From: an uncultured Candidatus Saccharibacteria bacterium
GTDB lineage: Bacteria > Patescibacteriota > Doudnabacteria > UBA920
Direction of reading: 5' to 3'
NCBI GenBank assembly: GCA_964474825.1
Contig: CAYYWQ010000001.1
Span: forward strand, 549,609 to 613,608
Length of the DNA stretch: 64,000 nt
In this document: positions 1-64,000 of the stretch, piece after piece
How the letters are laid out: the number at the start of each line of letters is the position of its first letter
Position numbering within the stretch: the stretch's first letter is position 1
Program-made: the position numbers and the translations under genes
The notes under the pieces: model-generated
The model's input: only the letters and a program-made list of their open reading frames with translations
What the model was told of the DNA's origin: nothing
Database searches by the model: none

Positions 1-1
1 T

Positions 2-934
2 ACAGACCCAATTAACGGAGACCCGAACATTTTAGTAATGTGCGAAGTGCTAAATGCTGACGGCACCCCGCATGTTACCAACACCCGTCATATTTTGGCC
101 AAGGTCGCGGACCAGTATCGTGAACACGACCCTTTGTTTGGCATTGAGCAGGAATACACGTTGTACCGTAAGGAATGGCCATTAGGCTGGCCTAAGGACG
201 GCTTTCCGCATCCACAAGGACGCTACTACTGCGGTGTTGGTCACGACGAAGTTCACGGCAGGCCACTTATAGAAGAACATTTACAAGCTTGCTTAGACGC
301 AGGCATTGGCATTTCCGGAATTAACGCGGAAGTTATGCCCGCTCAGTGGGAATTTCAAATTGGCACACTGGGACCCCTGCAAGTTTCCGACCAAGTATGG
401 TTGGCCCGCTGGCTGCTTTACCGCTTAGGCGAAGAGCATGAAGTTTATGCCAAGCTGGACCCAAAGCCCATGCCTGGAGACTGGAACGGCGCGGGTGGCC
501 ATACCAACTTTTCCACAAAGTCTATGCGTGAAGAAGGCGGCATGGAAGTTATTAAAAGAGCTTGCGAAAAACTGGGGCAATTCCACAAACAACACATTCA
601 GGTTTACGGCGCGGGTAATGACGAAAGATTAACCGGCAAACACGAAACCTGCAGCATCTACCAGTTCCGTTATGGAATAAGTGATAGAGGTGCTTCTATT
701 AGAATCCCTATGGCAACGGCTAACGCAGGCAAAGGCTACCTAGAAGACCGCCGCCCGGCCGCAAACTTAGACCCTTACCAAATTTGCACGGCCTTAATTG
801 AAACTACCTGCGGCGAAGGCTTTAACCCCGACAAATACGGCTGGAAAAACTTTGAGCTCGACGACCGCAAAAAAATTGAAGTCAAAACCGAAATGGTAGT
901 CCAGGCTCCAACCGCCCCGCTGCCGAGAATGTAA
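2..934 (+). CDS. glnII: Glutamine synthetase type II (GSII); 5'-truncated by the window edge
   Basis: Translation from base 2 reads ...DPNILVMCEV... then GIEQEYTL, YYCGVGHDEV, NAEVMPAQWEFQIG, PKPMPGDWNGAGGHTNFST and ASIRIP, all eukaryote-like GSII signatures. The frame is open to the window start. Confidence 0.9.
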   Translation, partial: TDPINGDPNILVMCEVLNADGTPHVTNTRHILAKVADQYREHDPLFGIEQEYTLYRKEWPLGWPKDGFPHPQGRYYCGVGHDEVHGRPLIEEHLQACLDAGIGISGINAEVMPAQWEFQIGTLGPLQVSDQVWLARWLLYRLGEEHEVYAKLDPKPMPGDWNGAGGHTNFSTKSMREEGGMEVIKRACEKLGQFHKQHIQVYGAGNDERLTGKHETCSIYQFRYGISDRGASIRIPMATANAGKGYLEDRRPAANLDPYQICTALIETTCGEGFNPDKYGWKNFELDDRKKIEVKTEMVVQAPTAPLPRM

Positions 935-952
935 TCAAGTAACGCTAAAAAA

Positions 953-981
953 TAAAGGCCCACGCAAGTGGGCCTTTAAAA
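953..981. terminator. Bidirectional intrinsic terminator between convergent glnII and proA
   Basis: Hairpin aaaggcccacgcaagtgggccttt, flanked by an A-run on one side and a T-run on the other. Confidence 0.6.
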
Positions 982-2232
982 TTATTTTCGTATTTGTCCG
1001 TTCCCCTCAACTATCCACTTGTAAGAAGTTAATGCCTCAAGTCCCATAGGCCCTCTGGCGTGGAGTTTTTGGGTGGAGATGCCGACTTCGGCGCCCATAC
1101 CGAATTCTCCACCGTCCGTAAAACGGGTGGAGGCGTTATGGTAAACCGCGGCTGCGTCTACTTCTTTAAGGAAAACTGTTGCGTGATGTTTATCATTCGT
1201 TAAGATCGATTCTGAATGTCCCGATGTGTGACCTTTAACAAATTCCAAACCTTCAGCAAAATTCTTAACTGTTTTTATGGACATTTTTAGGGACAAAAAT
1301 TCTTTGCCAAAATGTTCCGGCGCAGCTTTATGCAAGAGATTGGCTGGATAAATATTTTTAAGTTGGTCATAAGATTTAATATCCGCAAAAACTTCCACCC
1401 CGTATTCCGCCAAAGGAGCGGCTAAGGCAGGCAAAAGTTTTTTTAACATTTGCTGATTAATCACGAGCGTATCTAACGTATTACAAACCGCGGGAGCCTG
1501 GATTTTACTGGTTACAATTGTTTCTACTGACTTTTTAACGTCATAAACATCTACAAAAGTATGGCAAACGCCAGCGCCAGTTTCTATTACCGGCAAATGC
1601 GAATTTTGCCTAACCCATTCTATAAGCCCCTGGCTGCCGCGCGGAATTAAAACATCTACCAAGCCGTGGGCAGAAAGTAAGTCTTTCTTCCAGTCAGACT
1701 TTGGGTCTATTAAAAATACGGCGGCAGATGGTAATTTATGCTTATTTAAAACGCTGTGAATAAGCGACACAAAAACTTTATTCGTCTCAAACGCTTCCTT
1801 GCCGCCTTTAAGCACAATGGCGTTTCCGGTTTTAAGCGCTAGCACTGCTAAGTCCACAGTAACATTGGGACGGGACTCATAAATAACACCCACAACACCC
1901 AAAGGCACAGAAACTTTTTTTATGCTTAAACCGTTAGGCCGCTTTTTAGTTTCTAAAACCTCATTTAATGGGTCTGGCAATTTTACAACTTCGTTAATAG
2001 ATTTTATAATCCCGGCAATTTTTTTGGCGTTTAACACAAGTCTTTCTTTAACTGAAGCATCCCCCACAAAAGCTTTTAAATCTTTTTGGTTGGCAACTAA
2101 AATTTGACGCTGATTATTTTTTATTGCCAATGCAATATTGCGCAGTAGGCTATTACGATCCGCTGACGACAAAACCGCCAATTTAGAACCGGATTGTTTG
2201 GTTAATTTAAGTTGGGTTAACAAATTAGGCAT
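982..2232 (-). CDS. proA: Gamma-glutamyl phosphate reductase
   Basis: 416 aa with aldehyde-dehydrogenase-like motifs typical of ProA (…GISTQKLHARGPMGLEALTSYKWIV…). Lies in the proB-proC-proA operon. Confidence 0.9.
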   Translation of the reverse strand: MPNLLTQLKLTKQSGSKLAVLSSADRNSLLRNIALAIKNNQRQILVANQKDLKAFVGDASVKERLVLNAKKIAGIIKSINEVVKLPDPLNEVLETKKRPNGLSIKKVSVPLGVVGVIYESRPNVTVDLAVLALKTGNAIVLKGGKEAFETNKVFVSLIHSVLNKHKLPSAAVFLIDPKSDWKKDLLSAHGLVDVLIPRGSQGLIEWVRQNSHLPVIETGAGVCHTFVDVYDVKKSVETIVTSKIQAPAVCNTLDTLVINQQMLKKLLPALAAPLAEYGVEVFADIKSYDQLKNIYPANLLHKAAPEHFGKEFLSLKMSIKTVKNFAEGLEFVKGHTSGHSESILTNDKHHATVFLKEVDAAAVYHNASTRFTDGGEFGMGAEVGISTQKLHARGPMGLEALTSYKWIVEGNGQIRK

Positions 2233-2989
2233 TGCTTAACTCCCCGGCTCTTTTATGAGCTGCTAAAACTGCTTGATTTATAATTGCGGATAAATTCTTT
2301 TTTTGAAAAACCTTAAGCGCCGCGTCTGTGGTTCCTTTTTTTGAGCGTATTTTGCTTATCAGATCTTTATAATCTCCGGACTCTTGGAGCTTAGCGGCAG
2401 CGGACATGGTTTTTTGCACTAACATTTTGGCTTGGCTAGCGCTTAACCCAAGTTTTATACCTGCTGATAATAAAGAATCTGCTAAAAAGAAAAAATAAGC
2501 CGGGCCGCTGCCGGAAATAGCAGTAACCGCATCAATTAGTTTTTCATCACTAACTTCAAAATTCTCTGTAATTGCGTTAAGCAAAGGTTTTACGGATTTT
2601 TTATCCTGTGCCGACAAATTGCTTTTCCAAGCCGCAATCCCCTCGCCTACTGCCAAACCTAAATTGGGCATCATTCGAACAATTTTTTTGTGTCCAAACA
2701 AATTTGTAAGCTTGCTAATTCTAACACCTGCCGCAATGGATATAATAACAGTTTGTGGGCCAATTTTGGCCTTGATTTCATTGGTAAGCTGCACAATATC
2801 CTGCGGCTTAACTGCAACAATTACAATATCAGCCTTCTCTAAAGTTTTAAAATCAGGATCAAAAACCACGCCTGATACAGCGGTCTTTTTTTTATCTGTC
2901 GCAACTATCTTTGTTTTAAATTTTTTGGCAACTAAGGCTTTGGCTATAGCCTGCCCCATATTGCCAAAACCTAAAATATTTACCTGCAT
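2225..2989 (-). CDS. proC: Pyrroline-5-carboxylate reductase
   Basis: N-terminal Rossmann fold MQVNILGFGNMGQAIAKAL and a ProC-like C-terminal dimerisation domain. Overlaps the proA start by 8 nt. Confidence 0.85.
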   Translation of the reverse strand: MQVNILGFGNMGQAIAKALVAKKFKTKIVATDKKKTAVSGVVFDPDFKTLEKADIVIVAVKPQDIVQLTNEIKAKIGPQTVIISIAAGVRISKLTNLFGHKKIVRMMPNLGLAVGEGIAAWKSNLSAQDKKSVKPLLNAITENFEVSDEKLIDAVTAISGSGPAYFFFLADSLLSAGIKLGLSASQAKMLVQKTMSAAAKLQESGDYKDLISKIRSKKGTTDAALKVFQKKNLSAIINQAVLAAHKRAGELSNA

Positions 2990-3021
2990 TATTTTACTAT
3001 TTACTAATAACTAAAGACTAA

Positions 3022-4101
3022 CTACTCTTTAAGCACCATCATATAATCACAATGTATAACTTCTTTTTCCAAAGCGCGCCCTTTTCCCAGGGCTTGTTTT
3101 ATGGACATGGCGCCTTGAATGTCTTTTTGACTGTAATTGCTTTTACCGTAAGCCACGGCCAGGCCGGTTTTACCAATAACTTCTACAATTTCGCCTTTGT
3201 CAAACATGCCGCGGGAAGAAATAATACCTGGAAACAAAAGGCTTTTATTACTCCTCAAAGCTTTAGCCGCGCCGTCGTCTATTACAAGCTGGCCAAAACC
3301 TTTAGAAGCCAATAACCAGCGTTTTTGCTCGCTCATGTCCTTAGGAACTGCAGCCGCGAACCTTGTCCCCGGGTGATCTTTTGTCAGGGCTTTCAATATA
3401 ATATCTTTTTCTCGTCCGTCTACAATTAAAGTTTCCACTCCGCCGTGAACCGCGTGTTTGGCCGCGCGGATCTTGCTTAGCATGCCTCCCCGTCCGCCGC
3501 TGGACTTGGTACCGCTGCACATTCTTTCCAGCTCAAAATCAACATTTTTTACTTCCTTTATAAGTTCAGCATTTTTGTCCACACTAGGGTCTGCGGTAAA
3601 AAACCCTTTCTGGCTGGTTAAAATTAAAAGCTTGTCTGCCCCTGTTGCAACGGCTACCATTGCGGCCAACTGGTCGTTGTCGCCTGTTACTAAATCCGCC
3701 TTAGAAATTACGTCGTTGCCGTTTATAACCGGCAAAACTCCGGCCTTAAGCATGCTATTTAAAACCGCAACTAAATTAGTATAACGCTCACGGTCCGTAA
3801 GCTCACTGCGCAAAATTAACAACTGCCCCACATCCGCCCCAAATTCGCCCGCGTATTTTCCATAAAACTGCATTAAATACGGCTGGCCTACCGCGGCCCA
3901 AATTTGCTTGTCTTCTACAGAGTCCAGCTTAGGCAATTTTTCCCGGCCAAAGCCAACCGCGCCGCTGCTAACCAAAATTATTTCATGGCCGGCTTTACGC
4001 AATTCAAAAATTTCCGCGATTAAATTTTTAATCACGGAAGGCTGGATGACATTAGTGTCGTTACTCAAAACATTTGTGGCAACTTTTACAACAATTCTCA
4101 T
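3022..4101 (-). CDS. proB: Glutamate 5-kinase with C-terminal PUA domain
   Basis: MRIVVKVATNVLS… amino-acid kinase fold with a PUA-like C-terminus, first gene of the proBCA operon. Confidence 0.9.
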   Translation of the reverse strand: MRIVVKVATNVLSNDTNVIQPSVIKNLIAEIFELRKAGHEIILVSSGAVGFGREKLPKLDSVEDKQIWAAVGQPYLMQFYGKYAGEFGADVGQLLILRSELTDRERYTNLVAVLNSMLKAGVLPVINGNDVISKADLVTGDNDQLAAMVAVATGADKLLILTSQKGFFTADPSVDKNAELIKEVKNVDFELERMCSGTKSSGGRGGMLSKIRAAKHAVHGGVETLIVDGREKDIILKALTKDHPGTRFAAAVPKDMSEQKRWLLASKGFGQLVIDDGAAKALRSNKSLLFPGIISSRGMFDKGEIVEVIGKTGLAVAYGKSNYSQKDIQGAMSIKQALGKGRALEKEVIHCDYMMVLKE

Positions 4102-4166
4102 AAATCAAAATCTAAAACTTGTAATCCCTCGTGACCACGATCTATTAATGTCCGATAAATTTAGAG

Positions 4167-4535
4167 TTAGGCGCGGCCATAATCATCACTCAAGCGTTCA
4201 ATGTCCTGCTCATCGTAGTGTCCGGTTTGTGACTCTATAAAAATTAATTCTGTTTTGCCTTTATTTATTACGCGGTGCTTGTCGCCAATTTTAATGTCTA
4301 CAAAACTGCCCACGCTTACGGGAATTTCTTTGTCATTTAATACAACGACGCCCTCACCTTGAACAACAAACCAGTGTTCATTGCGTTGCTTGTGGGTTTG
4401 GTAAGACAATTTTTGTCCCGGATTAACCGTAATTTTTTTAACGCAAACGTCTAAAAAACCGGGCTCATTTACCGGAAATTGGCTTAAAATTTCATATTCG
4501 CCCCATGGGCGCTGCTCTTTATAATGCTCACTCAT
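4167..4535 (-). CDS. Cupin-domain protein (mannose-6-P isomerase type II / GMP C-terminal cupin-like)
   Basis: WGEYEIL…HKQRNEHWFVVQGEG…GDKHRV is a cupin_2 pattern. The ORF track starts at a TTG at 4589; the first ATG with an AAAGG SD is at 4535. Confidence 0.7.
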   Translation of the reverse strand: MSEHYKEQRPWGEYEILSQFPVNEPGFLDVCVKKITVNPGQKLSYQTHKQRNEHWFVVQGEGVVVLNDKEIPVSVGSFVDIKIGDKHRVINKGKTELIFIESQTGHYDEQDIERLSDDYGRA

Positions 4536-4667
4536 AATGCCTTTATTATAACAAAAACCGGCGAAAAAATTAAGAGCCTTGCCAAGCAATGGTTATTAAC
4601 CCTGCTCATGCGGTTTACTTTAATTGCCCCAGCATTTAAACTACTGTAACTTGCCCAAGGAGGCAAA

Positions 4668-5030
4668 ATGAAGACATCGCATTTGATTCTTACCCTTCAC
4701 TACGTGTGCCTGCTCACGGTTGTGAGTACCTGCTCATCGACATACTGGATTGCAAAAGCCGACCCAATTTTCTACCGCCGGGGAATGTTCCCGGTTTTGA
4801 TGCTAATTGCCGCACTAACCCTGCTGTCCTGGCCGGTCTTTGGCGGTTGCCCTCTAACCAAGTGGGAAAACAAGCACATAGCGGCAGAGGGCGGCGTACC
4901 TTACAAAGGATCGTGCATGGTCTACCGGCTAAATTCGTGGACTGGGCGGCAAGTTAACCCGCTATTCATCCACGTCCTGCTGGTGACGGACATGATTGTC
5001 ATACCGGTGACGGTATTTTTCTTAGAGTGA
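4668..5030 (+). CDS. Small membrane protein, DUF2784-like (GCPLT motif)
   Basis: AAGGAGG SD before the ATG, three predicted TM segments and a GGCPLTKWEN motif. Confidence 0.55.
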   Translation: MKTSHLILTLHYVCLLTVVSTCSSTYWIAKADPIFYRRGMFPVLMLIAALTLLSWPVFGGCPLTKWENKHIAAEGGVPYKGSCMVYRLNSWTGRQVNPLFIHVLLVTDMIVIPVTVFFLE

Positions 5031-5058
5031 CCCGTAGTTTAGGGTCACTCTTTTTGTA
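5025..5058 (+). terminator. Intrinsic terminator
   Basis: Perfect 10-bp stem agagtgaccc/gggtcactct followed by TTTTT. The stop codon lies within the stem. Confidence 0.75.
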
Positions 5059-5082
5059 TGCCAGGTAAAATAATTTTTATAT

Positions 5083-5964
5083 TTAAGATTTCTTATTTCC
5101 CCCGGTAAGCAACCCAACACCGAAACCAATGGGGACTAACGCTAGCAGTTGCCAAATTTGCGGCTGTTCTTTTAGTATCCAGTAGGAAAAAATTAAAGTA
5201 AACAATGGGGCCACGCTGGCTAAGGCATTGGCCTTAGTAACGGAAATACGGTGGATGCCTTCCATCCAGAAAATTTTAGAAAGGCCCAAAAGCAAAATTC
5301 CGTTTATGGCTAAAAACCAAAAAGATTTTACAAAACCGTTAAAATCCGCACCAGCTTTTAAAATTGCGGCTAAAATAAAAAATACAGGTATGGCTACGAG
5401 GCTGCGTAAAAATAAAATGGTTTCGCTGCTAACAAATTTACGCAGTTTCTGCTGGTAGTAATTTCCCACAGGGGGGCAGGCCACTGCCAACAAAATTAGA
5501 ATATCTCCCCTGTTAAAGTTTAACCCGTGTTTAGGGAACAAAATTATCAAGGCTCCAACCAACATTAAAGCCGCGCCCAAAGTGTGGCCTACGGAAAAAT
5601 ACTCCTTCTTCCAAATATTGAAAAACAAATAGCTAAAAAACAGTTCCATTAAAGCAATAATAGAAGCGTTGCCGGCCGTGGTATATTGCAAGCCGGTAAA
5701 AAAGAAACCATAAAAAAGTATGGTAATAAAAAAAGCTATAACCGGAATATATAGCCAAACTTTGGGATGAAAAATTTCCTTGGTCTTTTTTCTAAAAATA
5801 ATAATTGCGCCAAAAAATAGAACCGCAAAAATACTACTATAAGCCAAAGACAAAATTGGGGGTAAGGACTGGTAAGATAAAATTGTAATAATTGGGAAAA
5901 AAGCCCAAATAACTGCCTCCCCAAAAATTGCCAACTCCCCTTTTCTACTTTCGCTAATTTTCAT
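5083..5964 (-). CDS. EamA/DMT-family transporter (10 TM)
   Basis: 293 aa, highly hydrophobic, with two-fold internal symmetry typical of drug/metabolite exporters. Confidence 0.6.
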   Translation of the reverse strand: MKISESRKGELAIFGEAVIWAFFPIITILSYQSLPPILSLAYSSIFAVLFFGAIIIFRKKTKEIFHPKVWLYIPVIAFFITILFYGFFFTGLQYTTAGNASIIALMELFFSYLFFNIWKKEYFSVGHTLGAALMLVGALIILFPKHGLNFNRGDILILLAVACPPVGNYYQQKLRKFVSSETILFLRSLVAIPVFFILAAILKAGADFNGFVKSFWFLAINGILLLGLSKIFWMEGIHRISVTKANALASVAPLFTLIFSYWILKEQPQIWQLLALVPIGFGVGLLTGGNKKS

Positions 5965-5975
5965 TTATAAAGTAT

Positions 5976-6004
5976 AACAAAAAACCGCCCGCTGGGCGAT
6001 TTTC
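5976..6004 (-). terminator. Intrinsic terminator of the 6006..6218 gene
   Basis: On the minus strand, CGCCCAGCGGGCG hairpin followed by U6, immediately after the stop codon. Confidence 0.65.
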
Positions 6005-6005
6005 T

Positions 6006-6218
6006 CTACTTAAAACTTTTTAATTTGTCCGCCAAATCATCTAATATTCTTTTTCGTATCTCCTCCCCAATCATTTGGCAATGCTCGCAAACCTTTAAGT
6101 GGTTAGTTATTTGCAAATCCCCCTCCACAGCATCATTTGTCGCAAAATAAGCCTTTAGCATTTCAGCAGATGGATGTTCTTTATATTCTTCATTAAGCTC
6201 TGTTCCTGTTTCAGACAT
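6006..6218 (-). CDS. Small zinc-finger protein with HxxxCxxC (ZAS-like anti-sigma) motif
   Basis: 70 aa starting from the internal Met MSETGTELNEEYKEH…HLKVCEHCQ…. The longer track ORF 6006..6356 reads through the tRNA gene (GSNPT artefact), so the start was moved to 6218. Confidence 0.4.
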   Translation of the reverse strand: MSETGTELNEEYKEHPSAEMLKAYFATNDAVEGDLQITNHLKVCEHCQMIGEEIRKRILDDLADKLKSFK

Positions 6219-6232
6219 TTCTCTAATTTTTC

Positions 6233-6307
6233 TGGCTGGGGCGGTAGGATTCGAACCTACGAATGGGGGCTTCAAAGGCCCCTGCCTTACCGCTTGGCGA
6301 CGCCCCA
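6233..6307 (-). tRNA. tRNA-Gln (anticodon UUG)
   Basis: The reverse complement folds as a cloverleaf: acceptor TGGGGCG/CGCCCCA, anticodon stem GGGGC/GCCCC with loop CTTTGAA (anticodon TTG), T-arm GTAGG-TTCGAAT-CCTAC, and an encoded CCA. Confidence 0.85.
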
Positions 6308-6527
6308 AAGCGATATTATCTCTGCTTATTCTACCAAAAAGCCTGATTTTTATCAATCCTTAAAAATATCTTAAAATCGCCGTTACCCCGGTTCTTTGAT
6401 ATAATGGTTGCAATGGTCATCTTGGTGCATGACTCAAAACTTTAAGAATTAGAGCAAGCTATTCATATAACACAGAAGAATTAAGACATAAAATTTTGCA
6501 GCAACTGCTTTAGAAAATTTTAAACTT

Positions 6528-7337
6528 ATGGAAAATAATAGCACACATTTTGTGTTTGATGGAAAAAATATCGTAATATCTCCAGACCTACATCTGATTA
6601 TCATTTTTTTACAAGAAATTGAAAAAGAAATTGAAAGCTTTTTGGGCTTTGACAAACAATTAGAATCTATAAGAAAGCAATACCTTGAAACAATAAATTT
6701 TGTACAATTCCTTGCTGATAAACTTAAAGAAAATTCTATTAATTTTAATTATACACTTTCAGAATCGCCAGAAAAAATTGGAGAAAAACTAAAGATTGAC
6801 AGACCAATCCGCTCAGAGATGATTGTTTTATTTGCCTACTTGGAAGTATTATTTCGTTTTAACTGTGCTTATGAAAACAAAACGTTTGATGATAATGAAA
6901 TTAGAAAATTGGCAATGAATCAGGATATAACGAAAACATTTATAAAAAATTTTTGTTTAAATCCTAAAAATGAATGGGGGAAAAATAACCCAGATAGACT
7001 TAAACACATCACTGTAGATAATTTAAGAAGGCTTAGAAACTCTCTGACACATTTTTTTTCAGTAAATAGCGGGCTATCTGTGGTTCATTCTCAAGCCGAC
7101 GAAAAGGCAAGAAAATTAGAGGAGGCGACGCATTTTAAAGCAGTATTTATTTCACCAGAAGATTTATATGGAATTATAAAAGGAGTAGCTAAATTAATGA
7201 TTGAAGAATGGAGTGATGATTGTAAAAAGTGCATTGTCGAAAACTCGGATGATTTTAAAGAAAAAATTTTGTGTATAAAAAATTTAGTTAATAACACTGG
7301 TTCCATAGTAATAAAGAATGGGGAAATTAATATATAA
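6528..7337 (+). CDS. Hypothetical protein with RNxxxH (HEPN-like) motif; possible Abi-like nuclease
   Basis: 269 aa on an AT-rich islet. NLRRLRNSLTHFF matches the HEPN Rx4-6H (RNxxxH) signature. No other recognisable domain. Confidence 0.35.
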   Translation: MENNSTHFVFDGKNIVISPDLHLIIIFLQEIEKEIESFLGFDKQLESIRKQYLETINFVQFLADKLKENSINFNYTLSESPEKIGEKLKIDRPIRSEMIVLFAYLEVLFRFNCAYENKTFDDNEIRKLAMNQDITKTFIKNFCLNPKNEWGKNNPDRLKHITVDNLRRLRNSLTHFFSVNSGLSVVHSQADEKARKLEEATHFKAVFISPEDLYGIIKGVAKLMIEEWSDDCKKCIVENSDDFKEKILCIKNLVNNTGSIVIKNGEINI

Positions 7338-7348
7338 GAATATCTATT

Positions 7349-7996
7349 ATGAAAATAAAAAAAATACTATTTCCGTTCTTAAAATATAACTCATTCTTGA
7401 AAGATAAATGGTGGCACAGGCTTTTTGTAGTTTTTTATAACATTACGGTTGTGGCCTTTTTAATTGTAGCATTTTTTGTTGCCTATTCTAGCATAAGTGA
7501 AACTCCTTTTAACACAAAGATAATAAACAACTTACGAGATTTTTCCAAAAACTCTGATAAGTCAATGGCTAATACCGTGCCGTCATTCTTAAAGCAGGGA
7601 CAAAAGATAGGTTGTTTCGAAGATGGAAAATATAATTATGTATCAACTTATTCATTACAACATGAAACTTTTTGTAGCTCAGACTTATCAAGCCACCTTG
7701 ATGAAGCGGCTCAAGTAATTATGGGGGACGACTCGCTTACATTTGAAAGACGCAAAGAGGCTCTTTCGGAGGCATTGACTAATGACAAGGAAAAAAGATA
7801 CTGTTTTATTAGAAAACAAGGCGTCGATTGTTTATCCAATAATATTATTTCTTACAACAAAAACATTATATTTTATTTACAAGTTATTGCTTCTTCCTTT
7901 TTGACAGCTTATTTATTTTCATTGTTTTTACAACTTTTATATTTTAAAGGTCTAATTTATATAATTTACGGGAAAAAACCGCAGTTGGACAATTAG
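7349..7996 (+). CDS. Hypothetical membrane protein (TM segments near both termini)
   Basis: 215 aa, starts 12 nt after the preceding gene in the same AT-rich islet. Hydrophobic segments at residues ~22-46 and ~170-200. Confidence 0.5.
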   Translation: MKIKKILFPFLKYNSFLKDKWWHRLFVVFYNITVVAFLIVAFFVAYSSISETPFNTKIINNLRDFSKNSDKSMANTVPSFLKQGQKIGCFEDGKYNYVSTYSLQHETFCSSDLSSHLDEAAQVIMGDDSLTFERRKEALSEALTNDKEKRYCFIRKQGVDCLSNNIISYNKNIIFYLQVIASSFLTAYLFSLFLQLLYFKGLIYIIYGKKPQLDN

Positions 7997-8066
7997 GCCA
8001 TTTGGACGATTTTTGTTACAAAATTTTCCCACAAGGACAGCCAAAAAATATTTATTTGCAATTACA

Positions 8067-8095
8067 AAAGACCAGCCAAGTGGCTGGTCTTTTTA
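8067..8095. terminator. Bidirectional terminator between convergent genes
   Basis: agaccagcc-aagt-ggctggtct hairpin flanked by A- and T-runs. Confidence 0.7.
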
Positions 8096-8100
8096 AATAT

Positions 8101-8649
8101 TTAATTAAATTGGTACATTCTTTCTGAAACTTGCTTTAGTCTTTTGCGGGCGCGGTATTGCAGGACTCTTACGGCTAAGGTGTTTTTATTTAAGACTTTG
8201 GCTACTTCGCCTACGGAAAGTTGTTTAAAGAACCTAAGCTCAAGCACTTTCCTGTAACGCGCGGAAAGATATTTAAAACAGGAGCGGGCGGTTTCCAGGT
8301 CTGACTCTGTTTGCATGGTCTTTTGCAAAGACTTGTTGTCAGGCAAGTCAAACCCTTCGTCTATGCTTATTACGTCCGGCCGGCTGTATTTTTTGCGGAG
8401 CTGGTCGTTAATGGCGTTGTTGGCAATAGTGTAAAGCCAGCCGCTAAAATTTATTTCCCCGGGGCGTAAATACGGCAGGGCTTTATAGCTCTTAATAAAA
8501 ACTTCCTGCAACACGTCTTCCGCGTCCTGGTAATTTTGGATTTTTTTTCTAATATGGAAAAAAATCCTTTTGGCGAAAGAGTTGTACAGTTCTTCAAAGG
8601 CAGCCAAGTCGCCGTTTTTTGCTAAAAGCGCAAGTTGGTTAGTTTCCAT
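8101..8649 (-). CDS. ECF-type RNA polymerase sigma factor (sigma-70 regions 2 and 4)
   Basis: 182 aa with a region-2 segment (…EDVLQEVFIKSYKALPY…, SGWLYTIANNAI) and a region-4 HTH (LSVGEVAKVLNKNTLAVRVLQYRARKRL). Confidence 0.85.
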   Translation of the reverse strand: METNQLALLAKNGDLAAFEELYNSFAKRIFFHIRKKIQNYQDAEDVLQEVFIKSYKALPYLRPGEINFSGWLYTIANNAINDQLRKKYSRPDVISIDEGFDLPDNKSLQKTMQTESDLETARSCFKYLSARYRKVLELRFFKQLSVGEVAKVLNKNTLAVRVLQYRARKRLKQVSERMYQFN

Positions 8650-8685
8650 AATTGTTATGTTAATTATATTTATTTCTAATATTGC

Positions 8686-9096
8686 TTAAGCGGCCATTTG
8701 CCGCAGTTTGGACGGCTTTAATTTTTCCCTGACTTCCAAAACCACTTGTTCAAAATTCCAATCCTCATGAAGATAAAAATCCCTTAAGGGCTCTTCTTTG
8801 GAGTCTTTGGGGTCAGGAAGCCCGGAACCAAGCCAGCTGCTTAAAAACATAACCGGCACGGTTTGGCCCCATTTGTTTTCCCGGAGCCTCTTAATTAAAG
8901 TTAAGCCGTCGGAGTTGGGCATTACCAGGTCCACGACCAATAAATCCGGATGCCACCGCAGGGCTAAATTTAAGGCGTTCGCACCATCCGCCGCGGTTAA
9001 GACGTTTAAGCCTTCTCTCCTAAAAATTTCCGCCCAGGCTTTGAGCAAAGATTTTTCGTCTTCTACCACTAAAACAGTTGGTGTATGTTGCTGCAT
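8686..9096 (-). CDS. Stand-alone response-regulator receiver (CheY-like)
   Basis: VLVVEDE…DLLVVDLVMP…LTLIKRL is a REC domain only. Confidence 0.8.
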   Translation of the reverse strand: MQQHTPTVLVVEDEKSLLKAWAEIFRREGLNVLTAADGANALNLALRWHPDLLVVDLVMPNSDGLTLIKRLRENKWGQTVPVMFLSSWLGSGLPDPKDSKEEPLRDFYLHEDWNFEQVVLEVREKLKPSKLRQMAA

Positions 9097-9290
9097 AGTT
9101 TATTCCTTCTCAGGACTTACCCACCGCCGCCTCTTGAACTGGCGAAGCCAGTCCTTCAAGGCGGCTCTGGCCAATTGCTTCGTTATTTTGTTCCGGTTTT
9201 ACTCGCCGTAGCCTGGCTACGCCTCGTAAAATCCTCACAAAATGCCTCGCACTTGGCGGAAGTAGTGTAAGCCCTGTTTATTTATAATGA

Positions 9291-9424
9291 AAAAAAACCG
9301 AACAAAAAACTTTTGTCCGGTTTCGCCATTGGCCTCTCCCGCCATAATTTTAAAAATTATGCGCGGGCCAGCTGCGATTGTAAGGCGACCAAATAATAAA
9401 TCGCAGATTGTAGGCCTACTAAAT
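9291..9424 (-). repeat. Copy 1 of a ~130-nt conserved intergenic element (terminator hairpin plus structured segment)
   Basis: ~85% identical to 13164..13297. Contains hairpin ctgcgatt[19 nt]aatcgcag and the palindrome gtaggcctac. On the minus strand it ends in a hairpin plus U-tract. Confidence 0.6.
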
Positions 9425-9435
9425 TTAGTTAAATT

Positions 9436-11685
9436 TTAAAGTAACTTTACTACTTCCAATGTGCTGCTTTGAGGAAAAGGAACCTCTTCTTTTTTAGGAT
9501 ACTTTATTTCCATCCACTCCGGGAAATCTTCGGCGCTCATAGGTTTGGCTATAAGGAAACCTTGCGCGGCGTCGCAGCCTAAACTTTGCAAAAAAACCAT
9601 TTGCTGCCCTTCTTCCACCCCTTCGGCCGTAACCTGTAAATTCAAAGTTTGGGCCATGGCAATAATAGTTTTGGTAATGCTGGTGTCAGGCGCGCTGGTT
9701 ATGCAGTGTCTGACAAAAGATTTGTCTATTTTTAAACCGTGAATGGGAAAACGTTTTAAATAATTGAGCGAAGAATAGCCGGTGCCAAAGTCGTCTATTG
9801 TAATTTGCACGCCTAAATTTTTTAATGCTTTTAAGTTAACCCGGGTTAGCTCCAAATCCCCCATTGCCAAACTTTCCGTAATTTCCATTTCCAGGCAATT
9901 GGCTTCCAGGCCGGTTTCCGCTAAAGTGTTTGCTACTTCGGCCACAAATTCCGGTTCGGAAAATTGCTGCGCGGAAACATTTACCGCTATACGGAATTTA
10001 GGCAGTCCCATGTCTTGCCAAACTTTAGCTTGTATACAGGCCTGCCTTAAAACAATTTTGTCCAGCTGGGCAATTAGCCCTGTTTCTTCGGCTAAAGAAA
10101 TAAATTCACTGGGAAGCAAAAGCCCCTTTTCCGGATGCTGCCAACGCGCCAGAGCTTCTAGAGCAATAATCTTATTTCTTTTTAAGCTAATAATAGGCTG
10201 GTAGTGGACTGTAATTTGGTTTAAGAATAAGGCTTCGCGGAATTCGTTCTCAAGGGTAAACCTTTCAGCCTGATGCAAGCCATGGAGGGAAGAGTCATAC
10301 AGGCTTAAGCGGTTGCGGCCGTTCTCCTTGGCCCTGTACAAAGCAACGTCCGCGTTCCTTTTAAGGCCGGACAAATCTAGTCCGTCGTTGGGGTATATGG
10401 CAATGCCAATGCTCACTGTAGGGTGTATGGTATGCTCTTCCACTTTTACCGGTAAACTTACGGCCCGGAGTATTTTTTCCGCGGCCACAACCACGTCTTT
10501 ACTGGAACGGATGTCGTTAATTAAAATTAAAAATTCATCTCCGCCAAACCTGCAGGCCACGTCTTCACCCCTAATGCTTGTTACCAACCTGCTGGCAATA
10601 ACTTTAAGCAGGGAATCTCCCGCGACATGACCGAGACGGTCGTTAACGTTTTTAAAACGGTCCATGTCCAAGAACATTATGGCAATTTGGCGATTGTTGC
10701 GCTTGGCTTGTTCCAATGCCTGGTCAAAACGAATGTGGAATTCCTTCCTGTTGGGTAAACCCGTTAGGGAATCATGCAAAGCTTGGTGGGTTATAGTCCT
10801 TTCCGCTTCCTTGCGTTCAGTAATGTCACGGATATTGGCAATAATTCCGTTTACGCTCGGGTCGTCCAACTTATTTACCGCGCTTGCTTCCAGCCAGCGC
10901 CAGGAACCATTACTGTGCCTATAACGAGCCTCTACGGTCATTGCTTTGTTGGGCTGCACAGCGGTTTGAAGCATGTGATTCTGGATTTTTTCTACGTCAT
11001 CAGAATGCATAAAATCCACCAAATTACGTCCTAACAAATCACCTACCGCATGCCCAGCCATACGGGTTATTGAACCGCTAATGTCCGTAATACTTCCGTT
11101 CGCGTCCAGCAGGGCGATAACATCGTAACTGTTTTCTATCATGGACCTAAAACGCAGTTTCTGGTTTTCCGATTCCAGCCTGGCTTCCTGTTCCCCCATT
11201 CTTAACTGATTAATTGTAATAGCCTGGGCCGCGGCATTCCCCAAAGCTATGGACAGGCCCTGCTCCTCTTCGGAAAAATTATGGGCATCTTTATAACAAA
11301 TAACTAAGTTCCCATAAATACTATTTTTATAACAAATCGGGATAATAACATAACTTTTCATGTAAGGGCTAACGTCATACCCTTCCTCGTAGTCTTCCTT
11401 TTTTACAACTTCCACAAAAAGTGGCTCCTGTTTTTTTTGGACCAAATAATTCCCTCCGCGTTCCCGGGGAAAATTGGGGTCATAAGGAACAGTAGGGCTT
11501 TTATAAACTAACTCAAAGCCTTGGCCAAAGGGTTTAACCCACCAGGCAAAGCCAAAGTCGGCTTCTAAAATTGCCAAACCGGTGTCCATAAACTTTTGGA
11601 TAATAGTTTCTTTCTCAGCGACATTGAAAGATTCCAAAATTGTATGGTTAAGCAAAGTTATTTTTTTTGAAATTGATTCACTCAT
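9436..11685 (-). CDS. GAF-PAS-GGDEF-EAL protein (diguanylate cyclase/phosphodiesterase)
   Basis: 749 aa. RFGGDEF(LIL) GGDEF motif, EALARW EAL motif, and PAS/GAF-like N-terminal regions. Confidence 0.85.
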   Translation of the reverse strand: MSESISKKITLLNHTILESFNVAEKETIIQKFMDTGLAILEADFGFAWWVKPFGQGFELVYKSPTVPYDPNFPRERGGNYLVQKKQEPLFVEVVKKEDYEEGYDVSPYMKSYVIIPICYKNSIYGNLVICYKDAHNFSEEEQGLSIALGNAAAQAITINQLRMGEQEARLESENQKLRFRSMIENSYDVIALLDANGSITDISGSITRMAGHAVGDLLGRNLVDFMHSDDVEKIQNHMLQTAVQPNKAMTVEARYRHSNGSWRWLEASAVNKLDDPSVNGIIANIRDITERKEAERTITHQALHDSLTGLPNRKEFHIRFDQALEQAKRNNRQIAIMFLDMDRFKNVNDRLGHVAGDSLLKVIASRLVTSIRGEDVACRFGGDEFLILINDIRSSKDVVVAAEKILRAVSLPVKVEEHTIHPTVSIGIAIYPNDGLDLSGLKRNADVALYRAKENGRNRLSLYDSSLHGLHQAERFTLENEFREALFLNQITVHYQPIISLKRNKIIALEALARWQHPEKGLLLPSEFISLAEETGLIAQLDKIVLRQACIQAKVWQDMGLPKFRIAVNVSAQQFSEPEFVAEVANTLAETGLEANCLEMEITESLAMGDLELTRVNLKALKNLGVQITIDDFGTGYSSLNYLKRFPIHGLKIDKSFVRHCITSAPDTSITKTIIAMAQTLNLQVTAEGVEEGQQMVFLQSLGCDAAQGFLIAKPMSAEDFPEWMEIKYPKKEEVPFPQSSTLEVVKLL

Positions 11686-11759
11686 AATATATTAAAGTTT
11701 GGTTGTGGAGAGAACAACCCGGCGGATCCTTACGGAACTGCCAGATTGTCCTCTCCATG

Positions 11760-12587
11760 CTATCGGTCGGCCATAAGGCGCAGAATTGAATACTGCTGAT
11801 GAAAGTACCAGAATCTTCCCAGAACTTCCAACGACAGTTTCCCTCCAGCGCCTTCTTGAGCGGGCTCCAGAAGCTCGGGTAAATCGTAAGGGGTTGTGTC
11901 TCCCCATTCCGGCTTACTGAACTTGTGTCCTTCCCACTCCACCTCAGCTGAGTTGTCGGCTTTGGTTGGGTGGACTAGGTAGACCCGCCGCTGAGGGTAG
12001 TTCTCGGGAACCGGCTCTAAAGCAAAGGAGCCCAATATAGCCATTAGGCGCGCCTTAATGATTTCGTCGCAAATTTGCGCAAGCGACGAGCCCACAATAG
12101 CCAGGGCCGACATAATATCCACCGCGCCTGAGCTCCATGCCCGAATAACTTCCTCTTGAATAACGTTCCAGTCGAGTCGGTTTCGGTCTGAGTATCTTAC
12201 AGCGTTCTGGCATGCGACTTTACTATTGTCGCGCACCACAACACTAAAATACTCTTTTCCCACAGCCTTGGCCGCAGATTTCTCGCGGCCTAAGCCCCAG
12301 CCCCAGAATTCCCAATTCTGTCCAATTATATCTGACGGGCGCAGGGCCTGGGTCCGGACGGAACGAGCCTCACGGCGAATAATTCGACACACGGATCTTC
12401 GCCATACGGCATTCTGTTCCCGATAAGAAGCCAAGGTTACCAACCCTAGCCTCACCAGGTCCCGCGGTGCAAGCGGGAAAGGATTACTTGGAACTGGCGT
12501 CAATTTCTCGTCCCACTTCTTTTGAAGCGCGGGATCAATACCAGCCCCTATTTGAGCCTCGAGATGATGGCCGAACCGGGTCATCAT
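11760..12587 (-). CDS. Hypothetical protein, GC-rich compositional outlier
   Basis: 275 aa ORF with a strong GGAGGAGG SD. The segment ~11.69-12.6 kb is visibly GC-richer than its flanks. No recognisable motif. Confidence 0.5.
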   Translation of the reverse strand: MMTRFGHHLEAQIGAGIDPALQKKWDEKLTPVPSNPFPLAPRDLVRLGLVTLASYREQNAVWRRSVCRIIRREARSVRTQALRPSDIIGQNWEFWGWGLGREKSAAKAVGKEYFSVVVRDNSKVACQNAVRYSDRNRLDWNVIQEEVIRAWSSGAVDIMSALAIVGSSLAQICDEIIKARLMAILGSFALEPVPENYPQRRVYLVHPTKADNSAEVEWEGHKFSKPEWGDTTPYDLPELLEPAQEGAGGKLSLEVLGRFWYFHQQYSILRLMADR

Positions 12588-12680
12588 GCTCCTCCTCCCT
12601 TAATTATAGCCTATAAACATAAGGATATTCAAAGGAAAGAGGCAATTTCTTAAAGAACAAAGTAGAAAATATTTTTTCCC

Positions 12681-13004
12681 TTAAACTTGAGGCAGGTTTC
12701 GCAAAAACCTGCTAAAGTGGATAATTACCACCCCTCCTGCCATAATTAGCGCTAAAGCATAAGGGTTATAACCAACGTTCATGGAAGCAACCGCCGCATA
12801 ACCACCAAGGGCCCCTACAATACCAATTAAGATGTCCCACAGCTTTCTGTACCGTGCCTTAGAAACAAACAACCCGGTAATTACTCCCAAAAAAATTGAA
12901 ATTAAAGTATCCATAATTTTTCCTTTCAAACTAATTATGGAGCTGTCCATAACTATTTTTAAAAATGCGTAATGGTCCCGCAATCCCTCCGTTACCTCCC
13001 GCAA
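12681..13004 (-). CDS. Small membrane protein, possibly GlsB/YeaQ/YmgE family
   Basis: Gly-rich TM helices (ISIFLGVITGLFVS…IGIVGALGGYAAV). The true start may be the internal Met MDTLIS. Confidence 0.4.
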   Translation of the reverse strand: MREVTEGLRDHYAFLKIVMDSSIISLKGKIMDTLISIFLGVITGLFVSKARYRKLWDILIGIVGALGGYAAVASMNVGYNPYALALIMAGGVVIIHFSRFLRNLPQV

Positions 13005-13163
13005 TTGCGGGACCGCTTCGCAATTTACATGTTGTCTTCCTGACCGCTCATGCCACCTTTATTGCCCTCTCCCTGGCCTTGATTCATGCCAGAGTCGCTG
13101 TCTGCAAAATTATATGTTTTCATAATTCTCACCGCCTTTCATTGTAGGGCCCTAAATAATTAA

Positions 13164-13297
13164 CAAAAAACCGGCCCAAAATAATTTGTCCGGTTTCGCC
13201 ACTGGCCTCGCCCGTCATAATTTTTAAAAATTATTGACGAACCTTGCTGTGATTATAAGGCGACCAAATAATAAATCACAGATTGCAGGCCTACTAA
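13164..13297 (-). repeat. Copy 2 of the ~130-nt conserved intergenic element
   Basis: Aligns with 9291..9424. The hairpin arm ctgTgatt…aatcAcag carries a compensatory change relative to copy 1 (ctgCgatt…aatcGcag). Confidence 0.6.
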
Positions 13298-13433
13298 ATA
13301 TATGAAATTGTACTCACCTTAAAATTTTATACAATCATTACTGTCTTGTCAACAGAAAAACTTTCCTTCATTTAAGCGAAGAGAGGTAATTTATCCACAC
13401 CAATAAAATTTTTGCTTCGTTCGGGGCACACTG

Positions 13434-15806
13434 TTATTTTAAGCGCGCATCGCTTGCCGTCATAACTGAAAGCTTAGCCATAGCTAAATCATAACTGTTT
13501 GCTTTAACCAGGAAACTTGCCTGTCCGCCATTGCTTAAAAAAGTATTCCAGTCCGGAACCGGTATAAGGCCTTCCGGGGTTAAGAAGTAAACGGCTTTTC
13601 CTGAAAGCAGCCAGCTGCCTCGCGGGTGAGCTCCGTTTGCGGTTACCACAACTTTCCCTGAAAGAGCCAAACCTGAATTGGAAACAACAGTAAGGTTCGC
13701 AAACTTAAAACCAAGCCCTAAAAATGCGGCCGCGTTAGCAAATGGTGTTTTGGTGTTTTTATATACCAAAGCTATGGTTCCGTTTTCATTTATTAATTGT
13801 CCGTTAACATAGCTTCCTGTTGTTGCCACAGGGGTAGGTGTGGGCGTGGGAACAGCTGTTGGTGTGGGAGTTGGCGTAGGGCTCGCACTAGAGGAGTTTA
13901 CTGTTACGTTCAAAGTGGCGCAGGAGCTTCCACCGGTTTGGCAAATACTCACACTGGCGTTACCTACTGTTATACCGGTTAAACTAAGCTGAGACCCGCT
14001 TAAATTTAAAGTTAGCGCGCTGGGATTTGTAATACCCGAAATATAATAGGTGCCGCTGCCTCCGCTAATAGAAATAGCCTGAGTTTGGTTTAAACCCAAG
14101 GCTGGACTGTTGTTGCTAAAAGTAATAGTACCGGTCCCGGCCGCTGCGCTGGCAACAGTAATAGACATAACGCCACAAACTGAAGAATTATTATTTTGGC
14201 AAACCGTAACACTGGAAGTCCCGGCGTTCAGCCCTGTCACGTAAAGGGAATTAGACTGCAAAGAAACCGCGGCCGCGGAAGGGTTGGAATTATTTGAAAT
14301 ATAATAACTGCCACTGCCGCCAGTTATGGAAACTGTCTGGTTTTGATTTAAGGCAACATTCACGTTACTTGGGCTAAAGGTAAGTCCCCCACCAGCGCCG
14401 TTAACAGTAACATAAAGCGTACCGCAAACCGTGCTGGAAGTCTGGCAAACCGTAATAGTGCTGCTGCCTACATTTTGTCCGACCAAATAAAGAGAACTGC
14501 CGCTTAAGCTCAAGCTGACAATGCTAGCGCTGGTGTTATTTGAAATAGTGTAGGTGTTAACTCCATTGGTGGAATAAATAGCTATGCTCTGGCTTTGACC
14601 AACGGTCATAACCGGATTTTGCAAACTAAAACTAATGCCGCCGGTAGTGGTGGTGCCGCTTGAGCCGACCTGCACGAACAAATAAACACAGCCCGAAGTT
14701 GAACCAGCCGGGCAAATGGTCAAAGTGCTGGATCCGGCCGCAACAGCGTAAACTGTTACCGTCTGGCCGGTCTGCCCGCTAACGTAAGAACTAACACTTG
14801 CCGAAACAACCGCTGAGTTACTATTGTTTGTAATACTTAAAGCCGCGGTGCTGTTGTTAATTGTTGCGGTACCTGTATTGCCCGCAGTTAAAACCAAACT
14901 GGAAGGGCTAATGGTTAATCCGTTCTGGCCATTGCTGCCCACCGTTACAGTTACAGTACCGCAATAGCTGGAGCCGGTTTGGCAAATTGACAGGGTGGCA
15001 TTCCCTGGAGTACCTCCCGAAAAATATAAAGTGGAACCCGAAATGCTGGGACTAGACACAATATTGGAATTGGAATTACTGGAAATATAATAAGCCGAAG
15101 AATTGCTATTGCTCGGACTGTAAATGGTAATATTGGAACTTTGTCCTGCAATAACAACGGGGTTGGCGTTACTAAAATTCAAGGTTGTGGAACTCCCGCC
15201 GTTGACCGTTACAAGAATATTTCCGCACTGGGTAGCAGACACTGTTGAGCATACCGTTAAGGTTGTGCTGCCCGTAGACTGGCCGGTAATAATAACAGAT
15301 GCCCCGCTAACAAAAACATTGGCAACCGAAGCATTACTGTTGCTTGTTACGGAAACGTTGCCGCCACTGGAAGGAGAAGCTACCACTGTCGCGCTATTGG
15401 GGCTTGTTATGGACACGCTTGTCTGGCTCAAAGTTAAAGTTCCGCTTACACACCCGCCGGTGCAGCTGCCCGGAGGAATTTGGACTGTGGGCGACTGTAG
15501 TCCTCCTATTATTACGTAAAGCAATAGCGGATTGCTGCTGCCGTCAAAACTAACGGTTTGCGTGGAAGTAAAATTGCCGTTTGTATCGGTATTACCTAAA
15601 CTATTTGAACTCCCTGTAAAAGAGGATGAGCTCTGCCTTTGGTATAAATAAACCGGGGTATTAGCGTTAGCATTGTTAATATTCAAGGTTACCGAATTGC
15701 CGCTGGATGTCGCGTACAAACTGGGAGTACCGGCCAACGCAGTCCCGGCCAGGCTGGCAAAAATTAAAACCAAACACAACCCAAACAGCAAAAGTTTTTG
15801 TTTCAT
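13434..15806 (-). CDS. Large secreted S/T/N-rich protein with repeated Ig-like (Big-type) modules, PT linker and C-terminal domain
   Basis: Signal peptide MKQKLLLFGLCLVLIFASLAGTALAG. About 8 repeats of ~85 aa, each with two Cys (…LT[IV]CQTGSS.CGT..VTV), then PTPTPTPTAVPTPTPTP and a ~130-aa C-terminal domain. Confidence 0.75.
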   Translation of the reverse strand: MKQKLLLFGLCLVLIFASLAGTALAGTPSLYATSSGNSVTLNINNANANTPVYLYQRQSSSSFTGSSNSLGNTDTNGNFTSTQTVSFDGSSNPLLLYVIIGGLQSPTVQIPPGSCTGGCVSGTLTLSQTSVSITSPNSATVVASPSSGGNVSVTSNSNASVANVFVSGASVIITGQSTGSTTLTVCSTVSATQCGNILVTVNGGSSTTLNFSNANPVVIAGQSSNITIYSPSNSNSSAYYISSNSNSNIVSSPSISGSTLYFSGGTPGNATLSICQTGSSYCGTVTVTVGSNGQNGLTISPSSLVLTAGNTGTATINNSTAALSITNNSNSAVVSASVSSYVSGQTGQTVTVYAVAAGSSTLTICPAGSTSGCVYLFVQVGSSGTTTTGGISFSLQNPVMTVGQSQSIAIYSTNGVNTYTISNNTSASIVSLSLSGSSLYLVGQNVGSSTITVCQTSSTVCGTLYVTVNGAGGGLTFSPSNVNVALNQNQTVSITGGSGSYYISNNSNPSAAAVSLQSNSLYVTGLNAGTSSVTVCQNNNSSVCGVMSITVASAAAGTGTITFSNNSPALGLNQTQAISISGGSGTYYISGITNPSALTLNLSGSQLSLTGITVGNASVSICQTGGSSCATLNVTVNSSSASPTPTPTPTAVPTPTPTPVATTGSYVNGQLINENGTIALVYKNTKTPFANAAAFLGLGFKFANLTVVSNSGLALSGKVVVTANGAHPRGSWLLSGKAVYFLTPEGLIPVPDWNTFLSNGGQASFLVKANSYDLAMAKLSVMTASDARLK

Positions 15807-15932
15807 AAATATTAATTAATTTTAATTTATTTCGCCGATTAAACCGGTCTTACATTCCTTATTATAATAATCTTTTAATACAAAAATCGCAAATTTTACG
15901 TAACAAACTACTTAAAAAATCCAATTAGCTGC

Positions 15933-17264
15933 TTACTGTCCTAAAGTCGCGATGTCTGCCTGATATTTTTGTGTTAAGGCAATAACATTGTCTCCATAAA
16001 AACGATAGGCAACATTTGTGCCTCCGCTAAAATAACGCATGGCGGCATTCCACTGTCCCTGCTGGGTGTTGTCTGCCCCTCCTGCCACTAATTTTATACC
16101 AGCGGCCAAAAAGGCGTCGCGAATATCCCAGGGGTTTGCAGGTTTGCCGGTAATGGCAGAAACTTTATCCCTATAGCCCATCCAGGTGGAAGGAATAAAT
16201 TGCGCCGGCCCCATTGCCCCTCCCCAGCCCAAGCGCTTACCCTTTTTGTCTTTCATGGCGCAGGAAATAGGCGTAACTTCCGGGTCTAAGCCTAATTCCC
16301 CTGTAACTTCCAAAAACGGCTTTATGTCCCGGTCGGGCTTCATCATAACTTTATAACTTTTTTCAGGCCCGTCCCCGGGACGGTTGCAAGTGCCAACATT
16401 TTTCCCCAAATTAGATTCCTGGGTCAAAATGGCAAGTAAAAAAGCCGGATCAATCCCCGTCTGCTGCGAAACATATTGGGCAATTTTTAGGGCGTTGCCA
16501 AAAGTAATCTGGCTACTAATCCCCAAAAGGTCATAAATACGGTTTTGGATTTCCGCGGCGCGACGCTTGGTGTCATTTAAAGTAATTTGGTAGTCGGCTT
16601 CCTTGCCTTTGGTTTCCTGAAGCAAAATGTTTTGCTGGCTTACCGTGTCCAGCAATTGCCCCTGCTGCAAATTTTGCACTGACAAATAATTCTTGGCCTC
16701 GTCCTGCTGGTCCGTGTATTGTTGTTGGTCTTTTTCCAGCTGGGACTTGGTGTCCTGCGCCAATTTAAGCAAAGATTTTAAATTATCGGAAACTGTCATG
16801 GAAGCGGCCACGTCATTCATTACGTCCGACAGGTTTCCCTTGGATACAGCCAAATACAAAAGCGGATAACTGTCGCGCTCGTTAATTGTCCTAATAATTC
16901 CGCCAATTTGCTGGGCAAGCAGTTCAGCTTTTAACTGATTAGCCTGTATGCCCGCTTGCGTAACCGTAATTTTTCCGGTTAAGTCGTTAATTTTTAAATT
17001 GGTAGCCTGAATTTGCAGCTGCAAACTGGCCTGCTGCTTTTTTAAACTGTTAATTTTATTCTGTAAGGTATTTTTTTGGCCGTTAATTTGGGTTAATTGC
17101 TGCTGGAACTGGTCTATTTCGTTCTGGATTTGCTGGAGCTGCTGCTGTAGTTGGGCCTGCGTGGCCGCAGTTGAAGTGGCCTCTTGCGCCAAAACAGGCA
17201 TGGCAATTAAAAAAAATATTGCCATTAAGCTGAAAATTAATTTTTGTTTTCCTGTAAAAATCAT
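15933..17264 (-). CDS. Lytic transglycosylase (SLT/GH23-like) with N-terminal TM and long Gln-rich coiled coil
   Basis: C-terminal …LAILTQESNLG… and …GAMGPAQFIPSTW… motifs. Start moved to the signal-peptide Met (MIFTGKQKLIFSLMAIFFLIAMPVLAQE). Confidence 0.65.
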   Translation of the reverse strand: MIFTGKQKLIFSLMAIFFLIAMPVLAQEATSTAATQAQLQQQLQQIQNEIDQFQQQLTQINGQKNTLQNKINSLKKQQASLQLQIQATNLKINDLTGKITVTQAGIQANQLKAELLAQQIGGIIRTINERDSYPLLYLAVSKGNLSDVMNDVAASMTVSDNLKSLLKLAQDTKSQLEKDQQQYTDQQDEAKNYLSVQNLQQGQLLDTVSQQNILLQETKGKEADYQITLNDTKRRAAEIQNRIYDLLGISSQITFGNALKIAQYVSQQTGIDPAFLLAILTQESNLGKNVGTCNRPGDGPEKSYKVMMKPDRDIKPFLEVTGELGLDPEVTPISCAMKDKKGKRLGWGGAMGPAQFIPSTWMGYRDKVSAITGKPANPWDIRDAFLAAGIKLVAGGADNTQQGQWNAAMRYFSGGTNVAYRFYGDNVIALTQKYQADIATLGQ

Positions 17265-17300
17265 CTTTATTATTATATCATTTTTTGATACAATTGATAC

Positions 17301-17678
17301 ATGGATGACAACAAACTTGAGCAACAAGTAAGCGAATACGCCAAACTTGCGAAAGAAAGCCCGAACATAGATGTCGCGAGCTTAATGCTTAACGCCTTAA
17401 ACAAAAAAGAAAACTTAGTCTCAGGCAAAACAAAAAAATGGGCTTATTTAATTTCTGTTGGCTTGCCGCCTTTTGGTTTACTATTTGCGCTAAAGTTTTA
17501 TTTTTTTAGCGGCGAAGACGACGCCTCTTCTGTGGGCAACATATGCGTAATTCTAACAGTTTTGGCTATGGCCTTTATGTGGTTTACCTTTAAAACCATG
17601 TTGTCTTCCGGCGGCACAAGTCTACAGCAGCTGCAGCAAATTACTCCGCAGGAAATACAAAGCACTTTAGGAAATTAA
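17301..17678 (+). CDS. Small membrane protein, hypothetical
   Basis: 125 aa with two TM helices, followed by a terminator. Confidence 0.45.
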   Translation: MDDNKLEQQVSEYAKLAKESPNIDVASLMLNALNKKENLVSGKTKKWAYLISVGLPPFGLLFALKFYFFSGEDDASSVGNICVILTVLAMAFMWFTFKTMLSSGGTSLQQLQQITPQEIQSTLGN

Positions 17679-17703
17679 ACTCCGGTTGGTTATAGAAGAC
17701 CTA

Positions 17704-17735
17704 AAAACCGCCGTCCCTATGGGCGGCGGTTTTAT
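17704..17735. terminator. Bidirectional terminator
   Basis: aaaaaccgccgtccctatgggcggcggtttta. Confidence 0.7.
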
Positions 17736-17741
17736 TTCCGG

Positions 17742-19478
17742 CTACTTTCTGGTTGGCGGGATATGCAAATAATTTAAAATAAACTGGGCCATTTGGCCAA
17801 AGACGGGCCCTGCTGTGCTTTCCGCGTATTGTACGTCGCGCGGATGGTCAATGCGAATAAGCATTACAAACTGCGGGTCATCCACGGGTCCGTATCCTAT
17901 AAACGAACCAATGTTGTTATGCTCGTCATAACCCGGCTTGCCGTCTGTTCGTGGCACCTGCGCGGTTCCAGTTTTGCCGGCAATATAATAACCCGGCACC
18001 GCGGCGCGTTTTCCAAAACCTTTCTCCACTACATCCACCAACATGGCTGAAGTTTGGTAAGCGGTTTTGGAAGACACCGGCTGACCAACGACCACGGGAT
18101 CCGTGTTCACAACCTTACCGTCAGGAAAAATTTTGGTCTGGACAATATACGGCTTCATCATTTTGCCGCCATTCGCCAAAGCGCCATAGGATTGCAGCAT
18201 TTGAATTGGGGTTACACTAATACCCTGGCCAAAACTTGCTGTGTAATAATTTACCGTAATATTCCCTTTAAGTATGCCACTTAAGTCACCGCTAAGTTCC
18301 GGCAATTCAATTCCGGTTTTTTGGCCGAACCCAAAAGCTTTTACGTATTTTAAAAATTCACTGTTGCCGATTTGGGTTTGGGCGAAAATCGCCCCAGTGT
18401 TTAACGAAAAATCCAGAGCTTCTATCATGGTTTGCTTCCCGCGGGCTCCGGGTTCCGCGTTTTTTATGGTATAGCCGTCAACTTTTACCTGGCCGGTGTC
18501 CACAAAAGTAGTTTCTGGGGTGAGTTTATTTTCATTAATGGCCGCGGCCATGGTAATGGCTTTAAAAGTTGAGCCGGGTTCAAACACCCCTATGGTTGCC
18601 TGATTGCTAAAAATTTTAGATTCCGAAACTTTTCCAAAATTATTAGGGTCAAAATCCGGATAGGCGGCCATTGTTAAAATTGCCCCTGTTTTTGGGTCCA
18701 TAACTATAATACTGCCGCTGTCCGCGCCATGCCTGCTAACTGCTTCGGCTAAAACCGTTTGCGCGTGGAACTGGATATTTTTATCCACAGTTAAAATTAA
18801 ATTTACGCCATCCACAGCCGGCTCGCCTTGGCGCTGGGCGCCAAAAATCCAGGCGCCACTAATATCTTTTTCTTCATACAAATCGCCATTTTTCCCGGCC
18901 AGGTCTTTGTCAAAATATCGTTCCAGTCCGTACAAACCCACCTTTTGGTTTTGGGCATTGTAGCCTACAAAACCTAAGACATGGCTGAGCAAGTTGTCCT
19001 GCGGATAATAACGACTGTCCTCGGAGTCCAAAAAAATTCCGGAAAGCCCGAGTTGTGTAATTTTGGCCTGCTCCTCCTCGGTTAGTTGTTTTTTGAGCGG
19101 CACGTACTTGCGCGTCTGGTCTGTAATTTTAGTTAGAATATCTGTCGCCTGCAAACCTAAAGCCGTGGCTAAACTTTCGGAAGTAAGTTTTGGGTTCTGG
19201 ACTGCCTGAGGCACGGCGTAGACTAAATACTTTTTAGTGTTTGTGGCCACCGGGATTGGCAGCAGTGTTAACTTGTCCACTAAATCAATTTCTCCGCGAG
19301 AGGCCATAAGTTTTAAATAAACGCTGTGCTGCTGCTCAGCCTGCTTCCGCGCAGCGTCGCCGTGAACCACCTGTAGCATAAACAACCGGCCAATAATTAC
19401 AGCCAGGGCCAATAACAAAAAAACAGTCAACACGGCTGTTCTTTGGCGAAATATATCTTTGCGGGGAGATGCAACCAT
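17742..19478 (-). CDS. ftsI: Peptidoglycan D,D-transpeptidase FtsI/PBP2-type penicillin-binding protein
   Basis: N-terminal TM plus dimerisation domain. Transpeptidase motifs STFK (FEPGSTFKAI) and KTG (AGKTGTAQ). Lies in the dcw cluster. Confidence 0.85.
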   Translation of the reverse strand: MVASPRKDIFRQRTAVLTVFLLLALAVIIGRLFMLQVVHGDAARKQAEQQHSVYLKLMASRGEIDLVDKLTLLPIPVATNTKKYLVYAVPQAVQNPKLTSESLATALGLQATDILTKITDQTRKYVPLKKQLTEEEQAKITQLGLSGIFLDSEDSRYYPQDNLLSHVLGFVGYNAQNQKVGLYGLERYFDKDLAGKNGDLYEEKDISGAWIFGAQRQGEPAVDGVNLILTVDKNIQFHAQTVLAEAVSRHGADSGSIIVMDPKTGAILTMAAYPDFDPNNFGKVSESKIFSNQATIGVFEPGSTFKAITMAAAINENKLTPETTFVDTGQVKVDGYTIKNAEPGARGKQTMIEALDFSLNTGAIFAQTQIGNSEFLKYVKAFGFGQKTGIELPELSGDLSGILKGNITVNYYTASFGQGISVTPIQMLQSYGALANGGKMMKPYIVQTKIFPDGKVVNTDPVVVGQPVSSKTAYQTSAMLVDVVEKGFGKRAAVPGYYIAGKTGTAQVPRTDGKPGYDEHNNIGSFIGYGPVDDPQFVMLIRIDHPRDVQYAESTAGPVFGQMAQFILNYLHIPPTRK

Positions 19479-19502
19479 GGCTAAATCAAAATAGTTAAAT
19501 TA

Positions 19503-19886
19503 CTAGAGTCCTTGGCTAACGGTATTTTGGATTACCGAGACAATTGTATAAGAAAGCATTACAATAATCAATCCAATAATTGCGTTTGTCACGGTTTTCC
19601 TGCCGCGCTCAGCGCGTTCCTGGTTACCGTTTGAGGTTATATAGAAAAAGCCACCAATTATAATAAATAAGACTGCTAGACTGCCGGAAATAAATAACAG
19701 TAGATGTATAATGCTTAAAATCAGTTCCACTAATGTCTGGGAGCAGGCCGGACCCTCGTTACAAAACAATGATCTAATGGCATTCAATCCAAAAATGTCA
19801 CTGCCGCCACTGGCAAAAGCCAAAGCCGGAAAAAATAACAAGGCGACCGCAGCAAATGAAAATATTTTCTTAAAAATTATTTTCAT
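19503..19886 (-). CDS. Small secreted two-TM protein with TrbC/VirB2 pilin-like topology
   Basis: Signal peptide, then two hydrophobic helices separated by the short polar loop SNGNQERAERGRK. Sits between ftsL and ftsI. Confidence 0.4.
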   Translation of the reverse strand: MKIIFKKIFSFAAVALLFFPALAFASGGSDIFGLNAIRSLFCNEGPACSQTLVELILSIIHLLLFISGSLAVLFIIIGGFFYITSNGNQERAERGRKTVTNAIIGLIIVMLSYTIVSVIQNTVSQGL

Positions 19887-19898
19887 AGGCAGCCAAGA

Positions 19899-20270
19899 TT
19901 ACCGCTTACTCAGCTGGTTAACCTGCAAAAACTGTGGTGTTCCGGCAGGGACAAAGTCCGCTCCCAAAACCTGGCTCTGCACAGTAATCATAGAAGAAAC
20001 CTGCGCAACTTTTACGGTTAACTTTTGGTTAGCCTCGGTTAAGCCGGCCAAATGGTTTTGAAGTTTTTTTATTTCATAACCCGTGGAGGCGTAACTGTTA
20101 ACAGAAACTAAGTAGTCTGCCAAAATTAAAACAGACACAGCCACCAAAAACACGGCAGCCCATTTCTGCCAGGGCGACGGCTTACTAACTGTAAAACGCT
20201 TTACCGCGGACGTTTGCCTGTTTGGAACAGACATGCCAAAAAAATTATCTAAAGCTAAGCCTCTGATCAT
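19899..20270 (-). CDS. ftsL: Cell division protein FtsL-like (single TM plus coiled coil)
   Basis: 123 aa, TM WAAVFLVAVSVLILA, then a heptad-like region, positioned between rsmH and ftsI. Confidence 0.6.
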   Translation of the reverse strand: MIRGLALDNFFGMSVPNRQTSAVKRFTVSKPSPWQKWAAVFLVAVSVLILADYLVSVNSYASTGYEIKKLQNHLAGLTEANQKLTVKVAQVSSMITVQSQVLGADFVPAGTPQFLQVNQLSKR

Positions 20271-20346
20271 ATTATTTTTTTATTTTTATTTTGATTTTAT
20301 ATTTGGGGGACGCTTTGGTTTTGATTTTGACTTTCATATGCATTGC

Positions 20347-21276
20347 TTACAATTTTATTACTGCCCTCAGTTTTGCCGGCTTGGATCTGGAGTTGCTTGC
20401 CTGTTCAGCTTCAGATGCCGAGACCAGTTTTTTTGTTAAAATTTTTGCTTTTGGGTTTTTGCCGCAAATACATTGCGGGAAATCCAGCGGGCACACACAC
20501 CCTTTAGTTAATCCTACAAAAAACTGCTTAACCATCCTGTCCTCAAGTGAATGAAAGCTTACTATTGCCAATCTGCCGCCCGGAGCCAGTATGTCAAACG
20601 CTTTAGGCAAAAACTCCTCTAAGCTTTGTAGTTCCTGGTTAACTTCTATGCGTAATGCCTGGAAAATTCTTCTGGCGTGGTCATCTGCCTTATGTTTAAT
20701 TGGCTTTGGCAGGGCCTCCTGAATTAACTGATATAGATCTGTGGTGTATTTTATTTCTATTCTCTTTTCTCTATTCCCTATTATCTTCCTTGCTATTTGC
20801 CTGCTAAACTTTTCCTCTCCGTAATCTTCAAAAACTTTTGCTAACCTTTGTTCATCGTAACTGCTTAAAATAAATTTGGCGTCTTCGTTATGCGATTTGT
20901 CATACCGCATGTCCAGCAGTTCTTTTTTTTGGAAACTCATTCCCCTGTTTTCCAGTTCATAAGAAGAAAACCCCAAGTCCGCAACTATACCGCTAATATT
21001 TTCAAATTTGTGATGCGTAACTATTTTATCTATCTGCGAAAAATTGCCGTTCTGTAAGATTAAAGATTTAGGATTTAAGATTAAAGATCTGACATTATCT
21101 ATCGCATCCTGATCTAAATCTATTGCCAATACTTTCCCGTTCGGCTTAATTTTGTCCAATATAGCCGCAGTGTATCCGCCGCCGCCTAAGGTGGCGTCTA
21201 CGAAATTCTGATTGGGACCAGGACTAAGTAACCCAATAACCTCATTAAGTAAAACTGGAATGTGTTCATAAGTCAT
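20347..21276 (-). CDS. rsmH: 16S rRNA (cytosine1402-N4)-methyltransferase
   Basis: …VDATLGGGGY… SAM motif and MraW family features, located after mraZ. Confidence 0.9.
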   Translation of the reverse strand: MTYEHIPVLLNEVIGLLSPGPNQNFVDATLGGGGYTAAILDKIKPNGKVLAIDLDQDAIDNVRSLILNPKSLILQNGNFSQIDKIVTHHKFENISGIVADLGFSSYELENRGMSFQKKELLDMRYDKSHNEDAKFILSSYDEQRLAKVFEDYGEEKFSRQIARKIIGNREKRIEIKYTTDLYQLIQEALPKPIKHKADDHARRIFQALRIEVNQELQSLEEFLPKAFDILAPGGRLAIVSFHSLEDRMVKQFFVGLTKGCVCPLDFPQCICGKNPKAKILTKKLVSASEAEQASNSRSKPAKLRAVIKL

Positions 21277-21281
21277 GTAAA

Positions 21282-21713
21282 TTAAACGCCTAACGAACCT
21301 AATTGCTCTGCGATGGAATTACTGGCTGCCTCGGTCTGTTGTTTGTAAGCCTGCCACAATTCTTCACTCCAAATTTCTATGCGGTTATAAAGTCCGGCCA
21401 CCACAACTTTTTTACTAATTTTGGCAAATTCTTTTAAGTATCCAGGTAAAATAATCCTGCCTTGCTTGTCTACGTCGCAGTCCATAGCACCGGCCAACAT
21501 TAGCCGGGAAAAAGCGCGGGTATTGGCAGTAGAAATTGGGAGACTAGCCAATTTTTCCGCAAGCTTTTTCCATTCCTCAGCCGTGTATAAAAACAGTGAA
21601 TTGTCCAAACCTCTGGTAACAACAACTTTTTGTTTCAATTGCTTCCTAAATTTTACCGGAATGGAAACCCTTCCTTTTTCATCTATACTTGCCTGATATT
21701 CACCAATAAACAT
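21282..21713 (-). CDS. mraZ: Transcriptional regulator MraZ
   Basis: MFIGEYQASIDEKGRVSIPVKFR… duplicated MraZ fold. Confidence 0.9.
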   Translation of the reverse strand: MFIGEYQASIDEKGRVSIPVKFRKQLKQKVVVTRGLDNSLFLYTAEEWKKLAEKLASLPISTANTRAFSRLMLAGAMDCDVDKQGRIILPGYLKEFAKISKKVVVAGLYNRIEIWSEELWQAYKQQTEAASNSIAEQLGSLGV

Positions 21714-21884
21714 ATAGCTACGGAAAGAAGATTAAATTCACTACAGAAAACTACGGAATAATTAAGTTTACTTATCCACCAAACTTACCACTTATCCCCA
21801 CTTTCAACCACTTCATACCATTTAAAGATATTATACACCACAATTCCCCATAGGTCAAAAGGTTTGCAAGTATATTAAAAATAC

Positions 21885-21912
21885 AAAACACCCCTTATTT
21901 AAGGGGTGTTTT
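21885..21912. terminator. Bidirectional terminator hairpin (aaaacacccct-tattta-aggggtgtttt)
   Basis: Perfect stem with A/T runs. Terminates the GC-rich gene at 22045..22944 on the minus strand. Confidence 0.65.
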
Positions 21913-22044
21913 GTGGAAATTTAAAATATTTTATAATCTAATCCACAGGTATAAAAAAATTAAAAAAATGTCGTTTAAAATACAAACAGAAACGCACGCT
22001 CCACCCGGTTAGGCGGCGCGTGCGCGTAGAGATATTCACCGAGG

Positions 22045-22944
22045 TTAACCCCCCAGTCCGGCGAGCAGTTTTGCGGCTTGCCGGGCCTTCTCCAGTTCTC
22101 CGTCGAGCCTTTGATTCTCCGTCTTGAGCGAAGAGATAGCCGTCTGGTTAGCAGCTCTCTCGTCTTTGATCGCCTTAACAGCGGCCGGGGCCTTCTCCAC
22201 TAACTGCTGGAGCAGGCTAAGAAACTCGGCAACCGCCGGTAATTCAACGACATCCGTGGCAACAAACGCCGGCTTCCTGGGCCCGGCGACTTTCTTGCCG
22301 CGCAACTTCCGCAAATGCTGCTCAACGTTCGCCCTTCTTGCCTCCGGAAAACCATTGGCGTGGGCGGCGCTAAGAAGCCACTCGACTTCATCCCTGACCA
22401 CAGGACAATTAGCATAGGCGTTGGCCCGGATGAATTCGGGCAGTTTCCAGGCAATACCCTGCAGTGGATACTTCACAGAGCGCGCCCCGGGATTCGGCTG
22501 CGGAGGATCGGGTGGAGGGGGCGGCGGTTCCGGGTTCGGTTTCAAACCCGATCCGTTACCTGGCGGCGACCCGCCAACGGGCGGGCGCACCACCGCACTG
22601 AGTCGTTCCCTCAGCCTCTGTTGGAGTTTGCCCTGGTCGAAAACCTCATAGGCCAAAATCCGACTCTGGTTATCCTTCATCATCTGTTTTAAGACCACCG
22701 TTTTGTCCTTGGGGATTTCCCGCGGATTGAAAATGACGACCTTGGCCTGTATCAAATTGTGATTGTTAACGGCAATCTCACTCGCCGAAACCTGCAGCAC
22801 CCGAGGGTCGTGCAAGAGGGCAACATTTTCTTGAGCAAAACTAGCTGCCACAGCGCCAATAACCGCAACGCTATGCTTTTCCACTGACGAACTTTCCATA
22901 CCGACCTTTTCATATGCGGATTTAGGAGCATAGATTAACATCAT
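22045..22944 (-). CDS. Hypothetical protein, strongly GC-rich outlier, with a Pro-rich linker
   Basis: 299 aa; by eye the ORF is ~60% GC within a ~40% GC background. Contains PPPPPPDPPQPNP. No recognisable domains. Confidence 0.5.
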   Translation of the reverse strand: MMLIYAPKSAYEKVGMESSSVEKHSVAVIGAVAASFAQENVALLHDPRVLQVSASEIAVNNHNLIQAKVVIFNPREIPKDKTVVLKQMMKDNQSRILAYEVFDQGKLQQRLRERLSAVVRPPVGGSPPGNGSGLKPNPEPPPPPPDPPQPNPGARSVKYPLQGIAWKLPEFIRANAYANCPVVRDEVEWLLSAAHANGFPEARRANVEQHLRKLRGKKVAGPRKPAFVATDVVELPAVAEFLSLLQQLVEKAPAAVKAIKDERAANQTAISSLKTENQRLDGELEKARQAAKLLAGLGG

Positions 22945-23002
22945 CTTCCTCCTAGAGCATAGGGGGATTATAGCTTACATAAGCCTTAATTTCAAGGACA
23001 AA

Positions 23003-23038
23003 AAAACACCCTCAAATATAAAAGGGTGTCTAAAAAAT
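23003..23038. terminator. Bidirectional terminator hairpin (acaccct-caaatataaa-agggtgt), near-duplicate of the 21885..21912 stem
   Basis: Stem flanked by A6 and A6 (U-runs on the minus strand). Terminates the SpoU gene. Confidence 0.6.
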
Positions 23039-23057
23039 CTCTCTTAAATTTATTTAA

Positions 23058-23537
23058 TTATCCCATTTTTATAGCATAGGCAGCGACACCAAAGGCAACA
23101 GAAACGTTTAGGCTTTCTTTTTTGCCGAGCATTGGAATTTCCACGGTTTTGTCGCACAGGCTTAACAAAGATTTTGAAATCCCCTTACGCTCTTCTCCTA
23201 AAATTAAAGCCATGGGAAATTTGGGCTTAAATTTTGTTATGTCTACAGCTCCAGGGTTGTTTTCTAAACCAATAATCTGGACCTTTTGTTTTTTTAAAAT
23301 TCTAATAACGGCCTGAGGGGTTTTAGAATATTCCCAAGCCACCCAAGTTTCCGCTCCTAAGGCCACTTTGCCAATTTTAGAAGAATGCACTTCGTTGTCT
23401 GGCCTGCCCGTAAAACCGGTTAAATAAATTTTAGTAACACCAAACGCGTCGGCCGTACGAAAAATAGAGCCTACGTTATAAAGAGACCTTATGTTATGGC
23501 AAATGACAAAAAAATCTTTAGATTTTGTTTGTGTCAT
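23058..23537 (-). CDS. SpoU/TrmH-family RNA 2'-O-methyltransferase
   Basis: SPOUT motifs …LENNPGAVDI…, …ALILGEERKGIS…, …IPMLGKKESLNVSVAFGVAAYAI. Confidence 0.8.
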   Translation of the reverse strand: MTQTKSKDFFVICHNIRSLYNVGSIFRTADAFGVTKIYLTGFTGRPDNEVHSSKIGKVALGAETWVAWEYSKTPQAVIRILKKQKVQIIGLENNPGAVDITKFKPKFPMALILGEERKGISKSLLSLCDKTVEIPMLGKKESLNVSVAFGVAAYAIKMG

Positions 23538-24042
23538 TTTGTTTAGCTTTTTTCCTTAAGACAAAAAACCAAAATAAATAAACTAGGGCGATTAACGAAT
23601 AATTTATAACCATAAACAACGGGTGCCCCCAAGAAGTCCCGTGATCAAACTTGTAACCGGACAATGGGTACAAAAGCGGGGTTTCGTAAAAGCCTTTGTG
23701 AGTAAAAACATCTATTGCAATATGCAAAGCCCAGCCCCATAGTGGCCAATATACTTTACCACGGCGGATTATTGTAACTATTAACATTACAACAGCAAAA
23801 GTTACAAAGCTATGCGTCCAGTTATAGGACCAGGAAGCGTAGCGGAACATCCAGGAACCGGAATTAAAAGTTTCAATTCCAAAATGGCTGCGGCTAAAAA
23901 TTAAGAAGAAAAAGGCCGGGGTAAAAGAAAGTAAGTCCGGCATTAAGCCAAAAAATATCGCCCAATAGCGACTGGCTTTTTCAGTGGTGTAATTTTTGTA
24001 AAACACCGCGTTAGTCCATAACGCGTGGGCAAAAACATCCAT
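23518..24042 (-). CDS. Membrane-bound metal-dependent hydrolase (YdjM/DUF457-like)
   Basis: His-rich TM protein (HALW…H…HIAIDVFTH). Confidence 0.5.
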   Translation of the reverse strand: MDVFAHALWTNAVFYKNYTTEKASRYWAIFFGLMPDLLSFTPAFFFLIFSRSHFGIETFNSGSWMFRYASWSYNWTHSFVTFAVVMLIVTIIRRGKVYWPLWGWALHIAIDVFTHKGFYETPLLYPLSGYKFDHGTSWGHPLFMVINYSLIALVYLFWFFVLRKKAKQNDTNKI

Positions 24043-24058
24043 ATTTAAAAATATAATT

Positions 24059-24466
24059 TCAAACTAACAGGTTCAAATTTAAATCCGCGTTCAATTCCCG
24101 CTTTAACTCGCCTTCTAATTTTATTAAAAAAATTTCGCAGGTAAGGGAAACAAGTAACTTGCTTATATGTCCGCCAATTAAAGAAAAATCGGTCTTTCCA
24201 AAACTGCCGTGCATATGAAGTGCACCATTGCCGCCGTTGCCCGTGAGCGAAACAATTTCCAAGTCTTCCTGGAATATTTTTTTCTCATATTCTTTTTTGG
24301 AAAAATTAAAATAGGCCAGCTCAAGATCTGAACAGGCCCCCAAACCGTTAAACGCGCATGCGGTAATTTTTTGGTCAGCCAAAAATTGCTTTAACGCGGC
24401 AATAACTTCTTCGCCCCTGTCAAAACGCAAAATATAACGACGGTTGTCTTGTATGACAACTTTCAT
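24059..24466 (-). CDS. PPC/DUF296-domain protein
   Basis: …LRFDRGEEVIAALKQFLADQKI…GLGACSDLELAYF…SLTGNGGNGALHMHGSFG… is PPC-like. Confidence 0.6.
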   Translation of the reverse strand: MKVVIQDNRRYILRFDRGEEVIAALKQFLADQKITACAFNGLGACSDLELAYFNFSKKEYEKKIFQEDLEIVSLTGNGGNGALHMHGSFGKTDFSLIGGHISKLLVSLTCEIFLIKLEGELKRELNADLNLNLLV

Positions 24467-24470
24467 TTGT

Positions 24471-24854
24471 TTAAGAAAGTTTAACGCTTCTGGCTAAAAC
24501 GTCTTTGACTTTTTGAATAACATTGTCTATAGACTGGTCAGACTTAAGTAAATAGTCTACAGCGCCGGCTTCCACAATTTTGCTAATAGTTTCCACGTCG
24601 CCTATGTTAGTTAAAACTATAACAGCGGTGTTAGCAGTTTCCGGGTTGGCTTTAAGCTCCCACAGAACTGAAATACCATCCAACTTTGGCATCATAATGT
24701 CTAAAAGCAAAAGATTAGGTTTAACCTCTTTGCATTTGGCAACGGCCTCTTCTCCGTCATAAGCCGGGATTGGCTCATAACCCGCACTCTTTAGCGCCTC
24801 ACACAACGAGCCGGAAATAAGCTTGTCGTCTTCAGCGACTACAATGGTTGTCAT
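24471..24854 (-). CDS. Response-regulator receiver protein (REC only)
   Basis: IVVAEDD…LLLLDIMMPKLDG… CheY-like, immediately downstream of the histidine kinase. Confidence 0.85.
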   Translation of the reverse strand: MTTIVVAEDDKLISGSLCEALKSAGYEPIPAYDGEEAVAKCKEVKPNLLLLDIMMPKLDGISVLWELKANPETANTAVIVLTNIGDVETISKIVEAGAVDYLLKSDQSIDNVIQKVKDVLARSVKLS

Positions 24855-24967
24855 GTTAATTTCCTTTCTGTCTTTACTAACTACTAATTAATTACGAATA
24901 TACTAATGCTGGCAATTTAACTCGTATATTAGTATGACTTCGTAGTTCGTAAAGCCAGTTTGTTATT

Positions 24968-26626
24968 TTAAATTGGTAATGAAAAATTAAAGGTTGACCC
25001 CAAATTTTCTCCGGCGCTTTCCGCCCAAATTTTCCCCTTATGGGCTTCTATAATACCTCGGCTAACTACTAACCCTAAACCAGTGCCTTTACGGCTGCGG
25101 TCGCCGCTGTTTAACTGCTTGAACTTGGAGAACAACTGGTTTACGTCTTCATGGGAAACTCCTATACCGCTGTCTTTAACGCCCACAACTACTTGCTTGC
25201 CTGCCGCGTCGGGATTTACATTCACCTCAATTGTCCCGCTGTCAGTGTATTTTATGGCGTTACTAAGCAAATTCCCCAAAACCTGGGAAATTCTTACCCT
25301 ATCAAATTTTACCATATATTTGTCCGGGGTGGTAGAAGTAATGGTTAAATGCTTGCCTTCAGCTTGCGGTGTAAAAGCTTTAATTTGTTCTTTAACTACT
25401 TCCACTAAATCGTAACTTTGCTGATTCAATTCAAATTTACCAGCCTCAATTTTAGCAACGTCCAGCAAGTCGTTGACCAATTCCAGCATGTTATTGGAAG
25501 CGGTTTCAATTGTGAGCACTGTGTCTTTAACTTTAGCGGGGTCAACTCCCTGGTTAGCAGCCAAATTCTTAAGCATGGACTCCGAAGACCAACGCACTGC
25601 GGTTAACGGCGCGCGTAATTCATGCACCATCATTGCCGTAAATTCCTGCCGTGTTTTTTCCAAAGTTTTTTCGGTGGTAATGTCGTGGAAAACTACACTA
25701 ACCCCCAACTTTTCGTTTTGCCCTGTTTTCACCGGGGAAATTCCTAAATACAAAGCTTTGTCTTTAACGAATACCTCCTCAACAAACAAAGGCTTGTCTT
25801 CACTTAAAGCTTGTTCAATTTTTGTGCGAATATCTACCTTGCCGGCCAATCCGTCTACAATGTCAAACATAGTTAAAGGCTTTCCGGGTGCCGGATTAAA
25901 CAAGGCGGCCGCGGCCGGGTTATGCACCAAAAGGCGATTATCCGCCGAAACCATAATTACACCGTCTGTTAAGGAGTAAATAATGGCGGAAAGCTTGCCT
26001 TTTTCGTTTTCCAATACGGTTTGCAATTTAGACACTGCCATGGAAGCCTGGTTAGTAATGGCGTAAAGAATGGAGGCCTGCTGTTCCCCATAACGGCCGC
26101 GCTCAGAAGACGCCACGTTTATCATACCCACCAACCTGCCGGAAATTACTACCGGCAAGTTAAAAAATGACCTGACTGTAATTTTTAAATTTTCGTCTAA
26201 AATATTTCCGGTTATACTTTCGTCCAGTTTTTTGGTATTCAGCTCGTTTCCTAAAATAGCACCGAAAGACAAAAGCATTTTTTCCTTAACTTCTTCAATA
26301 AATTCATGGTTAACCGTACGCTCAACGTGGCATTTAAAAGCAATGCCGCCGTCTTCGGCAATTATCATGTAGGCTACGGTGTCGTAATCTAAAAGGTTCC
26401 CCAAACTACTGGTAATAATATCTATAATCTTGGCAGTGTCCAAGGAATAACCAATACGGTCGTTAATTTCCTTTAACACTTCGGCCTGATAAACTTTTTG
26501 CTGCAATTCCAAAGACTGTCCGGCCTGCTGACGCAAAAATTTGCGTTCACGCCAAGACGAATAAATATAACCGGCCAAAACAACGGCCAGCATTACAAAA
26601 TCTATTGCAAGAAGTATATTTAGCAC
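24968..26626 (-). CDS. Sensor histidine kinase (TM-GAF/PAS-HisKA-HATPase_c)
   Basis: H-box …HELRAPLTAVRW…, N-box …LLSNAIKYT…, G-boxes …DSGIGV… and GTGLGL. Confidence 0.85.
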   Translation of the reverse strand: MLNILLAIDFVMLAVVLAGYIYSSWRERKFLRQQAGQSLELQQKVYQAEVLKEINDRIGYSLDTAKIIDIITSSLGNLLDYDTVAYMIIAEDGGIAFKCHVERTVNHEFIEEVKEKMLLSFGAILGNELNTKKLDESITGNILDENLKITVRSFFNLPVVISGRLVGMINVASSERGRYGEQQASILYAITNQASMAVSKLQTVLENEKGKLSAIIYSLTDGVIMVSADNRLLVHNPAAAALFNPAPGKPLTMFDIVDGLAGKVDIRTKIEQALSEDKPLFVEEVFVKDKALYLGISPVKTGQNEKLGVSVVFHDITTEKTLEKTRQEFTAMMVHELRAPLTAVRWSSESMLKNLAANQGVDPAKVKDTVLTIETASNNMLELVNDLLDVAKIEAGKFELNQQSYDLVEVVKEQIKAFTPQAEGKHLTITSTTPDKYMVKFDRVRISQVLGNLLSNAIKYTDSGTIEVNVNPDAAGKQVVVGVKDSGIGVSHEDVNQLFSKFKQLNSGDRSRKGTGLGLVVSRGIIEAHKGKIWAESAGENLGSTFNFSLPI

Positions 26627-26691
26627 AATTTTTTGTTTTTAAGACACTAACACATTGCTGTTTTAGTGTCGGGTCTCCTATTAGTTTCGAT

Positions 26692-27009
26692 TTATATGCC
26701 TTTTAAAGTAGGATATTTTTCCAATAAAGTATTCAAAGTCATTTGGGCAATTTGACCAGAAAGATTCATATATTCATTAGCCACGCCTTTAAGCACCAGC
26801 TGTGGATCACCGTCCATGTCTAAAACCGTCCCGTCGTCCGTAACTTTTAGTCCCTGGATTTTTCTGGCTTTGTCTAATGCAATGTTCGGGCCCAAAACTA
26901 CCATTTGTTTCTGAATAAGGTCCGTAAGCATTTTTTTATACTCTTCTTGGTCTGCCATAGTTTTTTCCTCAAATTTTAGGTTTAATTTGTATGCTTCATT
27001 ATACCACAT
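26692..27009 (-). CDS. Hypothetical small protein (true start possibly MADQEE at 26958)
   Basis: ORF only. No recognised motif. Confidence 0.4.
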   Translation of the reverse strand: MWYNEAYKLNLKFEEKTMADQEEYKKMLTDLIQKQMVVLGPNIALDKARKIQGLKVTDDGTVLDMDGDPQLVLKGVANEYMNLSGQIAQMTLNTLLEKYPTLKGI

Positions 27010-27011
27010 TT

Positions 27012-27116
27012 TCTACTAAATACTAAAATAAACTAAAAATACGAAACCGGCCACAATCTTCAGCCAGGATAAAAATTTGGATTTAGTATTTTTAGTTCTT
27101 TTAGTATTTAGTAGAG
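27012..27116. repeat. Large AT-rich inverted repeat (~30-bp arms, 43-bp spacer) filling the dinB/downstream-gene junction
   Basis: Arms ctactaaatactaaaataaactaaaaatac and gtatttttagttcttttagtatttagtag differ by one mismatch and one indel. Confidence 0.7.
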
Positions 27117-27117
27117 A

Positions 27118-28491
27118 TTACAACTCTTTCATTCTCCCAAAACCCACACTGTCGCGAAATACCGAGCCCGCCTTAAACATTTCCGCGCGCATTAGGGTGA
27201 ATTCGCCATATTTGTTGTTAATAACATCTAACGCTCCCACTAAACGCCTTTGCTGTTCCACGTCCCCAAACAAACTTAACTGTTTAACATAAGGTCTAAC
27301 TCCGGCCACGGTTACGCCCACAAGTTTAATTTCCCTGCCGACAGACGCGCGCAAAGGTTTACTAATTAACCGCGAGCTTTCCAAAAAAATCTCCCGGCCG
27401 TCCTGCACAAAATATCCCAACTTCTTACTGTCGCCAAAACCTTCGTAATTTTTGTCACGGCAGTAACAGCTTATAATATTCCCCATTAAATTTTTGCGTC
27501 TAAGCCTGCGCCCCACCATTTCGCAAAGTTTGTAGAGCACCGGCATAAAAAATTCCTGTTTGCGGAACTCCTGAGGCAAAGTATACATATGCCCAACCGA
27601 TTTAATTTCGTCTTCATTGCGCACGCCCGACTTCCACGAAGTTTCCAACTGTCCCAAGCTGTGTAAATGATGCCCGGTAACCGCGCCAAACCGCGAAACC
27701 AACCAGCTTTCCGGGTAATCCCGCAGTTCCCTTAAAGTTTTAATGCCCAGGCGATTTAAGTTCTTCTCCTGCCTATGGCCAATACCGGGGATGTCGGTAA
27801 GTTGAAGGCGGTTATACAAATCGGTTTTATAAATCCTCAGGATATTATTATTGTCACCCCGACTGAGCCGGAGTGCATCCGACGGCGAACGGAAGGATCC
27901 CTTAACAACTGACGAGTTGTCTAATTTAAGGGATTCCTCGGCTGCACTCGGAATGACAACAACCAGCCCATCCGGCTTCTTTAAATCCGAAGCAATTTTT
28001 GCCAATGTTTTATTTTCCGCAATACCAACACTACACCTTAGCCAATCCCCAACCTCGGTCTTAAATCTTTTTTTTATCTCGAGCGCAATACTAACAGCTT
28101 CTTCAAATGGGTCACTGTCCACTGTGCACTGATCACTGAGCACTTTTTTCACATTACACGCCTTAGTCAAATCCAAAAAACATTCGTCTATGCTATATTT
28201 TTCCACGTGGTCTGTATAATCTCCAACCACTTTTAAAAACCTCCGTGTGTAAAACCGGTAAGCTTCAGCCCGGGTGTGGGTTAAAATAATTTTGGGGTAA
28301 AGTTTTTTAGCTTCCCAAACAGGCGTGCCGGTTTTTATGCCCCATTTTTTCGCCTCAACGCTGGCGGCAATAATAATTCCTCCCAAATGCTCGCAAACTC
28401 CCACAGGCAAACCCCGCCACTGTGGATGGTCCTGCTGCTCCACAGAAGCGAAATACGAATTCATGTCGAGGTGAACAATAATATTTTGCAT
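27118..28491 (-). CDS. dinB: DNA polymerase IV (Y-family) carrying an in-frame insert
   Basis: MQNIIVHLDMNSYFASVEQ… Y-family catalytic core. 457 aa is longer than usual, and the extra ~35 aa map to the palindromic element at 27853..27957. Confidence 0.85.
   Translation of the reverse strand: MQNIIVHLDMNSYFASVEQQDHPQWRGLPVGVCEHLGGIIIAASVEAKKWGIKTGTPVWEAKKLYPKIILTHTRAEAYRFYTRRFLKVVGDYTDHVEKYSIDECFLDLTKACNVKKVLSDQCTVDSDPFEEAVSIALEIKKRFKTEVGDWLRCSVGIAENKTLAKIASDLKKPDGLVVVIPSAAEESLKLDNSSVVKGSFRSPSDALRLSRGDNNNILRIYKTDLYNRLQLTDIPGIGHRQEKNLNRLGIKTLRELRDYPESWLVSRFGAVTGHHLHSLGQLETSWKSGVRNEDEIKSVGHMYTLPQEFRKQEFFMPVLYKLCEMVGRRLRRKNLMGNIISCYCRDKNYEGFGDSKKLGYFVQDGREIFLESSRLISKPLRASVGREIKLVGVTVAGVRPYVKQLSLFGDVEQQRRLVGALDVINNKYGEFTLMRAEMFKAGSVFRDSVGFGRMKEL
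27853..27957. mobile_element. Palindromic MITE-like element, copy A, in-frame inside dinB
   Basis: gtcaccccgac…gagtgcatccga…ggatccctta | taagggattcc…cggctgcactcggaatgac, with terminal inverted repeats gtcaYYccga/tcggaatgac. Homologous copies at 35814..35896 and 52505..52572. Confidence 0.7.
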
Positions 28492-28722
28492 AAACTATTC
28501 TCTATTCGCTAATCACTATTCCCTATTCTAATAGTATACGATTGTTCACCTTTGAACAACCCGAGTTTTCCACAATTAAAAAACCGAGCGCCGAGTAGGA
28601 ATAAAATCCTTTCCCGACGCCCGTCGATTTGCGTAAAACTCCTCCGTTTCTGGCTCCCCCGCGCATGGAAGCCGATATTATACTCCCGTAAAGGACTTAT
28701 GCGCGCTAAGTCCTTGTCCCTA

Positions 28723-29736
28723 TTAGTGGGGACGGTCGACCAACATCAACAGCAGAGCCTTTTGGGCGTGCAGGCGATTGCAGGCCTGCAGCTTTACTAT
28801 TGAGCGCTTGCTGTCGATCACACTGTTGACCACTTCCTTGCCCCGATGGGCGGGAAGGCAGTGGCCAAAAACAGCATCAGGCGCAGCGTGGGCGAACAGC
28901 GCGTCGTTAACCTGATACGGAAAAAAGTCGCTGTTCCGTTGTTCGGTCTCGCTCTCGTTACCCATGCTCACCCAAGTATCCGTGTAAACCACTTGGGCTC
29001 CGGTGACCGCTCGGACAGGGTCGTCCATCAGCACCACGTCACCGCCATTGACAGCCGCCAAGTCGAGGGCGTTCTCCACCAAATCCTGCGACGGCCTATA
29101 TTTGTCGGGGCCAGTCCAGCGAAACTCCATGCCCAACCGGACTGCGTTGAGCATTAAGCTATTGCAAACGTTATTGCCATCGCCAACGAAAGTCAACACC
29201 AGGCCATTCAACTTATTCCCAAAAACTTCCTGCAGGCTCTGCATGTCTCCCAAGGCCTGGCAAGGGTGATACATGCCGCTCAGCGCGTTAATGACAGGCA
29301 CTCCGGCGTGAGTGGCCAAATCCTCAACCGTTGACTGTTTGTAAGTTCTGGCTGCAATAACCTGAACCCACTGGCCGAGATTTGACGCGACGTCCTTAAT
29401 TGCCTCCCGCTCCCCCAAAAGTCCGGTAGGAGGCAAGACGCAATCGCCGCCCAGTTGCTTGATTGCGAGCTGGAACGTGCACGTCGTCCTCAAAGAATCT
29501 TTCTCCGTTAACCAGGCCAAGTAACAGTCACTTAGGCTGGTTCGGAAATCCTGAGGACTCTTCTTGACTCTTGCGGCCAAGTCAAGAAGTTCGCGTAATT
29601 CTTCCGTGACAACATCCAGGTCCGAGCGAAAGTGCCCGGATTCGATCTTGTCAAAATTGGTTGTCGCATTACTCAACAGTGATGACGCCAATTCCTTCTC
29701 CTTTTTTATTTTCCATTCCCAAGCACCATAAAGCAA
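28723..29736 (-). CDS. argF: Ornithine carbamoyltransferase
   Basis: SLRTTCTF, HPCQALGDM and HCLPAHRGKEV motifs, with C-terminal …NRLHAQKALL. The start is uncertain because it overlaps the upstream gene by 31 nt. Confidence 0.85.
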   Translation of the reverse strand: MLYGAWEWKIKKEKELASSLLSNATTNFDKIESGHFRSDLDVVTEELRELLDLAARVKKSPQDFRTSLSDCYLAWLTEKDSLRTTCTFQLAIKQLGGDCVLPPTGLLGEREAIKDVASNLGQWVQVIAARTYKQSTVEDLATHAGVPVINALSGMYHPCQALGDMQSLQEVFGNKLNGLVLTFVGDGNNVCNSLMLNAVRLGMEFRWTGPDKYRPSQDLVENALDLAAVNGGDVVLMDDPVRAVTGAQVVYTDTWVSMGNESETEQRNSDFFPYQVNDALFAHAAPDAVFGHCLPAHRGKEVVNSVIDSKRSIVKLQACNRLHAQKALLLMLVDRPH

Positions 29737-30539
29737 GCATCTTCCGCTCCCCTTACGGCACCAAAACCCAAATTCTCAAACCAGGTGCGAATTTTGGTGA
29801 TGGCCAAAAGCTCCCAAACGTTGAGCTCAATTGCCCAGTTGATGCAGTGCATCACCAAGGCCAGGCCAATACCTTTTATGCCGATAGTCCGGTCAACTAC
29901 CACGCTCCTTACTTCTGCCATTTCTGGCAACTCTCCGTGTTTCAGCGTGAAAACTACTAAAGCAGTGCAGCCCACGACCTGTTGGTCTTTAACTGCCACG
30001 AAGAAATCCAAAATTTCTGGAAAAAGCTTGGAGCTTGGTTGAATTAGCTCATTAGGATACTGGGCAACAAGGGCATGTATAGAAGCCCTGTCGCTTTCCT
30101 CAGCTCTCCTGAAAACTACGCCGGCTATATCAAAAGGTTTAAGCAGCTCGTGATTCCGGACCACCATCAACATCGCGTACTTCTCGTTGTTGAATGGCCG
30201 AAACCCCAAACTCTCAAATAACTTCTTGTCCTTTTTGCCGACAGTCACCAGGAGTTGATATACCCTCTCCTTCTGAGCCCGATTCATGCACACTCTAACC
30301 AAAATTTTGGCGTATTGCTTCCTTAGCTCTTCGCTAGAAAAAGCAAGACTTCGGATTTCCGCCATTTTTGGTCCATAAATTCTCAGTGCGCAGCAACCGA
30401 CTACTTCGTTTGATATTTGCAACACGACAAAGTCGTGCCAGGATGGAAGATGGTCTCCTTGCAGATGCGGGTTTCCCCGGATCAGCTCCTTGATTTTCTT
30501 CCAATCCCTTGCGGTTGCCCGCCTGATTAGTCCTCTCAT
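29706..30539 (-). CDS. Tandem-GNAT acetyltransferase (possible N-acetylglutamate synthase-like)
   Basis: Two GNAT folds (…VVGCCALRIY…LGFRP…; …VVGCTALVVF…LGFGAV…), directly upstream of OTC. Confidence 0.6.
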   Translation of the reverse strand: MRGLIRRATARDWKKIKELIRGNPHLQGDHLPSWHDFVVLQISNEVVGCCALRIYGPKMAEIRSLAFSSEELRKQYAKILVRVCMNRAQKERVYQLLVTVGKKDKKLFESLGFRPFNNEKYAMLMVVRNHELLKPFDIAGVVFRRAEESDRASIHALVAQYPNELIQPSSKLFPEILDFFVAVKDQQVVGCTALVVFTLKHGELPEMAEVRSVVVDRTIGIKGIGLALVMHCINWAIELNVWELLAITKIRTWFENLGFGAVRGAEDACFMVLGNGK

Positions 30540-30574
30540 TCTTTATTTTTTCCCCACCCTAATTGCCGGTATCG

Positions 30575-30900
30575 ACCCACGACGATTGGAGCAAGGAAAA
30601 TAAAAAACCCGTCACTGAAAACGAAAAATTCGTTCTCAAGGACGGGGTTTCTTTGTTGCCGTGGTACCACCTTGGTTCCCCCGCCGTGGCGGGGCTCATT
30701 ACCTCTTTTTACGGTGAGGCTGGCCGTCTGAAATTTTTTTCAGCAGTTTACCCTGAGTAGTTTTAGCTAAGCAGGGCGAACGGATCGCGACTCCATTCTA
30801 GCTTTATAATATGTAATTAAATACTAGTGTATCACCCTCAGCTCAAATGTCAAATGTGGATAACTCGTCGGCCCTTTCTTTAAACCTAAACAAATAAAAA
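30575..30900 (-). promoter_or_regulatory. Candidate T-box riboswitch leader of the GNAT-OTC operon
   Basis: The minus-strand RNA has a Stem-III-like hairpin CCCCGCC-AC-GGCGGGG, then AAGGUGGUACCACGG (T-box consensus AGGGUGGNACCGCGG), whose 3' half overlaps the 5' arm of a terminator. Confidence 0.45.
30602..30651 (-). terminator. Intrinsic terminator (expression platform) ~50 nt upstream of the GNAT start
   Basis: On the minus strand, AAACCCCGUCC…GACGGGUUUUUUAUUUU. Confidence 0.65.
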
Positions 30901-30964
30901 AGCAGGCTCATTGTAAGTCTGTTTATTTTAAAATATTAAAATCTAATATAAGAAAAGAGTCGGA

Positions 30965-31357
30965 CTAGTGGTGGCCGTGGGCACGGTGCGCCGCGTGCTC
31001 GTGGCGAATTTGCACATGCCTTTTTTTGTGGAAAAAAAACACGCTGAGCATCATTATGAAATAGCCAAGCCACAAACTCAAATGTGAAAACATGGACAGG
31101 CCTGCTATGGGCGCGGTTATTAAAGCGTCAATAATCAAACCCACAATTAACCAAAGTACGGCGGTAAAAATTGCCTCTATATAATGCATTATGCCAATAC
31201 GGCGCGCGCAAGCCGCTGTTAAAATGGCAATAATTATAAAATAAAAAAATTGCCAATAAATGTCCGTGTAAAGAGTTGAACTATAAAACCAAAGTCTCAC
31301 GCCCCCCAAAAGAATGGCCTGGACAAGCAGCATTAAAAAAAACTTCTTTATAGTCAT
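30965..31357 (-). CDS. Membrane protein with His-rich C-terminus, hypothetical
   Basis: Four TM helices; C-terminal HEHAAHRAHGHH. Confidence 0.45.
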   Translation of the reverse strand: MTIKKFFLMLLVQAILLGGVRLWFYSSTLYTDIYWQFFYFIIIAILTAACARRIGIMHYIEAIFTAVLWLIVGLIIDALITAPIAGLSMFSHLSLWLGYFIMMLSVFFFHKKRHVQIRHEHAAHRAHGHH

Positions 31358-31368
31358 GGACTTTAAAG

Positions 31369-31866
31369 TTAAAGAGTTTTGGTTTTAGTGGTCTTACGCT
31401 TAACAGCGGGTTTTCTTTTTACAGCACGCCTCTTAATGGGGGTTTCCATAAGAATTTCTCTTGGCATATCTTCTATAGACTGCTGTATACGGGACAAGTC
31501 TTCGGCCAGCTCCAACTTAACAACTTCCACGCGGGCTTTTAGTTCATTGCTTGTTGGCCTTTGCGGAAAAAGCTTATGGTGTAAATGTCTGGTTACGCCC
31601 CGCCACTCTCCTGTTTCATAAATTTTTTCATACCAATATTCTCCCAGCCAAATACCGTACCAGCTGCCACAAAACATGGCAAGCAGAAGCGTAATGTAAT
31701 CCACAGCCACAAAGGTAAAATAAGAATAGCTGGACGTCCAGTGGAACACGCCGTAAGCAAGCAAAGTTAAATAGGCTAAAACTATTAGCCTATGCAAAAT
31801 TACAAACAACAGCACACCCATGACCGAGCACATAAAAATATAAACCGATTTTTTTGCGCCTCCCAT
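31369..31866 (-). CDS. Membrane protein with Lys-rich C-terminal tail, hypothetical
   Basis: 165 aa, three to four TM helices, KRRAVKRKPAVKRKTTKTKTL tail. Confidence 0.45.
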   Translation of the reverse strand: MGGAKKSVYIFMCSVMGVLLFVILHRLIVLAYLTLLAYGVFHWTSSYSYFTFVAVDYITLLLAMFCGSWYGIWLGEYWYEKIYETGEWRGVTRHLHHKLFPQRPTSNELKARVEVVKLELAEDLSRIQQSIEDMPREILMETPIKRRAVKRKPAVKRKTTKTKTL

Positions 31867-31942
31867 ATTTTTTTATTTCAAATTAGATTTATTTGTTTTT
31901 ATTATAGAATACTTTTAATTTAAAAGCAAATTCCATAAAAAT

Positions 31943-32962
31943 TTATCGTGCGGACAACATACTCTTTTTATAGCTGTCTAGGTTATCCAGTGCCACGCCT
32001 GTGCCTTTAGCTACGCATAACAGGGGCTGTTCTGCCACAAAGCAGGGCACGCCAAGGCTTTGGGAAATGTAGTGGTCCAAATTTCTTAAGAGAGCGCTGC
32101 CCCCTGTCATTACCATGCCTTTGTCTATAATGTCGGAAGCCAGTTCCGGTGGCGTGTCCTGGAGAACGGTTTTTACGGCCCGGACAATTTCGTGGAGTTC
32201 GTCCTGAATAGCTTCCACCACCTCGTTGGTGGACACTGTTACGGTTTTAGGCAAACCAGTAACCATGTCTCGTCCTTTAACTTCCATTATTTCTTCTTCC
32301 GGCATGGCGAGCGCGCTGCCAATTGTGATTTTAATTTCTTCGGCCGTACGGTCCCCAATTGCAATACTGTGTTTCTTTCGGACAAAATCTATTATTGCCT
32401 GGTCAAAACGGTTTCCCGCAACGCGCACAGAAGTGGAATTCACAATACCGCCGAGCGAAAGCACCGCCACGTCTGTTGTACCACCTCCAATGTCTATAAT
32501 TAAATTTCCGGAAGCAGAGGCAATAGGAATACCCGCGCCAATGGCCGCGGCAACAGTTTCTTTAATTACATAAGCTGCTTTGGCTCCGGCGGCCTGGGCC
32601 GCGTCTACCACGGCGCGCCGTTCAGTAGACGTTATGCCGCCGGGCACAGATATCATTACTTCAGGACGAAAAAACCTAATATTACCCAAAGCTTTGTTTA
32701 TAAAATAACGGAGCATGGCTTCTGTTACTCGGTAGTCGGCAATTACGCCGTCTTTCATTGGCCTGCTGGCAACAATGGTTTCCGGCGTGCGGCCTAGCAT
32801 GTCTTTGGCTTCCTGGCCCACGGCTAAAACCCGGTTGTCGTTCAAAGAAATAGCAACAACCGTTGGCTCATTTATAATTATTCCGCGTTTGGGCAAATAG
32901 ACCAAAGTGTTGGCAGTACCTAAGTCTATACCTATCTTATTTTCAAACATAGCTTCAATCAC
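31943..32962 (-). CDS. mreB: Rod-shape-determining protein MreB
   Basis: IGIDLGTANTLVY…, actin-like ATPase motifs throughout. Confidence 0.9.
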   Translation of the reverse strand: MIEAMFENKIGIDLGTANTLVYLPKRGIIINEPTVVAISLNDNRVLAVGQEAKDMLGRTPETIVASRPMKDGVIADYRVTEAMLRYFINKALGNIRFFRPEVMISVPGGITSTERRAVVDAAQAAGAKAAYVIKETVAAAIGAGIPIASASGNLIIDIGGGTTDVAVLSLGGIVNSTSVRVAGNRFDQAIIDFVRKKHSIAIGDRTAEEIKITIGSALAMPEEEIMEVKGRDMVTGLPKTVTVSTNEVVEAIQDELHEIVRAVKTVLQDTPPELASDIIDKGMVMTGGSALLRNLDHYISQSLGVPCFVAEQPLLCVAKGTGVALDNLDSYKKSMLSAR

Positions 32963-33041
32963 TTTAGGTTAAACTACAGCTAATTATAGCAAAACCCAGG
33001 TCATTGTAGAAGCCCGCGTTTTGCGCTAAAATTAAGCTGAT

Positions 33042-34343
33042 ATGAATAAAAAATCACGTTACGGCCTAATTGTGCTTGGCTTTTTGACTTTTATAATTTT
33101 AGCCCCTGCCATTGTTCTGTATGTTAGGGGAATTAAGTACGATACAGAAAAACAGGAGTTTGTGCAAACCGGCATTTTGGCCGTCCGGGCAGACCCTTCA
33201 AGTGTCACAGTTTCGCTCGACGGCGAATTTGTTTCAGACTCGGCCAAAGATTTAAAATTCCTGCAGCCCAAAGATTACAGCATTAAACTGGAAAAAGAAA
33301 ATTACCAACCCTGGGAAAAAAGACTTGGGGTAGTTGGTGGCCAAGTTACCTGGGCCAGCCCGTCCACCGGTAAAATTATTTTATTTTTTTCTTCTCCTAC
33401 AACAACTACTGTAAGCGATGGGGTAACGGATTTTTCCGGGCCTGGGAATAAAAATATTTTGGCATTCATTAGCCAAAATAGTTTTATTGTTACTTCTCCT
33501 AATAACCCAAATAGCAGCGTAAGCATTGTCTTGCCAAAAATAGTTACTTCCATTTTAGCGTCTCCGGACTCTGACTTTTTCTTACTCCAAAACCAGTCCA
33601 CGACTTCACCGGTTACTTTATTTGTAGACGTTTCTGCCAGAAAAGCTTACGACTTAGGCGCGTTGTTTTCCACTAAAGCACAATGGTTTTTTAGCGGGGA
33701 CGACAAACTTTACGCCGTCCACACCGGCAGCCTTTACTCCATTAATACAAAAATTCCTTCTAAAACTTTGCTTCAAAGCGGCATTATGGCAGCTAGCTTC
33801 CTGGGGAATGACCTCTATGTATTAAGAAGCGCAAATAGCGGGCTGGACCTGGAAGTCACTTCAAATCCTACTGAGACCGGACAAAAAATCCTTACTAATC
33901 TTCCTGCTTTTAAGCAAACGGAAATTCTAATTAGCAGGCAAAAACAAATATTTTTACTGGCCGATGGAAGCTTGTACAGAGTGGGCGCCAGCTTAAAACA
34001 ACTGGCTTCGTCTGTAGATGCCAGGCAATTTAACAGTAACGACTCTTCCTTAATTTTTGAAACCACGGGAGAACTTGACTACATTAACCCCTATGACGGT
34101 AGCGTGGATTTTATTACCCGTAGCAGCATGGAATTAAAAAATCCCCTGCTCCGTTTTGATTTAGCCAATGCTTTTTTTGTGGAAAACAATATTGTCAAAG
34201 CGCTGGAGCTCGACACACGCGACCACCAAAACCAATTTGATTTATACCAAGGCACAAACATAAAAAAAATCGCCCTTTCAGACGATGGTAGGAATTTAAT
34301 AGTATTAGATGGAGCCACTCTGAAAATTTTGACTATCCGCTAG
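33042..34343 (+). CDS. Membrane-anchored protein with PEGA-like domain and beta-rich C-terminal region
   Basis: N-terminal TM. VTVSLDGEFV…YSIKLEKENYQPWEKRL resembles a PEGA domain. Confidence 0.45.
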   Translation: MNKKSRYGLIVLGFLTFIILAPAIVLYVRGIKYDTEKQEFVQTGILAVRADPSSVTVSLDGEFVSDSAKDLKFLQPKDYSIKLEKENYQPWEKRLGVVGGQVTWASPSTGKIILFFSSPTTTTVSDGVTDFSGPGNKNILAFISQNSFIVTSPNNPNSSVSIVLPKIVTSILASPDSDFFLLQNQSTTSPVTLFVDVSARKAYDLGALFSTKAQWFFSGDDKLYAVHTGSLYSINTKIPSKTLLQSGIMAASFLGNDLYVLRSANSGLDLEVTSNPTETGQKILTNLPAFKQTEILISRQKQIFLLADGSLYRVGASLKQLASSVDARQFNSNDSSLIFETTGELDYINPYDGSVDFITRSSMELKNPLLRFDLANAFFVENNIVKALELDTRDHQNQFDLYQGTNIKKIALSDDGRNLIVLDGATLKILTIR

Positions 34344-34747
34344 GATTTAACAGCAGCGTCAATAGCTTCATTCACTAATTTGTCAGCTTCTTTATTTTTT
34401 TCTCTAGGAACGTGATTAAAAGTCACGTTTTTAAAATGGTTTTTTAATTTTAATACATCGGCCGCTAAAAGCTTTAAAGTAGGCTCTTTAATTTTATACC
34501 TGCCCTGCATTTGCCTGACAATAAGCTCACTGTCCATATTTACCAAAAGTTCAGTAGCCCCCAATTTATTTGCCTCTTCCAAAGCTAAAATAAGCGCCTT
34601 GTATTCCGCAACGTTGTTTGTAGCTTCCCCAATATATTTTTTGTGTTGGCCGATGATATCGCCGCTTTCATCACGTACAACTACCCCTATACCGGAAGGC
34701 CCCGGGTTTCCCCTGGCACCGCCGTCAGTATTTACAGTAAGTTTCAT
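34340..34747 (-). CDS. rnhA: Ribonuclease H (type 1-like)
   Basis: NTDGGARGNPGPSGIGVV…ATNNVAEYKALI…E…D motifs. Confidence 0.8.
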   Translation of the reverse strand: MKLTVNTDGGARGNPGPSGIGVVVRDESGDIIGQHKKYIGEATNNVAEYKALILALEEANKLGATELLVNMDSELIVRQMQGRYKIKEPTLKLLAADVLKLKNHFKNVTFNHVPREKNKEADKLVNEAIDAAVKS

Positions 34748-34748
34748 T

Positions 34749-36587
34749 TTAATATTTTATTTCAATAATTCTTAGTTTCAAATTTTTTCTGCCATTCCAA
34801 CTGTCTTCTATTAACTCCGCCGCAACCTCTACAGTATCCCCTACTTTTAAACTTTTTTCAAGAAAGCCTTGGTTAAAGGCAATGCTGTCGATGCTCACTG
34901 CGCCTTTTTGGAATTTTAATTGCAGATGCTGCTGCGTTGCACCCACGGTGCGCAGGCTGGTTATTTTTAAATTGGAAATAAAAAATTTAGGACGAAAATT
35001 TCCAACACCAAAGGGTTCGAAGTTAGCTAATAGCTGGTAGGTAGTAGCTTGTAGGTCAGATTCTCCTAATTCAGCTTCAAGATGCAAAACCGGAGACAAA
35101 TCTTCTTCCGAAAGATTCTTGTCCGCATACTCTAGGACCTTCATGTAAAACTTTTCAAAATCTTCAGTCTTTAAAGTAAGCCCTGCTGCTTGCTTGTGGC
35201 CGCCAAAGCGAACTAAATGTTCTCCTGCATATTTTAAAGCTTCCACTACATTAAATTCGCCCACTGTTCTGGCAGAACCAGTGGCTTCATTTTCTTCCTG
35301 AGAAAGCACAATTGCAGGCTTGCCAAAAGCATCGGAAATTCGGCCGGCAACCAAACCAACTATGCCTTTTGGCCAGTCTTCACCCATGAGGACTAAAACT
35401 TTTCTGTCGCTAATAAGTTCTGCCGCGCCCTTAGCCTCGCTCATAACCCGCTCAGTTAACTTCTGTCTGCGGCTGTTAATTTCTTCTAAAGCCACAGCTT
35501 TTTGCTGGGCACTGACCGGGTCTTTTTCCATTAAGAGATGGAGTGCGACGTTTGCATGCTCAAGCCTTCCGGCGGCGTTTAAGCGCGGCGCTACCACAAA
35601 ACCCAAAGTATAAGTATCGGCCGGCTTTCGGTTAAAATCTACACCCGCGGAATTCATTAAAGCCCGCAGCCCCACCCAGCGAGTTTTTTGCAAAACTTTA
35701 AGCCCGTATTTTACCAGTATGCGGTTTTCTCCCAAAAGAGAATGACAGTCCGCTACCGTGCCAATAGCTACTAAATCTAGTAGCCATTTCTCGTAACCTT
35801 CGATGTATTTTCTGTCATCCCGACCGACTCTGAGTGCATCCGAAGAGGAGCGGAGGGATCCCTCTTCTACTGAGTTTAAGGGATTCCTCGGCTCGGCTGC
35901 ACTCGCTCGGAATGACAAACATTTGATCACTTTTTCTTTTTGTGACAAAATCGCGCAAGCGAGTTTAAACGCCACCCCCACCCCTGTTATTTCTGAATAT
36001 GGATAATTATCGCTAGGATTTTTTGGATTAATAAGCGCGTAAGAATTCGGCACTTCCCCAATAATTTCGTGGTGGTCTGTTATTATAAAATCAATATTAT
36101 TTTTTTCACAAAATTCAGCCGCGTCCAGGGAATTAGTTCCGCAGTCTACCGTTATGATTATCTTTGATCCTTCATCTTTAATCTTTAACAGCGCTTCCAT
36201 ATTCACGCCATACCCTTCCGTAAACCTGTCAGGAATATAAGACATTACTTCCACTCCCAAATACCTAAAAGTTTGCTGGAGCACTGCGTTAGCTGTTACC
36301 GCGTCTGCGTCGTAGTCGCCGTAGATACATATTTTTTCGCCCCCTTCGATTGCCAACCAAATCCTGTCCACTGCCTTTTGCATATCCTTAAATAAAAAAG
36401 GGTCGTGCAACTTTTCGTACGCTGTGTCCAAAAACTCTTCTACCTCTTTTTTTTCTGTAAATCCCCGGTTATACAACAACTGCTGAACAAGCTCAGGAAA
36501 AGCTGATAATTTTTCCGCTTCAGCCTGCGGAATTTCTGGTTTTAACTTCCAAACTTTTTGCATATAAGCTATTTTAGCAGCAAGCAA
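34749..36587 (-). CDS. recJ: Single-stranded-DNA-specific exonuclease RecJ carrying an in-frame insert
   Basis: DHH (…IYGDYDADAVT…, …DHH…) and DHHA1 motifs. The segment …NSVEEGSLRSSSDALRVGRDD… is encoded by the palindromic element 35814..35896. Confidence 0.85.
   Translation of the reverse strand: MLAAKIAYMQKVWKLKPEIPQAEAEKLSAFPELVQQLLYNRGFTEKKEVEEFLDTAYEKLHDPFLFKDMQKAVDRIWLAIEGGEKICIYGDYDADAVTANAVLQQTFRYLGVEVMSYIPDRFTEGYGVNMEALLKIKDEGSKIIITVDCGTNSLDAAEFCEKNNIDFIITDHHEIIGEVPNSYALINPKNPSDNYPYSEITGVGVAFKLACAILSQKEKVIKCLSFRASAAEPRNPLNSVEEGSLRSSSDALRVGRDDRKYIEGYEKWLLDLVAIGTVADCHSLLGENRILVKYGLKVLQKTRWVGLRALMNSAGVDFNRKPADTYTLGFVVAPRLNAAGRLEHANVALHLLMEKDPVSAQQKAVALEEINSRRQKLTERVMSEAKGAAELISDRKVLVLMGEDWPKGIVGLVAGRISDAFGKPAIVLSQEENEATGSARTVGEFNVVEALKYAGEHLVRFGGHKQAAGLTLKTEDFEKFYMKVLEYADKNLSEEDLSPVLHLEAELGESDLQATTYQLLANFEPFGVGNFRPKFFISNLKITSLRTVGATQQHLQLKFQKGAVSIDSIAFNQGFLEKSLKVGDTVEVAAELIEDSWNGRKNLKLRIIEIKY
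35814..35896. mobile_element. Palindromic MITE-like element, copy B, in-frame inside recJ
   Basis: gtcatcccgac…gagtgcatccga…ggatccct…taagggattcctcgg…ctgcactcg…ggaatgac, the same family as 27853..27957. Confidence 0.7.
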
Positions 36588-36789
36588 AGATAATGTGTAG
36601 CGTGCCCATTTATGGGCATCTTGAGTCCATTCCCAAACTACGATATTAAATCATAACCTAAGAATGGATGGTCAGATTTGGAGGCCTGACCGATATTTTT
36701 TAACGAGGTTTCCTTCCTCTGGCTTCTAGCGGATTTGGAGGCCCACTAAGCCTAAACCATTCATATACAACCCTCCTTATTTATCAAAA

Positions 36790-37053
36790 CTACACCCAGG
36801 GCATTTCTTCGACTTTGACATCGGTGTCCGCGAACTGAGCCTTGACCTGCTCGGCCATATCGGGATCGATGTGCATTTCTGTTACGTTCACCTCGCCTTC
36901 TGGAGACACCTTAGCTTTAAAGTGTCCCATTCCATTGCCCCCAATAGGTGACGGCCCTTCCTTGCGTTGAATAAGCCAGACTCTGATTTCTTGCGACTCT
37001 AGAAGGCCAATACCCCGGAGCTTTTTGCTCACGTCCTTAAGCTGCATCGTCAT
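36790..37053 (-). CDS. Hypothetical small protein (87 aa), GC-rich operon gene 3
   Basis: The ORF is contiguous with upstream genes (ATGA overlap) and visibly GC-richer (by eye ~50%) than its neighbours. Confidence 0.45.
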   Translation of the reverse strand: MTMQLKDVSKKLRGIGLLESQEIRVWLIQRKEGPSPIGGNGMGHFKAKVSPEGEVNVTEMHIDPDMAEQVKAQFADTDVKVEEMPWV

Positions 37054-37241
37054 CCCCTTCCCTTTTGTCGGACTTTTTTTGTTTTACGCTGAGTTTTCGC
37101 TTTTCCCAAGATGGACTTAATCAACTTAGGCTTCCGATAACCGAGCAGCTCTTCGGCAATTCGCTGGTCGATCATAATGCTATATACGGAAGGTCCCCAA
37201 TAAGCCACTTGATCAGTTACGTTCCACCAAGTCTGTTTCAT
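37050..37241 (-). CDS. Hypothetical small basic protein (63 aa), GC-rich operon gene 2
   Basis: Trp-rich N-terminus and Lys/Arg-rich C-terminus. Start/stop overlap with the next gene. Confidence 0.4.
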   Translation of the reverse strand: MKQTWWNVTDQVAYWGPSVYSIMIDQRIAEELLGYRKPKLIKSILGKAKTQRKTKKVRQKGRG

Positions 37242-37253
37242 TTTTTCTCCTTC

Positions 37254-37550
37254 CTACCAACCATACGGGGACATGAGAGGGCTGCGATAGGAACTAAAAG
37301 GATAGTGCGCTGATTCTCCAACTACGCGCATATCCGAAACGCGCCGTCCGAACGGCGTTGAGCCTGATCTTCCACAGCCGCATGGGGACAACCCTATTAA
37401 CTCATGACAGTCTGCGGCGCAATCAGATACCTGGACGAATTTCGGGATCCAAAATTTCTGTCCAGATATCACTTGTTCAAGAATTTTGTTGACGTACCCC
37501 TCCGCTTCGTCCTTTGTGAAGTGGTGGGGACAAACAGAGTTATCTTTCAC
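37254..37550 (-). CDS. Hypothetical Cys/His-rich small protein (98 aa), GC-rich operon gene 1
   Basis: C7/H9/H10 … C44 … C48 … C57-x-C59, a putative zinc ribbon. Confidence 0.45.
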   Translation of the reverse strand: MKDNSVCPHHFTKDEAEGYVNKILEQVISGQKFWIPKFVQVSDCAADCHELIGLSPCGCGRSGSTPFGRRVSDMRVVGESAHYPFSSYRSPLMSPYGW

Positions 37551-37861
37551 TTTTCCCTCTTTCCTTGCAAACGAGTATCCAGCACACTTACCGCTTGCGT
37601 TTTGAATTTGTGCTGGCTAATAACTACTTAATAATCATTGGCCAAAACAAAAACACCTTCCGCAAAGGCCGGAGGGTGCTTAATAAATATACCTATATTT
37701 TAGGCAACATTAAATCCCGGGCTTTGCGAATACAAAGTCCAGTTCCAAGAAGAATTAAATTTAATAGCCAAATGTGTCATACAAATATAATACACAACCG
37801 CGAGTCCTTTGTCAACTACTGCACTAGTGCAGTAGTGCATAAGGATTGGATATTTTTTATT

Positions 37862-38398
37862 TTACCATATATCTTCTATCTTATTACCAGAAGCCGAAGG
37901 TACTGGCGGTGGAGGGCCTCCCTCCCCACTTGGCGGCATTACTACAGGCGTTTCGTTGATTGTCGCCTCAGCGTTAGGTTTAAATCCTGGATTTTCAACA
38001 ACAGACAAATTTAAAGCGTCTATATAACCTTTTATAAACCTGCTTGGTAATCTTGTCCTGTTTTTGCCATTAACGTTTATGGTCTCAGTCAATTGTTGTT
38101 TTCTTAATCCATTTGGTATTTCAATTACCACGACAAACTTATGCTCTTTATGAGGCCAACTCATTGATTTGTTAAAAATCTCTTGCGCATTTTCATTTTT
38201 ACCTTTGGTTGAGTCCGTAAGCGGAATAGCCATTTCTGTCAAACTGTAGGCAGGATTAACAATAATTCCATTTTTTAAAATATCATCGGCCAACTCTTTT
38301 ACCGGTGTCCCATGTCCCCAAACAGAATGACCTTCAATAAGCAACCGCTTTTCAATATCTTGCAATAATCCATTTTTCATTTCTGCTTCGTGATCCAT
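37862..38398 (-). CDS. Hypothetical protein with Pro/Gly-rich C-terminus
   Basis: 178 aa ORF with no recognised motif. Confidence 0.4.
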   Translation of the reverse strand: MDHEAEMKNGLLQDIEKRLLIEGHSVWGHGTPVKELADDILKNGIIVNPAYSLTEMAIPLTDSTKGKNENAQEIFNKSMSWPHKEHKFVVVIEIPNGLRKQQLTETINVNGKNRTRLPSRFIKGYIDALNLSVVENPGFKPNAEATINETPVVMPPSGEGGPPPPVPSASGNKIEDIW

Positions 38399-38408
38399 AT
38401 AAAATATG

Positions 38409-40001
38409 TTATATTTGTTCCAACAAATTCACTCCGGTCATTTCCGGAGGTTTAGGCAGGCCGAATAAATTTAAAATTGTTGGGGCTATGTCGCTTATTA
38501 CACCTTCGGGTACTTGGGCGGCAAGGCCTACATAGCCACGGTGCAGCGGGGCTTTAAATTTTAATTCGTTGGCAATAATTAAAAGGGGTACAGGGTTGGT
38601 GGTGTGGTCTTTGTCTATGTCGCCGGTTTTAGTGTTTATCATTTGTTCGCAGTTGCCGTGGTCAGCCGTAAGGAGCATAACTGCGTCTGTTAAAAGAGCC
38701 GAGTCCATAATTTTTTTAAGGCACGTGTCTAAAAATTCCACGGCCAGGGTTACGGCTTTTAAATTGCCGGTATGCCCCACCATGTCGGTGTTAGCGAAGT
38801 TGGCCACAAAAAAGTTTGTGTTTGTGGAGCTTATTTTAGAAGTTAAAATGTCTGTGAGTTCCTCTGCGGACATTTGCGGATGGTCCACATAATTCTTGCT
38901 GTTTTCCGGACTATTCACAATAACCCTTTCTTCACCCGGATATTTTTCGGCCCGGCCGCAGTTAAAAAATGCCGTAACGTGAGCGTATTTTTCCGTTTCC
39001 GCAATATGGAATTGTTGCAGACCTACGTTCGAAAGCACTTCTGCTAAATTGTTTTTTAAATTAACCGAGGGAAACGCTATTTTTACAGGAAGTCCCGGTT
39101 CGTATTCCGTCATTGTGGCAAAATACAAATTCTGCAGTCTCCTGCCGGCAAACCCTCCGGCAATTTTTTCCGGTTCCACAAACGCGCGGGTCAGCTGAAG
39201 CGCCCGGTCGGAACGAAAATTAAAAAATATTATGGAATCATTGTCGGAAATTTTCCCTGTGGGCTGGCCGTTATTTAAAATAACAGTGGGCTTTATCATT
39301 TCGTCAAAAATCTGCTGGCTGTAATTGTTTTGTATGCAGTCTTCCGCTGATGCGGCTGTTAAACCCTGTCCTTCTACGAGGGCTTGATATGTTAGTAGTG
39401 TCTGGTGCCAGTGCCCGCCGCGGTCCATAGCATAAAACCTGCCAGCCATAGTGGCAATTTGCCCCAAACCAATGCGTCCGATTCTTTCCCGCAAAACCTT
39501 TAAAGTCTCCACGGCTATTTTTTGGTCGGTGTCACGCCCGTCTGTGAACATGTGAACAAATACGCGTTTAAAATCCTGCTCCGCGCAAAGCCCCAGCAGC
39601 GCGTATAAATGTTCGTCTAAACTATGCACTCCGCCCGGGCTTATCATTCCCATTAGGTGAAGATTGGAATTATTTTTTTTGGCGTGATTTACGGCCTCAA
39701 CCAAAACTTCATTCTTAAAAAACATCCCGCTTTGAATAGAAGCGGTAATTCTGGGCAAGTCCTGACCCACAATCCGGCCGGCTCCAATATTTAAGTGCCC
39801 AACCTCGCTATTTCCCATTTCTCCCCAAGGAAGCCCTACCAAGGGACCGCTAGCCTGCAAGGTCATACTGGGGAAATTATTTATGGCGTAATTTAAATTC
39901 GGCGTCTTGGCCTGAGAAATAGCATTGCCGTGAACTGCGGGAGCAACACCAAAACCGTCAAAAATTACCAAGACTACCTTTTTATATATCCTGTGATTCA
40001 T
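38409..40001 (-). CDS. gpmI: 2,3-bisphosphoglycerate-independent phosphoglycerate mutase
   Basis: …VVLVIFDGFGV…, metalloenzyme iPGM motifs throughout the 530 aa. Confidence 0.9.
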   Translation of the reverse strand: MNHRIYKKVVLVIFDGFGVAPAVHGNAISQAKTPNLNYAINNFPSMTLQASGPLVGLPWGEMGNSEVGHLNIGAGRIVGQDLPRITASIQSGMFFKNEVLVEAVNHAKKNNSNLHLMGMISPGGVHSLDEHLYALLGLCAEQDFKRVFVHMFTDGRDTDQKIAVETLKVLRERIGRIGLGQIATMAGRFYAMDRGGHWHQTLLTYQALVEGQGLTAASAEDCIQNNYSQQIFDEMIKPTVILNNGQPTGKISDNDSIIFFNFRSDRALQLTRAFVEPEKIAGGFAGRRLQNLYFATMTEYEPGLPVKIAFPSVNLKNNLAEVLSNVGLQQFHIAETEKYAHVTAFFNCGRAEKYPGEERVIVNSPENSKNYVDHPQMSAEELTDILTSKISSTNTNFFVANFANTDMVGHTGNLKAVTLAVEFLDTCLKKIMDSALLTDAVMLLTADHGNCEQMINTKTGDIDKDHTTNPVPLLIIANELKFKAPLHRGYVGLAAQVPEGVISDIAPTILNLFGLPKPPEMTGVNLLEQI

Positions 40002-40088
40002 TTAGCTTTAATTTTTGTTTCTGCGTTAGCTGGTAGTTAGTAGCTTGTAGGTGGTAGCCAGCAAAAATGCCTGGCTACTGACTACTCC

Positions 40089-41342
40089 CTACTTACTACC
40101 GACTAGCAACTCAATCTCCATTAACCTATTATATTTACAAACCCTCTCTCCTCTTGTGGGCCCAACTTTAATCCATTTGCTTCCAACAGCAACTGCTAAG
40201 TCCACCAAAAAGGTGTCATTAGTTTCGCCGCCGCCACGGTGTGATGGGATAGTTATCATGTTGTGTTTATTTGCCAGCAAACAACACTCAACGGTTTCCG
40301 TTACTGTCCCGGCCTGGTTAAGTTTAATTAAAATTGCATTTGCAGCTTTTTGGTCAATTGCTTTTTGCCAAAGCTTTACATTAGTCACTGTTAAATCATC
40401 TGCCACAACGACAGCGGAAGATTTGCTCATTAAAAGGGGCCAATGTTCCCAATCAAATTCCGAAAGCATGTCTTCCCATGCCACTATGGGATATTTTTGT
40501 AGCCATGGCAAAAACATTTCAATAACTTCCCCTGAACTTAAAACCTTATTTTCTATAGATAGAGTATATTTGCCATCTTTGTAAAATTCAGAAGCCGCGG
40601 CGTCTATGTATATGCCTGCGTCTTCGCCGGGTTTGTACCCAGCGGCTGTAATAGCTTGGGTAATAAGCTCCAAAGGCAACTCGTTATTGCCAATACCTTC
40701 CGGCGCGAACGCTCCTTCGTTTCCCACATTAGTAGAAAACTTTTTTTCTTTCAAAATCTTCTTTAAAGCTTTATAAACCTCTTCCATCATACGAACATTT
40801 TCCGCGGCAGATTGTTCTTTAACCACTGCCAAAATGTATTCCTGTAAATCTGTTGAATTGTCGGCATGTTTGCCTCCTTCAATAAATACTCCTAAAGGCT
40901 TAGGTAATTTTATAGAAGATGATGGAATATTATAAGCTTTCTGTAACCATTCATAAAGTTCCAGCCCCTCATCTGCCGCTGCTGCCCGGGCCACTGCCAT
41001 AGACACTCCTAGAATTGCATTAGCGCCCCAATTCCCTTTATTTTCTGTGCCGTCGCCCTTTATCATCAACTCGTCTATTTCTCTTAAATTTGAAGCGTTT
41101 TTGCCCAAAAGCATTGGCGCTATAACGTTGTTAACATTTGCAACAGCCTTTAACATTCCTTTTCCGTTGTATCGGGTCTTGTCGCCGTCTAACATTACAA
41201 AAGCCTCTTTGCTTCCGGCAGAAGCACCATAAGAAACAGACGCAATTCCAACTGCACCGGAATCTAAAGTTACTTTAACCTCGACACTAGGTTCTCCCCC
41301 GCTGGCCAAAATTTCCCTTGCCTGAATTTTTTTGATTGTCAT
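40089..41342 (-). CDS. eno: Enolase
   Basis: …IQAREILASGGEPSVEV… and …SHRGGGETNDTF… (SHRSGETED-like). Confidence 0.9.
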   Translation of the reverse strand: MTIKKIQAREILASGGEPSVEVKVTLDSGAVGIASVSYGASAGSKEAFVMLDGDKTRYNGKGMLKAVANVNNVIAPMLLGKNASNLREIDELMIKGDGTENKGNWGANAILGVSMAVARAAAADEGLELYEWLQKAYNIPSSSIKLPKPLGVFIEGGKHADNSTDLQEYILAVVKEQSAAENVRMMEEVYKALKKILKEKKFSTNVGNEGAFAPEGIGNNELPLELITQAITAAGYKPGEDAGIYIDAAASEFYKDGKYTLSIENKVLSSGEVIEMFLPWLQKYPIVAWEDMLSEFDWEHWPLLMSKSSAVVVADDLTVTNVKLWQKAIDQKAANAILIKLNQAGTVTETVECCLLANKHNMITIPSHRGGGETNDTFLVDLAVAVGSKWIKVGPTRGERVCKYNRLMEIELLVGSK

Positions 41343-41375
41343 AAAAAAGAGTTAATTTCTAGGGTTATTATAGCA

Positions 41376-41402
41376 TAAAAATAACAGGGCATTTGCCCTG
41401 TT
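41376..41402 (-). terminator. Intrinsic terminator downstream of pgk
   Basis: aacagggc-attt-gccctgtt with a U-run on the minus strand. Confidence 0.65.
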
Positions 41403-41418
41403 ATTTGAATTTTCCAAA

Positions 41419-42645
41419 TTATTTTAGGGCCTCTATTCCCGGGAGCTTCTCCCCGGCCAAATATTCCAGCATAGCTCCCCCGCCCGTGGAAACATGGTCA
41501 AGATGGTCTATTTGGTGCGCTTGGCGAATAGCGTCCACCGTGTCTCCCCCGCCGGCAACAACAAAAGCATGCCCTTTGCCGCGGCCGCCAATTAAACGAG
41601 CCAGGGCCATGGTAGCATGGTGGAAAGGCTTTTTTTCAAAATATCCTAAAGGCCCACTCCACACAATAGTTTTAGCTTTTTTAATTTCTTCAGCAAAAGC
41701 CAAGATAGTTTTTGGTCCTGCATCTAAGACCTGTTCTTTTTTGCCGATTTCATAAGGCTTGGTTACGCGAATGGAATCTTGATCCATTTTTTCGTCTGCA
41801 ACAACAACGTCTACTGGTAACAAAAGTTTGTCTTTAAAATTTCTTTGGATTTCCCAGGCGGTCTTAGCCTCGCCTTCTTCAACCTTAGACAAACCAATTT
41901 CAAAATCTTTTGTCTTAAACATTAAGTTGGCAACCCCGCCGCCCACTAAAATTTTGTCCGCCTTCTTACCTAAATTAGTTAAAGCCCCAACTTTTTCCGA
42001 AAGCTTTATCCCACCGGTCATTACTACAAAAGGATGTTTGGCCGATTTCAGCACTGCGTCCAAAGATTTTATTTCTCTTTCTAAAAGCAATCCGGCGTAA
42101 GAAGGTAAATGTTTGGTAACGCCTACGGTAGAGGCCGACTCCCTGTGGTCAACACCAAAAGCATCATTTACATAAACGTCAGCAAAGCTCGACAACTTTT
42201 TAGCAAACACCGGGTCGTTTTCTTCTTCTCCTTCATAAAAACGCAAATTTTCCAGCAAGATAACATCTTTAGTTGGAGCCATTGCCAGTTGCCCCTGATG
42301 TTTTTCTTCTAAAATGTTTCCGGAATAAAAAATAAAATGGTTAATTTCGTAATCAGGCAAAGCATGGTCGGTTTCCAAAAATTTATACCCCAGCATTTCA
42401 CTCATAAGTTTCGCAACTGGTTTCAAACTTAGCTTTGCATCTTTCTTTCCTTTTGGTCTTCCTAGATGCCCGCACACAATTACCGTATTGCCGTCTTTTT
42501 GTAAATGCTTAATGGTAGGAATAATTTGCTCTATCCTATAGGTATCCGAAACCTCCCCAGTGTCTTTGTCTAAAGGCACGTTAACATCAACCCGTAATAA
42601 TACGGTTTTGTTTTTTACTGTTGATGTTTTTAAATATTTTATGGC
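41419..42645 (-). CDS. pgk: Phosphoglycerate kinase
   Basis: …RVDVNVP…, …GGGDTV… and PGK fold motifs. Start set at MAIKYLK; the track ORF extends to 42708. Confidence 0.9.
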   Translation of the reverse strand, partial: AIKYLKTSTVKNKTVLLRVDVNVPLDKDTGEVSDTYRIEQIIPTIKHLQKDGNTVIVCGHLGRPKGKKDAKLSLKPVAKLMSEMLGYKFLETDHALPDYEINHFIFYSGNILEEKHQGQLAMAPTKDVILLENLRFYEGEEENDPVFAKKLSSFADVYVNDAFGVDHRESASTVGVTKHLPSYAGLLLEREIKSLDAVLKSAKHPFVVMTGGIKLSEKVGALTNLGKKADKILVGGGVANLMFKTKDFEIGLSKVEEGEAKTAWEIQRNFKDKLLLPVDVVVADEKMDQDSIRVTKPYEIGKKEQVLDAGPKTILAFAEEIKKAKTIVWSGPLGYFEKKPFHHATMALARLIGGRGKGHAFVVAGGGDTVDAIRQAHQIDHLDHVSTGGGAMLEYLAGEKLPGIEALK

Positions 42646-42655
42646 CATAAAATCC

Positions 42656-42952
42656 TTATCGGTGAGAACAGCCAGCTCGAACACAAAAGTCCAAATTGTA
42701 TCTTGCAATAAAAGCTAGCGTCAAAAAGAAAAATAAAACCAAATATAGAGATCTAATAATATTACTTTTATTAATATAGGATTTTTCGACATTTTCCCAA
42801 GTAACAAGACCAATGCTCAAAAGAAAACCCGATGATGCCAGCATCCAAGCCTTGGTTATATTAGAGGCGATCCAATTACTTACAAAATCAAAAACCATCA
42901 AGGCTATACAAATAAAGGACAAAAAATACAGAATGGCCTTTAGTTTACTCAT
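42656..42952 (-). CDS. Small membrane protein, hypothetical
   Basis: 98 aa, three TM helices, between gap and pgk. Confidence 0.4.
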   Translation of the reverse strand: MSKLKAILYFLSFICIALMVFDFVSNWIASNITKAWMLASSGFLLSIGLVTWENVEKSYINKSNIIRSLYLVLFFFLTLAFIARYNLDFCVRAGCSHR

Positions 42953-42955
42953 AAA

Positions 42956-43981
42956 CTAATTTTTCCCGACCATTATTACTTCTTCAACCAAGCGATGTGA
43001 ATAACCAAACTCGTTGTCATACCAAGCTACAACCTTAACAAAGTTACCGTCTACTACTTGCGTTAAAGCTAAATCCACTATAGATGAAGCAGGGTTGCCG
43101 ACGATGTCAGAAAGTACTATTGGTTCGTTGGTTACTTCCAAAATACCTTTGTATTTCTTCAGCTCCGAAGCTTCTGTAAAGGCTTGATTAATTTCTTCTT
43201 TGGTTACATTTTTCTTTAGGAGCAATGTGAAATCAGATAACGACCCGACAGGGGTTGGTACGCGGAAAGAAACGCCATCAAATTTCCCTTTGAGTGATGG
43301 GATGGCTTGAGTGGCGGAAATAGCCGCGCCGGTTGTGGTAGGAATAATGTTAACAGCAGCTGCACGGGCTCTGCGAAGGTCGTTAGACTTCCCTCCAGGA
43401 GGCGGACCGTCTACCAAATTTTGTTCAGCTGTGTAGCTATGAATGGTAGACATAAATGCTTTTTCCACACCAAATTTTTCGTTTAAAACTTCCAAAACCG
43501 GGGCAATACAGTTTGTTGTGCAGGAGGCGTTGCTGATAATATTCATCGATGACTGATATTTGTCCTGGTTGACTCCCAAAACGATTGTGGGAGTAATGCC
43601 TTCGTCTTTAGCAGGAGCTGAAATAATAACTTTTTTTGCTCCGGCCTTAAGGTGCGCGCCGGCTTTTTCGCTGTCTGTAAAACGACCGGTGCATTCCATG
43701 ACTACATCTACCCCAAGTTTGCCCCACGGCAAAAGACTTGGTTCTTTTTCCGCGCAGACCGGATATTTTTTCCCGTCTACAATAATATTAGTTTCATCAA
43801 ATTCTACTTTTCTGTGGTACCTGCCGTAAACGCTGTCGTACTTCAAAAGATGAGCCAATACAGAAGTAGCGCTCAAGTCATTTATACCCACAACCTCCAC
43901 TTCCTTGTGCTCCAACGCCACTTTAAAAGCCTGCCTGCCAATTCTCCCAAAACCATTTATACCTACTTTTATTGTTTTCAT
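42956..43981 (-). CDS. gap: Glyceraldehyde-3-phosphate dehydrogenase, type I
   Basis: INGFGRIGR and ASCTTNCIAP motifs. Confidence 0.9.
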   Translation of the reverse strand: MKTIKVGINGFGRIGRQAFKVALEHKEVEVVGINDLSATSVLAHLLKYDSVYGRYHRKVEFDETNIIVDGKKYPVCAEKEPSLLPWGKLGVDVVMECTGRFTDSEKAGAHLKAGAKKVIISAPAKDEGITPTIVLGVNQDKYQSSMNIISNASCTTNCIAPVLEVLNEKFGVEKAFMSTIHSYTAEQNLVDGPPPGGKSNDLRRARAAAVNIIPTTTGAAISATQAIPSLKGKFDGVSFRVPTPVGSLSDFTLLLKKNVTKEEINQAFTEASELKKYKGILEVTNEPIVLSDIVGNPASSIVDLALTQVVDGNFVKVVAWYDNEFGYSHRLVEEVIMVGKN

Positions 43982-44583
43982 TATAAATTCCTTTTCTCCA
44001 GCGTTAAACTGGCGCCTAAATTATTTTGATTTTCAACATTCAAAAAATACTTTTCCGAAACTATAGCAATCAACAACAGCATTACAGACTGCCAGATCAT
44101 GAATAAAACTGGGTAGTTCCCATTAGCATTAGGATAAACTCCCGACAATCCTAAAATTGCACTGCATAGGCTAAGCAATAAAACTTCCTTAAAACTTATT
44201 TTGACAACTAGCCATCTAAATGTTACTAGGGTCAAAAATCCACCTACTAACCCTCCAACAAAAAAGGCGAAATATCCACTTGGTTGCCCCATTAAATCCC
44301 TACCCGATCCCTGGGTCGTAGTGGCAACAATAAAAAATGTTGTCCAAAAAGCCACGTTGTAAGCAATTACACACAAAATTACCCAACCAACATAGTTCAA
44401 CCATTTTTGTAATTCCTGGAAAACAGTAAAATAAAGACAAGCTGCGAGCCCAAACAATACTCCGGCCACTGGCATGATTGGACCAAGATCATTATTCAAA
44501 CCCAAACTTGGTAAATAAACTGTTAATCCTCCCGAAATTAAACCGAAAACCAAGGCAAAAAGAAACTTACTTTTCATATCCAT
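43981..44583 (-). CDS. Membrane protein, hypothetical
   Basis: 200 aa, about five TM helices. Confidence 0.45.
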   Translation of the reverse strand: MDMKSKFLFALVFGLISGGLTVYLPSLGLNNDLGPIMPVAGVLFGLAACLYFTVFQELQKWLNYVGWVILCVIAYNVAFWTTFFIVATTTQGSGRDLMGQPSGYFAFFVGGLVGGFLTLVTFRWLVVKISFKEVLLLSLCSAILGLSGVYPNANGNYPVLFMIWQSVMLLLIAIVSEKYFLNVENQNNLGASLTLEKRNL

Positions 44584-45596
44584 TAATCTTTCTTTTTATT
44601 TACCAAATGCATTATTTTTTCTTTGTTATGCTCGGTAATTTCTATAGACTTAAAATTTTTCATTTTTTTCAAATGAGCTTCCATTTCTTTTTTTGTCAAA
44701 AGCCCTTCCTGGGGACCGATTTTTAAAACCACGGAGCCGGCATTTATTGGCCCCCAGCGCAGCGCCTCGCTGTGCGGTTGGCCGTAAAAAAGAGCGGCAA
44801 TATAGCCAGTTGTAAAACCGTCTCCTGCGCCTGTGGCCTCAATTCTTGGTCCAGGGAACTCCTCTATATAATAGAAGCCTTCGTTAGAATAACTATAAGC
44901 TCCCCTGCGGCCATCGGTCAAGACCACGGCTTTTGGGCCTAGCTTGACAAGCGCCTTACAAAGCTTCTCCGGATCGCGCCCATGGTCCCCGACCCAAGAC
45001 TGCGCCTCCTCCACGTTTAAAGACAAAACTTCCGTGCGTTTCAGTATTGGCTCATTAATTTTTACTCCCGCGCGTAATTGGAAAGTTCCCGGGTTAAAAC
45101 CCATTTTAACTTTGTACCTGTCCACATACTTTGCCAAATCTTTATGGATTTTTTCAAACCCAACTCCCATACTTGTTAAATAAATCCAAGACGAATGAAC
45201 AAAACTTGGTAGGACATAGTGCCGATGTTCGTGATAAACAAAAATAGTTCTTTCGCCGTCGTGGCTTAAAACTGTGGAAGCATTTGTCGGGTGGTTGTCA
45301 TTTTTATGAATGTAGCGGGTGGACACGCCCTCTTTTTCCATTTTGTGGACAATTTCCCGGCCGCCAGTGTCATGCGCCACAACGCAGTAAAAAGCAGTTT
45401 TCATTCCCAAGCGCGAAGCACCCACAGCATTGTTAGCCGCATTGCCCGCAACTGTTCGGTAAAACTTGTCCACCGGTAATTTGTCGCCCCAATTTATAAT
45501 GGCCTTTTTTTCGCCGTTAATTTCCTTAACTTCCACGTCCTTAACAATTAAGAACGTGTCTATAGTCGGGTCGCCAATGGAAATAATATCAAACAT
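44583..45596 (-). CDS. PfkB-family carbohydrate/nucleoside kinase
   Basis: …AGNAANNAVG… and …GAGDGFTTGYIAAL… motifs. Confidence 0.8.
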   Translation of the reverse strand: MFDIISIGDPTIDTFLIVKDVEVKEINGEKKAIINWGDKLPVDKFYRTVAGNAANNAVGASRLGMKTAFYCVVAHDTGGREIVHKMEKEGVSTRYIHKNDNHPTNASTVLSHDGERTIFVYHEHRHYVLPSFVHSSWIYLTSMGVGFEKIHKDLAKYVDRYKVKMGFNPGTFQLRAGVKINEPILKRTEVLSLNVEEAQSWVGDHGRDPEKLCKALVKLGPKAVVLTDGRRGAYSYSNEGFYYIEEFPGPRIEATGAGDGFTTGYIAALFYGQPHSEALRWGPINAGSVVLKIGPQEGLLTKKEMEAHLKKMKNFKSIEITEHNKEKIMHLVNKKKD

Positions 45597-45606
45597 TTTT
45601 ATTTTA

Positions 45607-45813
45607 TTATTTAATAATTGTGGAGGAACTCGCGCCTTCTAAACAGGCCTCAAGAGCCGGCGACATATGAATACGCACATAATTTACCGTAAAAAAAGCC
45701 ACAAAAACAATTAGCAAAAAACCTAAAACAATGTCGGAAACGCTGTAATAAATTACAAACTTCGCTTCCGGCCTGTTCTTATGCATATGCCTCTTATGGA
45801 CAAATTTGAACAT
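45607..45813 (-). CDS. Small membrane protein, hypothetical
   Basis: 68 aa, one TM helix. Confidence 0.3.
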   Translation of the reverse strand: MFKFVHKRHMHKNRPEAKFVIYYSVSDIVLGFLLIVFVAFFTVNYVRIHMSPALEACLEGASSSTIIK

Positions 45814-45817
45814 ACAA

Positions 45818-46096
45818 TTAGTTTTTATTTTTAAAATGTTTTATTAAACTTAAAATAATAAAGACAATTATAATCCAAATTGCTATGTTGAGCAACATCC
45901 CGTTTCGGTATAAAGGATCAAACTCAGATGCACTCATATAATAACTAATCGGATACCCTCTATGGGTTATACACGCTGGCCCATCATATCCGCATTTAAC
46001 AAACTTGATTTGGAATAAAAGCCGATCTAATAAAAACCCTAAAGCAAGGCTCCAGGCTACTAACCCCCATTTCGATCGCAAACTAAAAATCTTCAT
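45818..46096 (-). CDS. Small Cys-containing membrane protein, paralog of 51107..51415
   Basis: MKIFSLRSKWGLVAWSLALGF…IILSLIKHFKNKN versus MKIFSLESKGSLLGWSIVLGF…IILSLIRYFRNKN. The DNA is identical over the first ~17 nt. Confidence 0.5.
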   Translation of the reverse strand: MKIFSLRSKWGLVAWSLALGFLLDRLLFQIKFVKCGYDGPACITHRGYPISYYMSASEFDPLYRNGMLLNIAIWIIIVFIILSLIKHFKNKN

Positions 46097-46097
46097 T

Positions 46098-47075
46098 TTA
46101 TTTTTTTCTAGCTAAAACTTTTTTTACTGCGTCTATAACCGCTTGCTTGCCCATTCCATATTTTTCAATTAATTCTTCGGGTTTACCGCTTTCGCCAAAG
46201 GTGTTTTGCATTCCAACCATTTCAACCGGCACAGGACAGTGCTGGGCTAACACCTCACAAACTGCCGAGCCGCAGCCGCCCATAACTTGGTGTTCTTCTA
46301 CGGTTACTACAGCGCCGCAAATTTTAGCCGCTTCTGTAATACCTTCTACATCTATTGGTTTGATTGTGTGGTTGTTTACAACCATTACGCTTATACCTTC
46401 TTTTTCTAAATCCATTGCCGCAAGCAGCGCGTTATACAGCACAGGACCGCTGCCAATTACAGCAACATCTTTCCCCTCACGGAAAACAATGGCTTTGCCA
46501 ATTTTAAACTGTGTTACCCCTGTTGTCATTACCGGAGTTTTTTCTCGGCCAAACCTAAAGTATGCCGGGCCTTTCATTTCTCCGAGGGCAATAGTGGCTT
46601 TTTTGGTTTCGATTGAATCGCAGGGAACCACAACTGTTAAATTCGGCAAAACGCGGGTAATGGCAATGTCTTCCAAAGCCTGGTGCGTGGCGCCGTCCGG
46701 CCCGACTGAGATTCCCGTGTGGGCTCCCGCGACTTTAACATTTGCCTGGGAATAACAAACAGAAACCCGCAACTGGTCCCAGTTCCGTCCAGGAGAAAAA
46801 ACCGCGTAAGACGAAACAAAAGGGATTTTGCCATAAAGCGCGAGACCGGCCGCAACGCCCATCATATTTTGTTCCGCCACCCCGCATTCAATAAATCTTT
46901 CCGGATACTTTTTACCAAACGCTTCGACTCTTGTGCTTTCCGCCAAGTCCGCAGTTAGCACCACAACTTTTTCGTCTGCGGCACCCAACTCCAAAAGACC
47001 TTCACCATAGCCATTACGGGTTGGGATTTGCTCAATGTCAGGCTGGCCAATTTTCGGGTTTAAATTATAGTCCAT
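46098..47075 (-). CDS. Transketolase, C-terminal (pyrimidine-binding) subunit
   Basis: 325 aa with Pyr and C-terminal domains of a split transketolase. Confidence 0.85.
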   Translation of the reverse strand: MDYNLNPKIGQPDIEQIPTRNGYGEGLLELGAADEKVVVLTADLAESTRVEAFGKKYPERFIECGVAEQNMMGVAAGLALYGKIPFVSSYAVFSPGRNWDQLRVSVCYSQANVKVAGAHTGISVGPDGATHQALEDIAITRVLPNLTVVVPCDSIETKKATIALGEMKGPAYFRFGREKTPVMTTGVTQFKIGKAIVFREGKDVAVIGSGPVLYNALLAAMDLEKEGISVMVVNNHTIKPIDVEGITEAAKICGAVVTVEEHQVMGGCGSAVCEVLAQHCPVPVEMVGMQNTFGESGKPEELIEKYGMGKQAVIDAVKKVLARKK

Positions 47076-49233
47076 TTATGTTGTTATGTTTTTGTCCTTC
47101 TAAAAATTCCGTAATTTTTTCTTTATGTTTTTGGTAAATAAAGGAAATGGAAAGCAATATTACGCCAAGAACAATAAACGAAACAATGCGATAGCCGGTG
47201 TCTAAAGTCCCCACGTCATACAAAAAGACTTTGGCAATGGCTAGGCCAAAAAAGACGACCGCGACTTTTCGCAAAACAGCAAACCCTCTAATTGCGGAAA
47301 GCGGCATAAGCACCGCAGCATATATCATCCACCACAAGCTCAACACTAAATTGCGTGCGTTTTCAGAACCATTACCTCTGTAGTACTGAGTAATTTCCCA
47401 GGACACCGCAAACCATAAATACAAGCTGGCGCAGACTTTAAGAAAATCTCCGCTGCTGACATTTTTTCCGTCAGGTGAGGTTTGTTCCTGCAGGGCCGCA
47501 ATGGCCAAAAAGGCCACTGTCTGCAAAAACATAAGCCCAAATTTAACATTAACCAAAAAAATGTAATTGGAAGAATCGTAGGGCAAAAACAAAACACGGA
47601 ACGCACCTATGACCAACAATCCCAATGCCACGGCTGCTAAAATTTTGCGCTTCCCTACATAAGCCATAAAGGCCAGAATTGGAGGCAGTATTACCCACCA
47701 CAGACTCATACCCTGGGCCGCGCCTAAGCCTTTATAACTATGGCTAATTTCAAACGAAACCGCAATCCACAAAAGTATAGCAGCCGCAACCTCAGACAAA
47801 GTTTGGACATTCTTTTCTCCGTCGGAAACTTGAACTTTGGAAGACAGCCAGCCGGCAAAAATTAAACCCGCGCTTTCCAAAAGCATTAGAGCAAATTTTC
47901 CATTCAGCAAAAATTGTGTGTCGGTTGCCTTATAAGGCTCAAACGACACTACTATTAAAGAATAGTACAAGGCAAGCAAACCCCAAGTGTTAAACTCCGC
48001 CCGCTTAACCACGTAGCCAATAATAACAGAAGTTAAGGCAATGGCAATAAGCACCGCGTCAAAAGCCCGGCCGCTAAATTGCCAATAGGCCGCCAGAATA
48101 ATTAAAACCGTGCCTACCAAAGACAGGCAATAGTTAGTCATTTTAAAATTCAAACGGTCAACCAGCAAATAGGCCACCCACCAAATAACAGCACCCAGCA
48201 CCATTAACAGCGGCAAAAAATCATGGAAATTTTTATGGAGCAGGGAATAAATACTTATAAAGTAAAACAGCCCGGCAAATACAGACAGAATAGAAAAATT
48301 CTTGTCCGCGTGTCCCGGTAAAGTTTGCGTGGTGGCATGATGGCGAAACAAAGCGGCAACAACCAAGACAAACAAAACAAGAGAAGCTATTATAAAACTT
48401 ACGCTTCCCCAAGTATTGGCTTGGGTAGAATAGTTGGATGCCCAAACTGAAAAATCGAAAATAGAAGCCACCAGTCCCAAGAACACCAGTTCCAGCCAAA
48501 ACTTGCGCCATAAAACTACTACTATAGCCAAACTTAACACCAACAAATACCCAAATAGCATCCCCTGCTGGTTTTGCCCGCTGGAAAGCAGTAAAGGCGC
48601 GCCGTAAGCACCCACAATTCCAAGTATTGCCAAAGTTAAAGACTTTCTCTTAATGGACAGCCAAACCGCTAACGCGGACACTAAGACCATTAACGCTAAG
48701 GCAATGGGCTGGGGCAGGAGGTGGTAAAAATTAAAAGCCGCGTAAATAGTAAAGTCTAAAATTAATACACCACCTCCCGACATTGCGTAGGAATACTTTT
48801 GGTATTTTTCTTTCCAAAGTTCCCCTAAAAATACAAACAGGCCGCCTACAATAAAGCCGCACAATACTCTCATCCATTCATTTATCCAGCCGCGGTCAAC
48901 CGCAAGCTTAAAGAAAAAAGCAATCCCAATGGCAATAGCCAGCATTCCAAATTTGGTAAGCCAGCTGTATGCGGATTGGGGCTCCTTGTGGTCTTCGGTT
49001 GTTAACAACTTCTCCTGGGATCTAGACTCAAAAGCGGAGACCGGAGCATGAGTGGCGGCGCTTGGGAAAGACGTTTCGGAAAAAACAGGCGTGGGGACAG
49101 GCATATCATGCAGTGGCTCCACAGAAACCTGGTTTTGGGAATGTGACTGCCTTTCTAATTTTGACAAGCGTCCGCTTATGTTCCCAATCCAAAACAATAA
49201 AATTACGACGGCAATGAATAAAATAATTTCCAT
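47065..49233 (-). CDS. Large polytopic membrane protein (DUF2339-like), hypothetical
   Basis: 722 aa with >15 TM helices and an N-terminal LSKLERQ coiled-coil-like segment. Confidence 0.45.
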   Translation of the reverse strand: MEIILFIAVVILLFWIGNISGRLSKLERQSHSQNQVSVEPLHDMPVPTPVFSETSFPSAATHAPVSAFESRSQEKLLTTEDHKEPQSAYSWLTKFGMLAIAIGIAFFFKLAVDRGWINEWMRVLCGFIVGGLFVFLGELWKEKYQKYSYAMSGGGVLILDFTIYAAFNFYHLLPQPIALALMVLVSALAVWLSIKRKSLTLAILGIVGAYGAPLLLSSGQNQQGMLFGYLLVLSLAIVVVLWRKFWLELVFLGLVASIFDFSVWASNYSTQANTWGSVSFIIASLVLFVLVVAALFRHHATTQTLPGHADKNFSILSVFAGLFYFISIYSLLHKNFHDFLPLLMVLGAVIWWVAYLLVDRLNFKMTNYCLSLVGTVLIILAAYWQFSGRAFDAVLIAIALTSVIIGYVVKRAEFNTWGLLALYYSLIVVSFEPYKATDTQFLLNGKFALMLLESAGLIFAGWLSSKVQVSDGEKNVQTLSEVAAAILLWIAVSFEISHSYKGLGAAQGMSLWWVILPPILAFMAYVGKRKILAAVALGLLVIGAFRVLFLPYDSSNYIFLVNVKFGLMFLQTVAFLAIAALQEQTSPDGKNVSSGDFLKVCASLYLWFAVSWEITQYYRGNGSENARNLVLSLWWMIYAAVLMPLSAIRGFAVLRKVAVVFFGLAIAKVFLYDVGTLDTGYRIVSFIVLGVILLSISFIYQKHKEKITEFLEGQKHNNINGL

Positions 49234-49249
49234 ACAAATTTATTTTGCT

Positions 49250-50212
49250 TTAATTATTCAACTCCGCAGCGTCCGTAATTTTGCTGCCAGTTTTATAGGA
49301 ATTAAATTCCGTGCGGTTAACGTATATAATCTGCCCGGGGTCAACGCCGGCTTCTGACCAGGCCTGGGTAGAAATTAGTCTTTTTGTTGTTCCTTCAATT
49401 TTATATATGCCGCCTTTGCCGTTTAGCCAAATAAATTTGGCGTTCTGGTAATAATCGAATTCCGGCTGCTCAACAGTTACCACTTCACTGTCTTTGTTTT
49501 TATAAGACAAAAACACGGCGCGAGACATCATAGCAAGTTTTAGGTTGCTTTCCGAAACCCAATAAACCGTACCGGTGCCGTTTAATTTAATAAGCCGCGG
49601 TCCTGCCTGGTACAAACCAAAAGAAAGCGAGTCGGTGCCTGTCCCAGGGTCCTGGTATCCCAAACCACTGGGCATTTGAAGTCCCGAACCGTCCATGGAG
49701 GTAGGAGTTGGTGTAGGAATTGGAGTTGGTGTGGGTAAAGTGCTGCTTGCTAAAGGAGCATTTGGCGGAATGGCAACACTAAAATTGTAATTTTGAGTCG
49801 CCAAAGTTGACGTACTGTCGGTACCCAATCCTCCAAGAATTGAATAAGAACCCCAATACCCTGCCAGGGTTGTTGAAGCAAGAGTGTCAATTTGGATCAG
49901 CGACCCCTGATAGGTCTCGCCGGGATTCAAGGCGGAAGGCAAAAAACCATTTGTTGCCGGTTGGTTTATGGAAAGCCCTAATTGGCTGGCGGGGGCCACC
50001 TGCCCAACTATTGCCAAAGAATCACTGCTCGTAGAAGCCTTTATGAATTGCTTATAACTGCCATTATTAGTTACTGTGCCGCTAATAATAATCGCGTTTC
50101 CCGCTGGGGCGGCAGCGCCGCTGTTAAAATTGACCACAATATCAGCCAAGGTTACTAAAGGCAAGAGAAGCCCTGCCGCCACCGCCAATACTATTTGAAT
50201 TTTTTTTGTCAT
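49250..50212 (-). CDS. Secreted protein with PT linker and C-terminal domain shared with 13434..15806
   Basis: Signal peptide, PTPTPIPTPTPT linker, and a C-terminal region with a G.IY[KN]…GTK..I…A…G… pattern. Confidence 0.5.
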   Translation of the reverse strand: MTKKIQIVLAVAAGLLLPLVTLADIVVNFNSGAAAPAGNAIIISGTVTNNGSYKQFIKASTSSDSLAIVGQVAPASQLGLSINQPATNGFLPSALNPGETYQGSLIQIDTLASTTLAGYWGSYSILGGLGTDSTSTLATQNYNFSVAIPPNAPLASSTLPTPTPIPTPTPTSMDGSGLQMPSGLGYQDPGTGTDSLSFGLYQAGPRLIKLNGTGTVYWVSESNLKLAMMSRAVFLSYKNKDSEVVTVEQPEFDYYQNAKFIWLNGKGGIYKIEGTTKRLISTQAWSEAGVDPGQIIYVNRTEFNSYKTGSKITDAAELNN

Positions 50213-50226
50213 ATGTTTTTTAATGT

Positions 50227-51081
50227 TTATTGATGTTCGCTTTTAATTCTTCCTCTAAGTGTCCTAAGCTCGCTAAGCGCCAGCTTTGCCTGGTCCTTGT
50301 TAGGAGGCATTCCATGCCACTTGTAATCCCCTTCCATAAAATCCACTCCTTTGCCCGCTATGGTGTGGGCAATAATAATGGTTGGTTTTTCATAAATTGC
50401 TTTTGCTTCCTGGCAAGCATTTACAATTTCCTGGACATTATGCCCATCCACTTCTAAAACATGCCAGCCAAAAGCTTCATATTTTGCTTTTAAATTCCCC
50501 AAAGGCATTATGTCCTCGGTGTAACCGTCTATTTGAATATTATTTCGGTCCATAATTGCCGTAATGTTATGGAGCTTGTATTTCCCTGCAAACATAACCG
50601 CCTCCCATGTCTGGCCTTCGTCCTGCTCCCCGTCTGACATAATTAAATACACTCTCTGGGATTTTTTATGGTCCATTAAAAGCCCGTAAGCAATTCCCAC
50701 GGCCTGGGAAGAACCCTGTGCCAACGGACCGGAGGATGTTTCAATTCCGGGAAGCGACAAATTATGCGGGTGTCCTTGAAGCCTTGAGTCTAGTTTTCGT
50801 AAAGTCTTTAATTCTTTTTTTGGAAAATATTCCGCCTCAGCCAAAGCGGCATACAATACTGGGTTAATGTGCCCGCAAGACAAAACTAAATAATCCCTCT
50901 CGTCCCACTTAGGATTTTTGGGGTCGTGATTCATTACATTAAAATATAAAGCGCTAAATACATCCGCCATATCTAAAGGCCCGGCGCTATGCCCGCTTCC
51001 TGCCTCTACCAACATTTCTATAATATCTTCCCGTATGTCGTTGGCTTTGTATTTTAGTTCGTTAATTGATAACTTTTTCAT
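50227..51081 (-). CDS. Transketolase, N-terminal (TPP-binding) subunit
   Basis: …GSGHSAGPL…, …GHPH…, …DGE.DEG… TPP motifs. Confidence 0.85.
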   Translation of the reverse strand: MKKLSINELKYKANDIREDIIEMLVEAGSGHSAGPLDMADVFSALYFNVMNHDPKNPKWDERDYLVLSCGHINPVLYAALAEAEYFPKKELKTLRKLDSRLQGHPHNLSLPGIETSSGPLAQGSSQAVGIAYGLLMDHKKSQRVYLIMSDGEQDEGQTWEAVMFAGKYKLHNITAIMDRNNIQIDGYTEDIMPLGNLKAKYEAFGWHVLEVDGHNVQEIVNACQEAKAIYEKPTIIIAHTIAGKGVDFMEGDYKWHGMPPNKDQAKLALSELRTLRGRIKSEHQ

Positions 51082-51106
51082 TTTTATATTTGTGGCGCTA
51101 AAAAAC

Positions 51107-51415
51107 TCAAATTGCGGGATTATTTTTATTCCTAAAATATCTAATTAAACTTAAAATTATCAATACTGAAAAAAACCAAAAAAATAAATTTAATAAATAA
51201 ATTGGCTTTACATCAATTGCAGGCCCTAGGTCTCCGGTATCCGCTACAATTGGCCATCCATAACGATATGCTTCAAATGATCTCTGGCAGGGCCAAAAAG
51301 TGCATGCTATGTAAACTCTTTTGGTAAATTCAAAAATTGCAGTATTTACAACAAACCCAAGCACAATACTCCACCCCAGCAAGCTGCCTTTGGATTCTAA
51401 ACTAAAAATCTTCAT
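51107..51415 (-). CDS. Small Cys-containing membrane protein, paralog of 45818..46096
   Basis: Start set at MKIFSLESK (the track ORF extends to 51442). Confidence 0.5.
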   Translation of the reverse strand: MKIFSLESKGSLLGWSIVLGFVVNTAIFEFTKRVYIACTFWPCQRSFEAYRYGWPIVADTGDLGPAIDVKPIYLLNLFFWFFSVLIILSLIRYFRNKNNPAI

Positions 51416-52050
51416 TGTATTTCTCTTTGCAGTTTTTCCCACGCGGCCGGAACATCGGCAGCTTTAACTAGGGCACTACCCACGCATATTAAATCCGCGC
51501 CGGCTTGTTTTAGGCTTTTTGTATTAGTTTCATTAACGCCGCCATCTACCTCTATTATAGCATGGGGAAACAGTTGGCGCAGTTCTTTAATGCGATCTAT
51601 AGTGGATGGAATAAAAGCCTGTCCTTGCTTGCCGGGTATTACGCTCATAATTAAATATTCATCCGCGGCTATGTCTTTCAAAGCATTTACCGACGTACCT
51701 GGTGAAATTGCCACACCAGTTTTAAAACCCATAGCTTTCATTTCAGCTAACGTTTGTTTTAAATTTTCTGATGAGGAAAAAGCTTCGAAATGCACAATTA
51801 AAGTTTTAAATCCACAAATTTGATAGTCTAAAAAGTCCTTAGGTTCCTTAACCATTAAATGCGCTTCCCAATGGAAAGCCGGATTTAAAGTATCCATTTC
51901 ATCTGCATTTAAAAGTTTGTTTTCAATAAAAACCCCGTCGCCAAAATCCACTTGGATCCGCTCCAAGCCCGGCAGTTTGCTAACAGCGGAAACCCGCGCC
52001 AAAAAACCTTCCTTGTTAAATTCTAAAATTGCGGGGACAATTTGTGGCAT
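51412..52050 (-). CDS. rpe: Ribulose-phosphate 3-epimerase
   Basis: …HLMVKEP…, …VDGGVN… and the TIM-barrel pattern. Confidence 0.75.
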   Translation of the reverse strand: MPQIVPAILEFNKEGFLARVSAVSKLPGLERIQVDFGDGVFIENKLLNADEMDTLNPAFHWEAHLMVKEPKDFLDYQICGFKTLIVHFEAFSSSENLKQTLAEMKAMGFKTGVAISPGTSVNALKDIAADEYLIMSVIPGKQGQAFIPSTIDRIKELRQLFPHAIIEVDGGVNETNTKSLKQAGADLICVGSALVKAADVPAAWEKLQREIQ

Positions 52051-52497
52051 TTATTTTTCTAAATTTTTAATTTTTTCAATTCTTCTTTGATGCCTGCCGC
52101 CGCCGAACGCGGTTTTAAGCCAAACGTCTATTGATTGTTTAATTTCGTCAACCGATATAAAGCCGGCACCGAGTGATAATACATTAGCATTGTTATGGTC
52201 GCGCGAAAGGCGAACAATTTCGGGATTTCCGCCGTAATAAACCGCGGCACGAATTCCTTTAACTTTATTTGCCACAATAGCTTCGCCATTTCCGCTCCAG
52301 CCAATAATAATCCCGCGGTTATTGTCTACGTCTTCCGCGACTTTTTGCGCGCAAGGATAAATAAAATCCGGATAATCGTCGTCTTTGTCATATTTAAAAG
52401 GCCCACAATCCTCAATTTCCCTGCCGCTTTCGCGGAGGTAATTAAAAATTGTGTTCTTTAGCTCAAATCCTGCGTGGTCACTGGCAATGTATATCAT
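52051..52497 (-). CDS. rpiB: Ribose-5-phosphate isomerase B
   Basis: MIYIASDHAGFELK… Start moved to the second Met because the first ATG lies inside the palindromic element remnant. Confidence 0.85.
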   Translation of the reverse strand: MIYIASDHAGFELKNTIFNYLRESGREIEDCGPFKYDKDDDYPDFIYPCAQKVAEDVDNNRGIIIGWSGNGEAIVANKVKGIRAAVYYGGNPEIVRLSRDHNNANVLSLGAGFISVDEIKQSIDVWLKTAFGGGRHQRRIEKIKNLEK

Positions 52498-52504
52498 AGT
52501 ATTA

Positions 52505-52572
52505 TTTGTCATTCCGAGTGCATCCGAGGAATCCCTTAAGAGATCCTTCGCAACGCTCAGGACGACATGTTA
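52505..52572. mobile_element. Degenerate copy C of the palindromic MITE-like element (intergenic, tpiA-rpiB)
   Basis: gtcattccgagtgcatccgaggaatcccttaag… matches the arms of copies A and B. The right arm is decayed. Confidence 0.55.
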
Positions 52573-53256
52573 TCACATGTCGATTATTTGATTAAAATAA
52601 CTTGGTACTAAACTTGCTCCACCCACCAGTAAACCGTCTACATTTCGCTGCTGTAAAAACCCTTGAGCGTTTAGGTTGTTTACACTGCCGCCATATAAAA
52701 CTTTTGCGACCCCATATTTATTTTTTATAAAAATTCCAATTTTCTCCGCGTGTTCGGGAGATGCAGTTTTACCTGTACCAATTGCCCATACCGGTTCATA
52801 AGCTACTATGACCGACGAAGCATCCAAACCTGCTAAATCAATGTCTAACTGTTGTTTTAGAACATCTGTAACTTCTAAATCGTCTTGCTCTACAGTTGTT
52901 CCGTAACCTACACACAATACAGGAATAATCTTATGTGACAAAGCGGCTTTAACTTTTGCATTAATCATTTCATCACTTTCCCCAACTCCCCGCTTTTCAC
53001 TGTGGCCAATTATGCAATATTTTATTTTTAAATCTTTTAATTGTAATAAAGATACCTGCCCGGTATAAGCCCCCTTTTCCTCCCAAAAACAATCCTGCGC
53101 CCCAAGCCTCGGGTAAGAGACGGATGGCAAATAAATAGTCGGGGGGCAAAGCACCACAGTATTTTTGGCTTTTACAGATATAGACACCGAAAGTTTCTGG
53201 GCATCTTTTAAAGTGGTTGGATTAAGTTTCCAATTTGCGATAATGAGTTTTTTCAT
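52573..53256 (-). CDS. tpiA: Triosephosphate isomerase
   Basis: IIANWKLNPT, IGHSEKR and AYEPVWAIGTG motifs. Confidence 0.9.
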   Translation of the reverse strand: MKKLIIANWKLNPTTLKDAQKLSVSISVKAKNTVVLCPPTIYLPSVSYPRLGAQDCFWEEKGAYTGQVSLLQLKDLKIKYCIIGHSEKRGVGESDEMINAKVKAALSHKIIPVLCVGYGTTVEQDDLEVTDVLKQQLDIDLAGLDASSVIVAYEPVWAIGTGKTASPEHAEKIGIFIKNKYGVAKVLYGGSVNNLNAQGFLQQRNVDGLLVGGASLVPSYFNQIIDM

Positions 53257-53270
53257 ATTCCAAATTATTT

Positions 53271-54461
53271 TTATAAACCGCTTCGGTTATCTACCGTTTG
53301 AGAAATAATACTGTTTAAAGTTTCAGTAATCATTCTCCCTTTGTCCAAGTTTTGGCCAGGAATTTGTATGCCGTTATTGGCTAAAATATTCCCGCCCTGG
53401 CCTAAAACAAAACTCCGGGGAGCGACCATCCCCGAAACGGCAGCGTTCTGGATCATAACAGTGCACATACCAAAAATTTTCTCCATAAAACTCTGGGATA
53501 CGGTTACATTCTGAATGGTGTGATAAGGCAAGTGCCTCTCTTCCCGGCTAATCACTCCATTTCTCAATAAAATATACTCGGGTAAAAATTCAAAACGATA
53601 ACTCTTTCTCCACAACACTAACCAAATTATGCGAAAAGAATAAAAAATAAAAAATGTGGCCAACCAAAACAAAAAAATATCAAAACTTGTTGGATTAAAG
53701 CCCATTATTTCCGCTAAACTTTGGCCGCTATTTTTTCCCGAAGCAAAAAACCAGCTATTAATTATCCATGAAATAAAAGCGGCGTAAAACAAATAAGTAA
53801 AGGTCCGTAAAAAAAGCCATTTGCCACTAATTGGAAACTGGTCGCTGGAAATCTGTTGGGTTGGACTAACAGCCTTTAGTTGAGCCTGAGGGCGGGGCGG
53901 CATTGGGACACCGGAAACCTGGTCGGCTGCTGGATTCCCGCCGCCTTTAATTTTGTTAAGCAAAAAATTCTTCAGGCCTTCGGCAATTTGCGGATCCACA
54001 CCGTCAATGTGCGCGGCAATACCAGAGGAATAAGTGGCACTGGCAATATGGACATCGTAAATTCCTATAAGCCTGTCTAGAAAATCTTGATCAACATAAA
54101 CGTCCTGGATTTTGCCATATTGGACGTGGATTTCCGTTGGCATAAACACGCCTTTTTGAATGGTTACAAAGTTCTCGTCACAGTCATAATAGTAACGCTT
54201 AATATATAACTTAACGTACCAGCCATAAATTAAATACAATAACAATAAGACTGAGGCAACCCCAAAGAAGGCCCATTTTATAAAACTTCCAGCACCGCCG
54301 GGAGCGCCCACCGGACTGCTGGCAAAAAATCCTATTGCGCCCACACCCAAACCTAAAAGTAAGGAAAGAACAAAAAATCCAAAGATCTTTTCAATCATTT
54401 TTTTCCTGAATTTTTTCTTACTTAATGGATACTGCTGCTGGAAACCCGATGGTGCGTTCAT
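53271..54461 (-). CDS. Membrane protein with two bacterial PH (YdbT/DUF304-like) domains
   Basis: Two repeats of a TM hairpin followed by a beta-rich segment (…YYDCDENFVTIQKGVF…; …YILLRNGVISREERHLPY…). Confidence 0.5.
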   Translation of the reverse strand: MNAPSGFQQQYPLSKKKFRKKMIEKIFGFFVLSLLLGLGVGAIGFFASSPVGAPGGAGSFIKWAFFGVASVLLLLYLIYGWYVKLYIKRYYYDCDENFVTIQKGVFMPTEIHVQYGKIQDVYVDQDFLDRLIGIYDVHIASATYSSGIAAHIDGVDPQIAEGLKNFLLNKIKGGGNPAADQVSGVPMPPRPQAQLKAVSPTQQISSDQFPISGKWLFLRTFTYLFYAAFISWIINSWFFASGKNSGQSLAEIMGFNPTSFDIFLFWLATFFIFYSFRIIWLVLWRKSYRFEFLPEYILLRNGVISREERHLPYHTIQNVTVSQSFMEKIFGMCTVMIQNAAVSGMVAPRSFVLGQGGNILANNGIQIPGQNLDKGRMITETLNSIISQTVDNRSGL

Positions 54462-54470
54462 ATTTTTTGT

Positions 54471-55136
54471 TTAATTGTTTTGGGCACGTGTTAAATTTAA
54501 TTTAAATACGTAATTATTCGGGTCAAGCTGGTTTGCTTTTTTTAAGGCCGTAATACCCTCCTCTTTTCTGCCGTTTAAAATCAAACTCATGCCATAAACA
54601 TTTTGGGCCCATCCATATTCCGGATCTATGGAAACAGCCATTTGTGCGTACTCAAGGGCTTTGGACGGATTATTAGAATCCAGCTCAATTGCCGCGAGGG
54701 TTACATAAGGTGCAGAATTTTGGGGCAAAAGCTGTAACGAAGTCTTTTCTTCTGTTTGGGCATCAGCCGGATTATTTAGCTTATAATATGCCACACCCAT
54801 CCAGTAATGGGAGTATGCCTTTTCTTCATTGCTATTTGCGAGTGCTAAAGCAGCTTTTGCGTCAGTTAAAGTAGCTTCATAATTTCCTTCTGCCCAACTT
54901 GTCTTGGCATCCAAAATTTTTTTATAAACAGGTGGCGTAGTTTCTCTGGTTGAGCTAGCAACATTGGAGGGGTTTATTACGTTTTGGACCATTTGCCGAC
55001 GATTGTTTTTAATTCTTGGAATTAAAACAAAAAATATTCCCGCAAGAATTAATAAAATTACCGCCACGACGTACAAAGAAAGGTAAAGGAGCGCGTGGTC
55101 TTTTTGCTTTGGCCCATTGGAAAGAAAATTATCCAT
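54471..55136 (-). CDS. TPR-repeat protein with N-terminal TM anchor
   Basis: W/Y…A…Y…G…P TPR-like repeats. Confidence 0.6.
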   Translation of the reverse strand: MDNFLSNGPKQKDHALLYLSLYVVAVILLILAGIFFVLIPRIKNNRRQMVQNVINPSNVASSTRETTPPVYKKILDAKTSWAEGNYEATLTDAKAALALANSNEEKAYSHYWMGVAYYKLNNPADAQTEEKTSLQLLPQNSAPYVTLAAIELDSNNPSKALEYAQMAVSIDPEYGWAQNVYGMSLILNGRKEEGITALKKANQLDPNNYVFKLNLTRAQNN

Positions 55137-55140
55137 AACC

Positions 55141-56136
55141 TTACTCCTCTCCTTTTAAAAACTTAGTACTGACTTCCGGAGCAATAGGGTTTACCGGAAT
55201 TCCGGTGGCGTATTCAAAACCTGCCCAAATGGTAATGCGGGGGAAGATTGTCAGGTGCCAGTGGAAAGCCTTTTCCTCGTGCGCGCTATGAATACTGGTT
55301 GAGCGCAGCGGCATGTTGTGAATATAAAAATTCAGAGGAGGGTCACTTAGCTTGGTATACAACTGTCCCAGTGTAACTTTTAAAACGAAGGACAAATGTT
55401 TTATTTCATCTTCACTCATATCCTCAAACCGCGCCCCGTGTCTTTTGGGCAAAATCCAGGTTTCAAACGGCGAACGCGAAGCATAAGCAGAAATTACCAC
55501 AAAATGTTCGCTTTCATAAACCAAGCGATGCTTAACAGAAATTTCCTCTTTAATAATATCACAATAAATACAGGAGTTGTGATTTTGAAAATAATGGTAG
55601 CAGCCTAAAATTTCACTATGAATATGAGGCGGCACAATTGGCGTAGCCATAAGCTGGTAGTGCGGATGTATAATGGAAGCCCCGGCATCGCGCCCATGGT
55701 TATGAAAAATTTGCACGTAAGCCAGAGAAGGATTTCTTCCCAAACTCTGAATGCGCTCTATAAAAGTGCGGATAGTTAGCTCAACTGTGGCAATAGACTG
55801 AAGCGCCACCGGTTCGTTGTGCTTACGCGTAATTATTACTTCGTGCTCACCGTCCCCACTATGGGAAACATAAAATTCTTTGTGGCGGTAAACAGTGGTG
55901 TGTTCTAAGGAAGCAAATTTATTTGGGATGATGCGGATTTCCCAATCCCCTTCTTTAGGAATTTTTAAAATCCCCGGATTCTTGTCTTCATTCCCAGGAC
56001 AAAAAACACAACCAGCGTCCACTTCCGGCACGCCATGCATAACACTGTAAGTCTTATACTGGTCCGGCCTCTTCCCTCTTGCCGGAGCAATAAGCACCCA
56101 GTTTTTTGTTATTGGATTTTGACGGAACTCAGACAT
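55141..56136 (-). CDS. galT: Galactose-1-phosphate uridylyltransferase (HIT family)
   Basis: CVFCPGNE zinc site and HPHYQ HIT-like motif, in two half-barrel repeats. Confidence 0.8.
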   Translation of the reverse strand: MSEFRQNPITKNWVLIAPARGKRPDQYKTYSVMHGVPEVDAGCVFCPGNEDKNPGILKIPKEGDWEIRIIPNKFASLEHTTVYRHKEFYVSHSGDGEHEVIITRKHNEPVALQSIATVELTIRTFIERIQSLGRNPSLAYVQIFHNHGRDAGASIIHPHYQLMATPIVPPHIHSEILGCYHYFQNHNSCIYCDIIKEEISVKHRLVYESEHFVVISAYASRSPFETWILPKRHGARFEDMSEDEIKHLSFVLKVTLGQLYTKLSDPPLNFYIHNMPLRSTSIHSAHEEKAFHWHLTIFPRITIWAGFEYATGIPVNPIAPEVSTKFLKGEE

Positions 56137-56558
56137 TAAATATTTTTATTTAAACTTTTTATTCTTCTGTGTCCAATAATTGCAGGTATTAAAAGAGAGA
56201 AGCCGCATAAAAATAAAATATAATCGATCGTACCCAGACCAGGTAGTTCCCCTAAGGTGTTATTCACATACTCTACAACTAAACGAAAATAAATATAAAC
56301 TAAAGCGAAGACTCCAAAAACCCCATAAGAAAGTCTTACTTGAAGGATTGGTTCTGCATTTAACACTGAAACCAAACTTGCAAAAGCCACGCTAGATAAA
56401 GGAATAAAAATTAGAATTAAAAACCACAAACCCAAACCTTCTCCGCCTGGCGCTAGGTGAATAAGAGAAACTGTGAAGTATCCCAAAATGGCAAGATACG
56501 CGACACTAACGACAATTGAACCAATATTATACAAATTTATTTTTTTATCCAATTCCAT
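56136..56558 (-). CDS. Membrane protein, hypothetical
   Basis: 140 aa, four TM helices. Confidence 0.4.
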   Translation of the reverse strand: MELDKKINLYNIGSIVVSVAYLAILGYFTVSLIHLAPGGEGLGLWFLILIFIPLSSVAFASLVSVLNAEPILQVRLSYGVFGVFALVYIYFRLVVEYVNNTLGELPGLGTIDYILFLCGFSLLIPAIIGHRRIKSLNKNI

Positions 56559-56564
56559 ACAAAT

Positions 56565-56945
56565 TTATTTTTTGTTTTTATTTAAATAATTTTGAAGTAA
56601 AATTTGGGCGGCTAAACTGTCTAGGTTTTTATTACTACCGCTTATGTTTTGAGCCATTTGAGAAGATAGCCGTTCGTCAATAATTTCAACAGGTAAATTG
56701 GTCTCACTTTCTACTTTTAACTTGAAACTTTTTACTTCTTCGGTTTTTTTTGTTTCTTCTCCGCTCATGTTAAGCGGCCAACCGAGCACGATTTTGGCTA
56801 TTTCATTTTCGCCGATAATGGTTTTTATTTGCTGCCAAAATTCTTTAGGCGACAAAATCCTTAATTCTCGCGCCAAAGTTTGGGACTCGTCGGAAATTGC
56901 CAATCCAATTCTTTTTTCCCCGAAATCAATTCCAAGAGTCTTCAT
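56565..56945 (-). CDS. ruvX: Holliday-junction resolvase-like YqgF/RuvX
   Basis: LGIDFGEKRIGLAISD…DERLSS RNase-H-like fold. Confidence 0.8.
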   Translation of the reverse strand: MKTLGIDFGEKRIGLAISDESQTLARELRILSPKEFWQQIKTIIGENEIAKIVLGWPLNMSGEETKKTEEVKSFKLKVESETNLPVEIIDERLSSQMAQNISGSNKNLDSLAAQILLQNYLNKNKK

Positions 56946-58223
56946 TTATTTCGCTTCTCCCAGGGTTACCTTAATGTCTTTGGTTGAGCCGTTGTGAGTA
57001 ACCTTTAAGGTCACGACTTCCCCGACTTCGTAGTTAAGCAACAATCCGGACAAACTGTTTTTACTGTCCACCCTTACCCCGTTAACTTCAAGAATGATAT
57101 CGTTTTCTTTTAAGCCGGCCTTTTCAGCAGGACTGCCCGGTACAACGGCCGACTCAGCGCGGGTTTGGCCGGAAACGACCAAAGCGCCGTAATCCTGTTC
57201 CAACTTTTGTTGGGTTGCCAAACTTGGAGTGACCATTACATATCTAACTCCTAAAAATGGCTCGCTAATGTGGCCTAATTTTTGAAAACTGGTTAAAGCC
57301 CGTTTGGCCGCATTAGACGGTAAGGCAAAACCCACTAACTGTCCCTGTTGGTCTATGGCTGTGTTTATTCCAATTACCTGGCCTTCAATATTTAACAAAG
57401 GGCCACCGCTGTTGCCCGGGTTTATGGCCGCGTCAGTTTGTATTACCCCGGAAAGCTGTTCGCTGCCGCTGCCCACGTCATTCCCCGCGGTTATACTGCG
57501 CGCCGTGCCGGAAATAATCCCGCTGGTAACCGTATTTTGGTATTGACCCAAAGAATTACCAATTGCAATTACCCGCTGCCCAATTTGAATTTGAGAGGAG
57601 TCAGCCAGGCTTAAAAACGGCGCGTCTTTAATTTCTATTTTAATAATTGCCAAATCATTCGCCGGGTCCTGGGACATTATTTTGGCATCATAACTTTTTC
57701 CATCGGAAGTTAAAACAGTGTAACTGGCAGAATTATCACTTACCACGTGTTTGTTAGTTAAAATTAACCCGTCAGAGGTAACAAAAAAACCACTGCCCGC
57801 TCCAACTTGTTGGACATTAGGCGCTTGCGGAGACTGCTGGCTTTGTCCGCGCCCGTTAAAAAAGAAATAAAACGGATCCAAACTATTTGGGTTCATGCCA
57901 TACCCCGGCAGCTTGTTTAAGTCTTGGGAGATTATTATGGATACCACGGCCGGACTAGCTTTTTTTACCACATCTATAATAGCGGAATCTTCATTTAAGG
58001 TAACATTTTGGCTCACAACCGGACCCGAGGCAACTAATTTTTGGCCCTCTGGGGTGCGCAGGAAATAATAGGTGCTAAAACTGCCGCCAAGCACGCCAAA
58101 TACCAAACTTAAAATTACTAAAGTAATAATGGAATGTTGGTAGGGCGGATGGGCGGGATGCGGCACTCCTACGGGTTCATTTGGCTTAACATTTAGAGGA
58201 ATATTGGAATTTTGTTCGTCCAT
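56946..58223 (-). CDS. htrA: HtrA/DegP-family serine protease with PDZ domain
   Basis: …TNKHVV…, …D…, …GNSGGPLLN… catalytic triad context, with a C-terminal PDZ. Confidence 0.85.
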   Translation of the reverse strand: MDEQNSNIPLNVKPNEPVGVPHPAHPPYQHSIITLVILSLVFGVLGGSFSTYYFLRTPEGQKLVASGPVVSQNVTLNEDSAIIDVVKKASPAVVSIIISQDLNKLPGYGMNPNSLDPFYFFFNGRGQSQQSPQAPNVQQVGAGSGFFVTSDGLILTNKHVVSDNSASYTVLTSDGKSYDAKIMSQDPANDLAIIKIEIKDAPFLSLADSSQIQIGQRVIAIGNSLGQYQNTVTSGIISGTARSITAGNDVGSGSEQLSGVIQTDAAINPGNSGGPLLNIEGQVIGINTAIDQQGQLVGFALPSNAAKRALTSFQKLGHISEPFLGVRYVMVTPSLATQQKLEQDYGALVVSGQTRAESAVVPGSPAEKAGLKENDIILEVNGVRVDSKNSLSGLLLNYEVGEVVTLKVTHNGSTKDIKVTLGEAK

Positions 58224-58323
58224 ATGTTTATTTAAGATAATTAATTATACCATATTTAAGCTTAATACTAAAATCAGCCTTCTCTTGGTTCACAAGGAGG
58301 GCTGATTATTATTAGCTACTAAA

Positions 58324-59988
58324 CTACGGCGTTGGAGTAACACAACCCCTCGGCAAAGATGCGCAAGCTTCCTGCAGTAACTGCTCCGCGGAAGGCGGTG
58401 CGGAAGGTTTTTGGTATTGAGTTCCTTCTACGGGAACTATTGCGTTTAACTGCGCTGCCGCTAAACATGTGGTCTGTTCTTTAAGCACCCCGACAATGCT
58501 TCCGCCGCGCGGGCTGGTTGTGGCACCGCTAAACACAAATTTGGTAAATAAAGTTTCAGTAATCTGGGCAATTAATTCACTAACAAAACTGCTGGCATTC
58601 TGTATACCCAAATTTAATATGGCTTCCATACTTGCCTTTTCCCCGCTAACAATCTTGTTTATAGAAGACACTATGCCGCCTCCCAAACCCTCACGCGGGC
58701 TTTTTAATCCACTACTGGTTAGCTCCCTGTCTATTGCCTGCTGAGCAGCGCTCTCGGCTTGTTCAGCCACGTCTTGGTAATAAATTTTCCAGCCTTGGGA
58801 AGAAGACAAGAAATCCCCTAATGAAGCCATTTTCTGGTAATAATCAGGATCTTTAGGGTCCAAGGCAACAGGATCGAAACCCAAGTGCTGGTTGGCCTTG
58901 GCTTTGAAAATTGGCTTTAGGCTCGCGTTATTTTTATTACAGGAAAACTGAGGAATTAATTGCTTAATAATACTCTTGTCCGTAGAGTCGCCGCCGTATT
59001 TATTCAAATAATCGTCCGCATACTCCCCACTTACTAAAGCGTCTGAGTAATATAAGAAGTTAGCGATTTTATAATTGCTTTCGATTTTCTCTATAATTTT
59101 TCCCAAAAATGAGGCCATGAACTTGGAAAAAGAAGAAACCAGGCCTTCTTTAACCGCATCCATAAGAAGACGGGGAACATCCCCAACTGTAATGCTTACA
59201 TCCCCTATTCCAAACACGGCGTGGGCTTTAGGAATTAATGTAAACTGGTTTTCAGATCCGGCCGGAAAAATTAATTTGGAATCGGCAAGCTTATACCTAT
59301 TTGCTAACTGACCATAATTTGCGGCAAAGGTTAAAAAGCTTTGGTTCATGGCGCCGTAGCTCTGGTAAACTTCCGGCCAAGGCGCAGGGTTTTGCCCGGA
59401 ACCATAGTCTTCCGAAAGACTCAGTAGTTTTCCATAAGACAAATACGCGGCCACTAAAGCTTTTTGGGTTGGCAAAGCTTCTTTGGGCACGGGCGCGCTC
59501 ACCAGGTTGCGGTAGGCCTCGTTATATTCTTTCCTGACCGATTCAGTCACACTAGTGTCACCGAATAAATCTTTATTTAAATCCGCTGTATTTTTGTTAA
59601 ACGCCACAACCGGTCCTATTGCCGCGGTAAAATAATCCACCACTGCCTTTTGTCCGGCGGTTTTAGTAACATTTAAACTCTTTTCATCTACGGCGGGAAG
59701 GACTATAGGCTGGTCTGTTTTCAGCTCGTCCTTAACCATTTGTTTAAGCTCTTCCTTGGTCAAAATACTTTGGAACAACTCCGCACTGGCCTTAGGGTCG
59801 GTTTCTATGCTCGCCAAATATTTATTATATGCCGCCTGCTGCTCAGCCGAAAGCTTGCCAAGCTTTGCATAATCCGTTGTGTCCTTGTAACCAAAATTGC
59901 TCTTCTGCGAAACCGTAATTACCACCAAAACCAAAACAGCAACAACACTAATAGTAAGATTTGTTTTTTGCTGTTTGGATAATTTCAT
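58324..59988 (-). CDS. Hypothetical secreted/membrane-anchored protein (554 aa)
   Basis: N-terminal TM. No recognised domain. Confidence 0.45.
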   Translation of the reverse strand: MKLSKQQKTNLTISVVAVLVLVVITVSQKSNFGYKDTTDYAKLGKLSAEQQAAYNKYLASIETDPKASAELFQSILTKEELKQMVKDELKTDQPIVLPAVDEKSLNVTKTAGQKAVVDYFTAAIGPVVAFNKNTADLNKDLFGDTSVTESVRKEYNEAYRNLVSAPVPKEALPTQKALVAAYLSYGKLLSLSEDYGSGQNPAPWPEVYQSYGAMNQSFLTFAANYGQLANRYKLADSKLIFPAGSENQFTLIPKAHAVFGIGDVSITVGDVPRLLMDAVKEGLVSSFSKFMASFLGKIIEKIESNYKIANFLYYSDALVSGEYADDYLNKYGGDSTDKSIIKQLIPQFSCNKNNASLKPIFKAKANQHLGFDPVALDPKDPDYYQKMASLGDFLSSSQGWKIYYQDVAEQAESAAQQAIDRELTSSGLKSPREGLGGGIVSSINKIVSGEKASMEAILNLGIQNASSFVSELIAQITETLFTKFVFSGATTSPRGGSIVGVLKEQTTCLAAAQLNAIVPVEGTQYQKPSAPPSAEQLLQEACASLPRGCVTPTP

Positions 59989-60093
59989 TTTTTTGTTAAG
60001 GCAAGAAAGCTAAGACCATCTCACCGATATTTGACTTTTTTGTTTCTAGACCAAAAACTTTCTACACTTTATTATACCACAAACCAGCAGTAG

Positions 60094-61671
60094 TTACTCT
60101 ATAAGTTCACCGCCAAAAACTTGGAGTGCGTCGCTTAAATTTACAGTAACTTTTTCCTCAACTGCCGCGGCCGAGGTTATTACCCTGGTTTTTAAGGCCA
60201 ATTTTTTTCCGCTTACCTTCTCAAGAACTTGCCTAATTAATTGCTGGTTTTTTTGGTTGTCTAAATTCTGTTTGTGGAAAGGAAATTTTACTCCAACTAC
60301 TACGACGCCGTTTTCCACGCCTTCCAAAGCGCAAGTCCTAATTAAATTCGCAACGGGACCATTTAATTTTTTTATACCCGCAATAAGGTTTGGCCAAAAA
60401 ACCTGCACCTCTTCAAATGTTATTGTTTCGGCTGACAAACTCTCATCGGCCGTTCCCATTTCCACTGGCTCCTCTTTTTTTTCTGACTGATACTCAGCTT
60501 GCTCTGGCTGATTATTAACTGTCACCACAGGCTGTTTAACTGGTTTCTGCTGATTGGCCCCGACGCTTTGGTCAGGGCTCCGGCCTTGCGTCGGAGCTGA
60601 CTTCCGCTGCGCCGCTTCCAAGGCGGCCAAAAGCAACGGTATGTCCGCACGGACTGAAATAGAAAGATCTTTGTAAGATTTTAAAAATAACCTTGTAACA
60701 AAAATTAATTCCTGCGGGCCCGCTAAAGAGGCTTGCTGTTTAATTTCATCTTCGTGGTCTTTGGCAGAATTTTCCAGTTGACCGTTTGTTACCTGGTAAA
60801 TTAAAACCTTTCTTAAATACTCCAAAAAATCGCGGTTAAAAATGGCGAAGTCTGTCCCTTTTTCCAAAAGACTTTCAAAAAACTGTGGTATTTCGGAGAG
60901 ACTGCCGGTTAAAATTAAATCCAAAAGTTTATGGCACAAACTAAAATCCGTAATCCCTAAAAGCTGCTGGACTTCTTCCAAGCTGGCATCTTCACCCAGA
61001 GTAATAACTTTATCCAAAAGACTCAAAGCGTCACGTCCGCCACCTTCCGCATTTTCCGCAATTAATTTTAAAACTGATGCCGGAAGTTTAAGCTTTTCCC
61101 CTTTAAGCGCCGCCTCCAGCATTTCCATAATTTCTTCTGTATTAAAACGCTTAAAGTCAAAACGCTGGGTGCGGGAGACTATTGTGGCCGGCACTTTGTT
61201 AATTTCAGTTGTGGCCAAAATAAAAATTGCGTGCTTGGGCGGCTCTTCCAAAGTTTTAAGCAAAGCATTAAAGGCACCCTTACTAAGCATGTGTACTTCG
61301 TCGATAATAAAAACTTTATATTTTCCTAAAGACGGGGAAAATTTTACATGATCGATGAGGTCGCGAATATTGTCCACACCTGTATTGGAAGCCGCGTCAA
61401 TTTCAACTAAATCCAAAAACTGCCCAGCTTCAATTTGTTTACAAATGGCGCAAGAACCGCACGGCTCGCCATCTTTTATGTTCTGACAATTAACGGCCTT
61501 AGCCAAAATTCTCGCAACTGATGTTTTACCAATTCCGCGACTGCCTGTGAATAAATAGGCATGGGCAACAGACCCGGCCGCAACCTGGTTTTTTAAAGTC
61601 TGGATAATGTATTTTTGTCCCAAAACTTCCGAGAAAATTTGGGGTCTGTACTTACGATACAAAACTGCCAT
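60094..61671 (-). CDS. dnaX: DNA polymerase III subunit gamma/tau
   Basis: MAVLYRKYRPQIFSEVLGQ…GSRGIGKTSVARILA…CGSCAICK… AAA+ clamp-loader motifs. Confidence 0.9.
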   Translation of the reverse strand: MAVLYRKYRPQIFSEVLGQKYIIQTLKNQVAAGSVAHAYLFTGSRGIGKTSVARILAKAVNCQNIKDGEPCGSCAICKQIEAGQFLDLVEIDAASNTGVDNIRDLIDHVKFSPSLGKYKVFIIDEVHMLSKGAFNALLKTLEEPPKHAIFILATTEINKVPATIVSRTQRFDFKRFNTEEIMEMLEAALKGEKLKLPASVLKLIAENAEGGGRDALSLLDKVITLGEDASLEEVQQLLGITDFSLCHKLLDLILTGSLSEIPQFFESLLEKGTDFAIFNRDFLEYLRKVLIYQVTNGQLENSAKDHEDEIKQQASLAGPQELIFVTRLFLKSYKDLSISVRADIPLLLAALEAAQRKSAPTQGRSPDQSVGANQQKPVKQPVVTVNNQPEQAEYQSEKKEEPVEMGTADESLSAETITFEEVQVFWPNLIAGIKKLNGPVANLIRTCALEGVENGVVVVGVKFPFHKQNLDNQKNQQLIRQVLEKVSGKKLALKTRVITSAAAVEEKVTVNLSDALQVFGGELIE

Positions 61672-61741
61672 ATAAATAAAAACTATTAATTTTCCTCAGT
61701 GTATGCTCGCAGTCCGCCGAAGCCTTGGCGAAGGTGGAAGA

Positions 61742-61780
61742 GAAAGTTTGTGGGCGATATTTACGATAAAGTACAGCCAT
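61742..61780 (-). pseudogene. Recoded fragment of a dnaX 5' end (MAVLYRKYRPQTF) forming the start of an upstream ORF
   Basis: 13 codons are identical or near-identical in amino acids to the dnaX N-terminus but differ at ~11 synonymous positions. It lies 109 nt upstream of the real dnaX ATG, and the frame runs 42 codons into the dnaX start. Confidence 0.5.
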
Positions 61781-61833
61781 AGTTGGTATTTGTCTATGTA
61801 TTATAGCATATAACAAAAGTTGTTTTTCAAACA

Positions 61834-61860
61834 AAAAAACGGCTTTAAGCCGCCTTTTAT
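61834..61860 (-). terminator. Weak intrinsic terminator after the GtrA-like gene
   Basis: GGCGGC-UUAAA-GCCG followed by U7 on the minus strand. Confidence 0.4.
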
Positions 61861-61873
61861 TGGTTTTACTATT

Positions 61874-62554
61874 TTATATAGTGTTCTGTTTTTTAAATAC
61901 AATTACCTTATACCCAACAAAATTCCAAAATAACGAAACGCCGGTGGCCAATGCCGTGGCAATGTTTTTGTCTAAATCCGTATGGACTAAATGAATATGG
62001 GTAGAAAGCACAGCGCTCAAACCGGAGTTAATAAAGAAGCCAATGCCGGTAACAATAAAAAATATGAGGAAGGAATGGCCTACATGGTCCCAGTCTGAAA
62101 CATGGAATCCAAAAGATTTCCAAAAAACTTCTTCAACGGTCAAATAAACCACCAGAAAAATTAAATAAACATAAGCCGGGGCAGACATTTGGGAAGCAAA
62201 AGCCACAAACACCAAAGCCACAAAGCCTAAAGCTCCGACACAAAACAGCCTAACTAAATTCTTCCAAAAACTGACTCCAGTCTCGCCTCCAAAAGTCCAG
62301 GTTTTATTCCACGGATAGCTTTGAACAACCGCGCAAATAAAACCGACGCCTACAATGGCGCCGTATTTCCAACCCTCGGATATTCCCAAAAATTTGGAAA
62401 TAATATTTACAACCAAAAAATTTAAGCCTGTATTGAGGAAACCTATGCAACCAAACCTCAAAAACTGGTAAATAATCGAGTGGTTCTCTAAAAAACCTGT
62501 AATTGCTTGGTGAAAGCCTCCCTGATTTATTACCGCTGGTTGGTTTGTGTCCAT
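61874..62554 (-). CDS. GtrA-family membrane protein (tandem GtrA-like halves)
   Basis: …YQFLRFGCIGFLNTGLNFLV… GtrA signature; a second four-TM half follows. Confidence 0.55.
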   Translation of the reverse strand: MDTNQPAVINQGGFHQAITGFLENHSIIYQFLRFGCIGFLNTGLNFLVVNIISKFLGISEGWKYGAIVGVGFICAVVQSYPWNKTWTFGGETGVSFWKNLVRLFCVGALGFVALVFVAFASQMSAPAYVYLIFLVVYLTVEEVFWKSFGFHVSDWDHVGHSFLIFFIVTGIGFFINSGLSAVLSTHIHLVHTDLDKNIATALATGVSLFWNFVGYKVIVFKKQNTI

Positions 62555-62573
62555 ATTTTTATGCTAAGGTTTT

Positions 62574-63182
62574 CTAAAGTTCTTCGTCAGCGTCTATGTT
62601 AATACTCCCCCCGCCCATCTCCATATCCGCATGGGAAACCGAGGCGTTCTTTTTTATTACATTTTCCACTGCCGCCCAGTCTGCCGGATGGTCTTTGGGA
62701 ACTATAATAGTAACTTCGTCTCCCGGCTCAGATTTAAAATAAGTTAAAGAGGCGAGTAAAATTTTATATGGCTTGCCTTCGGCCATAACCCTAAAGTCGC
62801 CCTTATCATCTACTAACAGTACGCCGAGCATTTTGTTACGCTCAACAGGGCCAATTTGTTTATAAATAAATGAGCCGTCGTCGGCAATGGTGAGTTTTAA
62901 TACGTCCCCCTCAACAAGTTTAGACTTAGAGGCATAGTTGGCAGGCACAGGATACTGCTTTTTGTCAGGACCAATCATGTTTTGACCGTCGAATACGCCC
63001 TCAATAACCTTACCTCCCTCAGAAGGGGCAAAGGTTTGGGCTTTTTCAGCTAAATGGCCTGAGGCTGCTTTTACCGGCGCCCCGCCCATCATTTCGCGCA
63101 GCATTTGTTTGGCCGACTGGATGTTTTTTTCCGCCGACTCAATCATTTGGGCTATCATTGCTAAATTTGAAAGTTGATCCAT
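62574..63182 (-). CDS. Hypothetical protein
   Basis: 202 aa ORF, beta-rich, no recognised motif. Confidence 0.4.
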   Translation of the reverse strand: MDQLSNLAMIAQMIESAEKNIQSAKQMLREMMGGAPVKAASGHLAEKAQTFAPSEGGKVIEGVFDGQNMIGPDKKQYPVPANYASKSKLVEGDVLKLTIADDGSFIYKQIGPVERNKMLGVLLVDDKGDFRVMAEGKPYKILLASLTYFKSEPGDEVTIIVPKDHPADWAAVENVIKKNASVSHADMEMGGGSINIDADEEL

Positions 63183-63345
63183 ATTTTTGTTTTAGGCAAA
63201 CATGTTAAAGGCGCAAAACGCCTTCTTTATATTTATATTACGATTTTTTGTGGTTTTTGTTTCAAAAACACTAAAGTTAAACTTATTATAACAGATTTAA
63301 AAAATAAGGCAAATTTTCATAGGCTGAAAAACATCCTGGGACCCG

Positions 63346-63624
63346 CTAATGGGCATGAGCAGCTGCGGCGTGTCCATGGCCCCCTCCTCCCCCTCCGCCA
63401 CTAAAAATCATTGCGACGTCGCTAAAAAAGTTTAAAGGAAACTCAGATAGATCCTTAACAAAATCCCTAACACCTTCAGGGCTTATAATCTTAGCAAGAC
63501 TAGACGCAATTTTAAAAGGATTTAATTTTTCTGCGTATGCAGCTAATCCTTTTTTTTCGCCTCCACCCTCATGGGATGGGGCAGCATGACCGTGACCGTG
63601 ATCTGGAGCGTGACCGCCTGACAT
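63346..63624 (-). CDS. His/Gly-rich small protein, hypothetical
   Basis: HGHGH and G7-HGH low-complexity termini. Confidence 0.3.
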   Translation of the reverse strand: MSGGHAPDHGHGHAAPSHEGGGEKKGLAAYAEKLNPFKIASSLAKIISPEGVRDFVKDLSEFPLNFFSDVAMIFSGGGGGGGHGHAAAAHAH

Positions 63625-63631
63625 AAATAAT

Positions 63632-63862
63632 TTAATTAAAAATATGATTACTGTCTAATAGCTGTTTCTTTAAAACCTGTAAGTCAGAACTTTTTTCGCA
63701 GAAAGGCTCAATAAAGGAAAGTAAGTCCTGCCTGGATTTAATTTTAGCGCAAACCGGCTCAAATTCTCTCATTAAAAAAATAGCATCCGGTACAACCATT
63801 CTTTTTTCTTTAACAAGATTGCTTAAAAATAGGCAAAAAATACTTATATAATTCTCTTCCAT
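63632..63862 (-). CDS. Hypothetical small protein
   Basis: 76 aa ORF only. Confidence 0.3.
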   Translation of the reverse strand: MEENYISIFCLFLSNLVKEKRMVVPDAIFLMREFEPVCAKIKSRQDLLSFIEPFCEKSSDLQVLKKQLLDSNHIFN

Positions 63863-63898
63863 ATCCAGTATTTTACGACAAAATCAGATTTTCTGCAA

Positions 63899-64000
63899 CT
63901 ACAGTCCTCTCTCAATATCACCGGGCCCAGCAGACATCATTTCTGCGACTTGACCGGCTTCTAAAAGTTCTTCTTCTACTTCTGCCCTGGGACGACCGTG
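63899..64000 (-). CDS. C-terminal fragment of an unidentified gene running off the window end
   Basis: Open minus-strand frame …RAEVEEELLEAGQVAEMMSAGPGDIERGL* with stop at 63899..63901. Confidence 0.3.
   Translation of the reverse strand, partial: HGRPRAEVEEELLEAGQVAEMMSAGPGDIERGL

Follow-up and report, generated by a model that had tools for sequence, protein, structure and literature searches.

Between a tRNA-Gln gene and a gene for an ECF sigma factor, the window, by which we mean the whole 64-kb stretch of DNA that was analysed, contains a short AT-rich islet with two plus-strand genes. The question raised by this locus is whether the two genes form an antiviral defence cassette composed of a HEPN-like RNase and a membrane protein, as had been proposed in a first-pass annotation, and, if not, what each of them is. 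The islet (positions 6357-8100, 1744 bp) has a GC content of 0.300, as compared with a window mean of about 0.426 (SD 0.031 among equally sized windows). This value is the minimum across the 64 kb, and the sliding-window statistics revealed that 0.08% of the same-size windows are equally low. The GC profile ranges from 0.27 to 0.31 over positions 6400-8200, and the two open reading frames, hereafter ORF1 and ORF2, have GC contents of 0.288 and 0.309, respectively. The large ORFs around the islet are located on the minus strand almost throughout. Thus, the AT-rich character of the stretch between the two boundary genes and the orientation of its genes against their surroundings, both of which had been noticed initially, are borne out by the composition statistics and the ORF list. 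The locus consists of the following features:

6233-6307, minus strand: tRNA-Gln gene (anticodon TTG; ARAGORN), the left boundary of the islet, with its 5' (promoter) side towards the islet.
6357-8065, no strand: AT-rich islet with a GC content of about 0.30 (composition profile and sliding-window statistics).
6528-7337, plus strand: ORF1, 269 aa, full length (ORF list).
7349-7996, plus strand: ORF2, 215 aa, a membrane protein with two transmembrane (TM) segments, 11 nt after ORF1 (ORF list and hydropathy).
8066-8093, no strand: hairpin with a 12-bp stem and a 4-nt loop, followed by a T-run; dG -19.6 kcal/mol (inverted repeat I5, RNAfold).
8101-8649, minus strand: gene for the ECF sigma factor, which bounds the islet on the right (Pfam domains Sigma70_r2 and Sigma70_r4_2).

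The hairpin at the right end of the islet, which was left unflagged by a simple terminator scan, is likely to be a terminator common to the ORF1-ORF2 unit and the convergent sigma factor gene, and the two ORFs are probably co-transcribed here. At the left end, the minus strand has a match to a sigma-70-like promoter (6356-6328) that would drive the tRNA-Gln gene. The flanks of the islet are ordinary chromosomal genes. On the tRNA-Gln side, these are proB/proA/proC and genes for a cupin, a DUF2784 protein, an EamA protein and a small H-x3-C-x2-C protein; on the other side, the ECF sigma factor gene is accompanied by genes for a response regulator and a PAS-GGDEF-EAL protein. The adjacency of a tRNA gene had been taken as the signature of a genomic island. 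This reading did not hold up: the islet is located on the 5' side of the tRNA gene, its flanks are devoid of an integrase gene and a repeat search uncovered no att-like direct repeats around it. The entire 64-kb window contains not a single restriction-modification (R-M) gene. Moreover, no close relatives of the flanking sigma factor were found in the metagenome collection, and no other locus with an ORF1 homolog showed synteny with the flanks of the islet. Cupin and EamA genes also occur close to some other ORF1 homologs; conserved synteny with the window was considered for them and rejected. The same islet sequence is present in two independent read assemblies (identical contigs L042 and L043).

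The first-pass annotation did not assign either protein to a recognised family, and searches of Pfam, NCBIfam, PADLOC and PHROGs, which yielded nothing usable for ORF1 or ORF2, confirmed this view. ORF1 is nevertheless a member of a genuine, if small, protein family. A search of 5.8 billion clusters identified 135 clusters of ORF1 homologs, nearly all of which are 265-271 aa long and none of which carries a functional name, and an exhaustive profile search of 1.84 billion proteins returned 217 representatives at E<=1e-3. Among 33 members that share 42-68% identity, R95, Y115, N148, R170, N171, L173, H175, F176, S209 and D212 are among the residues that do not vary. When the most distant members (21-31% identity) are included in a 24-sequence alignment, only N148, R170 and H175 are invariant, with R95 and Y115 conserved at 90% or more. 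Therefore, R-x4-H can be regarded as the core signature of the family. The residue that follows the arginine is usually asparagine; C, S, H or G also occur. In the window, the motif reads R170-N-S-L-T-H175 and is part of the sequence DNLRRLRNSLTHFFS, with the R170 codon at positions 7035-7037 and the H175 codon at positions 7050-7052. Thus, the RNxxxH motif that had been read from the 269-aa protein is real, and the invariance of R170, H175 and N148 down to 21% identity (24 sequences) reveals that it is not a chance match. The ORF1 copy in the window retains all family-invariant residues.

The distant family members align only over profile positions ~90-265, from which it follows that this region is the conserved core and that the N-terminal ~90 residues form a variable module, which is indeed shorter in some members. 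ORF1 can therefore be divided as follows:

6528-6794, plus strand: N-terminal module of ORF1 (residues 1-89), a beta-hairpin and a 50-residue helix (AF2 model).
6795-7334, plus strand: conserved core of ORF1 (residues 90-269), mostly helical, with R95, Y115, N148, R170, H175, S209 and D212 (alignments and core-only AF2 model).
7035-7052, plus strand: R170-N-S-L-T-H175 motif (R-x4-H), at the C-terminal end of helix 163-174/176 in the models.

The AF2 models of the full-length protein (pLDDT 87.2, pTM 0.83) and of the core (pLDDT 92.0, pTM 0.86) agree on the surroundings of the motif. In both of them, R-x4-H ends helix 163-174/176 and is followed by a loop, with long helices before and after, and a beta-alpha-beta insertion of ~35 residues is found after the motif helix. 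ORF1 shows no match to a P-loop or an ABC domain.

The named hosts of the ORF1 family are concentrated in the CPR/Patescibacteria and comprise Saccharibacteria, Magasanikbacteria, Jacksonbacteria, Paceibacterota, Staskawiczbacteria, Moraniibacteriota, Minisyncoccia, Peribacteria and Gracilibacteria. Other named hosts are a Bacteroidota MAG, several Gammaproteobacteria MAGs, Lysobacteraceae and Bdellovibrionales. The distribution of the family is patchy and it is horizontally spread. No relatives of ORF1 or ORF2 were detected on the viral contigs of IMG/VR, among the INPHARED phages or on the PLSDB plasmids.

The genomic neighbourhoods of the ORF1 homologs (ORF1h) are dominated by R-M genes. 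According to our own tally, R-M genes of type I, II, III or IIG accompany the ORF1 homolog in the same orientation at 19 of 30 independent loci; a locus was counted as R-M-linked if a DNA methyltransferase (MTase) and/or a restriction/helicase subunit (Res/HsdR) is encoded no more than a few co-directional genes away. No R-M neighbour is recognisable at about a third of the loci, and RhuM alone is encoded at one locus beyond the 19. The type I loci have the order HsdM-(x)-HsdS-ORF1h-(RhuM)-HsdR (loci L005/L006/L026, L009, L027 and L032), and at L009 the ORF1h gene overlaps hsdR by 4 nt. The type II loci are represented by EcoRI-MTase-ORF1h (L008) and MTase-MutH-ORF1h (L001/L002), while the type III-like loci show the orders MTase-OLD-Res-ORF1h (L003/L004/L023), MTase-ResIII-ORF1h (L016) and MTase-NYN-ResIII-267aa-HARE-HTH-ORF1h (L045). 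At the type IIG-like locus L041, genes for a SNF2 helicase, a 1204-aa Eco57I/MmeI methylase and a 205-aa protein precede ORF1h. Several further loci have the simpler order MTase-ORF1h. A Pfam census of 108 neighbours from 22 ORF1-homolog loci is headed by N6_N4_Mtase (9), ResIII (8), DEAD (5), N6_Mtase (4) and SWI2_SNF2 (4), followed by RhuM (3), Methylase_S (3) and the HsdR domains (3 each). Moreover, at one locus an AbiU2 HEPN gene is located directly upstream of the ORF1 homolog. The notion that ORF1 does not belong to a housekeeping family is thus supported by a patchy, unannotated family whose context is overwhelmingly R-M. Taken as a kind, the members of this new and uncatalogued family are probably R-M-linked R-x4-H effectors.

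ORF2 is, as annotated initially, a 215-aa membrane protein that starts 12 nt downstream of ORF1 and has TM segments near both termini; the hydrophobic segments comprise about residues 25-45 and 173-207. It belongs to a family of its own, which consists of 37 homolog clusters and is separate from the ORF1 family. The hallmarks of the ORF2 family are an invariant KWWHR sequence before the first TM segment, four conserved cysteines in the central domain, which is probably extracytoplasmic, and a C-terminal TM segment ending in YFKGLIYIIYGKK. The ORF2 of the window is full length and has kept all family-invariant residues. The ORF2 homologs (ORF2h) occur in a cassette of a different kind. At L010-L013 and L044, this cassette comprises an Xre-type HTH gene, a gene for a 185-aa protein, the ORF2h gene and a small ORF, and at L010, L011 and L044 a gene for an SDH/S49-type protease follows. 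In L014/L015, ORF2h is part of a longer cluster beside a serine recombinase gene, with AbiE genes nearby in L014. The ~185-aa gene located 5' of the ORF2 homologs was also considered as a cryptic relative of ORF1 and rejected.

Is ORF1 a HEPN protein? The spacing of R170 and H175, which does not vary among 33 close and 24 divergent members, falls within the R-x4-6-H pattern by which HEPN domains are recognised. The first-pass annotation had named Pfam and PADLOC as places where a HEPN or defence match should be sought, and both proteins were negative in these databases. Sequence-profile searches of the PDB with two alignments of the ORF1 family identified no HEPN protein. Foldseek comparisons of the ORF1 models with the PDB gave best E values of 0.48 for the full-length protein and 3.0 for the core; no HEPN entry was among the matches, and a search of BFVD with the ORF1 model returned nothing. 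Furthermore, hhalign assigned probabilities below 1% to a relationship of the ORF1 family with the AbiU2-like HEPN neighbour itself and with a 20-sequence AbiU2 family built from this neighbour (L036). Three candidate matches were discarded in the course of these searches: HEPN_Apea (4 of 33 members, E>=0.44) and HEPN_Cthe2314 (1 of 24 members, E=0.0058) were noise that was absent when the concatenated members were re-scanned, and the MANF/ARMET C-domain, a marginal PDB profile match to the C-terminal tail (E=0.013), was rejected because the matching CxxC is not conserved. Of the HEPN interpretation, the invariant R-x4-H at a helix end has survived, and Pfam, PADLOC, PDB profiles, Foldseek and hhalign speak against it. 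The motif, its position at the helix end and the R-M context fit a HEPN protein; however, the homology and fold searches were all negative and HEPN membership of ORF1 is unproven.

Several explanations for the islet can be weighed against each other. If ORF1 were a HEPN-like RNase and ORF2 its sensor, anchor or co-effector, the two genes would form a dedicated abortive-infection cassette. Pairings of HEPN and membrane proteins are known in other systems, for instance Cas13b with Csx27/28, and in the window the two AT-rich ORFs are co-directional, only 11 nt apart and followed by one terminator. However, tblastn and family HMM searches of six-frame ORFs revealed no co-occurrence of ORF1 and ORF2 homologs in 30 independent ORF1 loci and 4 independent ORF2 contexts, and in none of the 30 loci is the ORF1 homolog located beside any ORF2 homolog. 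Both genes were found together only in the window and in the read-assembly contigs L042 and L043; thus, the pair is specific to this genome. Their nearest homologs occupy different operons: the nearest ORF1 homolog on a long contig (66% identity) belongs to a type III-like R-M operon, and the nearest ORF2 homolog (68% identity) is part of a cassette encoding a 186-aa protein, ORF2h, a 69-aa protein and an SDH protease. The family sizes are unequal as well (135 versus 37 clusters). As a conserved system, the two-gene cassette is therefore largely refuted, and we attach a very small probability to it. What stands of the defence-cassette interpretation is the defence context of ORF1 in R-M operons; the conserved membrane partner does not stand. 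ORF2 is an unrelated membrane protein from a mobile cassette and not the conserved partner of ORF1. This case calls for caution, as what looks like a pair of a toxin and a membrane partner can be chance neighbours derived from two mobile genes. The islet might also be inert debris of horizontal acquisition, in which ORF1 and ORF2 are decaying, non-functional passengers. Such an origin would be in line with the strongly atypical composition, with a window without an R-M system and with the missing usual neighbours of both genes. However, both ORFs are full length and have kept all family-invariant residues, a strong terminator and a promoter region that looks plausible are still in place, and the sequence is identical in two independent read assemblies. 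Decay has a small probability in our view.

The remaining explanations agree that the ORF1 family is associated with R-M systems and differ in what the protein does. The family could consist of R-M accessory proteins with a new, non-HEPN fold and a role other than that of an RNase, in which case R-x4-H would only mimic the HEPN signature. Such a protein might regulate restriction, sense anti-restriction proteins, bind DNA or protein as an adaptor or act as a DNase. For such a protein speak the confident models (pLDDT 87 and 92) that are without a structural neighbour in the PDB, HEPN proteins included, zero profile similarity to HEPN families and a beta-alpha-beta insertion after the motif helix that is atypical of canonical HEPN domains; the marginal likeness of the C-terminal tail to the SAP-like MANF C-domain (E=0.013) points in the same direction. 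We judge this explanation to be somewhat unlikely. A bolder proposal, which is speculative and unlikely, holds that the ORF1 family comprises R-M-associated effectors with a fold absent from the PDB and an R/H/N/Y active site that evolved apart from HEPN, and that these effectors are a main second-line defence of the CPR/Patescibacteria, working with type I, II, III or IIG systems or alone. We tentatively prefer a latent nuclease, presumably an RNase with R170 and H175 in its active site, that is co-expressed with R-M systems and spreads together with them, serving as a second-strike or addiction module; this reading is possible, with a chance that comes close to even and stays on its lower side.

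According to the preferred reading of a latent nuclease, the ORF1 of the window would be a stray, stand-alone copy of a mobile accessory gene that is usually carried in R-M operons. The Arg170/His175 pair may cleave RNA in HEPN fashion, aided by Asn148, Arg95 and Tyr115. A nuclease of this type would come into play once DNA restriction fails, in the manner of PrrC with EcoprrI, and would serve as a second defence line or an addiction toxin. Oligomerisation or sensing may be the task of the variable N-terminal module. Given partners from four R-M types, independent sensing via this module would be easier to envisage than a restriction enzyme that physically masks the protein. ORF2 would have come from another mobile cassette and settled beside ORF1 in this genome alone. 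Since the window is devoid of R-M genes, any function of the solo ORF1 copy would have to be exerted alone or not at all, and it is uncertain whether this copy is active.

The antiviral repertoire of the CPR/Patescibacteria is thought to be sparse, and these bacteria are understood to depend mostly on restriction-modification. The ORF1 family is concentrated in this group and completely missed by Pfam, NCBIfam, PADLOC and PHROGs; if its members are latent, R-M-coupled nucleases, it represents a second-strike module that has so far escaped cataloguing. In this case, the four R-M types would argue for a general backup of restriction by RNA or DNA damage rather than for one-to-one masking in the style of PrrC.

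Among the known systems, PrrC invites comparison, the HEPN-type anticodon nuclease of the E. coli prr locus, which is encoded inside the type Ic R-M system EcoprrI, together with its relative RloC. The prrC gene is located between hsdS and hsdR. Likewise, the ORF1 homologs are encoded co-directionally inside R-M operons, next to hsdR and after hsdS at L005, L009, L027 and L032. The ORF1 family also resembles PrrC and RloC in its C-terminal helical domain, where Arg and His are conserved, and in its sporadic, horizontally spread distribution. [quoted passage not shown] Sequence similarity to either protein was undetected, and PADLOC, which presumably holds PrrC and RloC models, was silent. The ORF1 of the window is also without an R-M partner in 64 kb. 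PrrC is larger than the 269-aa ORF1, and its catalytic His356 would lie beyond the end of ORF1 (PMC1484252). EcoprrI silences the PrrC RNase, and the phage anti-restriction peptide Stp activates it (PMC1484252). However, the ORF1 homologs are linked to type II, III and IIG systems too and not to type I alone. As it is unlikely that four R-M types all mask one small protein, PrrC-like silencing may not apply to the ORF1 family.

At least 16 HEPN clades have been described as R-M-linked, and an analogy with PrrC was proposed for them (Anantharaman et al. 2013). With clades such as Abi2/Swt1, DUF4145, AbiU2 and the Apea-like proteins, ORF1 shares an R-x4-H motif that ends a helix and in which Asn follows Arg (Anantharaman et al. 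2013). Moreover, the ORF1 family likewise consists of small, single-domain proteins that are encoded amid R-M genes and defence islands. It differs from these clades in that no reproducible match to the Pfam HEPN clan, by hhalign or by Foldseek was obtained, and in the insertion of ~35 residues with its beta-alpha-beta fold.

A further comparison concerns RAZR, also listed as PD-T7-4, a single-gene abortive-infection defence protein that combines a Cys4 zinc ribbon with a DUF4145 domain carrying R146-x7-H154. DUF4145 did not match ORF1, homology between the two proteins was undetected and the ORF1 of the window is without a zinc motif. RAZR sets a precedent for an architecture of zinc finger and HEPN domain (PMC13017515). 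Matches of distant ORF1-family members to the PADLOC models PDC-S12 and E2 were rejected, as they span the SEC-C zinc motif only. This motif is present at the N-terminus of 7 of the 24 divergent members, and the likeness to RAZR lies in its combination with the R-x4-H core in these distant proteins.

Homologs of ORF1, the 269-aa protein of the islet with its invariant R-x4-H motif, also occur beside other effector or accessory genes in other genomes. Two such loci are:

L036, 6343-6990: AbiU2-type HEPN gene (PF18734; motif FSVRNKVLAHRD)
L045, 468-7093: type III-like operon with an ORF1 homolog

In L036, which derives from a gammaproteobacterial MAG, a shortened ORF1 homolog of 219 aa is directly preceded upstream by the genuine AbiU2-type HEPN gene and thus two R-x4/5-H proteins are encoded side by side. 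Beyond the methyltransferase and the ResIII protein, the L045 operon encodes an NYN-domain RNase, an unknown 267-aa protein, a HARE-HTH protein, the ORF1 homolog and an unknown 426-aa protein; it is a multi-effector restriction-modification (R-M) island. Moreover, RhuM-family genes directly adjoin the ORF1 homolog at three independent loci (L005/L026, L025 and L028), one of which places the two neighbours within a type I operon. This recurrent adjacency suggests that RhuM and the ORF1 homolog, as accessory genes, share one insertion niche.

In seven distant members of the ORF1 family (P0284, P0286, P0292, P0294, P0299, P0300 and P0302), the protein starts with GRNDPCPCGSGKKYKxCY, a SEC-C zinc motif that replaces the N-terminal hairpin of ORF1 from the window. 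The combination of a zinc module with the R-x4-H core parallels the architecture of the defence protein RAZR, which consists of a zinc finger and a DUF4145 HEPN domain. A search with the alignment-derived A2 profile of the ORF1 family also gave a marginal match of the C-terminal part (window 7140-7300, ORF1 residues ~205-257) to the MANF/ARMET C-terminal SAP-like domain (E=0.013). The match includes the 'W-x-x-x-C-K-x-C' motif, of which the cysteines are not conserved across the family. Therefore, it is probably compositional and the likeness was set aside.

Translation with table 11 breaks the ORF1 homologs of two Gracilibacteria loci (L031, L037) and two Peribacteria loci (L038, L040) into two or three pieces. 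Under code 25, in which UGA encodes Gly, those from Gracilibacteria are uninterrupted, an expected result for this lineage; those from Peribacteria may be recoded, masked or pseudogenes.

Homologs of ORF2, the two-TM membrane protein encoded downstream of ORF1, were found in two further gene arrangements:

L010, 5234-7808; L012, 5237-7002; L044, 101-2476: recurrent CPR cassette
L014, 1071-10081; L015, 1374-9761: long gene run

The cassette comprises, in this order, genes for an Xre-type HTH protein (65 aa), an unknown protein of 185/186 aa, the ORF2 homolog and a small ORF, and is followed by an SDH/S49-type protease gene in L010, L011 and L044. It looks like a conserved, uncharacterised module in its own right. 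The unannotated, co-directional run encodes proteins of 263, 217 and 194 aa, DUF6804, the ORF2 homolog and proteins of 266, 237 and 383 aa. A serine recombinase gene adjoining the run in L015 and an AbiEi/AbiEii pair following it in L014 suggest that it is integrative-element cargo.

A small ORF lies beside tRNA-Gln in the window:

6006-6218, minus strand: ORF of ~70 aa, starting ~15 nt past the 3' end of tRNA-Gln

Its product did not match any Pfam family at E<=1e-3 and carries the signature of zinc anti-sigma (ZAS) proteins, H-x3-C-x2-C, in the form NHLKVCEHCQ. This ORF and the ECF sigma gene (8101-8649) are located on the same strand and flank the islet. Thus, the islet, and perhaps also tRNA-Gln, may stand between a sigma factor and the anti-sigma protein that partners it.

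Follow-up and report, generated by a model that had tools for sequence, protein, structure and literature searches.

Both repeats discussed here lie on the minus strand of the 64-kb window (the whole stretch of DNA that was analysed), and the genes around them are given in the order in which that strand is read. The gene for a 790-aa protein (13434-15806, from the ORF list) lies upstream of one copy of the repeat (copy 2, 13165..13301). The first gene after copy 2 is a 32-aa ORF (13025..13123), which appears in the ORF list, is also called on a Logan contig, and has a small ORF at the same place in relatives. It is followed by a gene for a small membrane protein (12681..13004), whose same-position counterpart in some relatives carries the Pfam domain Transgly_assoc, and by a gene for a conserved 275-aa protein (11760..12587) with a predicted methyltransferase-like fold (AlphaFold pLDDT 85.8), for which the top Foldseek matches in the PDB are SAM-dependent methyltransferases (E 1e-7). 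Next, between the two repeats, is a gene for a GAF-PAS-GGDEF-EAL protein (9436..11685; Pfam EAL 1.7e-73, GGDEF 1.9e-49), in whose translation the RxxD, GGDEF, EAL and DDFGTG motifs are all visible. Downstream of the other repeat (copy 1, 9290..9426) are a receiver-only response regulator (8686..9096; Pfam Response_reg 4.4e-18) and then an ECF-type sigma factor (8101..8649), the latter supported by Pfam Sigma70_r2 and Sigma70_r4 and by an NCBIfam sigma70-ECF match of 90 bits, above the cut-off.

The original prediction, made from the sequence alone, described the segments 9291-9424 and 13164-13297 as two copies of one element with about 85% identity. The two segments are indeed alike, at a somewhat lower identity of about 82-83%: a global alignment gave 82.4% (112/136 columns), with a score of 85.5 compared to -8.4 +/- 6.3, and at most 13.5, when 300 pairs of window segments were drawn at random, and BLASTN gave 82.9% over 158 nt (E 1.7e-38; spans 9284-9438 and 13156-13312). 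The suggested BLASTN search for more copies, run on the 64-kb window, returned these two and no others, and a covariance model with filters off likewise gave no third copy in the window. A marginal match of that model at 63777-63857 was rejected as AU-rich noise without any of the element's motifs. As had been described, each copy lies 3' of the stop of a large minus-strand gene (the GGDEF-EAL gene for copy 1 and the gene for the 790-aa protein for copy 2), and a hairpin with a U-tract closes both copies on the minus strand, according to a terminator scan and folding. The hairpin reported as ctgCgatt/aatcGcag in one copy and ctgTgatt/aatcAcag in the other, a C:G to U:A change, is also present. 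The palindrome gtaggcctac, which was said to be conserved, is not, as copy 2 reads gcaggcctac; only the GGCC(U) is kept, and it pairs with a downstream (A)GGCC to form a helix that we call P1a.

Copy 1 consists of an aptamer and an intrinsic terminator and is flanked by the GGDEF-EAL stop codon (9436) on one side and the response-regulator gene on the other. Its P1 5' strand is AAAUUUAGU (9418..9426), of which the top GU alone is conserved, pairing with AC at 9316-9315. The P1a 5' strand GGCCU (9412..9416) pairs with AGGCC (9331..9335) in both MFE folding and RNAalifold, the 3' strand being supported by covariation as well. Covariation also places the P2 5' strand CUGCGAUU at 9399..9406, and the P2 3' strand AAUCGCAG (9372..9379) is supported by folding, covariation, and RNAalifold. 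The P2 loop holds the pseudoknot 5' strand GGUCGCC (9384..9390), which corresponds to the conserved CGGuCGCC of the Rfam family RF03169 (the c-di-GMP-II-GAG riboswitch aptamer). Between P2 and the P1a 3' strand comes an optional, lineage-specific hairpin, P3 (CCCGCGCAUAAUUUUUAAAAUUAUGGCGGG, 9338..9367); the excised 34-nt junction segment that contains it folds as a hairpin at -15.6 kcal/mol. The pseudoknot 3' strand GGCGAAACC (9319..9327), which corresponds to the conserved UGGCGAGACCG of RF03169, overlaps the 5' half of the terminator. That terminator (GAAACCGGACAAAA / UUUUGUUCGGUUUU, then the U-tract; 9290..9324) was found by the terminator scan as 14 pairs followed by a T run, and its hairpin folds at -14.5 kcal/mol. 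The fold z-score of copy 1 is -5.1.

Copy 2 has the same composition of aptamer and intrinsic terminator and forms the 5' leader of the small-ORF operon. Folding and covariation place its P1a 5' strand GGCCU at 13287..13291, pairing with AGGCC at 13204-13208, and its P2 5' strand CUGUGAUU at 13274..13281, pairing with AAUCACAG at 13247-13254. The two pseudoknot strands, GGUCGCC (13259..13265) and GGCGAAACC (13192..13200), are both assigned by the RF03169 match and by covariation. P3 in this copy (GUUCGUCAAUAAUUUUUAAAAAUUAUGACGGGC, 13210..13242) is a second hairpin compensated between the copies, with one C-G to U-A and two C-G to U-G changes, and the excised 36-nt junction segment containing it folds at -10.6 kcal/mol. 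The terminator (GAAACCGG..CCGGUUUUUU, 13165..13197) has a hairpin of -12.3 kcal/mol followed by U6, and the fold z-score of the copy is -2.9. Upstream of copy 2 is a putative sigma-70-like promoter, TTGACA-17-TAAAAT (13324..13352), identified by consensus match only; it has 11/12 consensus matches and is the best within 8600-13700, and the same scan of that interval shows no evident promoter directly upstream of copy 1.

The window GGDEF-EAL protein has about 20 orthologues (51-66% identity), one of which is labelled Candidatus Doudnabacteria. In ten orthologous Patescibacteria contig sets, with Candidatus Doudnabacteria as the closest named relative, both element sites are occupied and the order of features is conserved: an element (site a), a small ORF, a protein of ~80 aa, a protein of ~270 aa, the GGDEF-EAL protein, a second element (site b), and the response regulator. 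The response regulator is usually followed in relatives by an ECF sigma factor and then by small DUF6496, DUF5670, YggT, and Transgly_assoc proteins, and in all loci the downstream genes are co-oriented with the element. Because it is common to ten contig sets, the two-site arrangement is old. Copies within a genome are somewhat more alike (75-93.5%, with 93.5% in the window) than copies of different genomes (about 77-79%), and in the window and in the L125 contig set the two copies each carry a homologous P3. This within-genome similarity fits occasional gene conversion between old paralogues, not a recent segmental duplication.

Pattern scans of larger collections also returned elements of this kind. 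Among the matches listed for the genome scan were Anaerolineae and Nitriliruptoria elements accepted as RF03169 (42.8-63.7 bits) and two window-like elements, L046 (Patescibacteria AMAZON01) and L098 (Candidatus Saccharibacteria); most of the other listed matches were noise from GC-rich coding sequence, one example being a 59-nt stretch conserved in sphingomonads. The metagenome scan yielded one real match, on contig L121, whose resemblance to the window is very close, and a coding false positive, L120. The viral scan gave coding noise only.

Together with the window copies, the elements of relatives make up a set of 24 distinct elements, which share a core consisting, in order, of an AU-rich P1, an unpaired A, P1a, a 6-nt internal loop, and P2, followed by a 3-nt junction, the P1a 3' strand, ARUGGCGAAACC, GG, and the P1 3' strand. 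The P1a strands read AGCC or GGCC with GGCU or GGCC, and P2 has 8 bp and a 19-nt loop that holds GGUCGCC. MAFFT and Infernal both misalign the P3-bearing elements; in the Infernal alignment the true P2 3' strand ends up in the loop, and half of P3 is taken as the partner of P2. Pairs were counted after P3 had been explicitly excised and the elements realigned. Over the 24 elements, 91.1% of the cells are paired, a percentage slightly lowered by L098, which stays misaligned at two P2 pairs in the final alignment; the corresponding values are 84.1% for shuffles and 21-38% for slid controls. Changes on both sides occur in 13 of the 24 pairs, and the covariation score was reached by 0/500 shuffles, a count that overstates the significance because related sequences are not independent; sturdier evidence comes from the slid controls and from the number of distinct pair types.

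P2 has 7/8 pairs compensatory and 98.4% of cells paired in the 24 sequences. P1a has changes on both sides in two of its four pairs (AGUC/GACU in L131b, and an outer pair that is G-C or A-U), and RNAalifold independently recovers both P1a and P2. P1 retains its top pairs (G-C in 24/24, U-A in 22/24); pairing further down is weak, and over the full helix it amounts to 72%. Four sequences have a C-A mismatch at the U-A pair 52-85. An extended P1 of five pairs was considered and found unsupported in fixed register in the covariation alignment. The pseudoknot between GGU-CGCC and GGCG-AA-ACC pairs in 97.6% of cells and is nearly invariant, its 3' strand being the same in every element except L140b. 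In that element GGUCGCG is matched by UCGCGAAACC, a C:G to G:C change under which pseudoknot pairing is retained and the rival local hairpin proposed by RNAalifold is disrupted; because the pseudoknot is almost invariant, its covariation support consists of this single compensatory case.

The P3 insertion is absent from 13 of the 24 elements and present in 11, including both window copies, with lengths from 14 to 107 nt (14, 18, 23, 24, 34, 35, 36, 41, 43, 56, and 107 nt). Its site is constant: the P2 3' strand always precedes it and the P1a 3' strand follows. All 11 insertions fold as hairpins despite their differing sequences. The internal loop has AA on its 5' strand in 18/24 elements and GA in 4/24, and GA on its 3' strand in 4/24; in the two window copies the strands read AA (5') and GA (3'), so that neither carries a GA...GA signature. 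The proposal that the repeat is a regulatory RNA motif under structural selection is borne out by this covariation over the 24 elements, drawn in from other genomes, and by homology to RF03169. It had been conceded that a lack of further covarying copies would count against it, and relatives have many.

At gathering thresholds, the Rfam scan that the original prediction had recommended finds only a tRNA in the window, and in E-value mode it finds RF03169 (clan CL00127) in both copies. Both matches cover positions 1-86 of the 86-position model and are below the gathering score of 40: copy 1 is matched at 9306-9428(-) with 24.6 bits (E 0.17) and copy 2 at 13179-13303(-) with 25.8 bits (E 0.08). 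The matches pass through the conserved GGUCGCCU and GCCAGUGGCGAAACCG, with a block of ~35 nt treated as an insertion. Clan competition suppressed three additional, lower-scoring matches that overlap these and belong to families of clan CL00127. A covariance model built from 12 related Patescibacteria elements only (R1) scores copy 1 at 67.6 bits and copy 2 at 65.8 bits, and it also detects 12 Rfam-accepted RF03169 members (E 4e-10 to 0.08), with accepted Anaerolineae members at 30-46 bits (E 4e-10 to 2e-5). Additionally, two positional orthologues of the window elements score above the RF03169 cut-off, namely L143b with 44.8 bits and L139a with 40.6 bits. Since R1 finds accepted members and these orthologues pass the RF03169 cut-off, the relationship is reciprocal, and sequence comparison thus establishes the window elements as homologous to RF03169 and as divergent relatives of the c-di-GMP-II-GAG class.

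Window elements and RF03169 have a common helix order of P1, an unpaired A, P1a, an internal loop, and P2, and the nesting of P1, P1a, and P2 in the order of the model is seen in the full-length alignment and in the covariation. They also have in common a P2-loop GGUCGCC that forms a pseudoknot with the 3' motif GCCARUGGCGARACCG, and both GGUCGCC and the 3' GGCGARACC are found in both copies. In both, the 3' strand doubles as the terminator 5' half. In contrast, the top pairs of P1 are GU/AC in window-type elements and GG/CC in RF03169, and the internal loop, which in RF03169 has GA...GA (a kink-turn signature, visible in most of the 14 accepted members printed), mostly has AA...NA in the Patescibacteria elements. 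With this signature replaced, the tertiary fold predicted for the window elements may differ from that of RF03169. The extra hairpin has a different site too: in the window type it lies between P2 and P1a (a three-way junction), and the 14 accepted members carry it within the P2 loop, 3' of GGUCGCC, although this sample is biased, as the scan required a 30-60-nt spacer. Among the elements printed, the N of GGCGA[N]ACC is G in 4 Actinomycetota and A in 10/10 Anaerolineae and 24/24 Patescibacteria elements. Downstream genes encode large secreted surface proteins for RF03169 elsewhere and for the Patescibacteria element L046, whereas those of the Doudnabacteria-like group encode small envelope/stress-type membrane proteins, the response regulator, the sigma factor, and the GGDEF-EAL protein. 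Because the family-conserved GA/GA is missing, we file the elements as a variant of RF03169, not as plain members. The elements are a relative of a described riboswitch class and not a new kind of system; they differ from that class structurally, in the new site of P3 and the lost kink-turn signature.

RF03169 was itself defined as a variant class, with binding-site nucleotides that differ from those of canonical c-di-GMP-II, and we know of no published ligand test for it. The motif is not discussed in the main text of Weinberg 2017 NAR. Canonical c-di-GMP-II (RF01786; Lee et al. 2010, with the structure by Smith et al. 2011, as summarised in PMC9495366) is in the same Rfam clan and resembles the window elements in having a pseudoknotted aptamer and c-di-GMP-related genes nearby, but the kink-turn described for the class II c-di-GMP riboswitch is not evident in the window elements. 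The c-di-GMP-I (GEMM-I) riboswitches, which include the tandem Bc3-5 of Bacillus thuringiensis (PMC4759541), offer a functional analogy, in that an RNA senses c-di-GMP and one transcription unit has more than one sensor. However, the c-di-GMP-I fold is unrelated, and the window sensors are not adjacent, lying ~3.9 kb apart at the apparent operon start and inside the operon.

Each window element has the general composition of a riboswitch, with an aptamer together with an expression platform placed before co-oriented genes. The terminator 5' half is AAACCGGAC in 23/23 elements other than L098, and in these 23 elements this half, (G)AAACCGGACAA, is composed of the ACC of the pseudoknot and the P1 3' strand. 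Because the 3' segment GAAACCGGACAA is at the same time the terminator 5' half, the folded aptamer and the terminator are mutually exclusive. Folded at full length, the window copies have P1a, P2, P3, and the terminator in their MFE structure but no P1, and enforcing P1 costs 2.3-3.3 kcal/mol; with the terminator energies given above, this makes termination the default state. As the terminator 5' half is the 3' strand of the aptamer, ligand binding should prevent termination, and we infer ON logic. When no ligand is present, the terminator would form and transcription would stop; when ligand is bound, the pseudoknot and P1 would hold the shared strand and RNA polymerase would read through. Class II c-di-GMP riboswitches tend toward ON switches (PMC9495366).

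From sequence and predicted structure, we consider it likely that both repeats are transcriptional riboswitches of the c-di-GMP-II-GAG type with ON logic and with c-di-GMP as the most likely ligand, this choice of ligand being based on the family assignment and on the invariable association with GGDEF-EAL. We also infer that the operon genes are co-transcribed. Copy 2, with its own putative promoter, would gate the 32-aa ORF, the small membrane protein, the methyltransferase-fold protein, and the GGDEF-EAL protein. Copy 1 probably has a dual role as terminator and gate: it would conditionally end the GGDEF-EAL transcript and, as the second gate, control read-through into the genes for the response regulator and the ECF sigma factor.

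The same architecture and ON logic could instead serve a ligand other than c-di-GMP (pGpG, another cyclic dinucleotide, or an unrelated metabolite), which would make the elements a specificity variant. We regard this as rather unlikely, though it would accommodate the replaced kink-turn GA/GA signature, the window scores under the RF03169 threshold, and the split by lineage at GGCGA[N]ACC, and the 'GAG' class has reportedly been flagged as a possible altered-specificity variant. The elements nevertheless flank GGDEF-EAL in ten contig sets, accepted family members have exactly the same pseudoknot and the same nucleotides at the other conserved core positions, and there are no downstream metabolic enzymes or transporters that point to another ligand. 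Carrying the idea further, the Patescibacteria subtype as a whole could be a distinct specificity class, for example for pGpG, the product of the adjacent EAL; or, in a weaker version, the serial copies could make a graded two-threshold circuit in which GGDEF-EAL would boost its own expression first and only then the response regulator and ECF sigma programme. We hold this extension to be doubtful.

The other readings have less in their favour than c-di-GMP-responsive ON switches. The terminated transcripts of ~130 nt might act in trans as sRNAs, with or without cis control, copy 1 then being 3'UTR-derived from the GGDEF-EAL mRNA. A discrete product of aptamer and terminator is expected whenever the terminator fires, copy 1 begins <=10 nt from the upstream stop codon, and terminated riboswitch transcripts acting in trans are known in the case of Listeria SreA/SreB. 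We nonetheless find such a role improbable, as the nucleotides that are kept belong to a ligand-binding aptamer and not to an exposed seed region, and the element is always directly 5' of co-oriented genes, with a ribosome-binding site next, as in L125b. The 3'UTR origin put forward in the original prediction stands for copy 1 as far as its position is concerned; it does not fit the anatomy of copy 1, which is that of a conditional gate, nor copy 2, a 5' leader with its own putative promoter. That the pair is a recent segmental duplication or a small functionless mobile repeat, its hairpin changes being drift, seems to us very improbable. Neither window copy has an orthologue as similar to it as the other copy is (93.5% in the aptamer core), and the two share a homologous P3, but this closeness fits gene conversion between old paralogues, and the same two syntenic sites are occupied in ten contig sets and 13 pairs show compensatory change. 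The small non-autonomous repeat that had been offered as one possibility is likewise contradicted, as is any MITE or REP-like nature, by the fixed sites, by the presence of just two copies in 64 kb, and by the fact that no terminal repeats or target duplications were seen flanking either copy. Finally, it is hardly credible that the conservation comes from a small protein gene on the plus strand, such as the 50-aa ORF at 9287-9439. This ORF does span copy 1, and L121 could encode a similar peptide, RRPNNKSQI.GL; however, no such ORF runs across copy 2, most P3 insertion lengths are not divisible by three, and the substitutions are pairwise compensatory and not concentrated at third codon positions.

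Gene regulation in Patescibacteria (Candidate Phyla Radiation) is almost unstudied, and our literature search found no paper joining the Candidate Phyla Radiation, c-di-GMP, and riboswitches. If the elements are c-di-GMP-II-type RNA sensors, at least one Patescibacteria lineage has such a sensor around a GGDEF-EAL protein, a response regulator, an ECF sigma factor, and small envelope/stress proteins, and the elements would provide a testable entry to second-messenger signalling in this group. Should the distinct-specificity or the two-threshold reading be true, they would represent an RNA-based second-messenger circuit in ultra-small symbiotic bacteria. The new site for an optional helix and the lost kink-turn signature could also help to tell the parts of the fold that ligand binding requires from those that it does not. 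Lastly, only 2 of the 20 Patescibacteria elements tested (L143b and L139a) reach the RF03169 gathering score, so most of this sub-family escapes the current Rfam model, a finding of use for improving it.

Among Rfam-accepted members of RF03169, the c-di-GMP-II-GAG riboswitch aptamer, a single nucleotide in the bulge of the pseudoknot (which pairs the P2 loop with a 3' segment) divides the sequences by lineage. The Actinomycetota members carry the form GGCGAGACC, and the Anaerolineae members carry GGCGAAACC, the form found in all of the Patescibacteria elements. The loci set against each other at this nucleotide were L032, L037, L050, and L103 versus the Anaerolineae loci L024, L040, L042, L044, L074, L085, L089, L092, L106, and L109.

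Among the orthologous elements in related Patescibacteria contigs, one (L141 7377-7600) has a 107 nt insertion at P3, the optional hairpin between the 3' strands of P2 and P1a. This insertion, the longest P3 observed, folds as a long branched helix (-23.8 kcal/mol). In a second contig, L140, neither the upstream riboswitch site nor any of the small ORFs is present, and only a terminator-like AAACCGGACAAAAAUGUCCGGUUUUU is left after an ABC-transporter gene (approximately 3790-3830), possibly a remnant of the element that precedes the small-ORF operon. In the window, that element (copy 2) has immediately upstream of it a predicted near-consensus sigma-70 promoter on the minus strand (13324-13352, TTGACA-17-TAAAAT, 11/12 matches); no comparable promoter was found ahead of copy 1, the element following the GGDEF-EAL gene.

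Between the copy 1 terminator and the response-regulator start codon lies an imperfect long hairpin of about 95 nt (9160-9262), the purine-rich arm of which bears three GAGG motifs spaced about 11 nt apart. Counterparts with 76-78% identity occur in two related contigs (L131 12403-12490 and L125 7657-7753), both in the opposite orientation relative to the genes; the L125 counterpart also occupies another locus, where it lies upstream of a different ECF sigma gene. The z-scores for folding of these elements range from -3.7 to -7. Rfam gave no match to the hairpin, which may represent either an sRNA or a palindromic element of the REP-like type.

The 275 aa protein encoded on the minus strand at 11760-12587, flanked by the genes for the small membrane protein and the GGDEF-EAL protein, is kept at this position in all relatives. 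It retrieved no Pfam or NCBIfam match, and yields a confident structural prediction (pLDDT 85.8, pTM 0.86) with a class I SAM-dependent methyltransferase-like fold, its best Foldseek PDB match being 1wzn (E 1e-7, TM about 0.5).

At gathering thresholds, Rfam detected nothing in the whole window besides a minus-strand tRNA gene (6236-6307). A related Patescibacteria contig, L142, has an AdoCbl riboswitch (RF01482, 70.4 bits) at 606-732, upstream of a gene for a 746 aa protein.

Follow-up and report, generated by a model that had tools for sequence, protein, structure and literature searches.

In-frame TGTC-tagged palindromic repeats in dinB and recJ of a Patescibacteria genome, probable gene-less relatives of a GIY-YIG nuclease cassette

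The window analysed here, a 64-kb stretch of DNA from an uncultured member of the Patescibacteria, contains three related palindromic elements, two of which lie inside the coding sequences of dinB and recJ and leave both reading frames open, while the third fills the spacer between tpiA and rpiB. We consider it likely that all three are gene-less, non-autonomous inverted dimers of a TGTC-tagged REP unit that comes from an Ssn cassette, in which the same arms bracket a gene for a small GIY-YIG nuclease, and that the copies in coding DNA are tolerated in frame.

A covariance model built from family members found exactly three matches in the 64 kb, and a search of the whole window with filters off returned no further diverged copies below E = 1. 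The copies and their parts are as follows.

Copy A, 27852-27958, minus strand: 107-nt inverted dimer of TGTC-tagged stem-loop units, inside dinB (64.7 bits, E 2e-13)
Copy A arm 1, 27926-27958, minus strand: TGTC tag, ATTCC...GGAAT stem, GAGTGCAGCCGA linker and CCCTTAA tail; 97% complementary to copy C arm 1
Copy A central spacer, 27905-27925, minus strand: contains its own small hairpin, ACAACT/AGTTGT
Copy A arm 2, 27852-27904, minus strand: ATCCC...GGGAT-type unit degraded to ATCCT...GGGGT, by comparison with family members; long linker with TCGGATGCACTC
Copy B, 35813-35917, minus strand: 105-nt inverted heterodimer, inside recJ (73 bits, E 2e-15)
Copy B arm 1, 35876-35917, minus strand: TGTCATTCCGAG-CGAGTGCAGCCGAGC-CGAGGAATCCCTTAA
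Copy B arm 2, 35813-35863, minus strand: AGGGATCCCTC...GGTCGGGATGACA, with the ATCCC/GGGAT stem intact
Copy C, 52507-52567, plus strand: 61-nt compact heterodimer without spacer, filling the tpiA-rpiB intergenic gap (46 bits, E 7e-9)
Copy C arm 1, 52507-52539, plus strand: first unit of the dimer
Copy C arm 2, 52540-52567, plus strand: TCCT/AGGA-type unit, reverse complement TGTCGTCCTGAGCGTTGCGAAGGATCTC

A first-pass annotation of this DNA had described three related palindromic copies with terminal inverted repeats. All three exist at or near the positions it gave, except that copy B ends at 35917 and not at 35896; the inverted repeats are present, with TGTCAT...ATGACA as the true termini, and copy C, which had been called decayed and intergenic, is indeed intergenic but not simply decayed, being a compact dimer with a second arm of another unit type. 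Several measures confirm the palindromic, multi-copy nature of the element. Beyond the covariance model, the 23-nt core GAGTGCAKCCGAGGAATCCCTTA occurs twice at up to three mismatches, against none expected from shuffled sequence, the right arm of A can pair with the left arm of C over 34 nt at 97% complementarity, and a 72-nt left half is common to A and B at 74% identity. When folded as single-stranded DNA and compared with shuffles, copy A gave z-scores of -4.7 and -7.0 on its two strands (-7.0 on the gene-sense strand) and copy B gave -4.0 and -5.4; copy C did not fold better than its shuffles (z -1.45). A simple search of the window for termini returned only the five known ones, a count that is not by itself above chance. 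Overall identity between A and B is only about 74-80%, with A partly degraded, and the window copies give no sign of recent activity of the element in the source genome. Since the dinB product is identical in an independent Logan assembly, the insert in dinB is not an assembly artefact.

In its general layout the element comprises a first box, TGTC-ATTCC-GAG, a variable linker and a second box, CGA-GGAAT-CCC(TTAA), followed by a spacer, the mirror arm AGGG-ATCCC-TC, a linker and C-GGGAT-GACA. All three window copies are inverted dimers of this kind, and the tag is TGTC in each; among 104 CPR-type elements from metagenome contigs, T precedes GTCAT in 102. The perfect stem extends over five pairs and is followed by G-A mismatches or variable sequence, the unit tail is CCC(T), and the linkers, which span 6-31 nt in the window copies, often hold a GC hairpin of their own; the minimal relatives have GCGNAGC. 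By eye rather than by count, a CGTC tag appeared common in Acidobacteriota copies.

In about 100 of the 104 CPR-type elements, arm 1 has the form ATTCC..GGAAT and arm 2 the form ATCCC..GGGAT. We counted covariation in second arms only, taking those that were free of constraint from the search pattern, and found the third stem position to be Watson-Crick paired within the arm in 56 of 57 (T-A in 47, C-G in 7 and G-C in 2). Complementarity is thus kept within arms and systematically broken between them, which indicates two autonomous arms and rules out one long hairpin as the sole relevant fold. Target-site duplications were found neither at the flanks of A, B and C nor as recurrent duplicated flanks among the 104 metagenome copies, in which the invariant T and A beside GTCAT/ATGAC belong to the element and the adjoining trinucleotides differ. 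No Rfam family matched at gathering thresholds across the window, with just noise around copy A at E values up to 10.

The genes that host or flank the three copies, and the peptides that two of them encode, are these.

dinB, 27118-28491, minus strand: Y-family DNA polymerase IV, 457 aa (Pfam IMS 8-169, IMS_HHH_1 232-278, IMS_C 297-405)
recJ, 34749-36587, minus strand: single-strand DNA exonuclease, 612 aa (Pfam DHH 85-217, DHHA1 396-487, RecJ_OB 504-608)
rpiB, 52051-52512, minus strand: downstream of copy C; its longest ORF begins at an ATG in the element terminus
tpiA, 52573-53256, minus strand: upstream of copy C, with 5 nt between its stop codon and the element
Peptides within the inserts: LDNSSVVK and SPSDALR in DinB; NPLNSVEEGSLR and SSSDALR in RecJ

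Copy A codes for DinB residues 179-213 (VIPSAAEESLKLDNSSVVKGSFRSPSDALRLSRGD) and copy B for RecJ residues 224-258 (LSFRASAAEPRNPLNSVEEGSLRSSSDALRVGRDD). Both ORFs are unbroken and the domains on either side of each insert are intact, in agreement with the earlier claim of in-frame insertions that add some 30-35 residues; we find about 35 in each case. Alignment to solved structures combined with AlphaFold2 models places the DinB insert at the palm-to-thumb junction (PDB 7yll_A) and the RecJ insert in the DHH domain region, past the helix ending in KLACAILS (PDB 8y30_A). The extra segments coincide with breaks in these structure alignments (at query residues 189/226 in DinB and 217/263 in RecJ) and with low-confidence loops: pLDDT falls below 50 at the inserts only (DinB 191-212, RecJ 226-258), and the flanks are confidently modelled. 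The inserts are therefore predicted to occupy surface positions that the two folds accommodate, and conservation of the frame suggests that they are presumably translated as disordered polar loops of ~35 residues. As had been proposed, these polar segments are missing from typical homologues; most orthologues and all solved homologues lack them.

In the tpiA-rpiB spacer, the ATG that copy C had been said to place in front of rpiB does exist in frame (52510-52512), but translation of rpiB more likely begins at the ATG at 52495-52497, as the RpiB Pfam domain begins at residue 7 of the longest ORF.

Only a minority of DinB and RecJ orthologues carry the element, and most lack it, including the closest homologues of both window genes (P0002 and P0122). 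In a minority of orthologues with 60-70% identity the same element stands at the same site, and loop length at the site is 7-121 aa in DinB and 16-67 aa in RecJ. Other orthologues hold other, unrelated palindromes in the same loops. In a rough neighbour-joining tree of RecJ, drawn without support values, the carriers are scattered and sister lineages differ in carriage. Four or more of these scattered RecJ lineages have the same element type at one shared codon position and in one frame, as do the DinB genes of loci L247 and L248. Across RecJ orthologues, third-codon identity is 71-81% within the element and 42-46% in the rest of recJ, and the element is conserved equally over all three codon positions. 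Such nucleotide-level conservation is not how an ancestral peptide evolves. The finding of orthologues with the same peptide, which might have spoken for an ancestral feature of the proteins, is in this respect mixed: a minority do carry it, but their patchy distribution and the conservation of the DNA leave the claim of insertion standing. As no close relative (>90% identity) was available, there is no clean empty site.

The same DNA occurs well beyond these two genes. A pattern for one subfamily matched 116 stretches in metagenome contigs, and in low-GC, CPR-like contigs 23 of 119 copies (19%) were in frame, defined as lying inside an ORF that extends for 55 codons or more to either side. 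Among the hosts of in-frame copies are CysRS, a radical SAM enzyme, YfhO, two Wzy_C proteins, TGT, DnaX and another DinB. The element is found in at least eight unrelated protein families as well as in the intergenic spacer occupied by copy C. Its boxes are conserved across phyla, and the host phyla (Patescibacteria, Acidobacteriota, Chloroflexota, Gemmatimonadota and others) are new compared with those of the CGTC-tagged REP superfamily discussed below. We rejected a phage origin, having found just 6 stretches among 2.9 million viral contigs. In an Acidobacteriota locus (L031), two elements separated by 2.3 kb looked like a transposon but were likewise set aside, as the DNA between them has ordinary genes (one ABC ATPase-like ORF plus another ORF) and no mobilisation gene.

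In related Patescibacteria contigs, both arms, including the GAGTGCAKCCGA linker seen in the window, bracket an ssnA-like GIY-YIG gene of ~96 aa. In L137 and L232 the gene is enclosed by arm 1 and arm 2, and in L200 and L227 partly so; the same arm-gene-arm order was found in all three homologue loci that were chosen independently (L250, L252/L253 and L258), whose neighbourhoods differ. Arm 1 of copy B is almost identical to arm 1 of these cassettes, and the spacer of copy A sits where the full cassette has its GIY-YIG gene. The cassette proteins are single-domain GIY-YIG proteins, with Pfam PF01541 as their only domain, no NCBIfam family and only weak UPF0213 matches in a PDB search. They are 52% identical (pairwise E 3e-29) to the product of a 94-aa N. 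gonorrhoeae ORF that has eight NTS copies around it within 1 kb. A motif scan found no GIY-YIG ORF in the 64-kb window; none of the best 120 GIY-YIG homologues lies on the 1,211,450-bp source contig, a result that is uninformative on the presence of ssn in the genome. The ends held in common with a gene-carrying cassette suggest that the window copies are MITE-like, gene-less derivatives of the Ssn cassette. The earlier description of the copies as MITE-like is apt to this extent; it fits less well in that there is no target-site duplication and the arms are autonomous REP-type stem-loops.

The behaviour of the element is that of the Rickettsia palindromic elements (RPEs), a likeness that the first-pass annotation had drawn and that is borne out by a multi-copy palindrome lying in frame, in tolerated loops, in dinB, recJ and unrelated genes elsewhere. 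RPEs were described as in-frame palindromes in unrelated housekeeping genes (Ogata et al. 2000, 2002), and in R. conorii nearly half of them, from three of ten families, are intragenic, both as summarised in PMC10969869. The elements studied here likewise are palindromes of ~100-150 bp that lie in frame in unrelated housekeeping genes, add polar segments where the fold tolerates them and have a sizeable intragenic fraction, the 19% given above. They differ from RPEs in their hosts, which are Patescibacteria and not Rickettsiales, and from RPE-1 (~150 bp) in being dimers of short tagged stem-loops. The resemblance probably reflects common membership of the CGTC/TGTC-tagged REP superfamily, and the link to RPE-4 and RPE-6 runs through the published assignment of these families to the CGTC REPs (PMC3733652).

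This superfamily (Di Nocera et al. 2013, PMC3733652) includes Neisseria dRS3/NTS together with RPE-4 and RPE-6. Its members have a CGTC tag that is often TGTC instead (with CCTC as a further allowed variant), a stem starting with A-T then T-A, and a short C-rich tail; they are mostly inverted dimers, and their intragenic copies are concentrated in genes of DNA replication and repair (PMC3733652). The present elements share the unpaired (C/T)GTC tag, the A-T then T-A start of the stem (ATTCC...GGAAT), the C-rich tail and the arrangement mostly as inverted dimers, frequently heterodimers, whose units can fold each by itself or together into one long hairpin. As in CGTC REPs, the peptides encoded by intragenic copies have VIP.../SF(R/P)... 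at one terminus and ...R(N/D)D or ...GMT at the opposite one, and the replication and repair hosts comprise dinB, recJ and, elsewhere, DnaX and a second DinB. In the four published CGTC families, however, the stem has 8-9 bp, the loop 4-5 nt and the tail the consensus CCA (PMC3733652), whereas here five perfect pairs are followed by G-A mismatches, the tail is CCC/CCT and the linkers span 6-31 nt; given these linkers, the element is not one of the four. The 2013 survey found no associated enzyme gene (PMC3733652).

An enzyme is known for the Neisseria repeat. NTS has been defined as CGTCATTCCCGCGMAVGCGGGAATCYRG (Chenal et al. 2025, PMC11893778), and GIY-YIG nucleases of the Ssn family bind and cut such motifs in ssDNA, in Neisseria and in Wolbachia relatives; NTS and Ssn modulate transformation in Neisseria (PMC11893778). 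Our units and NTS correspond box for box (CGTCATTCC-CGCG-MAV-GCGG-GAATC against TGTCATTCC-GAGCG-NA-GCGAG-GAATC), and related Patescibacteria loci have the same repeat-gene-repeat arrangement, with a protein 52% identical to the product of the NTS-flanked Neisseria gene. Unlike NTS, the minimal arm and the window arms fail the published degenerate pattern for Ssn-related motifs (SRM), HGTCWYN(0-2)YYVSBRHN(0-5)WNVSBRGN(0-2)RNCYNB, which has no match in the 64-kb window. The study of NTS and Ssn mentions neither Patescibacteria nor intragenic or in-frame copies (PMC11893778).

Small inverted-repeat elements that sometimes form in-frame fusions with their hosts are also known from Coxiella burnetii QMITE1 and other intragenic MITEs (PMC5896051, PMC10969869), but those are TIR-type MITEs that have neither a sequence relation to the window element nor a link to Ssn. 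A 2024 review called a similar mechanism in other prokaryotes only 'conceivable' (PMC10969869). Our searches of the literature for palindromic elements, RPEs or MITEs in CPR/Patescibacteria found nothing relevant, and those by sequence string (GTCATTCCGAG and related) returned just unrelated primer matches. The statement that such insertions were not known for this kind of genome thus agrees with what we found, with the qualification that the kind of element itself is already known. A further parallel is offered by elements with a different enzyme.

REPINs and BIMEs are built from doublets of GTAG-tagged REPs and are linked to RAYT, an IS200/IS605-type tyrosine (HUH) transposase. Like them, the window copies are inverted doublets of short imperfect palindromes that together form a larger hairpin, are non-autonomous, leave no target duplication and are tied to a single-copy gene that has the same repeats on both sides; they differ in the tag, TGTC in place of GTAG, and in the gene, which encodes a GIY-YIG nuclease and not a tyrosine transposase. 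To our knowledge, cutting of ssDNA and an effect on transformation have been shown for Ssn enzymes, but not the transposition of anything.

In the explanation we favour, the window copies would stand to the arm-ssn-arm cassette as a MITE stands to its parent element, with an Ssn-type nuclease mobilising or maintaining the repeats in this lineage. Insertion might, as a guess, proceed through ssDNA at forks, during repair or during transformation, and would leave no target duplication. Copies arriving in coding DNA would survive only if they leave the frame open and the product can accommodate them, which in this case holds for the loop at the DinB palm-thumb junction and for a loop in the RecJ DHH domain region; copy C lies in an operon spacer. 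The same origin can be combined with a different account of persistence, in which the coding copies are domesticated, not merely tolerated, and the hairpins are kept for a regulatory or protective function in cis at the nucleotide level, either as RNA hairpins governing the translation or stability of dinB and recJ mRNA or as self-marking Ssn cut sites at uptake. The high third-codon identity in RecJ, the recurrence at one codon position and frame in both RecJ and DinB, the conservation of the boxes across phyla, the effect of NTS and Ssn on Neisseria transformation (PMC11893778) and the recurrence of REPs in replication and repair genes (PMC3733652) are all consistent with this. We nevertheless regard it as rather improbable. 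Of the in-frame copies, 14 run sense and 9 antisense to the host gene, which speaks against an RNA role tied to one strand; the closest homologues do without the element; arm 2 of copy A is degraded; the unrelated palindromes in the same loops fit permissive sites better than a specific function; and high similarity is equally explained by young, independent insertions.

Two other accounts would give the copies a different origin altogether. A classical MITE, that is, a deletion derivative of an IS with a DDE transposase that moves by way of the inverted repeats at its ends and duplicates its target site, would match the TG...CA termini, the length of ~100 nt and the dispersal of multiple copies over sites and genomes. 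It is made very unlikely by the lack of such duplications at A, B and C and in the 104 metagenome copies, by arms that act as independent stem-loops with covariation inside each, and by the fact that the sole gene found between matching arms encodes a 96-aa GIY-YIG nuclease and no transposase. That the inserts are instead low-complexity linkers of the two proteins, ancestral and specific to the lineage, with palindromy and mutual similarity as incidental features, is scarcely credible: several orthologues with 60-70% identity do show a comparable peptide there, yet the same DNA recurs in the intergenic copy C and in the unrelated protein families, forms a long hairpin when folded (z as low as -7), is conserved equally across codon positions, is missing from most orthologues and all solved homologues, and differs in carriage between sister lineages. 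Rather unlikely, though less so than these two, is the idea that arm-ssn-arm is an unrecognised autonomous mobile element with a single-strand-specific GIY-YIG nuclease in place of a transposase, whose gene-less dimers keep homing to the same exposed loops of repair and replication genes in Patescibacteria and are held there by selection at the DNA level. Were this so, the dimers might be self-marking Ssn cut sites that affect DNA uptake and recombination in competence-dependent Patescibacteria, and the RecJ and DinB copies at the same site and in the same frame would be independent site-specific insertions, not relics.

Coding palindromes, which have largely been seen as a Rickettsia curiosity, thus also occur in Patescibacteria, whose tiny genomes make every insert conspicuous, and they reach core enzymes such as DinB, RecJ, DnaX, CysRS and TGT. 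They explain part of the unexplained length variation and of the low-confidence loops in CPR proteins, and call for practical caution in the annotation, alignment and structure prediction of such proteins. With the repeat tied to a gene, the cassettes and the 2025 work on Ssn make the origin and movement of these repeats, those of RPE type included, testable with a 96-aa protein and two oligonucleotides.

The first-pass annotation had described three related copies of a palindromic repeat, which it read as MITE-like and RPE-like. A covariance model built from 25 family members, with which the whole window was searched with filters off, recovered all three at E-values between 2e-15 and 7e-9, and no further element in the window at E < 1.

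Copies of the repeat in the window
27852-27958: copy A, within dinB; 64.7 bits, E 2e-13
35813-35917: copy B, within recJ; 73 bits, E 2e-15
52507-52567: copy C, between tpiA and rpiB; 46 bits, E 7e-9

A 23-nt core occurs twice, as against no occurrence in shuffles. Copies A and B are 74% identical over a common 72-nt stretch, and one arm of copy A is 97% complementary to one arm of copy C across 34 nt. Both A and B form a long DNA hairpin far beyond shuffled controls (z -4.0 to -7.0), and the fold of copy C was not better than such controls (z -1.45). The elements have a GC content of 52-57%, compared with 42.7% for the window.

The window also holds other structured elements. Two 86%-identical leaders of about 140 nt (9290-9430 and 13163-13305, both minus strand) have a closing stem, GGCCU/AGGCC, around two hairpins, with an intrinsic terminator and its U8 tail downstream, and differ by a compensatory change in one stem (CTGCGAT/ATCGCAG to CTGTGAT/ATCACAG). 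They match the Rfam c-di-GMP-II-GAG riboswitch below threshold, scoring 24.6 bits (E 0.008) where the gathering score is 40. The leaders precede a response-regulator receiver gene and an operon ending with a GAF-PAS-GGDEF-EAL protein; they may be c-di-GMP-type riboswitches in a CPR (Patescibacteria) genome. A different, TAGCTGGTAG-rich palindrome at 40027-40105 (35-nt arms, 74% complementary) fills the eno-gpmI spacer and so, like copy C, sits in an operon spacer; it appears to belong to another repeat family and resembles 35017-35060 within recJ, possibly by chance. A 104-nt palindrome, AT-rich and with 27-nt arms that are 85% complementary, occupies 27012-27115, the whole interval from the dinB stop codon to the next minus-strand gene start, and may be a terminator or another repeat. 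Finally, an inverted repeat at 12962-13026, AAAATGCGTAATGGTCCCGCAAT / ATTGCGGGACCGCTTCGCAATTT (23-nt arms, 83% complementary), overlaps the start of a 107-aa ORF at 12681-13004.

A plan of four boxes emerged when over 200 copies drawn from public genomes and metagenomes were compared.

Anatomy of the repeat, in order
Box1: TGTC-ATTCC-GAG
Linker 1: variable; often its own GC hairpin or a minimal GCGNAGC
Box2: CGA-GGAAT-CCC(TTAA)
Spacer: variable
Box2': AGGG-ATYCC-TC
Linker 2: variable
Box1': C-GGRAT-GACA

A T precedes GTCAT in 102 of 104 copies and an A follows ATGAC in 98 of 104, making both part of the element; no target-site duplication was found in the window copies or in the 104 compared. 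Complementarity is kept within arms and not between them: of the 57 second arms unconstrained by the search pattern, 56 have their variable stem position paired inside the arm, through three pair types, and about 100 of 104 copies of the CPR subfamily combine an ATTCC..GGAAT arm 1 with an ATCCC..GGGAT arm 2. This rules out a simple terminal-inverted-repeat hairpin, and implies that each arm is an autonomous stem-loop and the element a heterodimer of two units. Copy C joins an ATTCC-type to a TCCT-type unit without a spacer. In Acidobacteriota (L031, L047, L040, L092) and Chloroflexota (L050, L074, L084, L041) loci, the four-box core sits inside longer lineage-specific palindromes, with outer arms ...GCGGAAAAAG / CTTTTTCCGC... 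and GTTTCAAAAGT / ACTTTTGAAAC, respectively; full elements there are thus about 150-170 nt, around a phylum-spanning core.

Copies A and B had been taken as in-frame insertions, and both host genes bear this out in keeping their full domain sets.

Host genes
27118-28491, minus strand: dinB, 457 aa; complete Y-family polymerase domain set
34749-36587, minus strand: recJ, 612 aa; DHH, DHHA1 and RecJ_OB

The element encodes DinB residues 179-213 and RecJ residues 224-258. Alignments to the best solved homologues cover both flanks of the inserts but skip the inserts themselves, picking up again at query residue 226 (DinB with 7yll_A) and 263 (RecJ with 8y30_A). In AlphaFold2 models built on orthologue alignments, pLDDT falls below 50 for DinB 191-212 and RecJ 226-258 and is confident everywhere else. 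Since an independent Logan assembly encodes an identical DinB, its insert is not an assembly artefact. The source contig, of 1.21 Mb, belongs to a Patescibacteria genome, and the nearest relatives with a name are Candidatus Doudnabacteria.

Alignments of close orthologues show a hypervariable loop at each site; across about 100 top database homologues per protein, its length ranges from 7 to 121 aa for DinB and from 16 to 67 aa for RecJ. A minority of the orthologues have this element in the same position (including P0007, P0012, P0019 and P0039 for DinB; P0124, P0131 and P0144 for RecJ), where the same palindrome was confirmed in their DNA; the closest homologues of the window proteins (P0002, P0122, P0123) have unrelated sequence there. 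A peptide shared by some orthologues could suggest an ancestral protein feature, but DNA-level conservation and patchy carriage favour insertion. Third-codon identity of the window recJ to three carrier orthologues is 0.71-0.81 inside the element, against 0.42-0.46 outside, and codon positions 1, 2 and 3 are conserved about equally within it. This pattern is typical of a DNA-level element, constrained or younger than the gene, rather than of a conserved peptide. On a rough neighbour-joining RecJ tree, carriers are scattered among sisters without the element (P0131 against P0240; P0144 against P0210, P0214 and P0236; the window against P0122). The same-site copies across lineages could stem from a single old insertion that selection has kept, or from repeated site-specific insertions.

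The same loops in other orthologues hold other, unrelated palindromes, and DinB has a second loop of this kind; these variable loops are permissive landing sites. The second DinB loop follows a conserved CNV motif (window residues ~114-127). In orthologues (L247, L248, L249, L216) it holds further repeat families, palindromic or tandem, such as AGCTTACCAGATGATCAGCTTATAAGCTTATCAGCTGGTAAGCT in L247 and AGTGCTAAGTGCAA repeats in L248; L216 has the same TGTC-type dimer there. The window DinB itself has KKVLSDQCTVDSD, which may be left over from such a repeat. Between KPxG and DLY, the L216 dinB loop contains a perfect 20-bp-stem palindrome, CACAAGGGGAATCCTTGTGC...GCACAAGGATTCCCCTTGTG, encoding HKGNPCAAQGFPLW, with related peptides in several other DinB orthologues (P0011, P0029, P0064); this is a third family of coding palindromes at the same DinB site. 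RecJ orthologues P0131, P0135, P0210, P0214 and P0240 have at least two further insertion hot spots (alignment columns ~700-750 and the N-terminal region) with repeat-derived peptides, e.g. IARRSASDDEAI...GLLAIAE, RRHSDPERSEGEES...ILRSAQDDA and NPLPEGEGG, which indicates that CPR proteins contain several other coding repeat families.

The CGTC-tagged REP superfamily (Di Nocera et al. 2013, PMC3733652) often has TGTC as its tag, a stem opening A-T then T-A, and a short C-rich tail; its members are mostly inverted dimers, often heterodimers, which can fold separately or as one hairpin, and no dedicated transposase was found for them. The same paper identifies CGTC-1 as Neisseria dRS3 and, in R. 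conorii, CGTC-1 as RPE-6 and CGTC-4 as RPE-4. Intragenic copies exist, "many" in DNA synthesis or repair genes, and the tabulated peptides include VIPGLDPGIH...GHD, SFPRK...RGND and VIPAKAGI (PMC3733652). The window repeat shares the TGTC tag, inverted (hetero)dimers and intragenic repair-gene copies, and resembles the superfamily in its stem start and C-rich tail, the tail being CCC(T) where the published consensus is CCA; its peptides (VIPSAAEESL...GD and LSFRAS...GRDD) have the same end signatures. Its elements differ from the published families in loop length and lack the 8-9-bp perfect stem, which places them in a new family outside the four published ones. SsnA, a small GIY-YIG nuclease with widespread homologues, binds and cuts single-stranded DNA at the 28-nt NTS, CGTCATTCCCGCGMAVGCGGGAATCYRG, which contains dRS3, and NTS copies flank the ssnA gene (Chenal et al. 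2025, PMC11893778); Patescibacteria and intragenic copies go unmentioned there. The window arms align with NTS box for box, although they fail its degenerate search pattern.

A motif scan of 1.68 Mb of loci retrieved via the repeat found six small GIY-YIG ORFs, all single-domain (Pfam PF01541). Arms 1 and 2 bracket the gene in L137 and L232; L200 has arm 1 directly at the gene start, its contig ending beyond the gene, and L227 has arm 2 directly at the stop. Three further, independently chosen homologues (P0269, from a Doudnabacteria genome, P0241 and P0247) all had the same arm-gene-arm layout.

Layout of the cassette, in order
Arm 1: TGTCATTCCGAG(G)GAGTGCAKCCGACCGAGGAATCCCTTA
Arm 1 to gene: 6-12 nt
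Gene: GIY-YIG, 96 aa
Gene to arm 2: 5-30 nt
Arm 2: TTAAGGGATCCCTCGG.TGCACTCGGGATGACA

Together with the partly bracketed L227, the five cassettes that have both arms occupy four different neighbourhoods (transketolase/pfkB; upstream of thrS; tmk/thyA; and one common to L137 and L227), and the cassette linker, GAGTGCAKCCGA, is that of copies A, B and C. A 94-aa N. gonorrhoeae ORF with eight NTS copies around it within 1 kb, the ssnA arrangement, shares 52% identity with P0241 (pairwise E 3e-29). Other tblastn matches were in Sinorhizobium, Azospirillum lipoferum, Novosphingobium aromaticivorans and Sphingobium, and several of these organisms are named as CGTC-REP carriers in the 2013 survey (PMC3733652). 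Many GIY-YIG homologues, among them most of the close ones to the CPR ssnA-like protein, lie on contigs of 0.5-1.5 kb, as expected if flanking repeats break short-read assemblies, and the family may be under-represented in binned CPR genomes.

A subfamily-specific pattern matched 116 stretches in metagenome contigs (GC 0.31-0.52). Copies lay inside ORFs (at least 55 codons each side) in 23 of 119 cases (19%), in either orientation and several frames, compared with 37.6% of random 100-nt windows from the same loci, so that the repeats show an about two-fold depletion in gene interiors but are often tolerated there. The ten host ORFs that were scanned included CysRS, a radical SAM enzyme, YfhO, two Wzy_C proteins, TGT, DnaX and another DinB, the last with the element in its other variable loop. 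A broader pattern matched at least 119 stretches, from MAGs labelled, perhaps imperfectly, as Acidobacteriota, Chloroflexota, Gemmatimonadota, Verrucomicrobiota, Patescibacteria, Bacteroidota, Nitrospirota and others; in the higher-GC genomes most copies look intergenic, many with extra lineage-specific outer inverted repeats. Viral contigs gave only six stretches.

The window elements are gene-less heterodimers that have both arms in common with the ssnA-like cassette; they occupy permissive loops, keep the frame, are patchy among orthologues and are conserved at the nucleotide level. An Ssn-type nuclease would recognise the arms as single-stranded hairpins and be responsible for their spread or maintenance, with insertion probably occurring in single-stranded DNA, without target duplication. 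In-gene copies would then persist only if in frame, stop-free and in a loop, and the inserts would be translated as disordered polar loops. The RPE-like, MITE-like interpretation of in-frame dinB and recJ inserts is supported, and the finding is real: this is a known kind of system, the CGTC/NTS-type repeats, to which some RPEs belong. We found no prior report of such repeats in Patescibacteria in the literature, and those described here are a new family. What is added is the link to the Ssn-nuclease cassette, of which the repeats in Patescibacteria are a miniature form.
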